The position numbers and the translations under genes were made by a program. Shown piece by piece: positions 1-64,000 of a stretch of 64,000 bases of DNA (position 1 is its first letter; each line of letters begins with the position of its first letter). The stretch is from Prasinococcaceae sp. CCMP 1430 (lineage: Eukaryota; Plantae; Prasinodermophyta): the NCBI GenBank assembly GCA_013416795.1, contig RQSC01001207.1, positions 178,145 to 242,144 of the forward strand. The letters are read 5' to 3'. Below the pieces are notes generated by a model. That model was not told where the DNA came from, did not search any database, and saw only the letters and a list, made by a program, of their open reading frames with translations.

Positions 1-1171
1 GTTGGCGCAGTGAAGGGCGCCCAGCATGAGGTGGGTCAGCCTGGGTCGCTTCTCCCGCTCCTCACGCGGGACGTACGCCTTCGTCTTCTTCGCGCGCGCT
101 TTCTTGGCAGAGCGCTCCCCTTGGGGCGACTGGTGGTCGTGCTCCTGCCCCTGCTCCTGCCCCTGGCGCTGCTCCTGCCCCCTCCCCTCCACCTTCACCA
201 GCGCGTCTGCCTCGCCGGCCTGGAGCTGCGCCCCCGCCCCGATCTCGAAGCTGCGCGAGTCCAGCACGATCTCCCTGCGTCCGGCCGGTTCAACAGCCGA
301 TGCTGACACGAGGCGGTAGGCGTCCAGGCGCTCGCTCAGAGACGCGTCTGCCGGCATCGCATCCCACACCTGTTTCATGGTGAGCAAGCTCCGCACCATG
401 CCGTTGTGGTGGTCGCGCACCGCCACTGCGTGCAGCCTGCGCTCGAGCTCGTCACGACCTTCCAGGTACTCCGCCACGCGCGGGTGACAGAGCCCCTCCT
501 GCATGCGCGTGAAGATGGTCGCGATGGGGTTCCCGAAGCGAACCTCATCGTAGCCGAGCAGCGCCTCGAGCTGCTCCCTGCTGAAGCCTTTCGGTAGGCA
601 CGCATGGAGCTCCTCGCGTGCATCGGGGGGCAGTGAGTCGAAGCTCTCCAAGGAGAGCACGTCTGCGAGATCCTCGAGCTCAAAGAGCGACGCTGGAAGG
701 GTGAGCGGCGCCAGGCCGCGCCCGATGCACGCGGGCTCGCTGGCCGCCTCGTCGTACACCAGCGTGTCGCCGCAGGGCAGGTGGAAGTCGCTGTCCGCCT
801 TCGCCGCGGGCGCGTCGGCGCGGTCGGCGTCCATCGGCGTCAGACGGCCCGCCGGCGATACGCCACGCGGCATGGCATCTGCGCCGCCGAGATCGCTCGC
901 CGCTGCCGCCGCTGCGGCTGCCGCCGCCGCCGCAGCGAACGCNNNNNNNNNNNNNNNNNNNNNNNNNNNNNNNNNNNNNNNNNNNNNNNNNNNNNNNNNN
1001 NNNNNNNNNNNNNNNNNNNNNNNNNNNNNNNNNNNNNNNNNNNNNNNNNNNNNNNNNNNNNNNNNNNNNNNNNNNNNNNNNNNNNNNNNNNNNNGGCGGC
1101 GGCGGCGGCGGCGGCGGCGGCGCGCGGTTACGGCGGCGGCGGCCACGCCGCGAAAAGGTGCGCTCCGCCAT
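1..1171 (-). CDS. NFRKB-like (INO80 subunit) DEUBAD/ASXH-domain protein; runs off the window at its 3' end and is interrupted by an N-gap
   Basis: Minus-strand frame reads LFELEDLADVLSLESFDSLPPDAREELHACLP...EVRFGNP...EGLCHPRVAEYLEG...HHNGMVRSL, matching the plant NFRKB DEUBAD pattern. Probable ATG at 1171 (MAERTFSRRG). Confidence 0.72.
943..1094. other. Assembly gap (N run); other gaps at 3335-3748, 19565-19575, 38207-38258 and 58173-58339
   Basis: N runs, all at GC-rich 5' ends of genes. Confidence 0.99.
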
Positions 1172-1446
1172 GCGAGGCGGCCGTGTGCGGTCCCGCCGAG
1201 GGCACAGGTTTGGCGCGATCGGAGCGCGGGTCGCTCCTCAGGATGCTGCCGTGCAGTGCGCATGTGGCCCGAGGACACCCTGTCGTTGTGCGCGCCGTGC
1301 CTTCGTGCTTGTTCTGACCGCCACGCCCTGCCGCCCTCGGGCCGCGAACCAACGCTGCATCCGCGCGGCACGCACCGCGCGCCCGTCCTTGCAGCGCCCG
1401 GTTGCAGTCCATCGGGTAGCGCGCCGCACCTCGCCTCGCTGCCGCC

Positions 1447-2222
1447 ATGTTCTTCCACCTCACCCTTAAGGCGATCGTGCGCATGCACCCGAGCGACCTG
1501 GGTCCGACCCTCATGAACAAGATCCGCGACAAGCTGCAGCACCAGGAGGAGGGCAAGTGCACGCCCGAGTTCGGCTTCGTGGTGGCGGTGATCGAGGCCA
1601 AGGTCGTCGGAAAGGTAAGGAGCGGCGCACATCGGGCAAGACTGGGCTGCGCATGCGCTGGTCGGCGCTGACACAGCGCCCTCTGGCGCGCAGGGTCTCG
1701 TGAGCGACGCAGGAAACGGCCTTGTGAGCTTCCCAGTGGAGTACGAGGCGGTGGTCTTCAAGCCTTTCAAGAACGAGGTGCTGGACACCAAGGTGACGCA
1801 GGTCAACAAGGTACGACGTGGCGCTTGGCGTAGAGGAATAGCGGGAAGGAGGGGGTGGGGGAAGGGGGGGCGGACTTTGCGCGTGCGAAGTCGCAGCGCG
1901 TGTGCGGGCAACCCACACCCACCGACACTGCATCCACACGCTCACGCTCCTGCGCCTCACGCATGCTTCCTCCCAGATGGGCTTCTTCGCCGAGGCAGGC
2001 CCTCTGCAGGTGTTCGTTTCGAGCCACCTCATCCCCGACGACCACCAGTTCACCATGGCGGAGGAACCGAGCTTCCAGAGCGACGACGGCCAGTCACGCA
2101 TCCGCGTCAACTGCGAGGTCCGCCTGCGCATTATCGGCTCGCGTGTGGACCCCGGCAAGATCTTCTGCATCGGCACCATGAAGGACGACTACACCGGACT
2201 CGTGCGCGACCCCACGACGTAG
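1447..2222 (+). CDS. RPB7: RNA polymerase II subunit RPB7; exons 1447-1614, 1694-1810, 1977-2222
   Basis: MFFHLTL...LGPTL...[14 protein letters not shown] / [31 protein letters not shown] / [20 protein letters not shown]. In-phase GT-AG introns at 1615-1693 and 1811-1976. Confidence 0.97.
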
Positions 2223-2657
2223 ATTGTCCTCGCCGCCGTCGCGCGCTCGGGCCCAGCTGTACCAATATATACCCACTGTCTAGACTTGGCACGGATCCTA
2301 CGTCTCGCGAGCCACCAGGCGCTGGCGCTGCGCGCTCCACCGCCCGGCGGCGGCACACACAGCACGAGCCACGCGGGCCACGCGACGGTGCAGACTGCAG
2401 CCAGCAGCGGGGGCGTGAAAGTCAACCCAAAAAATCTTACCCCGCCGCGCCCGGTCGAGGTACCGCCACACCAAACACGCGCCCACGCCCGCGCTGCTCT
2501 CGTCGGACACGAGCGCAGCGCGCGCGAGGACGCGCACTGGGAGCATTCAAAACTGGTGGCGCATGCGCGTGTCGCGCGTGCGCCTCGCTCGCCCAAAAGC
2601 GGGCGGGCCGCCGCGACAGCCATGGAGCGCGCACGAGAGAGAGCGCGCGGCGCGGGC

Positions 2658-3870
2658 TCACAGCCGGCGGGCGCCGTCGCCAGAGTCGCCGCCGTCCTCT
2701 GCCACGTTGTCCGTCTCGTGCGCCCGCGCCATCTGTGCGTAGTCCTCGCCGAGGAGGCTGAGGACCTCCGCCCATTTGTTCCCCTCTGTCTCGCCTAAGA
2801 TGACCTCGGGCGACGCGGCCGCAAGAATCCACACGTTCAGCCCGACCTCCTTCTCCAGCTGCCCGGGCCCCCAGCCGCAGTAGCGCACAAACCAGCGGAA
2901 GTCGGTCGCAGGCGTCCCCTCCGCCACGGCCGCGCTCGCGCCCTCGAAGCCGCCCATCCGCACGCCACGGACGACCTCCGCGCTGCCCTCCACCCCCACG
3001 TGCGGGTGGAGCATGTGGATGGTGTCCTTGCCCACGTCGCCCCCCAGGTACAGCGGGCAGTCCGCGAAGCCCGCGTCGCGGGCCTCGGTTGACACGGCGC
3101 CCATCGTGTAGCTCGTTTTCCTGTTGAGGATGATGCCAGCCGAGCCCTCTTTGGAGTGGTCGAAGAGGAAGATGACGGCCTGGTGGAAGTACTTCTGCTG
3201 TCCGTCCGTGAACATCTGCGGGTGCGCCAGCAGCACGCAGCCCTCCTCGGGCAGCGCGATGGGGTGCGCCCACTCGGACGACGCGCGAGCGGGGGCGCCA
3301 GCGTCGCCGCCGACGAGCGCGGCGCCGACCGCGGNNNNNNNNNNNNNNNNNNNNNNNNNNNNNNNNNNNNNNNNNNNNNNNNNNNNNNNNNNNNNNNNNN
3401 NNNNNNNNNNNNNNNNNNNNNNNNNNNNNNNNNNNNNNNNNNNNNNNNNNNNNNNNNNNNNNNNNNNNNNNNNNNNNNNNNNNNNNNNNNNNNNNNNNNN
3501 NNNNNNNNNNNNNNNNNNNNNNNNNNNNNNNNNNNNNNNNNNNNNNNNNNNNNNNNNNNNNNNNNNNNNNNNNNNNNNNNNNNNNNNNNNNNNNNNNNNN
3601 NNNNNNNNNNNNNNNNNNNNNNNNNNNNNNNNNNNNNNNNNNNNNNNNNNNNNNNNNNNNNNNNNNNNNNNNNNNNNNNNNNNNNNNNNNNNNNNNNNNN
3701 NNNNNNNNNNNNNNNNNNNNNNNNNNNNNNNNNNNNNNNNNNNNNNNNCGCCAGCCCTGTACCCTCCCCCTCCCTCCCGCGCCCCCTCCGCCCCGCGCCC
3801 GCGTCGCCCCGCGGCGGAGGAGGCCGCGGCGGGGGTGCGCCACAGCGCGCGCGGATGCGCGCGCGAGCAC
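2658..3870 (-). CDS. YqgE/AlgH (UPF0301/DUF179) family protein, probably organelle-targeted; spans an N-gap
   Basis: [18 protein letters not shown]...[23 protein letters not shown]...LYLGGDVG...[24 protein letters not shown]. Arg/Ala-rich N-terminus at 3870. Confidence 0.9.
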
Positions 3871-4261
3871 GCAATTTCAAATCCCGTAAATTCACTCTAT
3901 CGTCTCGTGCCTTATCACGTAAAATTGATCTCGGCTTGCAAACCGCGGGAATGATGCGAATTGACATTCAGGGAATTCGGCGCGCGCGCGTGGCCCGCGA
4001 GTGGCGCGCGATCCCGCGCTCGCTCGCCCTCGCAGACGCGAACTTTCGTCTCCGCGTACTTTCGCCTGTCGCGTACCCTGACATCGCACCATTTTTCAAA
4101 CGCGTGAATTCGCGTCGCTCCGCGAAGAATTCGCCGCGCGTGCCGTGCGCCATGCGCCCTGACGGAACTTTTTAACCCTTCTTTTCTAACCCCAAATATC
4201 ACAGCCCAAAGGCGGGATCGAACCCCGGCCGGCGAGCGCGATGCGCGCGTGGGTGGAGTAT

Positions 4262-4327
4262 TCTCCCGTGGCTACAATTGATGATATCTGCGATGCATGT
4301 GTGCGCGGGGTTTTGAGTCTCCCGTGG
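4262..4327. other. Recurrent TCTCCCGTGG motif in AT-rich islands (two copies here)
   Basis: Exact copies at 4262, 4318, 25822 and 45378; ACTCCCGTGG at 31526. Confidence 0.7.
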
Positions 4328-4386
4328 TTGGAAGTGAGTATGTTTGTGATGTATGTGGGTGCGGGGCGGCGCGCGCGCGCGCGCGC

Positions 4387-5466
4387 CTGGCGCGGCGGCT
4401 GCGGCGGCTAAGCGACAGCGACGACGAGCCCGAGGCCGCGCCGGCGCCGGCGGTCGCCGCGGCGGTCGCAGCGGCGGCCAAGGCGGCCAAGGGCAAGGGC
4501 AAGGGCGACGCCGGTGCGGGTGGCTCCGACGGGGGCTTCGTGAACCGCGAGAAGGTCCTGGTGCTCAGCTCGCGCGGCATCACCTACCGCTACCGCCACC
4601 TCATGGACGACCTCTACGCGCTGCTGCCGCACTCGAAGAAGGAGGTCAAGCTCGACGACAAGAACGACCGCGCGGTGCTCAACGAGGTTGCCGAGCTCAA
4701 GGGGTGCAGCAGTGTCATCTTCTTCGAGGTGCGCAAGCGCAGGGACCTGTACCTGTGGCTCGCCAAGACGCCGCTGGGGCCCTCGGTCAAGTTCCTCGCA
4801 GCAAACGTACACACCATGGGCGAGCTCAAGCTCACGGGCAACCACCTCAAGGGGTCGCGCCCGCTCCTGTCCTTCGACGCCCAGTTCGAGGCGCTGCCGC
4901 ACCTCGCGCTGTGCAAGGAGCTGCTCGCGCAGACCTTCGGCACGCCGCGCAACTGCAGGCGCGGGATGCCCTTCGTCGACCACGTGCTCACGGTACGGCG
5001 CCGCGCCCGCGGCGCCCACCGCATGTGACCGCGCGCGGGCGGGCGAGCGCGAGCGGCGCCCTGGGCTGACCCCATCCCCGTGCCCCCACCAAACGCCTCA
5101 CAGTTCACCTGGCTCGACGGGCGCATTTGGGTGCGCAACTACCAAATCACCGACGGCGACGGCAACCCGGCGGGCGCACGCGCGGACAAGGCGGCGCTCG
5201 ATGAGCTCAACCTCGTGGAGGTGGGCCCGCGCTTCTGCCTGCTGCCCATCCGCGCTTTCGCCGGCGCGTTCCGCGGCGCGACGCTCTACCAGAACGAAAA
5301 GTACCTCTCGCCAGCGCAGCAGCGCGCCGCGGAGCGCGCCGAGCGCCAGACGGACTTCCAGAAGAAGATCAAGCGGAAGAACAAGCGCACGGAGCACAAG
5401 GCCAAGTTCGCACCGACGCCCGACGAGTTCGACGGCCTGTTCGCCGGCGGCGATGGCAGCGACTAG
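4387..5466 (+). CDS. BRX1: Ribosome biogenesis protein BRX1 (Brix domain); intron 4993-5103; start codon unresolved
   Basis: NREKVLVLSSRGITYRYRHLMDDLYALLPHSKKEVKLD...DLYLWLAKTPLGPSVKF...ELKLTGNHLKGSRPLLSFD / FTWLDGRIWVRNYQI...LVEVGPRFCL. Confidence 0.95.
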
Positions 5467-5775
5467 ACGGAGCGCGACGACGCGGCGCGGCACGGGCGAT
5501 GGAGGCATGCCCCCGCGCGCATGCATGTACACACAGCGGAACGAGCGCGGGTGGATGCACCCCCCTCGCGATGTATACTAGAGAGCGTAAGTGCGTAGTT
5601 GGATTGCGCACGTGCTTGGCCAAGTCCCGAGAGCGCGCGTGCGCGGTCGAAGGCGCTCAGATGCTCTCTTGGATCCCCAGCGCGCCCATGGAGTGAAATA
5701 CATGGTGTTACGGACTGTACAAAGGGGGCCGTGGGAGTGGCACACGTTGGCTCTGAGGGCTGTGCAGAAAGCCTC

Positions 5776-7227
5776 CTACGCGCCTGCGTCGCCCTCGCCA
5801 GGGATGTCAACGACAAGCTCGCCCACACTGCCGGCCGCGGCACTGCCCTCCGTGCTGTCACCCTCCGCGCCGCGCTCCTGAGCACCATTGCTGGCGGCGC
5901 TGGCCATCGCAGTGAGGGCCTCCGACGTGTGTCGCGAGAGAGAGCACGGACCGACGCTCTCGTCATCGGCCTCGGTCGCGCTGTCGAGGTCGCTACCGCT
6001 GCTGAGGGTGAGCACAGGCGCGCTCCGCGCCAGCGAGTGCCGCGAGTCCCCCGACCTGCCGCGCCCACCCACTGGACCATGTCGCACGTACGAAGGCGTA
6101 GCGGCCGTCGTGACGAAGCGCGAGTGTCCGGCCCGGGGCGCGCGCGCCAGCGAGCGCCCCCCTCTGCCAGCCCCGCCCGTCCCGACGCGCGCCTGCGGCG
6201 GTTGCAACGCGCCCGAGGGGCCCTCGCCCGACCCCCCCACGCCGGAGGCGTCGCTCTCGACCACAGGCAGCAGCGGGGTGTTCTCGTCCGCTGCGGCGTC
6301 GGGCTCTGCGAAGGGATCACACTTGCAAAGGGGGCACACCCGGTTGCGGCTCGTGAGCCACTTGTCCACACACTTCTGATGGAAGGCATGCTCGCACCTC
6401 AGCAGCTTGACCTTGTCACCCACCTCGAAGTCCTCGAGGCAGATGCTGCAGCTGTCGGCGCCGTGCGGGAGCACGCTGCTTCTCCGAAAGCGTATGCATT
6501 TGAGCTTGCGCACCTGCGCAGCGGTGGCGCGCCCCGTCCCGCGCGCGGCGGCCACGCTTTGTGGGCCTGCTCCCGCACCGCGCTGCCGCTGCACGAAGTA
6601 GAACGTGGTGAGGACGCATGCGACCACCACCATCGCGATGAGGGTCATGGCCAGCATTGACCACGTCGGTTGCGGCGCGTCGGGTGTGATGCGCGCAGAT
6701 GGCCCCGGCGACCCGGCTTCCCTGATGGCGCCGAGCAGGTGCATGCCGGCCTCGTGCGTGACGAACACGCTCGGAATTTTGATGTCGAGGCCGATGGCCG
6801 CGCCCATCGTCACCAGCCTCTCCCCTGGGATGTTGTCGAAGACGATGACGCCGCTTGCCCCCGCCCGTTCGGCCTCCATCGCCTTGACGTCGAAGCCGCA
6901 CTTGCCCGTCGAGCGCTCGACGACCGCGAACCATATCTCGGGAAGCTTGGGGGCGTATTCGCCGTTGGTGAGCTTGGAGCACGCATCCAGCGGCTCGGCG
7001 CGCACGAGCGTGCCGTACACGCCGTCCTTGGGCACGCGCGGCCCGAACGCCGCGGGCGCGTCGGCAAAATGCTGCTCCCACATTGGCACGGACGCGTTCC
7101 CTCTGTGGTCGACGTAGACCGTGCCGGAGACGGCCATTATCTGCGGGAACACGCACAGGTCCAGCACGAGCAGTGCCACGCAGCACGCGGCCGCACGCGC
7201 GAACGCGAGCGCCTCCCAGTACGCCAT
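5776..7227 (-). CDS. RMR: PA-TM-RING-H2 protein (RMR-type vacuolar sorting receptor / RING E3 ligase)
   Basis: Signal-like N-terminus, PA domain (DAPAAFGP...AEPLDACS...AERAGASGVIVFDN), TM helix, RING-H2 CSICLEDF...LLRCEHAFHQKCVDKWL...CPLCK, Ser-rich tail. Confidence 0.9.
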   Translation of the reverse strand: MAYWEALAFARAAACCVALLVLDLCVFPQIMAVSGTVYVDHRGNASVPMWEQHFADAPAAFGPRVPKDGVYGTLVRAEPLDACSKLTNGEYAPKLPEIWFAVVERSTGKCGFDVKAMEAERAGASGVIVFDNIPGERLVTMGAAIGLDIKIPSVFVTHEAGMHLLGAIREAGSPGPSARITPDAPQPTWSMLAMTLIAMVVVACVLTTFYFVQRQRGAGAGPQSVAAARGTGRATAAQVRKLKCIRFRRSSVLPHGADSCSICLEDFEVGDKVKLLRCEHAFHQKCVDKWLTSRNRVCPLCKCDPFAEPDAAADENTPLLPVVESDASGVGGSGEGPSGALQPPQARVGTGGAGRGGRSLARAPRAGHSRFVTTAATPSYVRHGPVGGRGRSGDSRHSLARSAPVLTLSSGSDLDSATEADDESVGPCSLSRHTSEALTAMASAASNGAQERGAEGDSTEGSAAAGSVGELVVDIPGEGDAGA

Positions 7228-7683
7228 GCTGCGCGCCCCTCCCCTCCCCCCTCTTACGCCCGCGCTGGAGCCCCCGCTGGCAGCGGGACCGCGCACACGC
7301 GAACCCACGCGAGCGCGCGAGCGCGCGAGGCCCGTGGGCCACGGCCGCTCGTCGCACGCCGCGCCAGAGCTCCTCTCCTTCTCCCAAGCGGCAGGGCGCC
7401 GCTGACCGCCCCCCAGCCGTCGCCCCCGCCCACGTCCGCCCGCCAAGGGCGCTGTGGCACGCGCGCCGCACCCGTACCGCCGCGTCTCGCGCGTGCGATG
7501 GCGCGAGCAAAATATTTGAGGTAAACATATAGGGTTCATTACAACCTCTTGCTAGATACAATTTGATGAGGGTTTTGCGCGGGGAGTTTCGGGTTGGGTT
7601 GAACAGTGTGCGGGCGCGCGCGGCCTCGCCGCGCCGCGCGCGCCGCNTGGCCATCGAGTGCGCTCGGGTTGACGTGCACCTTT

Positions 7684-8229
7684 TCACAAACGCCACCGAT
7701 GTCGCCGTGCACGCAGCAGCGGCGCGGCCGCGAGCGCGCCGCCGCGAGCGCGCAGCGCGCGCAGGAGCTCGCGCGCCAAGAACTCGAGCGCGGGGTCGTC
7801 GCGCCTGCCGAGCAGCGTGCGCACAGTCACGGGGGACGCGTCTGAGTGCGCGAGGGCGCCTGCGTGCGGTGGACGCCCCGGCACACGTGCGCGCGCGCGC
7901 GCGTGTGCGCGACGGACGAGAGCGGACGCGCGCGAGAGTCAGTCAGCGTCACGCAGCCTGCCCAGGCAGCGCAGGTGCACAGCGGGCTGGAACCGAGGCG
8001 GGCGCAGCGCGGCGCGTCTGCCAGCCTCACCTTCGGGAGCGTCGGCCGAGACCGCGAGGCACGTCCCCAGCCGCCCGAGCGCCGTTGCGACCACGACAGT
8101 GCGGTCGGCGAAGCGCGTCGCCGCGCACTCCACACCCAGCGAGAGCGTGCGAGGCGGCGCGCCGAACGCGGGGAAGCGCGGCGCGTCGTCGCCGTCAGCG
8201 GCGTGTGCCGCCACCAGGAGCGACGCCAT
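7684..8229 (-). CDS. PSMG3: Proteasome assembly chaperone 3 (PAC3/PSMG3)-like; intron 7860-8030; C-terminus possibly frameshifted
   Basis: VECAATRFADRTVVVATALGRLGTCLAV / VTVRTLLGRRDDPALEFLARELL, joined by an in-phase GTGAG...CAG intron. Confidence 0.72.
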
Positions 8230-8623
8230 CGCGCGCGGGACAGGCCCGCCAAGCGCGCTGCGGCACCGTGCCTGACGTGATCCCACGCACACGTGCGCGC
8301 GCGCGTGCGCACGCGCGCGAGTGCGCGAGCGCCGCCGTGGCGCACGCGCGCACTGTGGCAGCACTCATGCGACCCTACCGACCCTGCTTTTTAAACCCCT
8401 AAATGCGCACTGGGCAACCGCAACGACGGCCGGTGTCGTGGTGCGTCGCACTGGACGCGCCACAAGGGGCCAGTGACCGCGTCAACACGGCAGCCCCGCG
8501 CCTTGCACGCGCGCGCGGAGGGTGCGGGGGTGAGAGACAGCCGTAGCTGTCACTCGCGGTTCGCCACCCGCGGCGCGACCACCTGCGCGTGGTACACCAA
8601 CAACGAGTTGTTATGGGGAAGAC

Positions 8624-10115
8624 TCACTGCAGCGAGAACGGCGCGCCGGCCTGCTGCCCGATGGGCTCGGGCGGCGGCGGTGCGGGCCTGCCCTTGCGCG
8701 GCGGCGCGGGCTTCGCGGCCGCGGGCGCTGCCTTTTTCTCCTCGGCGGCCGCAGCCTCGGTCGCGCTCGCGCGCGCGCCCGCGCTCGTCCCCACGGCGCT
8801 CCCGGGCGCGACCTGCCCGTTGACCGCGCCGTAGATGGCCATCGCCTGCGACACCATGCTGGCGGGGTCGTTCATCGCGGCCGGCAGCAGCACGGTGTTC
8901 CCCTCCTTCGCGATGTTTCCAAAGGACGTCAAGTACTGCTCGGTAAGCTTGATGGTCGCCGCCTGGTCGGCGCCAGGCACGGTGGTGGCCTTCGCGACCA
9001 TGCGAATGCCCTGCGCGGTCGCGTCGGCCCTGGCGAGGATCGCTGCCGCATCGCCATCCGCACGGTTGATGGCATCCTGCCTGGCAGCTTCCGAGGTGAG
9101 GATGAGCTTCTGCTTCTGGCCCTCCGCCACATTGATGGCCGACTGGCGCTCACCCTCCGACTCGAGCACCGACGCGCGCTTGCGGCGCTCGGCCTCCGCT
9201 TGCAGCTCCATCGCCACTCGCACGTTCGCCGGGGGCGAGATGTCGCGGATCTCGTAGCGCATGCACTCGAGGCCCCAGTCCAGCGTCGCCGCGTTGATGG
9301 CGCCCACGATGCGCTCGTTGAGCGTGGCACGCTCCGAGAACGTGCGGTCCAGGCTCAGCTTTCCCAGCTCGCTGCGCATGGTCGTCTGCGCGAGCTGCAC
9401 GACCGCCCAGCGCACGTCCTCCACCCCGTAGCTTGCCTTCTGCGGGTCCGTGATGCGGATGTACAGCACCCCGTCGATGGTGATGTTCACGTTGTCCGCG
9501 GTCACGGCGGTCTGGCTGGGCACTCCGATTGCCTCCTCTTTGAGCGAGTGCACGTACGCAACCCTGTCGACCACCGGGATCAGCAAGTGGATGCCCGCCT
9601 GCAGCGTGCACAGGTAGCGCCCGAAGCGCTCCACCACGTACGCGGTGCGCTCGGGGACGATGTGGATGCCTGCGAGCGGGGGCGGGGCGGGGTGTGCGCC
9701 AGCGCGCGCAAGCGCGGGCGGCGGTGGCGGCGTGGACGGGCGGGCAGAAGGTCGGAAGTGTCAGTGACGCCCAACTGGAGAGCGGCGCCAGAGTGCGCGG
9801 CTCGTCAGCCCACTCACCCATGTTCACGGGCGGTTGGATCGGCCGCAGATCGGCGGACGAGCTGTACGCGCGCGCCGCGAACCCGTGGCTCACAGCATGC
9901 GCCCCCACGGCGCGCGGCGCCACCTCGGCCAGCCGCGCCGCGGCGCCTGCCCTCCACCCCGCCGCAGCAAACCCCCGCGTCGCCGGAGCGGCGGCTGCAG
10001 CAGCGACAGGTGTGGCGCGGCGAGTGCGCGTTCGAGCGCCTGCTCCGGCCGCCGCGCAGCACAACGCTCTGCCGCCATCGGCCGCGCGCGCGGGCACGCT
10101 GCCCCCGGCCTTCAT
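8624..10115 (-). CDS. STOML2: Mitochondrial stomatin-like protein (SPFH/band 7, SLP2 type); intron 9670-9817; start approximate
   Basis: PPVNMG/IHIVPERTAYVVERFGRY...AYVHSLKEEAI...AQTTMRSELGKLSLDRTF...MELQAEAERRKRASVLESEG. Confidence 0.92.
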
Positions 10116-10413
10116 ACGCCCGAGCCCATCCCTCCACCCCCGCGGTCTCGACGCCTCTCCCCCCCCCTCTCCCCCTTCCCCGCCGCCCTTCCCTCCCAGG
10201 GGGCCCGGCCGGGCGCCACCCCGGAGCGCCCCCGTCGGCCCTGCGGCTGCCCCTGGCCGTTCGATGCGGTGCGCGATCCGCAAATCGGGTGGTTGCTAGT
10301 TAGGGGTTCACAGCACGTGCGAACGCGAACTTCGAAAGGCGTGGTTTGGGTATACACGAATGAGGGTTTAGAAAGTGGAGCGCGGATGGTCGATCGGCGC
10401 GGCGCGAGTTGGT

Positions 10414-10500
10414 TCAACCGTCGTCGGGCGGCAGGTGCTGGACCCCCGGGTGGACGAAGTCGACGTGCAGGACGGTGCGGCGCTCGGCGCCGCCCGCGCC
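10414..10500 (-). pseudogene. Orphan coding-like fragment resembling the C-terminus of an Asp/Asn beta-hydroxylase-type cupin oxygenase
   Basis: GAERRTVLHVDFVHPGVQHLPPDDG* with GC3-rich codons resembles the RxxLxxDxxHP end motif. No upstream exons are visible. Confidence 0.3.
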
Positions 10501-10999
10501 CGCGCCTCCCGCGCGCAACGAAGCCCGCCCGCTCACCCCCCGGGCGGGAAGCCGCCCAGGCGCGGGGAGGCAGGCAGCCAGAGGGGTGGGGTGGGGGTGG
10601 ATAGGGGGGCGCAGGGAGGCCGCACTGTGGCAGCGCCACAGCGCCCCCTCCAACACTCAATTTTATTTTTTAATTTAATTTTCTATTTAAACAATTTCGC
10701 GCGCACTGCCCTCGCGCTTTGCTATACCATACATATCAAAACACGCGGAATTGGTAAGATTTAGTGAACTCAACCCGTTAAAAAATTAAAAATCCGGTTT
10801 CTCCTGCTCCTCCGTCGCAGCTTCCGTCCGCCTTTTTTTTCTTTTTTTGTCGATTTTTTATCAACCGTTTTTTTTTGGGACGCCGGGCGCGCTCGATGCG
10901 CGCGCGCCACCACAGCGCGCACGCGGGGCGTGCTCTTCCTCTTGCCCCCCCTGCCCCCCTGGGCCTCGCTCCGCGTCGAGCGGGCGCAGGGAGGGCGCC

Positions 11000-12342
11000 A
11001 TGGCGCTGCTCGCGGCGGCGGCGCGCCGCGCGCGCGCGGGCGGTGCAGCGAGGCGCCTTTTAGGGTTGGGAGCCTGGCGCCGGCGGGGCGACAGGGGCGC
11101 TCGCGCGGCGTTCCCCCCCCGTGCGCGCCCGCGCCGTCGCCGCCGAGCGCGTGACTGACGCTTCACGTCGCGCCCCTGTGTCCCTTCTTCCCTCCTGCAT
11201 TAGCAGCGAGCTTCGCTGCGCGCGCGGTGAGCACGTCAGCGGCCGCTGGCGCGGACGCGCCGGCGGCGTACTCAAACCTGCAGTCTCCGTCCGTGCTCCG
11301 CCGCGGCACCGGTGGGCGCTCGTCCGTGTCGGGCCACACCGCGACCGTGTTCGGCGCGACCGGCTCCGTCGGCCGCTACCTCGTCAACGCGCTCGGCGAG
11401 ACGGGCACGCGCATCACCATCCCCGCGCGCGGCGACGAGGATGGCTGGAGGCACCTGCGCCTGATGGGCGACATCGGGCAGATCACGTTCGTGCCGTACT
11501 CCATCCGTGACAAGGACCACATCGCCGAGCTTGTGGAGGGCAGCACGCTGGTGTTCAACCTGCTCGGGCGCGACTGGGAGACACACAACTTCAGCTTCGA
11601 GGACGTCAACGTGGACGCCGCCCAGGCCGTCGCTGAGGCGTGCGCCAAGTCGAGCACCGTGCGGAGGCTGGTGCACTGCTCGGCGCTTGGCGCGTCCGCC
11701 GACTCGAAGAGCGCGCTGATGCGCTCCAAATTCGCCGGCGAGGAGGCCGTGAAGGCGGCGTACCCCGACGCCACCATCGTGCGCCCCGGTACCCTGTTCG
11801 GCCGCGGCGATAGGCTGCTCTCGAAGATGGTGACCAACATCAACAACCTGCCCTTCGTGCCGCTTGTCGAGGGCGGCAACGTGGGCCGCGTCCAGCCGAC
11901 GCACGTGGTCGATGTGGCCGTCGCCATGAAGCGCGCCTCCGACGATGTGGAGACCGTTGGCAAGACCTACGAGATCGCGGGACCGGACGTGTTCAGCTGG
12001 GGCGGCCTGTACAAGCGCGTCGCGCACGAGATGCGCGCCGACCCGACGTTCCTGCCCGTGCCGATGCCCATCGCGCGCGTGCTCGCCATGCCGCGCGACT
12101 ACATGGTCAAGAAGGCCAAGATTCCGTGGTACAAGCTCGCGCTGTCGAACACCGACTTCCTGGACAGGCTGGAGGACGACAAGATGGTGCTGTCGGGTGA
12201 GTACCCCGGCTTCGAGGAGCTGGGAGTTGTGCCGCGTCCGCTGGGCGGGCAGGCCCTGGACTACATCCGACACAGACGTTCGGGCGGATACGATGGCGGC
12301 GCCACGCTCGTGGACCTGCCGCCGCCCAGCACGCTGCGATAA
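11000..12342 (+). CDS. NDUFA9: Complex I 39-kDa subunit NDUFA9; probable 5' intron about 11043-11203
   Basis: RRGTGGRSSVSGHTATVFGATGSVGRYLVNAL...WRHLRLMGDIGQ...LLGRDWETHNFSFEDVNV. Mitochondrial-type presequence MALLAAAARRARA. Confidence 0.96.
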
Positions 12343-12608
12343 GCAGCGCCAGTTCGGCATGCAGGACCGCGCCTCAGCGCGCAAGCGCGCCCCCGTTCGC
12401 CGTGCCGTGGCGCTCGCGCCCACATTTTTGGTAACTCATTTAGCTCTCATGGGAAGCACCAGCAGCGAGAAGCAGCTGGCGCGCGCGCAGGGAGGGTGGG
12501 GCGGGGCCAGGCGTCCGCAGCCGGACAAGCGCGCGTGTTCGTTGTCGCAGACCTTCCTCTTTACGGTATGAGATGCGAGACACAGCCAAAGTCCGATGAC
12601 GCTGGCGC

Positions 12609-15119
12609 TCATTGAGGACGGAGCATCTTCAACACACCGCCGACGCCATCGCTCACCTCGGTGAGAGTTGTCATGCGCGGCGCGGCGCTGGCATTAAAGT
12701 GCACTGTCGCCGGTCGCGGGGAGAGCGCGGACATGTGCCGCTGCGACCCCGGCTGGACGGCCGATGCGGGCCTCGCGACGTGGCGCGGGCGCCGTGTGGA
12801 CGCCCCAGCACTCGTGGGCGCGCCCGCGACCGACTGTGGCCACGCGGAGCTCGGCCGCGAGCGCGTTGCCGAAGCACGCCGCGAGCGCAGCCTGCTGCTC
12901 ATCGCTGGCGCCCCAGCCGCCAGTGGCCCCGCAGGCGTAGTAGTAGCCCATAATGCCTCCTGTGCTTTGAGGTGGTGCCGCCTCTGTTGCTCCCAACGGT
13001 CGAGCGCACGGCTCGAGGCGGCCCCGCCCGTGTTGCCGGCCGTAGAGGGGCGCCTCGCTGTCGCATATGCACGCGCTGCCGAGGCCTGCGCCGCCGACAT
13101 CGGGCGTTGTCGGCCGTCCAGGTCGTCCTGCTGGCTGCGCCGCAAAACGTGTTTGTGATACGATGCCTCTTCGTGTTTGGAACGCCAGCGCCTGCGCGTA
13201 TGGCGCCACGGAGCACTTTCACTGCCTTTGCTTGCCACGGCGGCAGCGGCGGCGAGGACTGCAGCCTGCGCGCTCGTTATTCCCCGCAACATCTCTGCGG
13301 TCTTCCCAGCGAGGGTACCGTCGAGCGGCACGCTGCCGCGAGGAGGCGTTGGCGCGCGCATCATCATGCTGTCTTCAGGCGCAATGCCCGTTGCGTTGCC
13401 GGGCCTTGCCTCGCGGGCAGCGAGGTCTCTCGCCCGCGCGGCGTCGCGCTGCGCTGCACGCTGCTGCACGCCGAGCACTGCAGCCGTGTGTGGACGCACG
13501 ATCGATGATGCCAACGATGCACCCTGCGCGGCCACGGCGGTCCGTGGGCGGCGCCGCGCTGCAGAAGCAACTGCGCGTTCGTCGGCCTCGCTTGGTACGC
13601 GCACAGGCACGACCATCCAGGGCGGCACGGGCGTGCTGTCGTCGGAGGCGGGCACCGCGACTGCGTCACCGGTATTGAGCGGATCGGCCCAAGTTGTGGT
13701 GTCCAGACAACCCCTCGCAGATTGCGGACGCAGTTGCGGCCCGACCTGCTGCCTCTGCTGCTGCCCTCCGTCTTGAGAAGGTCCCTCCTGCTGGCGCAGA
13801 TCGTGCTGCAACCCATCGGCATGCTTCTCCTCCGCCGCGCTCGTTTCCCCTCCGTCAATGACAATATTCCTGTCAGTTAGGATGCCAGCCCTGCTGCTCG
13901 CCCTGCTGCCAGCGCTACTGCCAGAGCTGCTGCCAGCAACTTCGCCACCCGCCTCAGGTATGATGTGCCTCTGCAGCGGCACACGCGAGTGGAACGGCCT
14001 AGCCACGCGCTGCGGGACAACACAAACACTGCTGCTTGTGCGCACAGCCGTGGAGGTACGGTCAGCGCCTGGATCGCCGGTGCGCATGCGTGCTGGCCAC
14101 CGCACGCGCCCCGTGCGCGCTCCAACGCACCTCTCGCTGCCATTTTCTCCCACCTTTACGGCGTACTCCTTGGTGACGACGTAGCCCCGGGTGACGTTGT
14201 GCACGTACACGGCGGGCACGTCGAAGTGCTCCAATTGCGTGGAGTCGGACGACTGCAGCCTCGTGGGAAACTCGGAAGGCTGTTGTGACTTGGGGCGCTC
14301 TGCCAATGGCACGCGCCCGCTCGTCCGCCCGGGTGAGTGCGCATGCGTTTCCTCCTGCTGCTGTCGTTCGCCCGCCTCTCCTACCTGCTTCTCTTGCTGC
14401 GGCGATTGCTGCGCAGGCGCTGCCCCTCCGTGCGGGTGCTCCGGCGCTCGCGCACCCTCATGCCCGCCACTTGCGATGCCGTCTTCGTTGCTGTCGCCAC
14501 CCTCAGCACCCTCCTGAGCGCTGGGGTCCGCGTCGCCTTCGTCATTGTCGGCGTCGCTCCCCGCTGGCTCAATTGGCGCGAGGGGCTCCGCGGCGGCAGC
14601 GTGTTCGTGCACCTGCATCTCAGCCACGGCCGATGCGACGCTGTCTCGCGGCCGCGCGCTCTGCGGGCGGCGGCGTTGATCCGGTGTCGTCTCGCCGGCT
14701 GCTGCGCCGCCCGCGGCCGCCGCTCGTGCTTCAGCGGAGGCCACCTCCGGCGCCGACGCGCCAGGATCATTGCCCGCGTGTCCGTGTGGACGGGAAGGCT
14801 GCGTAGGCGCCGCGCCGTCCTCGGTCTGTTTAGGCACTGGAAGCGAGGGCGCCTCGTCGAACTCTGCCGGCCGCGAGGGCGCCGTTGGCGGTTGCGCCGA
14901 TGCCGGCCGGAGAGGGCGATGCGCGCGCTCCGCGAGCCGCGCCTCGAGCTCGGCACGATCCCGCTGCCGCTGCAGGGTGAATGCGTCCGCGCGCGCGCGG
15001 CGGGGGTCCGCCGGCTGCCAGTCCAGGAGCTTGTCGTCGGTGCCTCGCGACGAGCGCGCGCTGCTCGGTCGGCTGCTGACCACGCCCAGCGCCGCGCGCG
15101 CGGACTCGTCGTCGTCCAT
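12609..15119 (-). CDS. Large low-complexity protein with many RPx[S/T]A motifs; function unknown
   Basis: Long open frame from ATG 15119 ([12 protein letters not shown]), with motifs [35 protein letters not shown]. Possible in-frame intron near 14030-14153. Confidence 0.62.
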
Positions 15120-15317
15120 CGCGCCACCGCGGCTGGAGCCGCCGCGATGGCGTCCGGCAGACGCAAGCCCTGGCGCGCGCGCAGCGAAGCGCTTTACTGA
15201 ATGCGTTTTGTTTTGACCTGCGTGTGTACCCCGATTGGTTAGCGCCGCCGCCGCGCGGCGCGCGGCCTGTGCCGCCGCACCAAACCGCTCCCCGCCCGCT
15301 CGCCGCACACGCGTGCT

Positions 15318-15440
15318 CACACACACACACACACACACACACGCACGCACACACACACACACACACACGCACGCACACACACACACACACACACACGCAC
15401 ACACACGCACACACACGCACACGCACACACGCACGCTCAC
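15318..15440. repeat. Imperfect (CA)n/(CACG)n microsatellite
   Basis: Directly visible acacacac/cacgcac run. Confidence 0.95.
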
Positions 15441-15980
15441 GCGCGCGCGCGCGCAGGCGCGCGCGTCCGTCCTGCTGCCGCCGTCGGCGGCGCCGCAGGC
15501 AGGCAGGCCGGCGCGCGGGTCAACCGTCGGCGCGGCGGCGCCGGGAACGGCTAGTTCGGCGGCGCGCCGTCGTTTGATGGCGTTTCGCATGCGAGCGTTC
15601 CCCGACCGCGCGCGCGCCCCAAAAAAGCGTTTCGGAGTGTTTTCCGAAGGGAAATGGCACACAGTGGGAGAAGGGGCGCGGCAGCGGCCGGCGGCGCACT
15701 CGGGCGGCGGCGGCAGGAGAGGGGGTGGGGGGGCAGAGCTCGCGCCAATCGCGGGATTCCGACGCCGCAGCGGAGCCTTCCTGCTCGCTCAGGCTCTCGC
15801 CTCGCGACCAGCTCGATCGTCTCGGCGCGGGGGGCCGCGCAGCGGCGCCGGCGGCGCCGGCGCCAGCGGCCGCAGCGCGCCGGCGCGGGCACGATCGGCC
15901 GCGGCGCGAGGAGCGCGAGGACGCAGCAGCGCTGACCGCATCGGTCAAACAGCCGGCCAGCGCCACGCCGGCTTGCAGCG

Positions 15981-17407
15981 ATGGTGCGCATCACAGAGAG
16001 CATGATACGCAAGCGCGCTGAACACAACGAGGGCATGATCTCCACGCTCGAGGAGGTGTCGCTGCACCAGCAGGAGATCGAGCGCATAGAGCACCTCGAC
16101 AAGTGGTGTCGAGAGCTGCGAATAGTGTACCTTCAGAACAACCTCATCCAGCGCATCGAGAACGTGGCGCGGCTGAAGATGCTGGAGTATCTCAACCTGG
16201 CTCTGAACGCCATCAAGCGCATCGAGGGGCTCACGCGGTGCGAGAGCCTCAAGAAGCTCGACCTGACCGTCAACTTCATCGACGTGCCCGAAGGGCTGCT
16301 GTCGGTGGCCGAGCTCAGCGCCAACGAAAAGCTCGAGGACCTGTACCTCACCGGCAACCCGTGCACCTCGTATGAAGGCTACCGAGAGTTCGTGGTGGCC
16401 AGCTTGCCCAGCCTGCAACGCCTCGACGGCACGGACGTGGTGCCCTCCGAGCGCATCGCTGCCACTCAAAGGCTTGAGGCCATCCGCATGGACCTGGAGG
16501 CCATGCGCGACGCGGGTGTGCGTGGCGTGGACATTCGCGACGAGGGCACGTACAACTACACAGCGGAGGAACGCCTGGCTGACCATGCAGAGGAGGTCGC
16601 CAAGAAAGAAGCCGATGCTGAGGCCGAGCGCAAGGCCAAGAAACCCACGCCGTGGGACTCAAAAGCGAAACCGCGTCGCGAGGGCTTTGACGAGCTGCCA
16701 GAGGACCTCAACTCGGTCTACCAGAAGAATGAGGGTGCGTGCAGGCTGCGTGCGTGCGTGCGCGTAACCCCCTGAGTGGGCGAGCTGGGCAAAACCATGA
16801 CGCGGACGCCTCGCTCGCTCGCGTGGGCGCCTGCAATGTCGCTGACTCTGACGCTGGCTCGCATTTCCGGTTGGTCGCAGGCGAGTGGGACTTCACGTTG
16901 CGGGAGACGGAGGATGGCAAGGCACTCGCGCTCGAGGTGATGATAGGAAAGTTCATGGACACATCTTTGGTGGACATCGATGTGCGGCCAAGCCTCGTGC
17001 GGCTGCTCATTAAGGGCAAGCTGCTGCAGCTCAAGCTCGAGGCCGACGTGTGCTCCGACAGGTGCGTGAAATTCAGCGGCGACGCCGAAAGCCTTGGCAC
17101 TCGCGCAAGTGCTGACCGTATCTTTCCGCGTGTGCCACGCGCGCGCACGCGCGCGCGTAGGGCGAGCGCACAGCGCTCGAAGGTCTCGGGCGCCTTGTTG
17201 CTCACAATGCCCCTCGCGGACCCCGAGAAAGCGGTGCTCTCCGTGCAGGGACGCACGCGGCCTAAGGACAGCGGCGACTCGAGCGCTGCCGCCGTCGTCG
17301 CTTCGAGGGCAGCGCCCGTCGGCACCGCGGCGGTGGTGGAGGCAGTAGGCAGTTCCGATTCGGACGCGGACGAGCCCCCATTGTTGGACGGCGTGACGCT
17401 CGCTTGA
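15981..17407 (+). CDS. DNAAF11: Axonemal dynein assembly factor LRRC6/DNAAF11; introns 16735-16880 and 17062-17160
   Basis: [56 protein letters not shown]...LDLTVNFI; QKNEG/EWDF; [16 protein letters not shown]-like domain. Confidence 0.96.
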
Positions 17408-17549
17408 GGAGAAACGCTGTGTGCACCAGGCGCCTTTTCCACACGACTAATTTCTAATAAGACCCCAGACATCTCACGCTCGCAGGCAGGCGCGAGCTGC
17501 AGCGCGCGCGCGCGCGTGCTTGCGTGCGCAAGTGTTGGAACTCGTGCTC

Positions 17550-19108
17550 TTAGCGCGCCGCCATGACTCGATCCACGACCGCCTCCGCCGTGGAGTCGCC
17601 GCTCGCGCGCGCGGCCGCCTTGGCGAGGAAGAAGGCCTTCTCGGCGTCGGAGCTCTTCCCGAGATCGCGGAGCAGCCCGCCCTTGGCGAGATATCCGCGC
17701 CAGTCCTTGGGTCGCTCCTTGATGAGCCCCTCGAAGAGCACCAGCGCGTCGCCGGGCTTGTTCCACGCTGCATACGCCTTCCCCAGGAGCAGGTCGAGCT
17801 GCGTGAGGTCTGCGCCCGTCAGAAGCACAGTGCCGTCGACCCCCTCGAACAAGCCCGCCGCGGCGGCGCTCTCCTGCGAGATCGCCATCGTGTGCGAGTG
17901 GATATGCGCGTTCGCGCGCGCGCGCGCGTGTGTGCGCGCGATCGCCGCGTGTCGCGTCAGTGCGTGCGCCGCAGCGGACCGAAGGCGGCCTTGCGCGCAG
18001 GCGCGCGCGCGCTCGCGTCCACCGACTTCCGCACCTCGGCGCTGCGCCTGCGCTCCGTGCTTGTTTTCTTGGCCTTGAGCAGCTGCGCGACGGCCTCGCC
18101 TGGCTTGCCGTCGGCAATGTACGCGTCCGTGAGCCCCTGCAGCACGTCGATGTCATCGAGCACCGACGCGTCCGCGGCGGCGACGTACGCGCGCGCCGCG
18201 CCCGCCGCGTCGCCGCGGTTGAAGCGCACCTCGCCCAGCAGCCGCAGCGCCTCGCGGTCGCCCTCGCGCATCTCCGTGAGCTTCACGAGCGCGTCCTCCG
18301 CCCTGTCGAGCTGACCGAGCTCGGCGAACGATACCGCAAGGCCCTCGAGCGCCTCGGTGTCCGCAGCGTCAGCGGCCACGCGCCCTTCGAACGCGGCGAC
18401 CTGCGCCAGCAGCTGCTTGCGGTCCGCCGCCGACAGCTGCTGCGCCTGCGCCTGGACCTGCTCGCCCGCCACGTCCCTGCTGAACGCGCCCGAGCCCAAG
18501 TCGGACAGCGAGTAAAGCCCCGTGGCGGCGACGAAGACGAACGCCAAGGCCGCCGCGAGCGCGCGGACGCCCTCGGCGCCCGCCTCAGCCTCGGCGGCGC
18601 GCGCGTCCGCGTTGGGCGTGTCGAAGACGGGCGTGCCAGCCGGGCGCGCGGCCTGCGCCTGCGCGGCGGTGGGCGCCGCGCTGCCTCCTCCCGTCTGCTC
18701 CTCCAGCGCCTTGAGCCGCGCCTCGAAGGCGGCATCGCCAACACCCGCGTTGGCGTCGCCGCGTCCCACCACGGCGTCCTTCCCGCGCTGCACGTTGAAG
18801 TCGGCGTCGACTGCGTCGCCGACGTCCATGGGCATGTCGACCACCACCGCCTCCTTGTACTCGGCGCCCACGCCCGGCGCGGTGTCCACCGTCGGCACCC
18901 TGAGCTCCATCGGCTTCTCGGGCTCCTCGATGCGCCGCGCGTCGCTGCCGCCGCCGCCGCGGCCGCCCCTGCGCCCTTTCTTGCGCGCGCCGCCCCCGCC
19001 CTTGGAGGGGGCCTTGCCGCCCCCCCCGGCGCCGCCGAACCCCTTGCCCAGCGCAGCCGCGCAGCCGCACCCCCGCCCCGCCCCGCGCCCCGCCGCGCCG
19101 CGCGCGCG
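17550..19108 (-). CDS. Membrane-anchored TPR protein of plant thylakoid type; intron 17874-18034; start not resolved
   Basis: KGFG motif, TM helix ALAAALAFVFVAATGLYSL, TPR helices, C-terminal LDLLLGKAYAAW...DWRGYLAKGGLLRDLGKSSDAEKAFFLAK as in the plant plastid TPR family. Confidence 0.82.
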
Positions 19109-19196
19109 CTGTGGATAAACCCGCCCGGGAGAAAAAACTCACACACACAGTCACACACACACGAGGGTTTTAGGTTAAGGTTTTGTTTAATTAGGA

Positions 19197-19280
19197 TAGG
19201 GTTTATCTTGGCGCCGAGCGTGGCGCGGCCACGTGTGTGTCGCTGTCGAGGGCGTCTTCGGGTACGAATCATTAGGGTTT
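19197..19280. promoter_or_regulatory. Telobox-like motifs (TAGGGTTT) in an AT-rich bidirectional promoter
   Basis: Exact TAGGGTTT at 19197 and 19273. Further exact copies at 52626 (AAACCCTA) and 56331; (TTAGGG)2 at 37961. Confidence 0.5.
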
Positions 19281-19419
19281 GATAAACGAGCGCGGCGGGT
19301 GCAATGTGACGCGCGACTCGGGCTCGACGCGGGCGCTCGGCGAGGGAGGGGGTTGAGGTTCGGCGCGCGCGCGCGCGCGCGCGCGCGTGCGGCCCTCGCG
19401 CGCCCGTGTGTGTGCGCGC

Positions 19420-19564
19420 GCGCGCGCGTGTGCGTGTGCGTGTGTGCGTGTGCGTGTGCGTGTGCGTGCGTGTGTGTGTGTGTGTGCGTGCGTGTGTGTG
19501 TATGTGTGTGTGTGTGTGTGTGTGTGCGTGCGTGTGTGTGTGTGTGTGTGCGTGTGTGTGTGTG
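19420..19564. repeat. (GT)n/(GTGC)n microsatellite ending at an N-gap
   Basis: Directly visible. Confidence 0.95.
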
Positions 19565-19575
19565 NNNNNNNNNNN

Positions 19576-19578
19576 GTC

Positions 19579-19609
<31 letters not shown>

Positions 19610-21266
19610 ACGACGTCCACGCCCGCGTCGGCGCCGGCGCCCTCGTCGCTGTCCGCGACGACGGGCGGCGCGTTCTCCGGCCGCACGCGCATCTCCGACC
19701 TGACGCGCTGCGAGGGCGCGGCGCGAGAGGCGCTGCTGGGCGGCGAGGTGGTGGTGAGGGGCTGGGTGCGGTCCGTGCGCGCGCAGAAGACGCGCGCGTT
19801 CGTCGACGTGAACGACGGCTCGACGCTGGGCGGCCTGCAGCTCGTGGTGGGCGAGGGGTGCGAGGGGTGGGAGGAGTGCGCCGCGGGCGGGAGCGTGGCG
19901 ACGGGGGCGAGCGTGTGCGCGCGCGGCACGCTGGTGGCGGCGCGCGGCGGCGACGGCGAGGGCGTCGAGGTGGCCGTCGAGGAGCTCGCCGTCGTGGGCG
20001 GCGCGGACGCGAGCTACCCGCTGCAGAAGAAGCGCCACACGCTCGAGTTCCTGCGCGGCGTCGCGCACCTGCGCCCCCGCACCAACACCATCGGCGCGGC
20101 CGCGCGCGTGCGCTCGCGCCTCGCGCTCGCCACGCACGAGTTCTTCGGCGGCAACGGCTTCGCCTACGTGCACACGCCCATCGTGACCGCCTCAGACTGC
20201 GAGGGCGCCGGCGAGCAGTTCGCCGTCACCACGCTCGTGCCGCAGGGCGGCGACATGTCGGCGGCGCCCACCACCGACTCAGGCGCGCTCGACTTCGCCG
20301 AGGACTTCTTCGGCAAGCAGAGCTTCCTGACCGTGTCGGGGCAGCTCAACGCCGAGGCGTACGCCACGGCGCTGCGCGACGTGTACACCTTCGGCCCCAC
20401 CTTCCGCGCGGAGAACTCCAACACGTCGCGCCACCTCGCCGAGTTCTGGATGATCGAGCCCGAGATGGCCTTCGCCGACCTGGCGGACGACATGGCGTGC
20501 GCCGAGGCCTACCTCAAGCACTGCGTGGCCTCCGTGCTCGAGCACTGCGCGGAGGACCTCGAATTCTTCGACAAGCGCATCGAGAAGGGCTTGAAGGACA
20601 AGCTCACCAAGGTCGTGGAGGCGCCCTTCCGCCGCATCTCGTACACGGAGGCCGTGGACACGCTGCAGGCGGCCGTCGAGAACGGGCACGAGTTCGAGTT
20701 CCCCGTCGAGTGGGGCTCCGACCTGCAGAGCGAGCACGAGCGCTACCTGTCCGAGGTGGTGTGCGAGGGCGCGCCGGCCATCGTGTACGACTACCCCGCG
20801 GGCATCAAGGCCTTCTACATGCGCATGAACGACGACCAGAAGACGGTGGCGGCGATGGACCTGTTGGTGCCGCGCGTGGGAGAGCTCATCGGCGGCTCGC
20901 AGCGCGAGGAGCGCCTCGACGTGCTCGAGGAGCGCCTCGAGGCCGTCGGCCTCGACAAGGAGGCCTACTGGTGGTACCTCGACCTCAGGCGCTACGGCAC
21001 GGTGCCGCACGCCGGCTTCGGGCTGGGCTTTGAGAGGCTAGTGTGCTTCTGCACGGGCATCGGTGCGTGTGTGCGCTCACGCGCGCGCGCGCACCCTCGC
21101 CCGCGCGCGCACCCGCGTACCCGCTTTGCGCGCTCATCGCATGCTAATCGCACACGCGCGCACACGCACTTTCGCACGGCGCACACGCGCGCTTCACACG
21201 CCCCTTGCAGAGAACATCCGCGACGTCATCCCCTTCCCGCGCTACCCTGGCTCGGCGCAGTTCTAG
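19576..21266 (+). CDS. asnS: Asparaginyl-tRNA synthetase, organellar type; intron 21063-21210; N-terminus lost in gap
   Basis: [23 protein letters not shown]...[17 protein letters not shown]...DCEGAGEQF...[27 protein letters not shown]...[12 protein letters not shown] / [14 protein letters not shown]. Confidence 0.97.
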
Positions 21267-21391
21267 GCGCCGCGAGGCTCATGGTAAAATTGTCTCAAGC
21301 CACATGCTCGCCCTCGCTCGTGCGCGCGGTGCGGACGAATGCGCGCGCGCGCGCGCGTCCGCGCGCGCGCGTGTGTGCAGCACTCTTGTCG

Positions 21392-22780
21392 CTACGCCGT
21401 CGAGATGGAGATGGCCGGCGCCGCGGGCGCTTGCGACACCTGCTTGACCGCATCCGATCTGCCTCGGGCGTTTCCGCGTCTCCTCCTCCACCAGCTCACG
21501 CCGAGAGCAGCCGCCAACGCAGCCGCCAACGCCGCGCCACCCCCTGCGAGCCCCGCCACCAGCTGTGCCGAGCCGCCGCTGGTCGTCTGAGCGCTCACCG
21601 CGGCACCGTCTGCCCCCGCGCCCTGCTGATGTAGTTGTGCCGAATCGCCGCTGCTCGTCTGCACTTCCATCGTGGCACCGCCTGTCCCTTCGACCTGCAG
21701 ATGCTGCGAGCACGCGCCGACGTCGAGCCGTACGAGCTCGTCACTTCCGTAGCCAACGGACACGAGCGCCTCGAACGCGTCGGCGAAGTCCTCCAGCCAG
21801 GCTGTGTTGTTGTCGGCGTAGCGGTCGACGATGGCGCGCGTTTGCGGAAACGGCTCGCACTGGCCCCGCTCGCCACACTGATGCGCGCGCGCGTTTGCGC
21901 TCGAGTGGACGTCGTAGGCGAGCGTCATGTCCGCGTCGAGCATGAGCCGCGTGGTGGGACCGCGCTGCCAGTTCGAGCCCGTCCCGCCCGGAGCATCGCG
22001 CCGGGCCCATCGTTTGTCGACGAGCTCGATGAAGTAGGCGTTGTCGAGCACGGCGGGCCGCGGCGTCCACGAACTCTCGCTCGCAAAGCCGACGCCGCTA
22101 CAGCTGGGGCGCGCGTGCCCCAGCGTGTGCGCACCAAAGAGGGCCACGCCCTGCGCGAGCGTCAGCCCGAGCTGGTCCTCGAAGTACGTGCGTAGCACCT
22201 CCAAGTCAGCGTGCGCAGATGGCAGCCGCCCTGCGCCTGCCTCGCAGCCCGCAGCGCCGGCGTCGACGCGACCGTAGGACCAGCCGAGCCGCGCGTCGAG
22301 CATCCCCGTCGGATCGGCTGCGACGAGCGCCTCGCGCGCGAAGAGCGCCCACGCGTCTGCGCGGCCCACCAGCGCGCAGTGCCGCCGCCAGAGAGGCTCC
22401 AGAGCGGCCGCGACTGCGCTGCCCGCGTGCAGCAGCCCCTCGTTGTCCGAGCGGCCATTGTGCACGACCGCGCGGCTCAGACAGCCGTCAGCCCCGAGGC
22501 GCTCGCCCGGCGGCGCAGACGCGTCGTACTCCCCAACGTCATGGAATGCCAGTCGCACGGCGCCCCCGAGCAGGGCAGCGCGCGCGTTGGCGTCGGCGCG
22601 TGCCGTCGCTGCGAACGCGCGTGCGAAGCCCTCGCGCAGCTCCTCGTACACGCCGCACGCCTCCTCGGCGCCCGAGCGCGCGTGCAGCTGCCCCGCGCCG
22701 CCCGCCGCGCAGGGCTCGTCGGAGATCCTCCCCCCGCTCGCCGCCACCGCCGGGCACACGCGCTCGCGCGACGACGCCAT
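21392..22780 (-). CDS. Heme peroxidase (APX/CcP-related, hybrid type) with C-terminal transmembrane anchor
   Basis: Distal RLAFHD, GADG, GRVDA, GRLPSA, proximal [21 protein letters not shown]. Hydrophobic [25 protein letters not shown] followed by RRRRG. Confidence 0.9.
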
Positions 22781-22882
22781 CGCCGCCGGCGCCGGCGTGT
22801 GCCTCGCACACGCCCGCGCGCGCTGTGGCAAGCTCCCCCCGCCGCGTGGGGGAACCCGCGCGCCGCGCGCGACCGCGAAAAA

Positions 22883-23058
22883 GCATGCGAAAACGCCATC
22901 AAACGATGCATGCGAAGTTGCCATCAGAATCAACAGGCGGCCGGCGCGAAAAGGCATGCGAAAACGCCATCAAACGATGCATGCGAAGTTGCCATCAGAA
23001 TCGGCTTCGGAGGTCTCTCATCAAAGCCGTGTCGAAAACGCATGCGAACGCGCCATCA
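22883..23058. repeat. Five-copy array of GCATGCGAA-N3-GCCATCA, including a near-perfect 55-bp direct repeat
   Basis: Copies begin at 22883, 22908, 22954, 22979 and 23040. Confidence 0.92.
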
Positions 23059-23246
23059 GAAACGCGCGAGGCGACGGCGACTGCGATGACAGCTCGCCGC
23101 GCGCGCGCGCGCGGGGGCGCGCGCGCGCAGGCCGCGGCCGCCGCCGCCGCCAGCGGCGCGACGCGCCTCTGCGCTCTTTTTTGCGCGAGAAAGCGCTCGG
23201 TGGAGGCGGCTCGCCCGCTGACGCGGAGGGGGCACCAGCCGCAGCA

Positions 23247-24068
23247 ATGGGCCGTGGCGGGCAGGGGCCGACGGCGCATTCGCCCGTGTCGGCATGCCCC
23301 ACCTCAGCTGGCAGTGAGGCCCTCCAGGGCGAAGCACAGGCGCAGCCGAGCTCGAAGGCGTACCTGCAGATCAGCCGCGAGCGCTACGGCGACCGTGTCA
23401 CTGTGCACTGCGAGGACCCGCTGATCTTTACAATCGCGAACTTCCTGAGCGATGACGAGTGCGACGCGCTCATCGATTCCTCGGACGGACGGCTTGCCCG
23501 CGCGCCGGTTGTGGGCAAGGGCCAGACGGTGAACTCGTTCGGCTACGTGCAGGGCGAGAGCGCAGGGCGCACCAGCACCACGTGCACTCTGGCCAAGTCC
23601 GAGGTGCCATGGTACGTCGAACGCATCGAGGAGCTCACCGGCTTGCCGCGCACGCACCAAGAGGCTCCTCAGGTTGGGCGCTACGAGCCTGGCCAGCGCT
23701 TCAATTCGCACTTCGATGCGGTCGAGCCCAACAGTGACATCGGGCGCAAGTTCTTGCAGAACGGAGGGCAGCGGATCTGCACAGTGCTCTCGTACCTCAA
23801 CACGCCAGACCCTCCGAAGGCCTTCCGCCGCGGCCGCGGTGGCCACACTACCTTCAGATCGATGGAAGTCTCCGTGGAGGCCGTGAAGGGTACTGTTCTC
23901 GTGTTCTTCCCTGCCTACCTTGACGGCTCGCTCGACAAGCGCACGCTGCACAGCGGCGATCCGCCCCGGCACACTCCAAAGTGGGTGAGCCAGGTGTGGG
24001 TCCGCCAGAGCGGCAACAGGCGCGACGCTGCCCCCTCGCGTCGCTTTTGCGAGGGCCTGTACTACTGA
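23247..24068 (+). CDS. Prolyl-4-hydroxylase-like 2OG-Fe(II) dioxygenase with no obvious signal peptide
   Basis: DPLIFTIANFLSDDECDALI...RTSTT...QVGRYEPGQRFNSHFD...GGQRICTVLSYLN...TLHSGDP...KWVSQVWVRQ (HxD...H...K). Confidence 0.9.
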   Translation: MGRGGQGPTAHSPVSACPTSAGSEALQGEAQAQPSSKAYLQISRERYGDRVTVHCEDPLIFTIANFLSDDECDALIDSSDGRLARAPVVGKGQTVNSFGYVQGESAGRTSTTCTLAKSEVPWYVERIEELTGLPRTHQEAPQVGRYEPGQRFNSHFDAVEPNSDIGRKFLQNGGQRICTVLSYLNTPDPPKAFRRGRGGHTTFRSMEVSVEAVKGTVLVFFPAYLDGSLDKRTLHSGDPPRHTPKWVSQVWVRQSGNRRDAAPSRRFCEGLYY

Positions 24069-24811
24069 CGGGGCGTGTGAGCACGTCGGCACCGCGACCT
24101 CCTGCCGCGGGGTGAGATGCATCCATTCACTCACAGCATACCAACAAAACACACAACGCTCAGGCCGCCATCTTTACTACGTACAAGCACAAAAGACTTC
24201 CATACTCCAGGAACCACTGCATTTATTCTTCTCCTCAATCGTCCCCTCATGCACGCTGGCATCGACCCCCTGCATCCGCCTGCTCCGCCCCAGCCGACGT
24301 GTCGCCGCGCCCGGGCCAGCAACGGCAGGGACAAGCCGAGCGCAGCACAATTCGTCCGCACACCTGGGAGAGGCCCATCGATCCGCCAATCGCGACCCAA
24401 GCAATCTCATCCTCTGCATCAGTGACATGCGTCGCCGCCGACGGGAGCGGCTGCGCGACGTTCGATGGTCGCGTCCGCCGCACCCGCCTGCACGAATGAA
24501 GACGCACGCACACCAGATGCCTCTATGCATGCCGCCCTCCGAAAGCACCAGGTTGGATTGTTCGAAGCGAACGACCGCCGCGCTCGCCGCAGGCGGCGCA
24601 GGCGACAATCAATCAATGTAAAACGAGGCACTGGACGCATCACCAGGTGATGCGCTCGTGCGCACGTGCGGTGCTCATATCCGTCCGTCCTCCTAGCTCG
24701 CTCCATGACACTGCCGAAGGTGTGCTTCGGACGCGTGCGACAGTGCAAGCCTGGCCTCGTATTATCCGAATATTATGCGTGCGTGCGCGCTTGTCATCGC
24801 GCCACCTCCGC

Positions 24812-25594
24812 TCAGTCGGCGTTCCAGAGCGGGCCGTCCGGTTGGTACTCGCCCTTGCTCGTGGTGCCGTAATCGATGGACGGCGGCGGCTCGGGCCCGA
24901 AGGTGTCGAGCGGGCTCTCGACGAAGAAGAGGGCGCGCTGCCTGTTGCGAATGATCGGCACCTCGGTCCATCCGAGTTGGAGCCTGATGTCATTGAGCAA
25001 CTCGCGTCCCGCGCGTCGGCTGAGCTCGTTGCGGGCGGCACCCAGCGGCCCGCTGGGTGCGCTCCCGCGCGTGAGCGCGCGCACGTCAACAACGTCGTCG
25101 TCTTCAACAAACACCCACTCAACGTCGGTACCGCCATCCCCCTCGTTTGCAAAGTACGCCCACACATACGCGTCGGCGCCGTTCGCCGCGCCGATCTCCC
25201 GCATGATGGTGCCCCCGCGCGCCTCGCATGCGCGCACGAGCGCCGCGGCGGCACCCTCCGTCGACGTGGAGAACTCGTACGGGTTCAGAAAGAACGCCGG
25301 GCGGTCGTCCGCGGAGCTCGCGCACCACGCTCGCGTCTGCGCCACGCCCTCGCACGTGCCGAGCGCGCCCGCTCGCGCTCCCCAGCACTCGGGCCCCACG
25401 GGCGCGCCCTCCGGAGCACCCGAGCACTCGCTCGGCGGCGGAAGCCGCGGCCGCGCGGACCGCGGCGGCGCGCGCGGCCCCTTACTGAGCTGCTGCCAGC
25501 CCGGGCCACGGCGCCGCCGGCACCAACCGATCCCCGCCCGCGCACTCGCCTCTCCCACCTGCGCTGTGGCGCCCGCCCCTCCACACACACGCAC
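24812..25594 (-). CDS. DUF1499-like plastid protein; 5' structure uncertain
   Basis: CEG...WCASS...PYEF...AAAALV...YVWAYF...DVEWVF...VVDVRA; C-terminal LGWTEVPIIRNRQRALFFVESPLDTFGPEPP. Confidence 0.7.
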   Translation of the reverse strand: MRVCGGAGATAQVGEASARAGIGWCRRRRGPGWQQLSKGPRAPPRSARPRLPPPSECSGAPEGAPVGPECWGARAGALGTCEGVAQTRAWCASSADDRPAFFLNPYEFSTSTEGAAAALVRACEARGGTIMREIGAANGADAYVWAYFANEGDGGTDVEWVFVEDDDVVDVRALTRGSAPSGPLGAARNELSRRAGRELLNDIRLQLGWTEVPIIRNRQRALFFVESPLDTFGPEPPPSIDYGTTSKGEYQPDGPLWNAD

Positions 25595-26036
25595 ACACGC
25601 ACCCCCCCGCCCCGCGCGCGCGTGGCCCGCCGCCGGCCACAGGTCGCAAATCGGATCGGATTAAGGTTCGGGTACCGGTTCGGGTTAGGGTGCAATTCAA
25701 AGACGCGTACCCAATTCATTTTGATACGCTTTTAATTTAGGGTCTCCGTAAAGCATCGGTCTTCGACTGCGCTTCGCCCACGCCTAAAGTGTCAATTTGA
25801 ATGTGGGATTCGCAATGATACTCTCCCGTGGCTAGATAATATGTAATATACATTGTGTGTGTATGGTAGGGTACCTGCAGACACCTTTTTTCTGCCCAGC
25901 GAGGACAGCACCCGCCCAACGAAGGGGCGCGCGCGAACGGACACGCGCGGCGCGGGCAAAATATCGCGCGCGCGTTTCAGTGCGTTCTGACGTGGGTAAA
26001 AGAGGCGCCCGTGGGCACATATGACAATTTATTAGA

Positions 26037-26668
26037 TTATCCATTGCGGGGCGGGGCGGGGCGTTGTTTGGGCGGGAAGCTTCGAGCGCGCGGCGCGGCG
26101 GGGCGCAGGGGCTGCGGCACCACCCCGCCGTCCGCCTCCGAGGCGGGCCTCCACGACGAGGAGGTGTCCGACGCGGCGGCGGTCCTCGGCGTCGCCGTCC
26201 CAAGAGGCGCGCGGCGCGCGGNGTGCGTTTGGCCCACCGAAACCACACGGAACTTGGACTTGGTATTAGGGTCCATGCCCAGCATGTCCACCACACTCCA
26301 GGCCGTCGAGAAGCTCGCCGGAGCGTTGATGACGACCGCTGCGGCGAGCTGCTGCGGATAGTGGTCCTGAAGGAGACTGGTGAGGCCCTTGAGGAAGTCG
26401 ACGACGGGCGTCGACACGATATCGAAGAGCGAGAATCCCGAGATATCCAAAATGTACACCGCCTGGTCTTGCGTCCCCCCCTTCATGCGCGAGGCCTCCT
26501 GCATGAGCGTCTTGTTGACGTACTCCATCATGATGATATGAAAGTGGGCGAGGTCATCTGCCGTGCAGCGCTTCATCAACAGCTTCCACTGAGCGGCGCC
26601 CACTCGGTTCCAATACACTGGGCGGCTATCTTTGTCATGTCCGAAGTACGTGTGCGGCAGGTACTTCC
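26037..26668 (-). CDS. CRAL-TRIO (Sec14-like) lipid-binding protein; 5' end unresolved
   Basis: YLPHTYFGHDKDSRPVYWNRVG...VYILDISGFSLF...LQDHYPQQLAAAVVINAPASFSTAWSVV..GMDPNTKSKF. Confidence 0.82.
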
Positions 26669-26976
26669 AGTCGCGCGGCCGCGCGCGCCGACGCCGACGC
26701 CGGCGCCGCGCGCAGGCACGCTGCGGCCGCCAAGCGTGCCGCCCAGCACCTCGCGGACCGTGCTGCAGCGGCGGCCGCGCTCGCCTCCAAGGTACGGCAC
26801 AATGCTTGTGCGCGGCGCATCCGAGCGCGACGCGACACGACCCGACGCGACGCGTGCGCGCGCGCGCGCGCGCGTGAGGAACATTGGTAGCGCTGCGGTT
26901 GTTGTTGCGCTCCTGTCACCTCGCCTTGCTGTTCACTCTGCTGCCTATCGCACCCGCAACTACCAGGCGCTGACGA

Positions 26977-29748
26977 ATGCCGCGCGTCCGATTGCGCACG
27001 CCCCTTTCGCCCCCTCATCCCTCCGCTAACCCCCAATCGACGCCATATGCCCTCGCTTGCGCCGTGCGCGGTCGCCCTCAGGCCGCTCATGGCGGCGTCC
27101 GCGCGACTCAGAGGGTCGCCGAGGCGCGCGTCAAGGCCCACCAGGAGGCGGCCGAGCGCCTCGCCGCCGCAACCCAGCGCCGCACCGAAGTCGCTGTCGC
27201 AAAGGAGGCACGTCTGGCCGCCGCGGCCGCCCGTCGCGCTGCAGCGCGCCTTCGCGCGAGCAGTGCGCCCTCGACGACCGCTGGCGTATCCGCGAGGCGC
27301 GCTGAGGCCGCCGCGAGGCGCCGCACCGAGGCGCTCGCGCGCGTCAGAGAGAGGGCCGCCACGTCTTCGCGCCGTGCGGCTGCTGCCGCCGAGCGCATGG
27401 CTTCCGAGCGCGTCTTCCGCGCCGAGCGCTCAAAGACCCGCGTGGGGGCGGCCGCTCGCCGCCGCACGGCGGCCCTCGCCGCCGTGTGCGCCAAGGCGCG
27501 CGCCGCATCTCGCGGAGCGCTGTCCCAGGCGTCCGAGCGTCGTGCCAAGGCGGCCGCGGCGCTGGAGGCCGCTGCGGCCGCCGGCGAGAAGCGCCGCTCC
27601 GAGGCCGCTAAGCGCCGTGCCTCCCGGTTCGGTTCCATGAGCGCCGGAAAGGCCCTCAAGGAAGTCTCCGAGGAGCTCAAGGCGGGCGCTCCCACTCGCA
27701 TCCGCACTGCCGACCTTGAGGCGGCCGCCACGCGCCGCAGGCGCTTCATGGAGTCACGCGTGCAGGTCGCGCGCACCTACGCTGTGGAGCGCGTCGAGCG
27801 CGCGCACAAGCAACGCGCTGCTGCGCAGGCGACCGTCTTCAGCGACTTCGAGGTGGCCGAGGCGCACCGCGACGCCGCGGGCGCGCGTCGCCGCGTGGCG
27901 CTCTCCGAGCGCGTCGAAGTTGCCGCGTTGCTCGGTAGCGGGCGCGTGGCAAACGCCAGGGCGAACCGTGCCGCGGCCGCGAAGGCGCGCTCCGCCGCCG
28001 TCGAGGCGCGCATGACGTTCCGGGCGGCAGAGGCGGCGCGCCGCAGGCGCGCGAAGCGCGCGAGCATCATTCGCGCAGCGCGCCGTGGCAGGTGCGGCTC
28101 GGCTGCCGTTGCCGCCGATGCCATCCTCTGCTGTGGCAACCTCCTCGGCGGCGGCCTTGGCATCGATTCGGAGACCGAGGAGGTCGACGCCTACGCTGCC
28201 GAGCGCCTCGCCGAGCGCCTCGCTCGCGCCGACCAGTGTAGGCAGGCGTTTCTCGCCGAGCGCGGCGCTATGGCAAAGAGGGCCGCGGCAAAGACCGCCG
28301 CCATCAAGGCCGCCACCATCTCCGAGACCACGCAGCGCGAGATGCTCATGGTCAATCGCCAGCGCCTCGCTTCAGACCGTCGCAACCTCAAGCTGTGGAC
28401 GCGCTCGCGCATGTGCGCGGCGATGGGCTCCCCCCCGGCCGCCGCGTCCGCCGAGGCGCTCGCGGCGACCGCCGCCGCTCGGCTCGAAGCTCTTGAGGCG
28501 CGCCTGGCCGACGCCACGGCGCGCCGCGAGGACGTGGTCTCGGCCGTGTACAACACCGCGAGGCGGATGGGCTCCGAGCGTGTGCTGCGCGCGCGCCGCC
28601 GCAGCGCGGCCAAGGAGTTCGTCGTACTCAAGCGCTCAGCGCGGCGCCAGGCCGTCGCTAGCGCTCGCCGCCTGTGGCTTTGGCAGCGCAAGGCAACCGC
28701 CGCAGCGGCGCTGGGGTCCGACCGCGTCCAGTACGCCGCCATGCGCCGCGACGTGGCGGCGGAGCGCGAGTTGAAGGCGCAGCTCCTCAGGGGCCTGCGC
28801 CGCGAGGACGCGGCCAACCGCCGTGGAGTCCTGCTCAAGATTCGTTCGGTGCGTGCGTCGCTCATGGGCTTGCTGCTCGGGCCCCATGGCAGCGCCATCA
28901 GCGTGCCCGAGTCGACCGAGAAGAACGCCCGCTCGTCCGACAACAAGCGCGGTGAGACCGCCATCCCTCGCTCGGCCGAGACCGCGTGCCCGCCTCCCGA
29001 GGAAGAGCTCTCTTCCGATGCCGCCAAGCGCGCCACTCGTCTCGAGGCTAAGCTCGAGCGCGCTGCGGTCAACCGCAATGCGTTGCTCGCGCGTACGCGG
29101 CGCTGCGGTCGCGCGTGGGCCAACCGCCGCGCCGCAGCGGCTGCGCGCCGATGCATGCGCCGCATGAACCGCGTGGCGCGCGCCCTTCAGGCCGAGCAGC
29201 GGTCGCTGTCGGCCACGACGAAGCGTCAGGCGTGCCTCCAGAAGCGCGCCGCGGCGGCTGCGGCCGCCGCCAAGCCCGGCTTGTCTCCAGACAAGGCGGC
29301 GATGGTGCTGGCCAAGTCGCCCACCAAGGACGCGAAGCCCACCAGGCTCGAACTCTCGGGCTCGCCGCAGCCCAAGAGGGCGAGACCGGAGACTCGCACG
29401 CCCGAGCGCGCGGCCGAGCGCCGCGCAGCTGCTCTCGAGGACCGCGTGCGCAAGGCGCGCGCCGACGTCATGCGCCACGCCATGGTGGTCGAGGCCGCCC
29501 GCGAGGAGCGCGCCGCGCGCGCCCTCAACAAGCGTCGCCGCCTCGAGGCCAAACTCGAGCGCGCCAAGGCGCTCCGTGAGGCCTCCTTCAAGGCTCGCGG
29601 AGGTTGTGACGAGCTGATGGTCATCGGCAAGCGCCTCCTCGCTCAGAGCGGCGATGTACCCGTGGCACTCGCGCAGTCGCTCTCTGACAAGTTCGAAGCG
29701 GCCTCGCACTCCACGGCCCCCGACGACACCTGGGTCGTGGTAGCATGA
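26977..29748 (+). CDS. 923-aa Ala/Arg-rich helical repeat protein of unknown function
   Basis: Uninterrupted 2.8-kb ORF with recurrent LxxAxxRRxxxL helices, e.g. KLERAAVNRNALL, RLADATARREDVV, RLARADQCRQAFL. Confidence 0.75.
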   Translation: MPRVRLRTPLSPPHPSANPQSTPYALACAVRGRPQAAHGGVRATQRVAEARVKAHQEAAERLAAATQRRTEVAVAKEARLAAAAARRAAARLRASSAPSTTAGVSARRAEAAARRRTEALARVRERAATSSRRAAAAAERMASERVFRAERSKTRVGAAARRRTAALAAVCAKARAASRGALSQASERRAKAAAALEAAAAAGEKRRSEAAKRRASRFGSMSAGKALKEVSEELKAGAPTRIRTADLEAAATRRRRFMESRVQVARTYAVERVERAHKQRAAAQATVFSDFEVAEAHRDAAGARRRVALSERVEVAALLGSGRVANARANRAAAAKARSAAVEARMTFRAAEAARRRRAKRASIIRAARRGRCGSAAVAADAILCCGNLLGGGLGIDSETEEVDAYAAERLAERLARADQCRQAFLAERGAMAKRAAAKTAAIKAATISETTQREMLMVNRQRLASDRRNLKLWTRSRMCAAMGSPPAAASAEALAATAAARLEALEARLADATARREDVVSAVYNTARRMGSERVLRARRRSAAKEFVVLKRSARRQAVASARRLWLWQRKATAAAALGSDRVQYAAMRRDVAAERELKAQLLRGLRREDAANRRGVLLKIRSVRASLMGLLLGPHGSAISVPESTEKNARSSDNKRGETAIPRSAETACPPPEEELSSDAAKRATRLEAKLERAAVNRNALLARTRRCGRAWANRRAAAAARRCMRRMNRVARALQAEQRSLSATTKRQACLQKRAAAAAAAAKPGLSPDKAAMVLAKSPTKDAKPTRLELSGSPQPKRARPETRTPERAAERRAAALEDRVRKARADVMRHAMVVEAAREERAARALNKRRRLEAKLERAKALREASFKARGGCDELMVIGKRLLAQSGDVPVALAQSLSDKFEAASHSTAPDDTWVVVA

Positions 29749-29976
29749 GCGCCCGCTGGCCCGTGCGCTGCCGCGTCTTCAGCGCGGCGCGCGCGCGGCG
29801 AGCCAAGCAGGCCGTCGAGCCACCGGGCTTGGCGCACGAGGAGAAGGAGGGCAGGGCAGAGCAAGGCAGCGGTCGCTGACTTGCTGGGTTTTGAGACGCG
29901 CAACCTAGGTTCCAAAAAGCATGTAAAGCGCGCATTACGTTCCCGGCGGCCCATCTCTCGCGCGCGCGGCGGCCGC

Positions 29977-31140
29977 TCACTGCTCCTCCGTGAGCTTCAG
30001 CGACGCCTCAGCAACGTCCCGCTCGAGCCGCTCGCGCAGGGCGTCGAGGGCGGCCGCCTCGGCGGCCGCCAGCCGGAAGTCGATGCCGAGCGAAACCTCT
30101 GCGCTCAGCGACGCGCCGCCCGCGCCCGCACCCCCCGCGGCGAGCGACGCCAGCGCCTTCAGCTCGGAGTACGCGGGCGTCTTGAAGTAGCGGTTCACCA
30201 GCAGGTCGTATGCCTCAGCGGGCCTCTTGAGGTGGGCGAGCAAGACGGCCAGGTCGCGCAGCTCGTGCCCCCCGCGCAGCTCCGCCAGGCGCTCGCAGGC
30301 CATGCGCGCCAGGCGAATGTCGCCGAAGGGGCGCCCGGAGCCCTGCATGACGCCGACGGTGTCGCCCACTCGCCCGACACGGCCGTGCGTGGACACGGCG
30401 GCCTCGGCGGACGCCAGAAACCCCGAGTAGTCCGTGTCGGGCCACACCCACGGCCAGTAGGCCCGCTTGAGCGACGCCAGAGTGTCGGCCATCAGCCCCT
30501 CTGGCGTGGCCGCCTCCGCGCCCGCCTCCGCCGCCCCCGCCGCCACGCGCGCGTACGGCAGGCTGTGCTGCTCGTTGCTCGGCACCACCACCTCGAACTC
30601 GCCCACGTCACCCTGCGCCTGCAGCCTCTGCAGCACGGCGTACAGCAGCGCGCCCAGCGCGGGTGGCACGCCGCACTTCTGCGCGAGCACATTGTGCATG
30701 TACGTGCGGTAGGGCGAGGCCATCTCTTCGCGCGAGGGCAGCTTCCAGCCGTAGCGCACGAAGAGGTAGTCGCACACCGCCGCGAGCTTGGCGGCCTCCC
30801 CGCCCTCCACCCCCGGCAGCACGTTGGCCGCGATCTCGCGCACGAGCTTGTCCACGCGCGCCTCGTAGGACGCCGTCGGCAGCTCCACCACCGTGCGGGT
30901 GCGCACCGCGTCGTCCTCGGCCGCCAGCGCCAGCGCGGCGCGCATCACGTCCGCGTCCGCAGCGCCGCCCGCGGGCGCCGCGGCCCGCGCTGCGGCCGCG
31001 GCGCTAGGCGCGATGCGGGCCGGTGCTCTCCACCTTGGCGACGGACCTGTAGTGGTCGGTGACGGCCTTCACGTCGCACCCCGCGGAGCGCCAGCACGCC
31101 TCGAGGGCGAGCCCCTCGAGCCCCTCGCACTTTTTCGCAG
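29977..31140 (-). CDS. SirB1/transglutaminase-like (Transglut_core2) protein of plant type; 5' part unresolved
   Basis: AALALAAEDDAV...VCDYLF..YGW...TYMHNVLAQKCGVPPALGALLYAVLQRL...LASLKRAYWPW...ARMACERL...ELRDLAVLLAH. Confidence 0.78.
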
Positions 31141-31301
31141 GCGGGAGAGGGCAGGGAATGGCGCAAGGCGCAGAGGGTCAGGGGCGCTCTGGCGGTCCGC
31201 GCTCTGGCGGCGAGGGGAGGGGTCGAAGGGGGTGTGTGGTGTGTGTGTGGGGGGGGTGTAGGGGGAAGGGGAGGGGCCCAGCGCGNGCAGGCCCAGGGCG
31301 C

Positions 31302-31336
31302 CGCGCGCGCGCGCGCGCGCGCGCGCGCGCGCGCGC
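31302..31336. repeat. Pure (CG)n run with Z-DNA-forming potential
   Basis: About 35 nt of alternating CG at the edge of an AT-rich promoter; a similar run lies near 19364-19388. Confidence 0.9.
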
Positions 31337-31764
31337 AACCGCCCGAATGCGCGGAAATCACCCCAATTTAAAATCGCTCACCGTTTTATTTCACCCACAT
31401 ATGCATCTCACGTAACGTATTTTTGCTTGCTCAGTAATGTTTTCGGTTGCGGCGAGGGCTCAGATGCGGCGGGAACAAAGACGCGCGCGCGCGCGCGATC
31501 CGTGCGTGCGGCGAGGCGAAATATGACTCCCGTGGGGAAATTTATCGTCGTATATAATTACAAATCGTGTGACGCCGGGCGGGAGAAATGGGCGATGCCA
31601 TGCTCTCTTTCGAAGGCATTTTTTTAGATTTTCTTTTCTTTTCTTTCTCATTGGAGGAGTGGCGCCAGACTGCGCGCGCGGAGGGGGCACCGGGGTGCTC
31701 CTGCCTCGCCCCTTCCCCCCTCCCCCCCCTCCCCCCCGCCCGCCCGCCCGCCCAGCCCGCGTCG

Positions 31765-32048
31765 ATGGCGCGTACGGGGCTGCCTGCGGGCGCGGACGCG
31801 GCGCGCGCGGCCGCGCGCGACGGACGGTGCGGGCGGGCTCCCCCACTCCATGCAGTCCCCACCCAAGCGCAACGCGCGTGCAGGCGCGGCTGCCCTCGTT
31901 TGGCGTGACTCGTCTTGCCCGTGCTGACGCGAGGCGGGCACGGGGGGGGCATCGCGCTCGCATCGCGCGCGCTGCCCCGCTCTCACGCGCGCGCTCCCGC
32001 TCGCTCGCTCGCTCGCTCGCGCGCTCCCATGCCCCCTCGCTCTCCCCA

Positions 32049-32088
<40 letters not shown>

Positions 32089-33414
32089 CTGCGTCCGCTG
32101 TCGCCCCGCCGCGCGCAGCTGGGTCCGTTCGCGCGCGCTGGGTGCTCGACGCGCGCTTTGCGTGCAAGCTGCGCGCGGTCGCGCTCGTGCAGGAGTGGGT
32201 GCGCGACGTCGGCGGGCCCGCGGGCCTGCACGCGGGCAACTGCCGCGTCATCACGGGCGTCATCGGCGCGCCGGAGAGCTCCATTGAGATCGAGGTGTCC
32301 ATGCACGGCCTCGCAGACCTGGAGCAGTTCTTCGCGCGCGTCGACGCAAGCGCGCACAGGGATTGGGGGGCGAAGGCGAAGGTGCGAAAGGACGGGGAAG
32401 CGCGCAAGCGCGCTCGGCGTACGTGCCCACGCGCGCTCACGGTGAGGGCTGTAGAGGAGGTGCGCGCCGAGGTGTGCGCCGCGGCCGCTCACACCGCGGC
32501 ACCCGCCTTGTCGCTCCGCGCTTGCTGCAGGACTCCATCGTGGACGGAACCTCGTCGTGGCACATCTACAATACGGTGCCGCTGGCGTTTGCGGCGCCGG
32601 CAAAGGCGACCGTGGGCATGAATGCCGCGAGGCCCACCACCACGCAGGGCGTCACTGCGGGCGTGCCCGTCATGGATGCCGCGGGGAACGCGACACCGAG
32701 CGGGCTGCTTCTGGTGCGAGCGCGAGCGCGCGACAGACCGCGCGTGCTCGCGTGCGAATGCGCTGCGCCCCCGCGGTAGCGTCGCTGACGCGGCGGCCGC
32801 CTGCCGCGATGGCATTGACTCGCGCGCGCCCGGTTTGCTCGCTCCCTCATATCCCCAAGGCGGCCGAGATGCCCGACGACACGACGCTGTCGTCGATGGC
32901 GCTCGAGGCGCTCGGTGCCAAGGGCGCAGGGCGTGTGGCGCGGCAGAGCCTCGAAAACGCGCTTGAGGCTGACTCGGACTCGGACTCGGAGGCGGTTAGA
33001 CCAGCGCCGCGCGCCCGGGCACGCACGCCGGCCGAGAGGGCCGCCGACGCGGACAAGCTGCCGACTGTGCTGCCGGCTCAAGAGACGCCGGGAGCGGTGG
33101 GCGCGCGAGGAAGTGGCGCGAAGGATGATGGTGCGGCCGAGGAGGAAGACAAGTGGTGGCTCGATTGGGAATGTGCGTGCGCGCGCGCCCGGGCGGCTGC
33201 GTGAGCGCGAACGCATCGTGCCGCGCATCACCGCGCGCGCGCGTCTGCGCGATGGTCTGCGCGCACGAGTGAGCGCGCGGGCGCGCAGGTCTCACAGAGC
33301 ATTGCCTCTGACAGCGCGTGTGCCTGCCCTGCTCGCGCTCGCATGGGCTCAGATGAGGACGGGAAATACCCGTCGCCGGGGGCTGACCCAGGTGACAAGA
33401 TGCCCCGATTTTAG
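31765..33414 (+). CDS. Multi-exon protein with a NIPSNAP-like dimeric alpha-beta domain and a conserved-looking C-terminal WWLDW...PGDKMPRF; introns 32382-32530, 32714-32859, 33173-33352; start uncertain
   Basis: RARWVLDARFACKLRAVALVQEWVRDVGGPAGL...ITGVIGAPESSIEIEV...LADLEQFFA...HRDWGAKAK/DSIVDGTSSWHIYNTV; all three splices keep the frame. Confidence 0.68.
32050..32087. repeat. (CA)n microsatellite
   Basis: Directly visible. Confidence 0.95.
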
Positions 33415-33514
33415 GCTCGTGAGCACGCGCGCGGCCGCCCACTTGCATGTCTACGCACGCACCACTGCCACTGCACGCGCCAGCGCTGTTTCGCATGTGA
33501 ATTGCACACATGCC

Positions 33515-34973
33515 TCACACGAGTTTTTTTACCATGAGCAGTCGCGGGGGGGCGCGCTCGTGCGCCGCACTTGCGTTGGCAGCTTCTGGTGCGGGCGCCA
33601 CTGGTGCCTCGCCCAGCTCGATGTAGTCGTGCTCGCGGTACAGTGCCCGTGCGCCCGTATTGTCCTCCATCACGTACAGCGCCAGCACGAGCGTCGCGCC
33701 TGCCATCCGGACGCGCGTGCACGTGCGGGGGCGCGAGGCACGCAAGGGGTCAGCGCGTGTGCGCACGGCTCCAGCAGACGAGGGCGCAATGAGAGCACAC
33801 GCACACGCGCTCGCGCGTGTGCGTACACACCGTCGCTGTCGTCATCAATGGCCACGCTCGGCGCGATCCCGGCCCTGAGACGCTCTGCAAGGCCCGCGCG
33901 ACAAAGAACGTCAGCAGACGTGAAACGCTCGCGAGAGCGCAGAAGCGGCCACTCGCGCTGAAACACGTCGCACCTCTTCTGCTCTCTTCGACGCGCTCCT
34001 CACAGTGCGCTATCGCAAGCGCTTCCGCCCCCTCGAGCAGCGCGCTCGCCACGCCCAGACGTCGCGCGCGCGGTGCCACCGCCATCGACGTCACCACGCC
34101 CACCCAGTCGCGCTCTGCGCGCAGGCCCAGGTACGACCACAGTTCTGAATCAGCAGGAGCGGGAGCATCGGTGCCATCGCGGCCGCGACTGCCGCTGTCG
34201 CTGGCATCGCTGCTGTCGGCGCCTCCTCCACCCGCGCGCGTGAGCACCATGTCGACAGTGCCCACGATATCGCCACTGCTACCGCCCTCATCGCCCTCTC
34301 CATCCTCTGCCACGAGCAGCACGTAATCGCTCACCTGCGAGAGGATGAGCATCTTGCCTCGGATGGATGCAGCCACCTGTGCTCCGTAGCGCTGAAGTGC
34401 GTCTCCTCCCATCGCTGCGAGGGCAGCGGGCGGCGTTCCGCTTGCTGCAGGGTCGGCCGAGAACGCCGCGGTGAGCAGTGCAGCCACGGCGGGCACGTCA
34501 TCGCCGTCAGCCGCACCACCGCCGGCGCTAGGAATGGCCTCTGCGCGCAGCGTCAGGCGCGTGGGATCCTGCAGGTGCACGGGCGTGTGAGCGTTGAAGG
34601 CATGCGAGCGCGCGCGCGTCAGCCTGCGCGCGCCCAGCAACGCGTGGATGGCAGGCGAGCGGCAAGCAAGACGTGCCATGCCCTCGCTCACATCCCGCTC
34701 AGTCGCACGCACCACTTCACCGTCGTCATCATCGCCAACCAGCGCCGGCGGCCGCGCGCGCGCGCGCCGCACAGCCCATCGAGCGCCGCTCTGCGCGCGC
34801 AGCGTTGCCAGCCGCTCGTCGTCGGCGACGGTGGCGCTCAGGTCGCCCCCCTTGGGCTGACGCCCGCCGCGCGCCGCCTCTGCTCCGGCAGAACGCTGGC
34901 GCCGCCGCCGCCGCCACTGCCGCGCCTCGTGCGCGCACTGCGCGCGCGACCTCGTGCACGCCACGACGGGCAT
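33515..34973 (-). CDS. GNAT family N-acetyltransferase; introns 33700-33830 and 33885-33973; start approximate
   Basis: LLVAED...IVGTVDMV...VTSMAVAPRARRLGVASALLEGAEALA / TLVLALYVMEDNTGARALYREHDY (motifs A and B). Confidence 0.83.
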
Positions 34974-35203
34974 GCCGCGAGGCCGGTGGCGCGGTTGTGC
35001 CCGCGCGCTCACAGGCTGCGCGCGAGTGCGCGGAGTGGCGCCCACAAGACACCGTTGAGACTGCGCATTCCTCGTCAGTCTCAGAATGCCACACACCGCA
35101 CACAAGCGGCGGCAGCGGCAGGGCCGGTGTGTGTGGGGGGGGAGGGCAGAGAGAGAGGGGGGCGGAGGGTTGGGGGAGGGGGCCAACGGGTGGCGCGGCG
35201 CGC

Positions 35204-35842
35204 ATGCCGCGCGGCTCGGCTGCGGCCGCCGCCGAGCTGCGAGCGCTGCCGCAGCGTGAGCGATCGCGCACGTACCTGCGCGTGTGGAAGGCGTACAGGC
35301 GGCTGTGGAGGCCGTGCTGCCTCTGCGACGACGGCGCGTCGCGCGAGCCGTGGCGGCTGCTGGTGCCGGCTGGTGGGGCTCGGGCGGCGCTGGCGAATCG
35401 GCCTCTCCCGCGCCCGGCTCCCGCGGTCTACGAGCTCGCCCTGCAGAGGCCCGGGGGGTCGCCTGGGTGCCTCCTCTCGCTGGGACGCGACGCGCCCCCG
35501 CCGCGATTCAAAGTGTACGTGGGGAAAACCAACAACGCCCAGCGAAGGATCAAAGAGCACGGCAGCTCGAGGAGCGGCCTCTCCGAGCTCATCGCCGATG
35601 CGACCGCCAACGGAGCAGCTGTGGTGTACCGCGTCGCGTACTTCGAGACTGAGGCACTTGCCAAGCGCAAAGAAACAGAGCTGCTCCGCCAATACAACTT
35701 CGCGTGGAATCAAAGGGAGAACGGAGGCGGCCGCAAGCGCACGCTCGCGGTGCGCCCCGCCGGTCTGTTGACGTGCTTCCTCGGCGCAGACTGGGTGGAG
35801 GAATGCGCGAAGCCCCCACAGCCCCGGCCGAGCCGCGTGTGA
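35204..35842 (+). CDS. GIY-YIG protein resembling the plant EFFECTOR OF TRANSCRIPTION (ET) nuclease domain; intronless
   Basis: PWRLLV...PAVYELAL...KVYVGKTNNAQRRIKEHG...GAAVVYRVA...AKRKETELLRQYNFAWNQRENGGGR. Confidence 0.78.
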   Translation: MPRGSAAAAAELRALPQRERSRTYLRVWKAYRRLWRPCCLCDDGASREPWRLLVPAGGARAALANRPLPRPAPAVYELALQRPGGSPGCLLSLGRDAPPPRFKVYVGKTNNAQRRIKEHGSSRSGLSELIADATANGAAVVYRVAYFETEALAKRKETELLRQYNFAWNQRENGGGRKRTLAVRPAGLLTCFLGADWVEECAKPPQPRPSRV

Positions 35843-36049
35843 AGGCCGCGGGCGATGGAACGCCTCGATGCGGGATGTACTCTCATGTGAATAAGAATTT
35901 ATGATTGGTGTGTACGCAGCCCTGCACCGGCCGCCGAGCTGCCGCGGCGCCGGGGCGCCGACCATGCCACCAGTTGCTGTGCGCGCCCGCGCGAGCGCTC
36001 CGGCGCACAAATCCGCTCGGAGGTCGTCGTTTGCGGCGTCGCCCTCGTC

Positions 36050-37774
36050 TTAGGCCTTCGCCTTGTCGCTGATGCGCGCAATGTGCCGTGCGTGCCTCGT
36101 CCGCACGAGGTCGTAGAGCGGCGTCAGGGGCGAATCCTCCACGCGTTGCCTGTAGGCCTCGCCCTCGGGCTCATCAAAGATGCGTACTACGCGGACCACT
36201 TGCTTGTATAGGTACGGCGCGAGAATCCTGAGCACGAAGTCGATGATGAACTTCGGGACGCTCGGAAAGTAGGGGTCTATGTGAACCTCTATCGTGCACT
36301 CCGTGCGTGGCAGGGCGGTGGCGCCGTCGGCACTTTTGGCCTGTGGCAGCGGCTCGAAGACCATACAGGATCCCTCGTGGACGTCGACGCTCACACAGTC
36401 CTTGCTCTCCTTGGGCACGGGCGCGGTATCCTCGGGGAGCACGCAGCCTGGCTCGTCTCCACCGCCGTGCGCCCCCGCCCACCTCCCACCGCGCTGAGAC
36501 AGCTGCTGCGTCGCGGGCTGCCCGCCCCCCCGTGCGCGTAGCATGACGACGAGCACACCCAACTCGTCGAGCGCGTCCACGCCATGCGTGTGAAGCACCA
36601 CGTCGCGGTGCGCGAACGGCCACGGCACCCACTGGTTGTAATACTGCACCGATCTCGAGACGCCTGTGGAGCAGAGCGTGCACGCCGCACGCAGGTAACG
36701 GTTCCATGTGGGCGTGAGGTCCGCCTCGCGGCAAAGCGCCATCAGGTGCTCGGGCCGCCCCTCGATGATGGCCTTGAAGCAGAATGAGTGGGTCTTGGAA
36801 CCCCGGCTGTGCTTGTAAAATACCTTGAGCTTGTCGTCACTCACTTGCTGCACGTGCGCGAAACCACAGGGCCACGTCGCACGATGTGCGCGCGAGGGCA
36901 CACGCGGCGCGGAGCGGGCGGGCGGCGCGCGCGCGCTCCCCGTCAGCGGTGGCATCCATGAGGGAATTCTTTCGCGCCGCGGAGCGCCGCAGCGATCGAC
37001 GTCGCGACAACCCCACGGCGTGACATCAGGTGCGACCATGGGCGCGCCCGCGCGCGAGCTCTCGCACGCACCTTCCACCCCTCCTTGTTGCGCGTCGCAT
37101 CAAAGGCAGTGCGCGCGCGGTGGCTCTCAGCGGCGAGCGCGAGGCGCAGCTTGTCGGTCGATGCCGACCCCTCAGGCAGTTCCTTCGCCAGGCGCTCCGC
37201 TGCCAACACGCGCCCCTCCTCCCACAGCGTGCACACCTCCTGCATGAGCCCGGCATCCCGTCAGTGGCCACTTTCACGCCTAGCATCGCGCGGGGCGCGC
37301 AAGCGGGGGCAAGCGGCGGGGCGGCAGCGCGCACCCACCTGCTCGCCGTCGCTCAACCCTCCTGCTGATAGCAGCTGTTCCGCGTACAGCCCCCCCGCGT
37401 AGCTCGGGCGATTGGTGAGCGCCGTGCCTCCGCCGTTCGCAGCGAACCCATCTGGGCATGCGCACGCGGCGGCGCGCGGCGGCGCGTCAGCGCACAGGCT
37501 CGCGGCGCGCGCGCACGCCGTGCGACGGCCATCGGGCGCTCCCTTGCTCGCACGCAGATACACGCGAGCTCAACGAGCACGCGCGCGCCAGCGCGCCCTC
37601 CCTGGCCGCGCTCTCCCGCCGCGCACGCGCGCCCCCACCTTCGTCCGCGCTGTAGGGCGCGCTCAGCGTCGAGCGGCAGTCCGCAAAGCCGTCGGCCGAC
37701 GCCAGCGACGCCACCCCGCCCCCCCCACGCGCTCCACGCGCGCGCTGTGGGCGCCACCCACCACCCAAATCCAC
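36050..37774 (-). CDS. START/SRPBCC lipid-binding domain protein; introns 36848-37071 and 37240-37338; 5' exons uncertain
   Basis: EGWK/QVSDDKLKVFYKH...ALCREADLTPTWN...VPWPFAHRDVVL...EVHIDPYFPSVPKFIIDFVLR. Confidence 0.8.
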
Positions 37775-38258
37775 AAAATTGAGCGTTCATTTTGATATCA
37801 GTGTCGCATGCCGCGCCCGAGCCTGAGCATCTCCCAACCCAAACGTCATCTCTCGCAATCGCCATCAAAATGCATCCACTTTCGCCCGCTTCGTCTTCGG
37901 CGGGGGGGGAGGCCGCGCACAGTACGAATCGAACGTTCGCGTTGGGAGCGGCGTCAGTACTTAGGGTTAGGGTTCGCGCGCTCCGGAGCCCGCGCGCGGT
38001 GGCGCGGGGTGCAGGCGGGGCGCGCTGGCGAGGCGCGAGACACAACGGATTTTAATTATTTATCAGATCGCAAGATACGTCAATAATAATGTTATTATTT
38101 GGATAAAACGCGGAGGTGCATTCTAAATACCATTTGATTGGGTTTTTGGCGTCGCGCGTTGGCGTTGCACGGCGCGGCGGCGGGAGGCGGGGCCTTGTGG
38201 TCAAGCNNNNNNNNNNNNNNNNNNNNNNNNNNNNNNNNNNNNNNNNNNNNNNNNNNNN

Positions 38259-40543
38259 TGCGCGCGGGCGATGGCGCGGGCGGCGCGGGCAGCTGGCTGG
38301 TGCGCGCGGCGGCGGCGGCGACAACGACGCAGACCTACGCGCGGGCACAGGTCGCGTCGCAGAGCATATTGGCCAACGCTGCCGCGGGGGGCGACGCCGG
38401 CGCGGATGGGCGCGTAGTTGCCGGCGGCCGCGTGCTCGCGTGCGCGCACTGCGGCGTGACGAGCGTGTGGGACGGCGAGGTCGGTGGCGTCATGCACCCG
38501 GGCGGGGAGGGCCACCACATCGCGGTGGACCTCGAGCGGATGGAGCTGTTCTGCGTCACGTGCGGCGACTACGTGTACGATGAGGGATTCGACACGGCCG
38601 TGCTGGGCGCGCGCGCGGCCCACTCGAGCATCACGGGGCCGGCGGGAGGCGCAGTCGCCGCGAGGGAGGCGGCCGCCGCGGCGCACGAGGAGCACGGCGG
38701 CGAGGTGACGAGGCCGCCGAGCCCGCTGGCGGGCGGGCTGAGCCCCCCCGTGTCGCCGTCGCTCGCCAGCGGTGCCTGGGCTCAGCGGCTGCGCGAGTTG
38801 CGCGAGCGCAAGCGGCCACGCCTGTCGCTTCTCCCGTACGAGGCATGGCAAGCTGCCAAGGGCGACGAGGAGCTCCTTGCGAAGCACGCACGCGCATTCG
38901 TGCCGCCCTCGCGCGCCGCGGGCGGCGCCGGCGAGCGAGGCGGCGAGGCCCTGCCGATGCCCCCCGTGGGCTTGCGGGGTCTCAACAACCTCGGCAACAC
39001 GTGCTTCATGAACAGCGTTCTGCAGGCGCTCCTGCGCGCGCCGCCGCTGCGATCGCACTTCCTCGCGGGCGTGCACCGCTCCGCCACGTGTCGGTTGCAT
39101 CGCAAGCTCACTGCGGAGCGCGAGCGCTGCTTGGCGTGCGAGATGGATGACCTGTTTCAAGCGGCCTTCACGCCACCTCTCGCCCCCCCCACAAAGACGG
39201 CCAATGGCAGGCCCTCCGCCGCGGGGAACGGAGCGACGGCTGGTGCCGGCGGCGGCAGCGGCGGCGCCCAGGCCGCTGGCGGCGGGAGGGGGGCCGCCTC
39301 GGGCGCGATGGCTCCGTTCTCGCCTGCGTCGTTTCTGTACGCTTGGTGGCAGCAGGCGGACTCACTGGCCAACTACCAGCAGCAAGATGCGCACGAGTTT
39401 CTCGTGTCGTGCCTTGAGGGCCTGCATCGCGCTGGACAGCGCTCGGCGGTGCGCGAGCGCCTCCTCTACGAGCGTGGTGCATGCTCGGAGCCGGCGCGCG
39501 GCATCATTGGGATGGCGTCGCCGTTTGTGCGGCGCGTGTTCTCAAGCGTGGTGCGCAGCGACATCACCTGCTTGGTGTGCGGATGCACCTCAACAAAGCT
39601 CGACCCCGCGATGGACACAAGCCTCGATTTGGCCGATGCAGTGCCGCCGGTGGATACCGATTGCGCCGAGGACGGCCGTGAGGGCGGCTCGGCTGTGGGG
39701 AACAACGCAGAGAACGGCGGTAGCGGCGAGGGAGGAGGAGGCGCGGCCGCAGTGGACGGTGGCAGCGCCGCGACTGGTGGCAGCGACAGCGGCGCTGATG
39801 GCGCTTCGGGCAGCGGGAAGGATGAGATGGCACTGACGGACAGATCCAAGGCAAATGGCGCTGATGAGCACCGCAAGGGCGGGAGCAGCAGCGGTTGCGG
39901 CGATGCTCCTGATGCGCCCAGCGGCGTCGCGCGCACCTCCCTCATTCGCTGCCTGCAGAGATTCGCCCGCCCTGAGCACCTCGGCACCGCCGACGCCGCC
40001 TTCTGCTCGCGCTGCGAGGTGCGGCGGCCCTGCGTCAAACAGCTCTCGCTCGGCCGCCTGCCTGTCGTGATGACGCTGCACATCAAACGCTTCGAGCACG
40101 TGCACGGCGGCGGGGGCTCAGGCACGCGAAAGCTCGACACCCACGTCGACTTTCCAGTGCGCGGCCTGGACATGTCGCCGTACCTGTCGAGCTCGGTCCT
40201 GCGCGAGCGCCATGGCGGGCGTGTCGCAGCCGAGATGCGCCCGCGCGAGGCGGCGGCCGTGAAGCACGCTCTGTACGACCTCTTCGCGGTGGTGGCGCAC
40301 TCCGGCGGGCTCGACGGCGGGCACTACGTGGCCTTCGTCCGCGGCAACGCGTGCGCGCGCGAAGGGGGGGCAGGCGCCGCCGCCGCCGCCGCCGCGGCCG
40401 GCGGCGTCGACATGTCGGAGGAGGAGCGCTGGTTCAGGTGCGACGACCACTGGGTGACGCCGTGCTCAGAGGACGAGGTGCGCGGTTGCCAGGCCTACCT
40501 GCTCTTCTACTGCCAGAACAGCATCGCCTATGGGGGAGCGTGA
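38259..40543 (+). CDS. UBP22: Ubiquitin-specific protease UBP22/USP22 (ZnF-UBP plus UCH); start hidden by gap
   Basis: CAHC...HHIAVDLERMELFCVTCGDYVYD; GLRGLNNLGNTCFMNSVLQAL Cys box; QQQDAHEFL; YDLFAVVAHSGGLDGGHYVAF His box. Confidence 0.95.
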
Positions 40544-40626
40544 GCGCGCGGTGGTGCGCCGCACATCATTAAGAACCAGATTAAACGCCCGCGCCCGCTC
40601 ATGGCCGCTGCCGCGCGCTGCCACTG

Positions 40627-41884
40627 CTACGTGTGTATCGTAGTCACGCGTAGCCGTGGCATCCTCGCCCGCAGAGCGTCGCGCGCGCGCATCTCCGCTG
40701 GGATGCCCGAGCAGCCGTTGACGTCGAACTCCTCCAGCACGTCGCCGGGCCCGGCCACGAGCGCGTCGAGCGCCCTCGGCGTGATGCCCAGAATGCCGTG
40801 CAGGCTGAGGGAGCGCAGCTGCGCGCACGCGTACGTGGTTTTGGGTGGATGAAGGGGCAAGGTGGGCGGCATGCACCGGGAAACGCGGGCGGCGTTGTCA
40901 GCGGCGTGTGGCGCGCGGACCTCATTCGGTGCTAGGCGCCGCGGCGTTGCGCTCGCGTGCCACTGCTCGAGGTGTCAGCCCGGGGCGGCGACGGCGCCTT
41001 CTCCTGCGTGGCGCTCACCTCGTGGCAGCTCTCCCCGATTGCAATCGCCGCCTCGTCGGTGAGCTGCACGCACCAGGTGCAGTTGAGCGTCACGAGGCCC
41101 GGGTTAGCCGCGACGGCAGCCGCGAGCTCGGCGTCGCACAGATGCTGCGCCCCGCACAAGTCGAGCACGGCGAGGCGCGACAGGTCCGCCAGAGGTGCGA
41201 AGGAGCGCAGGCCCGGGCAAGCGTAGAGGCGCAGGTCTTCGAGGTACGGCATGCCGTCCACGACCGCGCGCAGCCCTGCCGCGCTCACGTTGGGGTTGCG
41301 CGTGAGGTCGAGCGCGGTTATGGCGCCGCACGCGTCTGCGACTGCGCGCACACCGCGATCGGTGACCTTCTTGCAGCCCGACAGGTTGAGCGTGCGCAGC
41401 CGTGACGCGCAGTGCGCGGAGGCAATGGAATCCAGTGCTGCATCCGTGACGCGCACGTCCCAGTAGAGCGACAGGCTCTCCAGCGCGGGGCAATTGCGCA
41501 CTGCGGCGGACACCGCTGGGTCCCCGACTGCCTGGCAGGCGTTGAGGTTGAGCGCGGTGAGCGTCGCGCCGCACGCTGCCGTGAGGGCCTCGACTCGCTC
41601 GTTGGTGACGCCTTGCGCGAATTCGAGGTCGGCCGTTGCGATCGGCGGCGGCGGCGCGCACGCGCACAGCGCATCGAGCGCCGCGCCGCCGCGCTGCTCG
41701 TTCTGCAGGCGCAGCGCCGTGAGCCTGCCCCGCGCCGCCGCGCGCCAACGCGGCACGCGCACGCCGCGCGCGCGGCGGCCGCGTACGGCGCGCGCGAGAG
41801 CACGAGCGTGAGCGCGAGCGCGTGCTGCGGGGGATCTTCCTCGCCCTTCGACACCGGCGGCGCGGGGGCCGCCGCATCCGCCAT
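40627..41884 (-). CDS. F-box/LRR (RNI-like) protein of plant type; intron 40819-41018; apparent 1-nt frameshift near 41748
   Basis: LEFAQGV...LNLNACQAVGD...LSLYWDVRVTD...LNLSGCKKVTD...LDLCGAQHLCD...LNCTWCVQLTD / LSLHGILGIT...FDVNGCSGI. Confidence 0.88.
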
Positions 41885-42085
41885 CCCCCCCCCCCTACAC
41901 ACACACACACACTGGTGCGTGCGTGCGCGTTGTGGCTGCCCTGGCGGCTGCTGCGGGGCACGAAAATTGTCAGGCGCGCGCACATTGCGGCGCTGTGCGG
42001 GCAGCGGCACGCGCCTGGCACGCGCCACTGGGCGCGCAGCGCCCGCGGCCACGCCCCTGCTCGCGACGCCGACGCCGACGCCCCG

Positions 42086-43475
42086 ATGGGAGCGCGAGCG
42101 GTACTGGCGACGCCGAGGCAAGGCGGCGGCGCCGCGGCGGCGGCCGCCGCTGCGGTCGCTGCGCTGGCGATACTACCGCCGGCGCCTGCGGAGACGGCGG
42201 CAGCGTATGCGTTGTCGCCACCGCAGGCGGCAGAGGCGGAGGGAGCGAGCGCCGCCGCCGCCGCGCGGTCGGAGATGTACGTGGCACCTTCTGCCCGCGC
42301 CGCGGTCACGAGCGCCATCGGTGATGCCGCCGAGGAAATCGAGATGAAGCGCGCCTTCGAGCCGGAGAAATACCTCGGCGTCTGGTACGAGGTCGCGAGT
42401 CAGAAGGATGGCTTCGCGGGCGAGGGGCAGAGCGACTGCCATTGCACGCAGGGCATCTACACGTATGACGACGCGCGGCGGGTGATAGAGGTTCGTTGTA
42501 TCGCGCCGGCGCCGGACTTTGCCCCTGCGATCGCACAGCAGCGAACAAACGCGCGCGCGTGCGCACACGCTCGCACTGACTGAGACACGCGCGCGGTGCA
42601 CATACACCCGGTGCACGCTCACGCGCACTCGCGCTCGCGCGCGCGCGCACGCACGCACGCAGGTGAGCACGTTCTGCGTGCACCAAGACGGCACGCCCGG
42701 CGGGCGCGTGTCGGGCATCCGCGGTGAGGTGAACTGCATCTCCGACCCGACGGAATTCGAGCGCTCGCTGAGCCCCCTCGAGCGCGAGGAGGACATCGTC
42801 GGCAAGTGCACGCTCAAATTCCCCTCCCTGCCCTTTGTGCTCCCGTTGCCGTACGACGTCATCGCGACCGACTACGACAACGTCGCGCTTGTGCAGGGCG
42901 CCAAAAGCCAGAGCTTCGTGCAGATTTACTCACGCGTGCCCAACCCGGGGGCCGACTTCATCGCCCGGCAGAAGGCCTTGCTGGCATCCCTCGGGTACGC
43001 CCCCGAGCGCATTCGCGACACGCCGCAAGATTGCCCGGCAGGCGAACGCACCATCGACGATATGCGGCGGAGGGTGGACCTAGACGGGGGCGAGGTGCGT
43101 CGCGCGCGCGCGCGCATGATCACAATCGTCGCTGTCGAGCTCTGCTCGATGGCTGCGCACGCGCCGCGCGGATACAAGCATCGCTTGCTCTGACATGCGC
43201 GGGGCGGGCGCGCCATGGCCTCGCACGCACACACGTGTGGTGCACTGCGCATGCAAACACGCGGCGCGGCGCAGGAGGTGGTGCCGGACGAAGGCGGCAG
43301 CGGTGAGGCCGGAGTATCTCAAAAGCTGCGCGACGCGATGGTCGCCGCCACAGACGCTGTGCGCAACGTGCCCAACCCGCTCGAATCGGCCAACGTGGAG
43401 AAGCTGCTTCCAAAAGTGAACATCATCAAGACCGCTCGCGACCTCATCAGCCTGTCTTTGCGCGGCGGCGAGTAG
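42086..43475 (+). CDS. CHL: Chloroplast lipocalin; introns 42491-42662 and 43095-43274
   Basis: FEPEKYLGVWYEVASQKDGFAGEGQSDCHCTQGIY / VSTFCVH...SGIRGEVNC...PYDVIATDYDNVALVQGAK..SFVQIYSRVPNPG...DTPQDC. Confidence 0.93.
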
Positions 43476-43697
43476 GCCGGGGGGCTATAGGCTCCCTTCG
43501 CACGCGGTGGCCGTAGCAGCGCGGAGGCGGAGACGCGGAGTAGGATCGGAATGGCACCGGGATAGCAGCGGGGGCGAGTGGTTGCGAGCTCAAGAGCGTC
43601 CACGATTGCTTATTTTCGGCGGGGCAGCGCGCGCCTCCGCAGTATTACCATCGCTGCGATTACAAAGCTAGGACATGTGCTGGCGGCGGCGCGGCCC

Positions 43698-45260
43698 TCA
43701 GCCTGCAAGCGGCGCAGCGGTGCCAATCACGCGAGCGCGCAGAGCCTCTCGCTCCTGCTCCGACATCCCCGCGTCGCCACGCTCGCCGGCCTTCCACTGC
43801 ACGTCGAGCGCCGGCCGGGCTTCACGCAACGCCGTCACCGCGGCCTTCCATCGCTCCATGCATGCGTCATCGCCCACGTCGTTGCCGCCCATCTCGAGCG
43901 TTCGCAACGAGGGCGCGCCGCCGCCCGCGAGCGCATCGAAAAGCGCCTCTGCGCCTGCGGCGCCGATCCCGCATGACGCCAAGCAGAGCTCCTCGCACGA
44001 CGCCAGCGCCGCAGCGGCGGTCTCTCCGTCCCCTCCCACGCGCAGCACCGCCGCGAGCTCGAGCGCGCCGCCGTCGCCAACGCCCTCGTTGCCGCGAAGG
44101 GAGAGTCTCCGCACCCCGCCCGCGGCCCTGAACAGCGCCCCTGCGCCCACCGCGCCGACGCCGCACTCGGACAAGTCCAGCGCCGCGAGTGTGCCGCCCG
44201 CCGGCGCGAGCGCGCGCTCGGCGAGGCGCACCGCGCCCGCGTCGCCTACACACTCGTTGCCCGACACGTCCAGCATCTCGAGCGACGAGCCGCCGCCAGC
44301 AGCCTCCATGCCATCCACAAGCGCTTCAAACGCCTCCGGCGCGAGCTTGCAGCGCGCGAGCGTGAGCGCAGACACCGACGCGCCGTGCGCGCTGAGCCAC
44401 TCGGCGGCGCCAGCGGCGGCGCCAGCGGCGGTGTCCGAGAGGTCGAGCTCGCGCAGCGAGCCCGAGGCCACGCCTGCGGCGACCAGTGCGGCGGCGCCGG
44501 CGCAGCCGAGCGTCGCGTTGCCTGCCAGTCGCAGCGCCTGCAGCGCGGGCCCGCCACCATTGGCGCACATCGCGGCCGCGAGTGCAGCAGCGCCCGCGTC
44601 GCCCACGCCGCACTCGGCGAGGTCGAGGCGTGCGAGCTCCGACGACGCGTTGGCACCGAGCGCTGTTGCGAGCGCTTCGACGCCTTCGTCCCCCAACGCG
44701 TTCCGCGACGCATCGACGCTCGCCAGCGTCGACGGCGCCGCGAGCATCGCGCCCAGCGCCGCGCCGCCCGCCGCGCCCTCCAGCCCCCTATTGGCGAGGT
44801 CGATGCTCCGAAGCGCACTCACCGCGACTCCCGGAGCGAGCGCTGCTGCGGCCGCCGCGCCCGTGGTGGGCGTGCCTACGGCGAGCTCGCGCAGCGTGGC
44901 GTTGCGCGCGAGTGCGCCGCCAAGCAGCGCCGCGTGCGCCTCGGAGAGCTCGTGGCCCGACAGCGAGAGCTCTGCCAGCCGCCACGGCAGGCGCGCGCCG
45001 GGGAGCAGTCGAGTGCGGCACAATCGCGCGCGCTCGTGTCAGCTCGCGCCCGGCGACACTACCCGCGCCTCCTCTCGAGCGCCCGTGCATGCGCACTTAC
45101 GGCGCGCGCTACGGCGGCGGCGCGTCCTCACCCTCGAGCGTGTCGTTCCCCTCGAGCGCGCGCGCGAGCGCCTCCCAGTCGGCGCCCGACAGCGTGCGCT
45201 GCGCCATGACGTGCAACCGGCGCAGCGCCGCGTCGCCCGCGGCCACGCGCGCGACCGCCC
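43698..45260 (-). CDS. RNI-like leucine-rich repeat protein with tropomodulin-like N-cap; intron 44972-45131; start uncertain (possibly ATG 45207)
   Basis: WEALARALEGNDTLE/ELSLSGHEL, then repeated LxxLdLxxNxlgdxGaxaLa units. Confidence 0.85.
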
Positions 45261-45826
45261 GCCCCAGCCGCCAGCCGCCGCGCACCGGGCCGCACCCGCC
45301 CCCGCCGCGGCGGCAAGTTACATGTATTTTGACCTACATCACATCATTTCGCATCACGCATGCTCGCTCTAAGTAAGTCTCCCGTGGTTTAATGTAATGC
45401 CGCATCACATGTACTGTAATGTCCTCAAGCGCCTTCGCACTTGCAATAGGATGGAGATGGAGGACATTTGCAGACCCTATAATTGATCCTAAAACGTAAA
45501 CCTGAACGTACGGTGTGCTACGTGTTCGCGTTCCCCGAGCGCGCCCTAAAGTGGTTATGCGGGGCGGTTGGAGCAGGCGCGTGCGCTACGGTGCCGTAGC
45601 TACAGTAGCTAGAGTCTAGGGACTACTGCACTGTAGAGCGAGAGAGGGGTGCTGTGGTAGGGGGCAGGGGAGGGGGAGGGGGCGGGGGAGGTCGGGGCGC
45701 TGGGATTGAAGCCGCCCGTGGCGGGGAGAGGCGGGGGTTGCAGCCGGCGGGCGGGCGCCGGCAGGCCTCTGCGGGTGGGGCGAGACGCACGCAGTTCCGC
45801 GCGGCAAGGCCGGCCCGCGGGGCGGC

Positions 45827-48800
45827 ATGCGCACCCTCCGCGCGCACGTTGGCGGCCTCGCCGCCGCGCTGCTCGTCGTTGCCGCCCTCGCAGGGGCGCT
45901 CGGCGAGCGATCGGACGCGCTATCGGAGGGGATATGGTCCGACGAACACTCGCGGGGTGCCGAGCACGCGGGCGAGGGCCTGGACGTCAGCGACGGGTTG
46001 TCACTGCTTTTGCGCGACACCGGCGCAGCCGCGGCCGAGGCTGGACGCGGCTTGCTGGCGACTGACAAGAGCAAGAAGAAGAAGGCAAAGAACAAGAAGC
46101 AGAAAGCAAAGAGCAAGAAGCAGAACGCAAAGCCGTCGCCGTCGCCTCCACCCGAGGATCTTACCTGCAGCAAGCCCAAGAAGGGCAAGTGCCGCGATGC
46201 CGGGTGCGCGTGTGCCAACAAGAAATGCAAGAAGTGCGTGCCGGTGGAGCCCAGCCAGCCGCCAACCGGCTTGCCGCTGCCGTCGCCTCCACCGGAGGAT
46301 CTCACCTGCAGCAAGCCCAAGAAGGGCAAGTGCCGCGATGCCGGGTGCGCGTGTGCCAACAAGAAATGCAAGAAGTGCGTGCCGGTGGAGCCGAGCCAGC
46401 CGCCAACCGGCTTGCTGCTGCCGCCGCTGCCTAGTCCACCACCTCCGTCCTCTCCACTGCCCTCGCCCTCGAAGGCCAAGAAGAAGAACAAAAAGAAGGC
46501 CCGAAAGAAGGCTTCAAAGAAGGCGCAGAAGGTGCCCCCGCCGCCCTCACCACCGCCGAGCAGTCCACCACCGCCGAGCAGTCCGCCGCCACCGAGCCCG
46601 CCGCCACCAAGCTCGCCTCCGCCAGGCCCGCCACCGAGCCAGCCACCGAGCCCGCCACCGAGCCCGCCATCGAGCCCTCCTCCACCGAGCCCATCTCCAC
46701 CACCAAGCCCGCCACCAGGAGCGCCACTAGCGTCACCTCCGCCGCCCAGCTCGCCGCCGCCGCCGAGCCCGCCGCCGCCGAGCAGCCCACCCCCGCCGAG
46801 CAGCCCACCCTCGCCGCCACCGAGCTCACCACCCCCGCCGCCGCTGCCAACACCGGGCGAGATCTACAACGTGTCGGTGGCGGTGTCGGGCCTGGCGGAT
46901 GGTGATAGCTTGACGCTGACGCTGGGCAGTGCGGGCACTGTTGATGGATTCCTCGCGGCGCGCACCGTTGTGGGTGGTCCTGGCGCGCGCGCACGCGTGG
47001 TCACGTTTGACGGGGTCAACGCCAGCCTCGCGTACTGGCTCAAACACGAGGGCGTTGGCTACGCCGCGCCGCCCGCGGAGGAGCTTCCGGTCCCCGCGCC
47101 GCGCTCGCTGGCGCGGTCCGTCCACCTGCTCGCCGCCAGCGAGCGTCACCGCAGGCGGTTGCGGCGTCTGCTCGGCGACGAGGACGATTCGGGCGTCGAG
47201 TTTTCCTACCACTGGTCGGCCGATGCGTCGCGTGCGGGCGCTGCCGAGACCGCGTATCGCGTGCAGCCGCCCGAGATCTTCTTCGTGGACGAGGAAGAGC
47301 CGGTTCGTCTCGGCGATGACGCGGCAACAGACAAGCTGCTGCGCGAGCACCGCGTGCTGCTCGCTGATGCGACGGAGGAGAGCGTTGGCTACGAGTTCCT
47401 CCCCTGGTCGTCCGAGTACGCCTGGCGGCTGCTGCAGACGCTCGACGCGATCAACGCGCACCAAAGTGGCTATCTCTCGACGCCCTGGCGCACGTCACTG
47501 AACCAGAGCAAGTGGGAGCTCGTCCAAGACGCGCTGATAGACGACGTGCAGATCGAGGAGGTGCCCGCCGAGGGAGGGCGCGAGGGGGGCGTGCGAGTGC
47601 GCATCTCGGCGGCCGCCTTCGTGCTCGCTGACCCTCAGGTGGTGCTTCTGGATGGCGTGCGCGGCAAGTTCTTCTCGCGGCGGCTCTACCACGCTGCGGT
47701 GCGGGTGATGACGCTCGATGGAGCCGACCTGAGCTTGATCGAGAGCATCGCCGACAGGCGCTTTGGGCTGTCCATTGCGTCCGCCTCCACGCCGAACTCG
47801 ACGTACGTGAGCCTGACCTCGGGCATCACCGACGACACCGCCGCCGCCTTCCAGCCGTTCGAGACGCATCCAGAGGAGGCGCTGCTCCTGCTCGAGATGC
47901 TTGAGGAGCTCCCATCGGGCTTTCACGTCGTGCCTGGCTTCGATTGGTGCCTGCGGCGCAAGGACGGCTACCCGCACCCACTGTATCCGCTGGCGCCCGC
48001 TGTGGCTTGGACTGGCAGGGGCTACGTCGAATTCATGGAGTCGGGCTTCCGCTCGGACATCCGCCACCTCCGCCGACTGATCCTGCACGAGAAGGCGCAC
48101 TTCATGTGGTCGCACCTCTTCAGCGAGGGCCTGCGAGCCAACTGGACGTCGCTGGGGGGCTGGTTCGTGGACCCCAACGCCACCTCGGGCTGGTCCACCA
48201 CAGAGCAAACGACCTTCGTGACAGCCTACGCCCACGAGAAGAATCCCGACGAGGACATGGTCCGTTGCAAAGCTGCGCACTCGCACGCCATCGCTGCGCA
48301 TGCGCTGCGCTGACGGGAGCTGCCTGCGCCGCCCGTTCCCGCGCGGCCTGACTCAGGCCGAGAGCCTGTCGTACTACGTCGAAAACCCCGCCAGGTTGCA
48401 GGCCTGCTGCCCGGACAAGTACGACTTCATCCGCGATCGCATCATGAGCGGCTACCGCTACGTCTCGCGGCTGCGCGAGGACCTGACATTCGAGGTGCTC
48501 AACCTGGCGCCGGACTTCGTCTACCCCGGCCGCATTGTGAGGGTGGACATCGCCGTCGAGGGGGCGCCCGAGGAGGACAAGCGCGTGCACGTGGAAATTG
48601 CGCTGCACACCGCCGACGGCGTGTTCGACGGCGCCCAGCATGCCTTCTTCCGGCTCTTCAGCGAGGACGACACGTACACAGACGTTTATCTGTACCCCAA
48701 GGACGGAAACACCTCGGTGCTGGCGAACACATTCACCTTGTCGCGCTTCGCCACGAGCGGCCTGTGGGCGCCCGCGCAGATCGTCCTGACGGACACCGTC

Positions 48801-50015
48801 GGCAACCAGCGCTTCGCCGGCACCAACGACTTTGGCTGGCGCCTGCACGTGGACAATCCGCTTGAGGACAAGGCCGCACCTCTGTACATCGAGGGCTCGC
48901 TCACGGCGACCAGCGTCGAGGACGTGCTTGAGGGGCACGCCGTGCACAACTTCGTCGCCAGTTGGCTGCTGCTGGAGAAGAACGATGTCGACTACACGTA
49001 CATGCGCGTTGTCAGCGATCAGCCGGGGCAAAACACGTACGGGATGCAGGAGTACGGCAGCGTCGTCGCCAGCGACGAGTGCAGCGGCTACGCCACGCCG
49101 GCGGGCGTCGACACGGCCGTGGTGTGCTACCGTGCGACGCTCAGCACCGTCCTGACGGAGTTTCAGTGGCCTGGCAACTACTCCGTGTCGGAGATCACCA
49201 TGCAGGACGAGGCGCTCAGGAAGGCCAGCACGACCTTCCTCGATCAGGCGGGCCACCAGCCGCCCGTGCTGGTGGAGATCGAGCCGCCCAATCCGGATCG
49301 CACGGCGCCCGAGCTGGACGTCCGCGTGGGATACCTGAACGTGAGTGCGGCGCCCACCAACCCCGAGGCGCCCAACGGCGAGACGTTGGTGCGCATCGAG
49401 TACTTCGCGCGCGACGACAAGTCCGGGCTGGGCCACGTGAACTACCGACTGCTCGACCCGCAGGGCACATCCCACTTCGAGTACCACTACCACGACAACT
49501 TCCACACCACCTTTTTCCAGGGCGACCCCACCGCGTGGGCGCCGTACGTCATCACCGTGGTGCTGCCCGCCGGCAGCGCGCCCGGCATCTGGGGCCTCGA
49601 GTCGATGGAGCTGGAGGACAAGGTGGGCAACACGCTCTCGCAGTCCTTCGTGGAGAACGTGCACTTCGTGGCCGGCGGCGCGCGGCGCAGCCTCGCCGGC
49701 GGCGGGCGGCGGACGCTCGCCGGCGCGATCGCCGCAGCCTGCGGAGGAGGAGGAGCCGTCGGCGCATCCGCCGTCGCGGGATGGGCACGCCCTCCTCCTC
49801 ACGCGATGCGTGGCGGCCGCGGCGGCGAGGGCGGGCGCACAGCTGCTCAGCGGCGACGAATCGAATGCGCTCGGTGCCCTCGCAAATGCACCGGAGCGAG
49901 CGCAAAAACTGTACTGGCGGCTCGCTGCGCGCCGCGCGCCGCGTGCGTGGGTGCGCCTGCGCTCGCTGCGCGCGGCCGCCGACGCCGATGGCGGCGCCGA
50001 GAGCGCGGCGTCTGA
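45827..50015 (+). CDS. Secreted chimeric protein: signal peptide, Lys-rich and 6-Cys repeats, extensin-like SPPP region, bacterial-like HEXXH zinc metallopeptidase region; intron 48260-48356; true C-terminus uncertain
   Basis: N-terminal LAAALLVVAALAGALG; (SPPP)n; RLILHEKAHF...FVTAYAHEKNPDEDM/AESLSYYVENP...KYDFIRDRIM. Confidence 0.85.
46138..46419 (+). repeat. Two near-identical 141-bp tandem units, each encoding a 47-aa 6-Cys module
   Basis: Units begin at 46138 and 46279; PSPPPEDLTCSKPKKGKCRDAGCACANKKCKKCVPVEPSQPPTGL. Confidence 0.95.
46530..46845 (+). repeat. Coding (S)SPPPP extensin-like repeat
   Basis: PPPPSPPPSSPPPPSSPPPPSPPPP... in the ORF. Confidence 0.92.
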
Positions 50016-51834
50016 GCTCGGTGCGGCGGGATTGGTCTCTCTCGCTCGAGCTGGCCCAGATGACGGTAGCATGCCGACCAAGGAGCTCCTTGGGGCGCTC
50101 ACGGTCGCCGAGCTGCGCGCTGTCGCGCGCGCCGCCAATGTGGCGCTCCCGCCTGGCGCCGACCGGGCAATGCTCATCGCCTGCATTGGCGCGCATGCCG
50201 CACAGCGGCCCGCCTTCGCTGGCAAAGGTTCGGCCACACCGGACACAGCTGTGCGGGCGGCGGCGCTGGCAGAGGCAGGACCGTTGGGGCGGCTGACGGA
50301 TGCGGCGGCGGACGCGGCAGCACGGGGCACGTTCTTGTACTTTCTCGACCACGCCGCGGGCCTGAGCACGCTCTTTGTCGCCTCGCGAGGCGTCGTGCGA
50401 TTTGCTGTTCCCGAGGGCAGCCTCGCCGAAGAGCCGGGCGCCCTCGCTTTGCTGGCATTTCCTGGGGGACGTGTCGACTTGCTTCGCTACGAGGAGGCGC
50501 GCGCTGATCGCCTGCTGATCGAGGCGCTCGCGGGCCGCCGCGCAAACGACGCCAGCGAAGCCCAGGACGCCGTGGCGCAATCACAAGCGGCGAGTATGAG
50601 CGCAGAGCAGGCGCTGCACGTGGCACGCGCCGCCATCGCCGCCTTCCGCGACTGTCCTGGCTCGGAGGTGCCACCTCGCCGCCCCGAGGCATGCCCGGCC
50701 AGGCCGCTCTTCCTTGCCCGCTACAGCTCGGGATGGCAGCGTGCGCGGGCCGCGTGGTTGGCCGTGTCGCTGCTCGAGGGCGCGCGCGAGTACAGCGAAG
50801 CCGTCGGTGCGCTTGAGGCGCTCCTTCGCTGTGGCTGGTGCCTGCACAAACGCGGCGACATGTGGTATCGCCTCGCAGTGGATCTTACCCATCTTGGCAA
50901 TTGCGAGGCGGCACTCAGCGCCGCAGAATCAGCTGTGGACGATCCTTGGGTGCGAGGTGGGACCCTGGTTGCAGCGCAGCGTCGCGTCGCCCGCATGGCA
51001 CGGCCGCCTCTGCGCGATGCGCATCACGCCGCAGCCTACCGTCTCATGACTGCTGGCACCGATCCGAGCGAGACGATCGTGCACGCGCGGCCACTCGAAC
51101 AGCTCGACGATGCCCCGAATGCGCGCTCGCGCTTCTACGGAAGCTCGGGGGATGTGATGAGTGTTGAGCAGGTCGTCCTTGAGCACTACGCGGCTCCCGA
51201 AAACGGCGGCTGGCGCGGGTGCCACGATGAGGGTGGCACATTGCGCACGCTCTTCGGGCTCTTGCTCTGGGATGCGCTCTTTGACACCTCGATCCCGCAC
51301 GCCTTTTCAACGCGCTTCCAGCTCGCGCCGCTCGACCTGATGGCCGAGTCGTTCGCTCCGGCCCGCGAGGAGCGCATCGCCTCGGTGCTCGAAATGGTTC
51401 GCGCAGGGGGCGCTCCAGAGGCGGTGCGCGCTGCATGGGACGCGCATGAGGGTGCCATGTGCACAGGCGTGAGCTGGGAGCGGCACGAACGCGACGACCT
51501 CGTGCAGATCGCAGAATGCATAGGGGGGGAGGCGCTCGCTGGTGTGCTGCAGCTGCTCGCCGATGACTACAGCGCATGGTCATCGGGAATGCCAGACCTG
51601 TTGCTGTGGAGTCCGTGCGACGGTGATGGGGGGCGCAAGAGTCGCGCTCGCCTGGCCGAGGTGAAGGGGCCCAATGATGCCCTGAGCGAGCAGCAGCGCG
51701 CGTGGTGTGCGGCGCTGCGTCGCGCTGGATGCGACGTCGAGGTGACAAAGGTCCGCGCCCCGCCAAAGCGCCCAGCTGCCGGAGGATTCGCAAGCTGGAA
51801 GGCAAACAGTGGCAAGCGCCGCGCCAGGCGGTGA
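49741..51834 (+). CDS. FAN1: FAN1 nuclease (SAP, TPR and VRR-NUC domains); no in-frame ATG at the expected N-terminus
   Basis: LLSGDE...AQKLYWRL..RR; LTVAELRAVA (SAP); KRGDMWYRLAVDLTH; SVEQVVLEHY...GCHDEG; GMPDLLLW...AEVKGPNDALSEQQRAW (PD-(D/E)xK). Confidence 0.95.
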   Translation, partial: AEEEEPSAHPPSRDGHALLLTRCVAAAAARAGAQLLSGDESNALGALANAPERAQKLYWRLAARRAPRAWVRLRSLRAAADADGGAESAASELGAAGLVSLARAGPDDGSMPTKELLGALTVAELRAVARAANVALPPGADRAMLIACIGAHAAQRPAFAGKGSATPDTAVRAAALAEAGPLGRLTDAAADAAARGTFLYFLDHAAGLSTLFVASRGVVRFAVPEGSLAEEPGALALLAFPGGRVDLLRYEEARADRLLIEALAGRRANDASEAQDAVAQSQAASMSAEQALHVARAAIAAFRDCPGSEVPPRRPEACPARPLFLARYSSGWQRARAAWLAVSLLEGAREYSEAVGALEALLRCGWCLHKRGDMWYRLAVDLTHLGNCEAALSAAESAVDDPWVRGGTLVAAQRRVARMARPPLRDAHHAAAYRLMTAGTDPSETIVHARPLEQLDDAPNARSRFYGSSGDVMSVEQVVLEHYAAPENGGWRGCHDEGGTLRTLFGLLLWDALFDTSIPHAFSTRFQLAPLDLMAESFAPAREERIASVLEMVRAGGAPEAVRAAWDAHEGAMCTGVSWERHERDDLVQIAECIGGEALAGVLQLLADDYSAWSSGMPDLLLWSPCDGDGGRKSRARLAEVKGPNDALSEQQRAWCAALRRAGCDVEVTKVRAPPKRPAAGGFASWKANSGKRRARR

Positions 51835-51899
51835 CAGGCAGCTTGGGGCCGATGCCCCCTCGGCGGCGAGGGCATTATAAAATTGTTGTACATATTTGT

Positions 51900-52484
51900 T
51901 CAGGTCAGTGCCTCGGTGTCATTGTCGCCCGAGCTTCTCCATCGCACGCGCAGTCCCTCTGCGTCTTCGGCGCGTGTCTCGTGCCAGTGCGCGAGAGCGC
52001 GCTCGACGGCGCGCTTTCGGCCCTGCAGCCCTGAGCCGTAGCCCGACCGCCTGCGCTTGCCGTCTGGATGGCGCACGCGCCATTCGAACGATAGCGCATG
52101 TTCCCACGACGCAAAGCCCTCTACAACCCCCGCCAGCCTCCAGCTTGCCCCGCGTCCGCGTGTAGAGCGCGCGCCGCCCGCGAGCTCCCCATTGTGCTGC
52201 CTGAGGCGTCTTGTCACATCTTTGGTGGCGCCGACATAGGTGCGCGCTCCTGGCCTCACCGGCGGGCTCGCGGGCGATTCAATCACATACACAAGCCCCG
52301 CGGCCTCGGCTGGCGGGGGCGCCAGTCCTCCTTCCGCGCTGCTGTCCACGTGCTCCTCTCCCTCAGCGGCACCGCGCTCACGTTCGCGCTCACGCCCGCC
52401 TGGCGCCGCGGCCGCCTTCCTCGCCGCCCTCCTTGCGCCAGCCACCCGCCCTGCAAACGACGTCCCTCGCACCGCTGCGATCAT
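51900..52484 (-). CDS. SLX1-like stand-alone GIY-YIG endonuclease
   Basis: VYVIES...RTYVGATKDVTRRLRQHNGELAGGARSTR...WRLAGVVEGFASWEHALSFEW; no C-terminal zinc finger. Confidence 0.9.
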   Translation of the reverse strand: MIAAVRGTSFAGRVAGARRAARKAAAAPGGRERERERGAAEGEEHVDSSAEGGLAPPPAEAAGLVYVIESPASPPVRPGARTYVGATKDVTRRLRQHNGELAGGARSTRGRGASWRLAGVVEGFASWEHALSFEWRVRHPDGKRRRSGYGSGLQGRKRAVERALAHWHETRAEDAEGLRVRWRSSGDNDTEALT

Positions 52485-52835
52485 TCGAAGCAGCCTGCCG
52501 GCGCCTCCAAGCCCCCTCGCTCGAGCTTGCGCGCCCACTCGCCCTGCCGGTCGCGCCGCGCTGTGTGGCGTCGCAATGGGGCGAGGGACGCGCAAGCGCA
52601 CGGACTGCCAGTCAGCCCAAAATACAAACCCTACTTGTAAACCCCAATATGGCTTGCTTGCCCACAGCGGCGCATGGACCTGGAGCCCTCATCTGGTCGC
52701 GGGTTGGCGCTGGCAGGCGCACGCATAGCGAGGGCCAGGGCGCCTAGTAGCCAGGGCGCGCTCATTTGTACTGTAGCACATGTAGTATGACAAAATTCAC
52801 AACAATAGCATGCACACCAAGAGGCTGCTCGGCCT

Positions 52836-55800
52836 CTATATCTCCCTGTGCCGCTTAGAGCTACCGCGCTCGTCGCTCCTCTTGCGTTTCTTGTGGGGCT
52901 TAGCTTTCTCCTTCTTCTCCTTCTTTTCCTTCTTCTCCTTCTTCTCCTTCTTCTCCTTCTTCTCCTTCTTCTCCTTCTTGGCCGCCCGTTCTTTCTGCCT
53001 CTTCTGTTTATTGGCCTGCCTATTCGGCTCCTCCGTGCAGCTGCTGGTGATACGGAGCGTTAGAGAAGATTTCAAGTGCGAATGCGCGCGCGCGATTGGT
53101 GCCGGAACGAGCTCATCGCAACGCGTCGCGCACACTTACCCTGTGTCGCCAGCGGTGAGCTCCCACACGCTGAATCTACCATCCGACGCACGAATTTTGC
53201 AAAAGTCAAATGGGCGCCCCGTGCCGACACCGCCCGTCCATTCGCACACCATGAGGCCGAGCGGGACGTAGCACTGTGTCACGGCGAAGAGCTTGCCGCC
53301 CGCGCGGAGGTAGCGTGCGGCACCACACACGAGCTCGCGCGCGACACTGAAGTCCGTGTGGGCACCATTGTGTACGGGCGGGTTGCTCACCACCCAGTCG
53401 AGGCTGCCAGGCGATAGGGCTGCACCCGAAGAGCCGCCTTCCACCCCCTTCCAGCCGTCGCTCACCAGCACAGTCGCTTGGGGCACATTGAGCGCGCAGG
53501 CGCTCGCAGCAGCGGCACACGCGTCCAGTGCGTACACCTTCGCGCCATCCCCACCTTCACTGTCGCCTCGCGTGGCTTCGCACAGCGCTGCAGCGACCGC
53601 GCCCGAGCCGCAGCCGAAATCGAGCACGCGTGCCTCATCGTGCGACGGGAGGGAGCAGGGCAGGTTGCGCACGAGGAAGCGCGTCATGTCATCGGCCCGG
53701 CCGCCCGCGAAGAGCCCTGGGAGCGTCACCCAACCCGCAACCGCACGCTCCTCCTCGTGGCCGCATCGGGGCAACGCCATTGCGATCGTCTCCTTGTAGG
53801 CAGCCGCGCCCAGGTCGCCGTCGGCCAAGCGCGCTTTCTTCGACTTGCGGCGCTTGAAGGCGGCGGCCAAGCCCATGCCGGCGTTCACCTTGACCATACC
53901 CCCCCGCGCCTTCCAGAGCGCGCCAAGCTCGCCTTCACTCGCCGCAGTGAGCATGGGGCCCGCACCTTCTGCGGTAGCGCCGCAAGCCCACAGCGTCGCA
54001 CCGGGCGATGTGACGTCGGCGACAGCTCTGAGCGCCATGGCCGCAGCGTCACGCGCAGCTGGTAGGCGCAAGACGACTACCGAGTACAGGGCGCTGCTGC
54101 TAGGGGGGGGCGGCCAGTCCGTCGCACCCTCCGCGCCCTCTGCGTACGGCCGCCAGCGGGTAACTCGCGCACCCGCCTCTGTGGCTGCAGTCTCGGCCGC
54201 GTCTGCGTATCTGCCAGCAACAAGCACGCCCCCATCGGATTCACCGCCCAAATCTTTGCCTGTCTCCACGAGTGTGCCCCACCCGCCACGTTCGCGCGCC
54301 GCCAGAGCCTCCAGCGCTGCGAGTGCGCTATCGTCGCCGTCACTCGCGCCAGCCTGCGCCGCCTCCAACGCAACACACGCACAGGATGCCATGGCGTCGC
54401 GCAGAGCAAACACGCTTGCGAGCACGCGCGCGCGCGATGCCTCGTCCGCACCATCGCTCAGAGCTGTCATGCGCATGTGCACCGCCCAGCACGCGTACTC
54501 GAAGCGGCCGAGCGCCTGCCAGTCCGCACCGCCGCTGCCGCCGCTGCTACGACTGGTAGGAGCCGCAGCCACTACTGTGCCTCTGGCGGCGTCAATGAGC
54601 GCCAACACCCACGGTGCGTCGGTCCATTCCAACGCGTCTGCCCTCACACTCATCGCCCACGCCATGTCAGCCGCATCGGCGGCCGAGAGGCCGCGCAATG
54701 CACCGCCATGGACAGTGTCACGCGCATGCTGGCACATTATGGCAGCCCTGAGCAGTGCTTCAGCATCCACGCCGAGTTTTGCCGCGCCCCACGCTCCCAT
54801 CGCGAGCGTGCGCACGTTGGCGAATGCGCCACCTCGCGCGCGCTCGGCCGCATGCTCGAGGAGCGCGTGCGCTGCCGCGCTGGCCGATGCCGGCAGGCTG
54901 CTGCTGGTGTCGCCGGCGTCAACCCCACCGTGTTCGAGTGCGCCGCCTTCGATGGCGCGCGCACCGCCGCAGCGCATGCGCGCGACCGCCCAAAGGCACG
55001 TCGCGAGCGCCTGCGGATTCATGCGTGGCGCACACGCGCGCATCGCCTCCTCTAGTGCTCCCGCCGTCGCGTTGGCAACGCCGGCGCCCTCCCCACCATC
55101 GCCCGCAAATACTGTTGTCCAGTCGCACGCAAGGGAGGCCGTCGCCCACGCGGTCATGCTGAGCTCCTGCGGCATGTAGTGCAGCTCGCGCGCGCAGCGC
55201 AGCGCCGCCTCCAATGCCGCAGAGCGCGCGTGCCGACACTGTGGGCGCGAGTGCGCCTTCGCGAGCCCCCACAGCGCGGTAGATACATCGCGCTCGTTGA
55301 ATTGCGGCGCGGCCTTCACGAGCCGAGCCTCGAGTGCAGCCTGCAATGCGGCGGTACTGCAGGCCCCGCTGATAGAGGAGTCCGCACCGGCATCCCCCGT
55401 GAGCTTGCCGACAGCCCACATGGCGGTGGCTACGCCGCGCGCGTCGAACGTCGCCGCTTCTGCAGTTGCGGCGCGAAGAAGAGCTTGGAGCGGCGCGCGC
55501 AATTGGCCCTGCCCCGGCGCCTGCGCTGCTGCCATCGCCGCTGCCAGTGTCGCCATTGACCACAGCGAAGACGTAATTTGTCTTGCGTTTAGCGTGCACT
55601 GATCGCGAGCGTCGTGTACGTCCTGGCCATGGCCACCGACGACGGCGCCCACTGTCGTCGCGATCGCTACCGCCGCAGCGAAGCTCGCGCGCAGATCGCC
55701 GTGCGCGCTGGAGCGCTTCGCAGCAGCGTTGAGCGCGTAGACGAGTGTGTCCACGGGCAAACACGCCGCGAGTGCGCCGCCACCTGCCGCGCGCTTGAGC

Positions 55801-56177
55801 ACCCCAAGGACGTCATCGGCCTTGGCGGCTGCCGCAATGGAGCGCCGCAGCGCTGCCTGCGCGCGGCCGTCGTGCCGCTGCTGCTGCTGCTCCCGCAGCT
55901 GCTTCGGCCGCGGCTTCTGCACCTGCTGCTTCGGCGGCGCCTTGTCGGCCTTGTCTTGCGCCGCCCTTCCTGCTTCGCTGCCCTCTTCGACGGCCGCGGC
56001 GGCCTCTGTCTCGCCTACAGCCTGGACGAGCTGCGCCCTCAGCTCCGGCAGCCGTGCCGCCGCGGCTGCCTGTGCGGCGTCAAGTGCCGCCGGCGGGCGC
56101 GCCGCAAGCGCCGCGGCGGCCCGCACTTTCTTCCGCAGCGCGCGCGCCCACTTGTCGCCCGCCGCGCCCGCCGCCAT
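52836..56177 (-). CDS. OPR-repeat protein fused to an RsmC/MTS-family SAM methyltransferase, with a KKE-repeat tail; intron about 53044-53139
   Basis: About 7 OPR-like units (e.g. YMPQELSMTAWATASL, MNPQALATCLWAVARM); VVLRLPAARD; LPGLFAGGRADDMTRFL; VLDFGCGSG; VVSNPPVH; GTAAG...CAG intron in phase with the KKE exon. Confidence 0.87.
52908..52979. repeat. Eight copies of a 9-bp unit (CTCCTTCTT) encoding (KKE)8 on the minus strand
   Basis: Directly visible; one unit has a substitution. Confidence 0.95.
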
Positions 56178-56624
56178 CGCATGCGATGGGTGCGGCGTGC
56201 CGCAGCGCGCAGCCCGACGCAGCCCGCGCGCGCCGTGTGGCGCGGGCAGCCGCCGCTCGCTGCCCGCTGCGCGCAGCGCTCGCGCTCGGTGTAGGTTCAG
56301 GTTTAATAGCGCGTGATAAGGGTATTTAAGTAGGGTTTGAATATCTTGTCGCGCGGCTTTGGGATCATGACCGCAGCCCGCACACACAAAGATTTGGAGC
56401 GGTGCAGTAGGGGCAGCCGGCGACGCGCAGCGCCACACGCGCGCCTTTCCGCCCTCCCGTCCCCTCACGCCCCGCTGGAACGTCGCCCTTGGGTCCCACG
56501 AGTGCCCCTTCCCCGCTCTGTTGCCCGCCTGACTCGCACGCGCCAAGTAGGAGGTCGAGGCCTGTGTTGGTGCGAGGGTGCTGGCGGTTGCCCGCACGGC
56601 ACGACATTTTTGTGCGCCGTCGCC

Positions 56625-57295
56625 ATGGCTACGCGTGCGAGCGTACTCATGGCGCTCTTGGCCCTTGGCCACGCGCCGCGCTCTGGCGCATTAGATGAGC
56701 CGCCTTACTTCTGCGATGACGTCTGCGAGGCGGGTGCCAGCGCTGTCGACGGCGTCGCCTTCACCTCGTTCGTGAGCGTCACGCTGGTCAGGCCTTTCCA
56801 GCCAGATGAAGTGCTGCCTCAATGTCCCAACGGTCAGGACTTCACAGGGTTCTGTGAAGAGTCGCGCAGCCTCCTCGAGCCACTGTGTGCAAGCTGGTCC
56901 AACGAAAATAATTGCGTGCCGGGCACGGATGTGCCGACGACTTACTGCGGTATGCGATGCGAAGGCCCCTTCGAGGGCGCCACGCAGACTGGCGATGTGC
57001 GTGTCGTCTTCGACGATCAAAACGATCTCGATAGTCTGTGCCAGGCCGCCTGCGGCATTGTCGAGGCCGTGTGCAACGCCGGAGGAGGTGCGTGCGTGGT
57101 TGTGTCGCGTTCATGATCCTCCTGCTCGCGTCCCTTACCCAATGCGCTGCGTGAACTGACGAACTTGATACGCGCGAACGTGGAGGCGAGCTCACGTGCC
57201 TGGGCATCGTGAATCCGGGGCCACCAGCCCCTGAGCCACCAGCCCCAGGGCCACCAGCCCCAGGGCCACCAGCCCCCAAGCCTGCGCCTCTTTGA
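56625..57295 (+). CDS. Small secreted Cys-rich protein with (PPAPG)-type tail; probable intron 57088-57185
   Basis: MATRASVLMALLALGHAPRSGA signal, many Cys, spliced tail GELTCLGIVNPGPPAPEPPAPGPPAPGPPAPKPAPL*. The acceptor is an uncommon GAG. Confidence 0.72.
57220..57279 (+). repeat. Four copies of a 15-bp tandem repeat (GCCACCAGCCCCAGG-like)
   Basis: Directly visible; encodes PPAP[E/G/K]. Confidence 0.92.
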
Positions 57296-57501
57296 ATACC
57301 TGTGCGCGGTGGCGCGTGTTTGCTGCCAGTCTAGTGGGCGGCGCGCTCTGTACAGTCGCAGAAGCAGAGAGCATATAGCAACGAGGGCGCGCCGTCTGCG
57401 AGAGAGGCCGTCTCCTACACGCTGGAGGCAGTCGTCTACGACAGTAATGCTCCACTTGGTCAAGTAAGTCATACAGGTAGAGTACACTGCTATCCTCGCG
57501 C

Positions 57502-58394
57502 CTATGTGTCCAGGCCGAGCTTCGCGGCAACCTCGGGCAGCCAGTACAGCGAGACCCACGCCACACTCAGCGCCTTGATCACTGTGTAAATCGCACCGCT
57601 CACCCTCTCGTCCAAGTCGAAGCGCTCCTTTGCGTAACGCGCCCCAATGCTCACGAGCACGAGAAGAATGATCTGGTCGTCTCCAGAGCTGTTGGGGTCG
57701 AGCGCCCACTGCTTAAAGTCGGCGGCGTTGCCAGGGATGAGGATCTGGCCGTCGGCGCGAACGGCGGAGCCGTTCTCGAAGAGCACCTTGCTGCCCTTGC
57801 GCGAGTACGACTGCGCAGCCAAGTACTCAGCCTTCTCCTTCCGGCTTGAGAACCCCTCCGCCTGAGGGTGCCTCGCCACACACGCGCGCACACCAGAGCC
57901 AGGGCGAGGCGTCAGGGCGATGCGTACCGCGCGCGCATGCACCGCGGCCTACTTCTCGAGCGCTGGCACGCACCTCGAGCTCTTTCTGCTGGCGGCACTT
58001 GATTTTCTCGATGGGCAGGCCGTCTTCGCAACCCGCGACGACCTTGGGCGCGGTGAGCGCGTCGCTGGTGACATAGCCATACTGATTTATGTAAGCCTTG
58101 TTGCTCACGTCGGGAGAGGCGGCGCTCGCGCCGGCCGCGGGCGCTGCCGCCGCCTCGGCGCGCGCGGCTGCCNNNNNNNNNNNNNNNNNNNNNNNNNNNN
58201 NNNNNNNNNNNNNNNNNNNNNNNNNNNNNNNNNNNNNNNNNNNNNNNNNNNNNNNNNNNNNNNNNNNNNNNNNNNNNNNNNNNNNNNNNNNNNNNNNNNN
58301 NNNNNNNNNNNNNNNNNNNNNNNNNNNNNNNNNNNNNNNCCGCGCCGGCCGCGCGCCCCGCGCGCCCCGCGCGCGGCCACGCCGTGCAAGCCAT
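57502..58394 (-). CDS. Unknown protein with two C-terminal hydrophobic helices, possibly plastid-targeted; one intron near 57863-57973; spans an N-gap
   Basis: SNKAYINQYGYVTSDAL...CRQQKELE / AEGFSSRKEKAEYLAAQSY...QIILLVLVSIGARY...AIYTVIKALSVAWVSLYWLP. Confidence 0.65.
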
Positions 58395-58869
58395 GGGCCC
58401 CGACGCAGCGTTCGCCTCTCTCGTGCGCCGTTGCCTCTCTTCACCACCTTCCCCACACACACTGCTCGCCCCAAGGCGCTTGCCTGCGGCGCAGTGGCGC
58501 ACTCTCCTTATCCGCTCGCGCACTGTGCTCGAGCATATGGCCAACCAAAAATCCTGCAAAAAAACGCCCGAAGCGAAATGCACACACCGTTTGAATGAGA
58601 TTTGATATTTGGGTGAATGCATGCGCAGACGCATACGGAAGAGAAGAGTGTGTGCTCTTGATGGCGTTCGGGTCGGTTGGGCGAACGCAGAGGGGCCACA
58701 GCGCGAACGCGCGTGCAAATCGGCGAGTTGAAGGGGGTGGGGGAAGGCAAGGGCAACGACGCCGGGGGTGAGGGGGGGGGGAGGTGAGGGCGCGCGGTCG
58801 CTCAACTAGTTTGTAGGCCACGGGACGCCGCGGCCGCCCGGCCTTTCGGCGGCGCCGCCGAGAGGGGCG

Positions 58870-60093
58870 CGGGCGCGCAAGAGGCGGCGCTGCGCACGGG
58901 GTGGGATGGCTTCGTCGACCCGTCGCGCATCGACGTGATATCGAACGGCCCAATTACGCGCGCCTATGTGTACCGCTCGCTGCTCTCCGCGGAGGAGTGT
59001 GACCACATCATCGAAATGTCCGAGAAGCGCCTCACCCGATCGGGCGTCGTCGACACCAAGAGCGGCCACTCGGCGGTGAGTGAGATTCGTACGTCTTCGG
59101 GCACCTTCCTCGGGCGCCACCAGGACAGCGTTGTCAAGAGCGTCGAGGAGCGCCTTGCTGAATGGAGCCAAGTGCCGGAGACGCACGGCGAGGGGCTGCA
59201 GATCCTCCGGTACGAGCATGGGCAGAAGTACGACGCGCATTTCGACTACTTCTTCCACGGTACGCTCGATGCGCGCGCGCGCACGGGGGCGCGCGCGCTA
59301 CCCGCCCCCTCGCCTGCAGCGAAGGCGAGTCGCGCCGCTTCGCAGAGTGCATTTCGGCCACGTCTATTGTCAACGCCTCGGCGCGTTTGGACAGCCGGGC
59401 ATTCTGGCGCTGACGCGCGCCGCTCTCGCCCACAGACGGCGGCATCGCCTCGGGCGGCAACCGCCTCGCGACCGCCCTCATCTACCTGAGCGACGTGGAG
59501 GAGGGAGGCGAGACGGTCTTCCCGAACGGGCCAAAGGAGGGGCTCGATCCCACGGGATGGTCGCCTTGCGCGCAGCAAGGCCCCGCAGTAAAGCCCCGCA
59601 AGGGGGACGTGCTGCTCTTCTGGTCGCTTGCGAGCAATGGTGCGCTTGACAACGGCTCCCTGCACGGTGGCTGTCCTGTCCTCGCGGGGGTCAAATGGAG
59701 CGCCACCAAGTGGATGCACGTGGCCCCCTTCAGCGAAGGAAAAGTCGTGCATAACGTGTGGGAGCTGGTGCGTTGGGGACCGGCTGCGCCGCGCTGCTGC
59801 GTCGTGCGCATGCGCGTGCTCCGTCTGCCCAAGCTAACACATGTCTCGCGCATGCTCGCCCGGCCATCCCCGGCCGCCCGCAGCCAACCGTCACAAAGCG
59901 TGGGGACTGCTCTCCAGACGCTGCCGTGGGCGCGTGCTGCGAGGACCACAACAAGGAGTGTGCGCACTGGGCGGCGAGCGGCGAATGCGAAAAGAACCCG
60001 GGCTACATGGTCGGGAATGACAATGATGGTGTCTGCTTGCTCAGCTGCCACAAGTGCGACGACCTCCCAATCGCGGGGTGGTCGAGCGACTAA
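58870..60093 (+). CDS. P4H: Plant-type prolyl 4-hydroxylase with C-terminal ShKT domain; introns 59260-59435 and 59768-59883; start not resolved
   Basis: DPSRIDVIS...ECDHII...RSGVVD...SEIRTSSGTFL...LQILRYEHGQKYDAHFDYF / GGNRLAT...GGETVFP...SLHGGCPVLAGVKWSATKWMHV / CEDHNKECAHWAASGECEKNPGYM. Confidence 0.95.
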
Positions 60094-60339
60094 TCCTAGC
60101 ACCTAATAAGAACGACTGTAGACCGCAGAGCGAGCTGCGTCGGCGAGAGGTCAGGGACCCGCGCTTTTGGAAAGATCCGCTGGCTGCTGGCAACACGCGC
60201 GCAACGCGCAATGCCTTGCTCCTCGCGCGCATTTGGAGCGGATGCGCGCGAAATCCTGTGGAAGGTGCTCCGCTCTCAAAGCAGCGACGCTACCAGCGTG
60301 ATCGAATCGCGTGTATTGTACTCCTCGCGCGGCCAGTCA

Positions 60340-63279
60340 CTAGCGATTGATCTGCGGCAGGCGGTCAGCCCCTACGGCCGAGGTGGGCCTGCCAGCGAGC
60401 GGCAGCGAAGGCGCGCTGCGTCTGCTGTTGGCGAAAGCGCTGCTCGGGCGCAAGCCGAGGCTGGCTCGGGCCGGTGGCTCCGGCGCCCAGCGCACGCTCC
60501 CCCCCGCGTGCTCTCTTGCCTGCTGCTGCGCCACAAGGTGCATGGCGTAGTGCTTCTGTTGATGCAGCAGGTCACTTGGCTGCTGCCTGCGCACCTGCAG
60601 CGTGGTGCGCAAGGCGCCCGCTCTGCGCGCTTCTTTCTTGTGCTGCACGCCGTTGGCGAAGATGTGGTCGACTTGCGCGTTGTTGTGAATGACCATCTGC
60701 AGCTGCTGCACCTCGGCGAGCGCTTTGCGCGTGCGCATGCGCTCCCGCTTGAGCTCAGCATCACGCTCCCGAATGGCGCACACATCATCTGCGCGGCTCT
60801 CGCGGGCGTCAAATCGTCGTTGCAATGCCTCACGCGCTGCGATTGCCTCGGCGCGCTCGTTGTCCAGCAGGGCGCGAGCCGCGCTAAATGCCACCGACAT
60901 GCGCTTCACCGACACCTTGGCGCGTGACTCAGCCTCGCTCAGCTGTGCACGCGCCGTGCTGCGCGACAGGGCGAGCTCCTCGCGATGCAGTAATGCTGTC
61001 TCGGACGCGCGCGCGCTTGCAAGCTGCTGCTCGCGCTCGAGCTCCGCTCTGTGCTCGCGCTCGCGCTCGTCGGCTCGCTCGCGCATATATCGCACAGTCG
61101 CCGCGTGCGACGACTCCGCCTGCGCGAGTGCACCCTCGAGCGCCGTGATGCGCTTTTCACGCGCCTCCACCGCCGCCTTGGCCGCCTCCTCTGCCTCGCT
61201 CACCGCCACGCGCTGGCGCTCCTCAGCGGCGACTGCCGCTTCCGCTGCGCGTGCCGACAGCGCCTCTGCCTCCGCACGCCCCGCCGCCGCCGCCTGCTCC
61301 ACCTTCGCCCAAAGCTCGCGAACAGTGCTCTCCGCGGCAGCGGCAGCCTTAGCAGAGCGTTCACGCTCGTGCTCGAGCGCCGCGGCAGCACTCGCGCGCT
61401 CAGTGGCGAGCGCGGCGGCCGTGCGCTCGTTGGCAGCAGACATCGCGGCGCGCGCTTCCTCGCTTGCGGCCTCCAGCGTCGCCTTGGCGATGGCACTGGC
61501 GGCGATCGCCGCGGCCGCCGCGTGCGCCTCAACGTCCTCAGCCCTCGCGTGTGCACGCTTGAGCTCGGCCTTGAGCTCGCCCGCGCACGCGCGTGCCTCG
61601 CAGAGCTCCACGTTTGTAAGGCGCGCCTTCTCTCGCTCCTCCTGCAGTGCCTCCTCGGCCAGCGCGAGCTTTGTCGCCATCGACTCGGATGCACTCGCGC
61701 TCTTCTTCGTCGCCGCCGACACCGCCGACTTGAGCTCTGCCTGGTGCTTTGCCTTGGCTTCGGCGGCGTCCTGTTCCATTTTTGCCACAGCCTTGCGCAG
61801 CGTGTCCATCTGCTTGTTGTTCGCCTCGAGCTGCTTTTGGGCCTGCGCGCCACGCGCGGCCTCCGCCACGCGCGCCTCGGCCTCCTTGAGGCGTCTTTCG
61901 ACCTCCTCATCCTTCGCCTTCATGGCCGCCTGTGCCTCCTTCGCCTTAGCCTGCCACTTTTGAAGGAGCGATTCGCGTTCGCTGTTGGCCTTCTCGGTGT
62001 CCTTGGCCTCCCTGTCCGCCTTTGCCTTGATCGCTGCGAGCTCCTTCTGTCGCACTTTCTCTTTGTCTGCAAACGACTTCTGCATGGCCAGCAGCTCCTT
62101 TTGCTTGGCCATCATGGCTGCGTTGAGCCCTTCTTCCGCCAGGTCGGCCGCCAGCTGGTCTGCGTCCACCTCAATCACGCACTCGTTGACGGTGGCCGTG
62201 AGCTCCACCGCCATCGCACGCGAGCCGAACTCGAGCGTGCTGAGAGTCTCCGACACGCTGTCCGCAGCGGGGGAGAGGCAAATGAGCAGCGAGGTCTTAG
62301 AGTTGCCACCGACGGAGTCCTGCAGGATCCGGGTGAGCTTGGAGTCACGGTAGGGCACGTGCTTCTTCTTGGCAGCAAGCGCACCGATGACGTTGCCAAG
62401 CGCCAGCAGCGAGCCGTTGATTGCCGCCGCCTCCTTGAACTGCTGGCCCCGAACGCCCGAGCGCTTCACGCGCTCGGAGCCTGCGAGGTCCACCACTGAG
62501 AGCTTGCCGAAGGTCGCCTTGAAGCTCTGCGCCGACTTGGCAGCGCCACCGCTGGGCGTGCCATTGCTGCGCGGCCGGCGCATGATTTTGAGTTGCATGA
62601 CGGCGTGCGAGCGCGAGCTGGCCTTGTTCATCTTGGTTTCGGCGTACGCCACCGCCTGCCGACCCTTCGCGAAGAGGCGCAGCAGCTGGTCGGGCTGCGA
62701 GCACGTGTGCCACGTGAGCCCCGCGACCTCACCCGCGCTTTGCAAGGAGAGGTTGTGGCCCTTGCCCTGCTTGTGCCCCTCGCACAGCAAGTCGTCCACC
62801 TGCTCGTTGTACACCTGCAGCATGGCGCACTCTACGGTGTACACGCTGCCGGGATCGGACGCGATGGCGACGTACAAGGAGGCAACCAGGCGTGGCAGCA
62901 TGCCTGCGGCCTGCGTGTCCTCCTTGGTGCCGGCGTTGAGAAGTGAGTGTGTCTTGCCCGCGCCAGTCTGGCCGTAGGCGAAGATGCAGCCGTTGTAGCC
63001 GCGCAGCACGTCCTTCAGGACGGGCGCTCCGACGGTGTCGTACACATCGCGCTGGCCGTGGCGATCATCGAACACGCCATCGAATTCGAAGTCCTTGGTC
63101 TGCTGGCGCACGTCAGCGGCGGCCATTTTCCCAGCGAGCACTTGCTCCTTGGCCGCCTCGTCCTCGTAATGCACGGCACAGCGAGAGCCTGACGAGTCCA
63201 TCGCGACCGCCGCGCGCTCGCCGGCCTCACGCTCGACCATCGGGCGCGCGCGGGCGTAGACGTGCACGCGGCCCGCCAT
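60340..63279 (-). CDS. N-type kinesin motor with a long coiled coil; last exon boundary uncertain (possible donor at 60594)
   Basis: VHVYARARP; FEFDGVF; IFAYGQTGAGKT; MNKASSRSHAV; VDLAGSER; HVPYRDSKLTRILQDSVGGNSKT. Confidence 0.95.
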   Translation of the reverse strand: MAGRVHVYARARPMVEREAGERAAVAMDSSGSRCAVHYEDEAAKEQVLAGKMAAADVRQQTKDFEFDGVFDDRHGQRDVYDTVGAPVLKDVLRGYNGCIFAYGQTGAGKTHSLLNAGTKEDTQAAGMLPRLVASLYVAIASDPGSVYTVECAMLQVYNEQVDDLLCEGHKQGKGHNLSLQSAGEVAGLTWHTCSQPDQLLRLFAKGRQAVAYAETKMNKASSRSHAVMQLKIMRRPRSNGTPSGGAAKSAQSFKATFGKLSVVDLAGSERVKRSGVRGQQFKEAAAINGSLLALGNVIGALAAKKKHVPYRDSKLTRILQDSVGGNSKTSLLICLSPAADSVSETLSTLEFGSRAMAVELTATVNECVIEVDADQLAADLAEEGLNAAMMAKQKELLAMQKSFADKEKVRQKELAAIKAKADREAKDTEKANSERESLLQKWQAKAKEAQAAMKAKDEEVERRLKEAEARVAEAARGAQAQKQLEANNKQMDTLRKAVAKMEQDAAEAKAKHQAELKSAVSAATKKSASASESMATKLALAEEALQEEREKARLTNVELCEARACAGELKAELKRAHARAEDVEAHAAAAAIAASAIAKATLEAASEEARAAMSAANERTAAALATERASAAAALEHERERSAKAAAAAESTVRELWAKVEQAAAAGRAEAEALSARAAEAAVAAEERQRVAVSEAEEAAKAAVEAREKRITALEGALAQAESSHAATVRYMRERADEREREHRAELEREQQLASARASETALLHREELALSRSTARAQLSEAESRAKVSVKRMSVAFSAARALLDNERAEAIAAREALQRRFDARESRADDVCAIRERDAELKRERMRTRKALAEVQQLQMVIHNNAQVDHIFANGVQHKKEARRAGALRTTLQVRRQQPSDLLHQQKHYAMHLVAQQQAREHAGGSVRWAPEPPARASLGLRPSSAFANSRRSAPSLPLAGRPTSAVGADRLPQINR

Positions 63280-64000
63280 CGCGGCGCGCGGGCAGGACGG
63301 CGGCCCTCGGTGGCGCGGCTGGCAGTTCGCAGGCTCCGCGCGCGAGGGTCCTCGGAGCTGTCCGAGGAGCGCCTCCTCCCGAGCGGTCGCCCGTGCGGGC
63401 GCGCGCGCGCCGCTGTGCCGCCGTCGCTTTTCCCCCGCGCGTGTCACGCCTCGTAGCGACGGCGCGCGGGGAACCGCGCAACCAATTTCGGCTACGCGTG
63501 AACACACGCGTCAATATTAAACGACATTCAAATATACGGATGACTACGGAATTTCGCATCGAAGAACCCTCGTTCCCCCATCTGGCCGTTGACCTGAGCC
63601 GGGGGCCTCCGAAGTGCCCCCGCGGCACACATCAACTCGAACTGCGTCGGGCCGACGCTCGGCGCTGCGCAGCTGACACTACGTACTCGCCCGTTGGTTT
63701 TGTCCTCTACATTTCATATGCTTCGATCGCGTGGAGTGGGGGCTGACGTTACACGACGACCACCGCGCGGCGCCTCGCGCGGGCGTCGCCTGCCGGGAAA
63801 AGGGTGGCCGCGCGGCGCTCGGCCCCCCCCTCCTGGGCGGCCGCGGCCGAGGACGACGAGGGCCTCGGGGGAAAGGGGCGGGCGCGGTGGAGGCTTGTGC
63901 GCGGAAGGGAAGTTGGTGGCAATGGCATCGATGGGAATGCACGCGAGGTGCGCCGCGTGCGCCCCGCGCAGCCGCGCGCGTGCGCCCCGCGCGAGTGCGC

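Follow-up and report, generated by a model that had tools for sequence, protein, structure and literature searches.

A minus-strand locus in the window (the whole 64,000-nucleotide stretch of algal DNA that was analysed) probably encodes a solenoid-docked, RsmC-like RNA methyltransferase of ~1081 residues, specified by a two-exon nuclear gene and favoured to act in the nucleus, nucleolus or cytosol. Its sequence reads as one gene in which an N-terminal helical motif, an alpha-solenoid, both RsmC lobes and a KKE tail are joined, the splice being predicted, and it belongs to an uncharacterised eukaryotic family that is old and widespread, the fusion not being unique to one alga. Gene structure apart from splicing, domain folds, repeat homology, motif conservation and family breadth were computed. 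Helical-repeat RNA binders such as OPR, HPR and FASTK proteins are regarded as specific to organelles, and m2G enzymes of RsmC type are regarded as bacterial; the conserved fusion joins both.

Gene structure

The features of the locus, in the order in which they are translated, are as follows.

52836..56177, minus strand: whole coding region, two exons, ~1081 codons once spliced (ORF list and translation)
56007..56156, minus strand: conserved N-terminal helical motif, residues 8-57 (DKWARALRKKVR...LDAAQ...), resembling the eIF2A/PYM C-terminus
54252..55907, minus strand: alpha-solenoid, residues 91-642 (all-helical AF2 model, pLDDT 84.5, pTM 0.77)
54564..55754, minus strand: repeat tract, residues 142-538, a degenerate unit (VDTLVYALNAAAKR) and seven W-motif helix pairs spaced 41-67 aa
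53730..54227, minus strand: RsmC-type N-terminal lobe, residues 651-816, the non-catalytic Rossmann-like half (AF2 pLDDT 91, Foldseek)
53140..53729, minus strand: catalytic MTS lobe, residues 817-1013 (Pfam PF05175, PDB RsmC match)
53601..53627, minus strand: SAM-binding motif I VLDFGCGSG, residues 851-859 (sequence)
53370..53384, minus strand: motif IV NPPVH, residues 932-936 (sequence)
53044..53139, minus strand: predicted phase-2 intron of 96 nt, with GTAAGT, CTAAC branch point (53063-53059) and CAG (from sequence only)
52836..53043, minus strand: exon 2, with the (KKE)8 run, KKRKR basic cluster and TAG stop (translation)

According to the ORF list and translation, the ORF on the minus strand runs from ATG at 56177 to TAA at 53138-53136 (1013 codons). 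The earlier note had assigned all of its quoted motifs to one reading frame, and they were found there: the single minus-strand frame 56177-53140 holds the solenoid repeats and both methyltransferase lobes. An unbroken ORF and unbroken orthologue alignments exclude two separate genes; orthologues P0001-P0005 align with the window protein end to end. The proposed in-phase GTAAG..CAG intron, followed by (KKE)8 and a basic tail, was likewise recognised in the sequence, with splicing itself predicted; it joins exon 1 and exon 2 in phase, its branch-point A is positioned 16 nt before the 3' end, and its GTAAGT overlaps the exon 1 TAA stop. Exon 2 (53043-52836) translates as SCTEEPNRQANKQKRQKERAA(KKE)8KAKPHKKRKRSDERGSSKRHREI, ending at the stop codon, and its frame is intact, with one KKE unit fewer, in a 99% identical TARA scaffold.

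Methyltransferase domain

Both RsmC halves described in the earlier note were recovered. The C-terminal 370 residues were modelled by AF2 as a complete two-lobed RsmC/RlmG-type fold (pLDDT 91.3), and Foldseek aligned the C-half at full length to 2zwv, 2pjd and 4dcm (TM 0.64-0.71, E 1e-17 to 5e-15). Pfam MTS (PF05175) matched residues 817-969 with 78.8 bits against a gathering cut-off of 23 (E 4.8e-22), and the best PDB sequence matches were RsmC, RsmC-like proteins and RlmG (RsmC 2pjd, E 7.8e-14). The Pfam MTS_N model was weak on the window protein (E 0.29) and clear in bacterial relatives (1e-12 to 1e-13). RsmC (2pjd, 2zwv, 3dmf; 16S m2G1207) and RlmG (4dcm; 23S m2G1835) have tandem Rossmann-like lobes, as does the window protein, and all three possess a C-terminal catalytic MTS lobe, motif I of the form GxGxG and motif IV of the form NPPxH. 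Identity to RsmC and RlmG is only 19-20%, and unlike them the window enzyme sits behind a 640-residue eukaryotic solenoid and has an eIF2A-like N-terminus and a KKE tail.

The designation RsmC-type is valid for the fold and the best sequence match and invalid in the sense of an RsmC equivalog: the NCBIfam model for the 16S m2G1207 enzyme (NF007023) gave 58.9 bits against a curated cut-off of 295, and motif IV is NPPVH where RsmC and RlmG have NPPFH. The motif I residues D, G and G were invariant across 58 family members. Of 89 fetched proteins at least 600 aa long, 77 have NPPVH and 8 have no such motif; Val takes the place of the aromatic residue of motif IV in the window protein, as it does in 77 of 81 motif-bearing long members. 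Because this residue is missing, the methylated base or atom could differ from that of RsmC. The near-invariant NPPVH, whose aliphatic character is shared by an uncharacterised bacterial clade, marks a distinct subfamily, the substrate of which is worth determining.

Solenoid and repeats

All seven strings of the approximately seven degenerate repeats proposed previously are present, at residues 196-211, 244-259, 293-307, 334-349, 386-401, 452-468 and 497-510. In the AF2 model, which yielded an alpha-solenoid, each W-motif lies on the first helix of one of seven successive helix pairs. The repeats, like the Pfam MTS match, stood above chance: a leave-one-out motif HMM placed six of the seven repeats correctly, four of them being outscored by at most 4 of 200 shuffles. 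The HMM missed the seventh (W507), although in the AF2 model this motif, too, occupies the first helix of its pair, the seventh. The motif residues are conserved family-wide (consensus PQxxANxLWALAKL).

Profile alignment of the repeats with hhalign gave probabilities of 98% and 97% (E 2.5e-13 and 2.8e-11) against the RAP-domain proteins P0079 and P0162 (DUF1601+RAP), and proteins matched by the repeats alone bear DUF1601, FAST_1 and RAP. Structural comparison with VIA-align gave Z scores of 21.8, 18.9, 18.7 and 17.3 against helical-repeat chains of the Polytomella, Chlamydomonas and Toxoplasma mitoribosomes, as against 10-14 for importins; the three highest were to 8a22_Xd, 7pkq_P and 7pkt_Q, given here by chain identifier. 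The helical-repeat proteins added to the Chlamydomonas mitoribosome are chiefly of the OPR, PPR and mTERF classes and bind rRNA (PMC8660880). By the AF2 model and VIA-align, the window protein has the helix-pair alpha-solenoid fold of solved OPR proteins. Pfam at E<=1 found no FAST_1, DUF1601 or RAP in the window protein, FAST_1 scores in relatives were sub-threshold only, and the repeat region by itself, used in a word-indexed homologue search, yielded three orthologues only. When the repeats were searched as a profile against PDB sequences, nothing better than E~1 appeared; these matches, to a RAP-domain protein and mL104, are suggestive and were not counted as evidence.

OPR proteins are defined by tandem repeats of 38-40 aa with a PPPEW signature (PMC6212722). 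Both the signature and the period are absent from the window repeats, as is a Pfam repeat-model match. The repeats are homologous to the RAP-associated repeats of OPR/HPR/FAST_1 type, and the name OPR, used in the earlier note, is right in a broad sense only. With green-algal OPR proteins (Chlamydomonas mL113, mL115-mL118 and mS107, and chloroplast OPR factors) the window protein shares a helix-pair solenoid, its top structural matches having Z 18-22, and a first helix of the type F-x-P-Q-x-L-A-N-x-L-W-A-L-A-K-L; it differs from them in having irregular spacing, no RAP domain, no evident transit peptide and a fused methyltransferase. Profile-to-profile homology also relates the repeats to the HPR/FASTK type (Pfam FAST_1, DUF1601, with RAP), whose published range resembles that of the present family in including alveolates and opisthokonts (PMC6212722). 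The enzyme module differs, being an RsmC-like methyltransferase in the window protein and RAP, a putative nuclease, in HPR/FASTK proteins. Fusions of helical repeats to an enzyme with comparable logic include PRORP. The same logic is seen in PPR-DYW editing deaminases, where the catalytic domain is brought to its place on an RNA by a modular array of RNA-binding helical repeats (PMC13126933). Relative to both, the window protein has another repeat class, another enzyme and apparently another compartment, and no recognition code is established for it.

Family distribution and bacterial relatives

The homologue search gave 357 representatives at E<1e-30. The architecture, for which a search of other algae had been suggested, was found in at least 64 clusters at 50% identity (64 non-redundant long members) and extends beyond algae: hosts include prasinophytes, dinoflagellates and plastid-free choanoflagellates, among them Pycnococcus, Tetraselmis, Symbiodinium and four choanoflagellates. 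To our knowledge the family is absent from animals, fungi and land plants. A second Pycnococcus paralogue has neither the N-terminal motif nor the tail. No apicomplexan orthologue with a published localisation was found in a search seeded with the Symbiodinium member. The earlier note knew of no described OPR-RsmC fusion, and searches of the published literature on octotricopeptide or heptatricopeptide repeats with methyltransferase or RsmC, and on PF26188, also returned no description of the family.

The nearest stand-alone kin of the methyltransferase part is a bacterial RsmC-like clade (27-38% identity), placed in Myxococcota, Gemmatimonadota and Alphaproteobacteria by genome scans seeded with the bacterial relatives only. 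These proteins share with the window enzyme the MTS_N+MTS arrangement, an aliphatic motif IV residue (NPP[I/L/V]H) and a C-terminal RFxVW ending; unlike the window protein they are ~340 aa long and have no repeats or tails. They score 105-137 bits, below the 295-bit RsmC equivalog cut-off. In a quick tree, one branch separated the fused from the short bacterial-like proteins (98% SH-aLRT).

N-terminal motif, tails and site of action

Conservation of the N-terminal motif was seen in 14 members of the family, among them proteins of green algae and choanoflagellates, and AF2 modelled the motif with pLDDT 96-97. Its profile, compared with 177,635 PDB sequences, had a sole match below E 1, the eIF2A C-terminus (8dys_A residues 557-602, E 0.0012), which is short and borderline. 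In orthologues, ORFs flagged as complete in transcriptome assemblies among them, 5-25 residues separate the start Met from the motif, and in the family acidic residues often come before it (MGGEEEKW, MAADGDDGGDKW). In eIF2A and PYM the matching motif is C-terminal and here it is N-terminal; its role in the window protein is putative. In human PYM, the eIF2A-like domain is reported to associate with 40S subunits (PMC4072592).

At the other end of the protein, an NLS-like basic cluster was found within the last 60 residues of 38 of 64 members, the count coming from a rough regular expression and having no background control, and several members have long KKE/KEKK runs. KKE/D tails have a nucleolar meaning in Nop56, Nop58 and dyskerin, which the (KKE)8 run and KKRKR cluster of the window protein resemble, with a putative role. 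One family member (P0006) has an additional BRCT domain.

The prior expectation was an organelle, since OPR, HPR and FASTK proteins are described as organellar and RsmC as bacterial. Judged by its sequence signals, the protein is more likely to act in the nucleus, nucleolus or cytosol than in an organelle, given the eIF2A-like N-terminal motif, the recurrent basic and KKE tails and the BRCT member; these features and the choanoflagellate members also give indirect support to the nucleolar idea.

Alternative readings

Two alternatives concern the nature of the product. It is unlikely that the protein ends at the TAA after 1013 residues and that the downstream KKE frame is a non-coding 9-nt microsatellite. 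The sole deposited gene model of the near-identical TARA scaffold does end there, with the tail listed as a separate 96-aa ORF, and a 9-nt repeat stays in frame after any slippage. An exact search of JGI metagenome contigs gave no match to the spliced exon junction, a result that is uninformative because the species was recognised only from a TARA scaffold. Against an early end, GTAAGT lies over the stop codon and is followed by the CTAAC branch point and CAG in phase, the frame runs on through KKRKR to a stop, and the equivalent basic tail lies in continuous or transcript-derived ORFs of a 49%-identical orthologue and many other members. Sequence ranking and the two-lobe fold match make it very improbable that the enzyme is of the PrmC/HemK kind and methylates protein (at glutamine or lysine). 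An NPPxx motif IV is common to PrmC and HemK, the NCBIfam PrmC model matches the window protein at 1e-9, and Val replaces the aromatic residue of m2G enzymes; however, RsmC ranks first in both sequence and fold, a match to both lobes is confined to RsmC and RlmG (PrmC, in the Foldseek list, covers one lobe only and ranks far below them), the His of NPPxH is also found in aligned RsmC sequences, and the enzyme is fused to a solenoid of RNA-binding type.

The other alternatives concern what the solenoid does and where. It is possible, though we would put it tentatively, that the solenoid serves as a scaffold for docking to a protein or particle, or as an assembly chaperone, and does not read sequence as an RNA guide, the site being chosen by the RsmC lobes and the particle context. 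The repeats are irregular, with spacing of 41-67 aa and long loops, unlike code-bearing PPR arrays; the non-catalytic lobe of RsmC itself already helps to bind substrate (PMC1934991); and mitoribosomal OPR proteins bind rRNA in several structure-dependent modes (PMC8660880). The family-wide conservation of the motif residues and the homology to RAP-associated RNA-binding repeats argue against this. We consider it rather doubtful that the enzyme is imported into mitochondria (or the plastid) and makes the m2G1207-equivalent on organellar small-subunit rRNA, with the solenoid acting as in mitoribosomal OPR proteins. This would accord with the description of OPR and HPR proteins as organellar RNA factors (PMC6212722, PMC8660880), with mitoribosome proteins as the top structural matches and with the bacterial nature of RsmC-type enzymes, whose stand-alone kin include Alphaproteobacteria. 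Rich in Ala and Arg and poor in acidic residues, the N-terminus of the window protein itself could, taken alone, pass for an organellar presequence, and the second Pycnococcus paralogue might be an organellar form. Yet the N-terminal motif is kept from green algae to choanoflagellates, often after acidic residues, unlike cleaved presequences, and the C-terminal KKE/NLS tails and BRCT fusion are features of nuclear type. A general plastid role is impossible because choanoflagellates possess the family.

Proposed function

For the favoured solenoid-docked, non-organellar RNA methyltransferase, we infer RNA as the substrate, m2G chemistry, the identity of the target, the location and any reading of sequence by the repeats, together with the repeat-guided, site-specific action that the earlier note suggested. 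The solenoid would dock the enzyme onto a structured RNA or ribonucleoprotein, where the RsmC-like core may methylate the exocyclic amine of one nucleotide, most probably guanine N2. The leading candidate substrate would be ribosomal small-subunit RNA inside a (pre-)ribosomal particle. We know of no m2G among the base modifications of yeast or human cytosolic rRNA, and no published report of m2G in cytosolic 18S rRNA was found for any eukaryote.

A more specific proposal, held with some doubt, is that of a nucleolar or cytosolic RsmC-like enzyme which modifies cytosolic small-subunit rRNA, or another nuclear RNA, to carry N2-methylguanosine or a mark related to it, is recruited by its eIF2A/PYM-like 40S-binding helix, and represents an ancient family and a non-organellar member of the OPR/HPR/FASTK type. 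If so, it would be the first such member of this repeat world, it would bring into eukaryotic ribosome biogenesis a base modification and a class of enzyme so far unrecognised there, possibly a cytosolic rRNA mark missing from yeast and human catalogues, and the ancient eukaryotic family would have been retained by many marine protists. The conserved fusion in prasinophytes, dinoflagellates and choanoflagellates, with nuclear-type tails and an eIF2A-like helix, points to an unstudied eukaryotic family of RNA-modification enzymes, and as a natural repeat and methyltransferase scaffold it could teach how solenoids position enzymes on RNA.

Database annotation

The family is automatically annotated in databases as rsmC, and distant members carry a precomputed PF26188 annotation. 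The scans proposed in the earlier note yielded MTS PF05175 and no repeat family at E<=1, with MTS_N weak.

Gene structure and predicted intron

In the GC-rich window (GC content about 0.55-0.73 per 2 kb), one ORF on the minus strand spans both the repeats and the methyltransferase, and it runs for 1013 codons from a first ATG at 56177 to a TAA stop at 53138-53136. An earlier note, made without database searches, had quoted seven repeat strings, all of which were located in this ORF between residues 196 and 510, and an in-phase GTAAG..CAG intron, the signals of which were also found. The principal features are listed here.

Residues 196-211, 244-259, 293-307, 334-349, 386-401, 452-468 and 497-510, - strand: seven W-motif repeats
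Residues 851-859, - strand: SAM-binding motif I, VLDFGCGSG
Residues 932-936, - strand: motif IV, NPPVH

GTAAGT overlaps the TAA stop, and a CAG lies 96 bases downstream, preceded by CTAAC with its A 16 nt from the end. Judged from these signals alone, the predicted 53140/53043 join would preserve the frame, and predicted exon 2 would contribute SCTEEPNRQANKQKRQKERAA(KKE)8KAKPHKKRKRSDERGSSKRHREI before a stop. The KKE frame is intact in a TARA Oceans metagenome scaffold (L001), which shares 99% identity with the window over 4.6 kb. The 9-nt repeat encoding KKE (52923-52931 in the window, 4440-4500 in L001) differs by one unit, the scaffold having one KKE fewer, and the length of the tail therefore varies between the two near-identical sequences. 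The deposited gene model of the scaffold ends at the TAA, and the tail is annotated there as a separate ORF.

Methyltransferase module

An MTS domain was identified by Pfam (E 4.8e-22). RsmC was the top NCBIfam model, yet it scored 58.9 bits against an equivalog cut-off of 295, and the only PDB sequence matches were E. coli RsmC (E 7.8e-14), Thermus RsmC, and RlmG. Residues 646-1013 were folded from a 58-row alignment (pLDDT 91.3, pTM 0.91), and Foldseek aligned both lobes of the model to RsmC (2zwv, 2zul, 3dmf, 2pjd) and RlmG (4dcm) with TM 0.64-0.71 and E 1e-17 to 5e-15, which agrees with the original reading of two RsmC halves; single-lobe methyltransferases, including PrmC, ranked far below. 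SAM motif I is intact and an NPPxH motif IV is present, although the latter reads NPPVH rather than the NPPFH of aligned RsmC sequences. This valine, at a position that is likewise aliphatic in an uncharacterised clade of bacteria, may indicate that the substrate geometry differs.

Repeat module

The repeats are homologous to RNA-binding repeats. Six of the seven were recovered in the right place by a leave-one-out HMM of the 16-residue motif, four of them being beaten by no more than 4 of 200 shuffles, and the seventh was not recovered by this HMM. No Pfam repeat model was reached by the protein; the family profile drew in repeat-only proteins with DUF1601, FAST_1, and RAP domains. When the repeat alignment was compared by hhalign with two of these RAP-domain proteins, the F-x-P-Q-x-x-A-N-x-L-W-A-L-A-K-L helices fell into register, at a probability of 98% (E 2.5e-13) for one protein and 97% (E 2.8e-11) for the other.

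An AF2 run on residues 1-645 with 30 rows gave an all-helical model (pLDDT 84.5, pTM 0.77), so that both modules of the protein are predicted to fold confidently. The model contains seven consecutive helix pairs (198-217/223-243 through 499-511/518-538), the first helix of each carrying one W-motif, with a degenerate unit ahead of them and more helices after them up to residue 642. The top Foldseek matches were trypanosomal RESC proteins and mitoribosome proteins of Toxoplasma, Chlamydomonas, and Polytomella. VIA-align Z scores for the solenoid were as follows (matched chains are given by their letters).

Polytomella 8a22_Xd: 21.8
Chlamydomonas 7pkq_P and 7pkt_Q: 18.9 and 18.7
Toxoplasma 9i05_Xd: 17.3
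Polytomella ATP synthase chain 6rd4_2: 15.6
Importins and other ARM/HEAT proteins: 10-14

OPR repeats are 38-40 aa long with a PPPEW signature, and HPR repeats are 37 aa long without it (PMC6212722). The repeats studied here are 41-67 aa apart and lack PPPEW, and are thus OPR-related only in a broad sense and nearer the HPR/FAST_1 type. The OPR label first given to them holds for the homology to RAP-associated repeats and for the helix-pair solenoid, but not for the signature or the spacing.

A repeat-only relative of 2393 aa from the representative library (P0132) carries FAST_1-type repeats (E 8e-48) together with SET, Chromo, Tudor-like, and WRC domains; this chromatin-type fusion hints that such repeats are not always organellar.

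Family members and bacterial relatives

The fusion is not confined to Prasinococcaceae sp. CCMP 1430. Among the full-length relatives, which extend to other algae as the earlier note had suggested checking, are a Logan-assembly protein at 49% identity, an "MTS domain-containing protein" of Pycnococcus provasolii, a model from Tetraselmis striata, and Symbiodinium "rsmC" proteins. When 1.84 billion representatives were searched exhaustively with a profile, 357 proteins matched at E<1e-30, many of them 800-1000 residues long with one continuous match over repeats and enzyme; in proteins of ~340 aa, the two-lobed enzyme part alone was matched. Named members include those of four plastid-free choanoflagellates (Diaphanoeca, Savillea, Didymoeca, and Helgoeca). 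Among 89 fetched proteins of at least 600 aa, motif IV was NPPVH in 77 and NPP[L/I/A]H in 4, with no such motif in 8.

The stand-alone relatives have an MTS_N+MTS organization and mostly NPPIH, NPPVH, or NPPLH as motif IV. Genome scans placed a bacterial stand-alone clade (loci L004-L077) in Myxococcota, Gemmatimonadota (Longimicrobiales), and Alphaproteobacteria. Scores of this NPP[I/L/V]H clade fall well short of the RsmC equivalog cut-off, and it may target an rRNA site other than G1207. A quick maximum-likelihood tree has one branch (98% SH-aLRT) between fused and short proteins, and so leaves room for the fusion to have arisen once.

Repeat-plus-enzyme fusions and RsmC-type enzymes are each already known kinds. 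The combination of OPR-like repeats with an RsmC-type enzyme sits in databases under automatic "rsmC" names, and no description of a repeat-RsmC fusion was found in open-access papers or bioRxiv.

Location signals and proposed function

OPR, HPR, and FASTK proteins are described as organellar in the literature consulted, and the N-terminus of the window protein itself, being Ala/Arg-rich, is ambiguous as a location signal. The N-terminal K-x-RALRKK helix that had been noted is present and belongs to a conserved motif, KW-x-R-A-L-L-K-K-L-R ... L-D-x-A-Q, which is found 5-25 residues from the start Met in members from green algae, choanoflagellates, and elsewhere; transcriptome ORFs marked complete are among them, and acidic residues often precede the motif. 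An NLS-like basic cluster occurs within the last 60 residues of 38 of the 64 non-redundant long members, several family members end in long KKEKKEKK runs, and the ORF of the 49% orthologue continues uninterrupted into KSRKEKRRR...KRQRKEK. A 1034-aa ENA member (P0006) has a BRCT domain (E 6e-6) C-terminal to the methyltransferase and ends in KRKRKHD. Because the conserved N-terminal motif is unlike a cleaved presequence and the tails are of nuclear type, a nuclear, nucleolar, or cytosolic enzyme is favoured on these sequence features. Of the two paralogues in Pycnococcus provasolii (P0004 and P0055/P0205), one has the eIF2A-like N-terminal motif as well as a basic tail; the other lacks both, and for this reason its compartment or its target may be different.

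When the profile of the N-terminal motif was compared with all PDB sequences, the sole match below E 1 was the C-terminus of eIF2A (8dys_A residues 557-602, E 0.0012). In human PYM, the eIF2A-like C-terminus associates with 40S subunits; Drosophila PYM shows no such association (PMC4072592). The solenoid would serve to dock the enzyme on structured RNA or on a particle, where the RsmC-like core would methylate an exocyclic amine, probably guanine N2. The RsmC ancestry of the enzyme and its eIF2A/PYM-like helix would make rRNA of the small subunit, within a (pre-)ribosomal particle, the leading candidate substrate. The repeats might either read sequence, by the analogy with PPR-enzyme fusions drawn initially, or merely anchor the enzyme.

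Neighbouring genes

Three ORFs flank the methyltransferase gene.

49810-51834, + strand: FAN1-like repair nuclease, 674 aa, with VRR_NUC (E 1e-26) and FAN1_TPR (E 1e-12)
51900-52601, - strand: 233-aa ORF with a GIY-YIG catalytic domain (E 4e-10)
56337-57116, + strand: divergent ORF with a hydrophobic, signal-peptide-like stretch (MATRASVLMALLALGHA...) and no Pfam match

The FAN1-like ORF is convergent toward the region downstream of the methyltransferase gene, and the GIY-YIG ORF lies ~235 bp downstream of that gene on the same strand. The divergent ORF and the methyltransferase gene have a common intergenic region of roughly 160 bp or longer.
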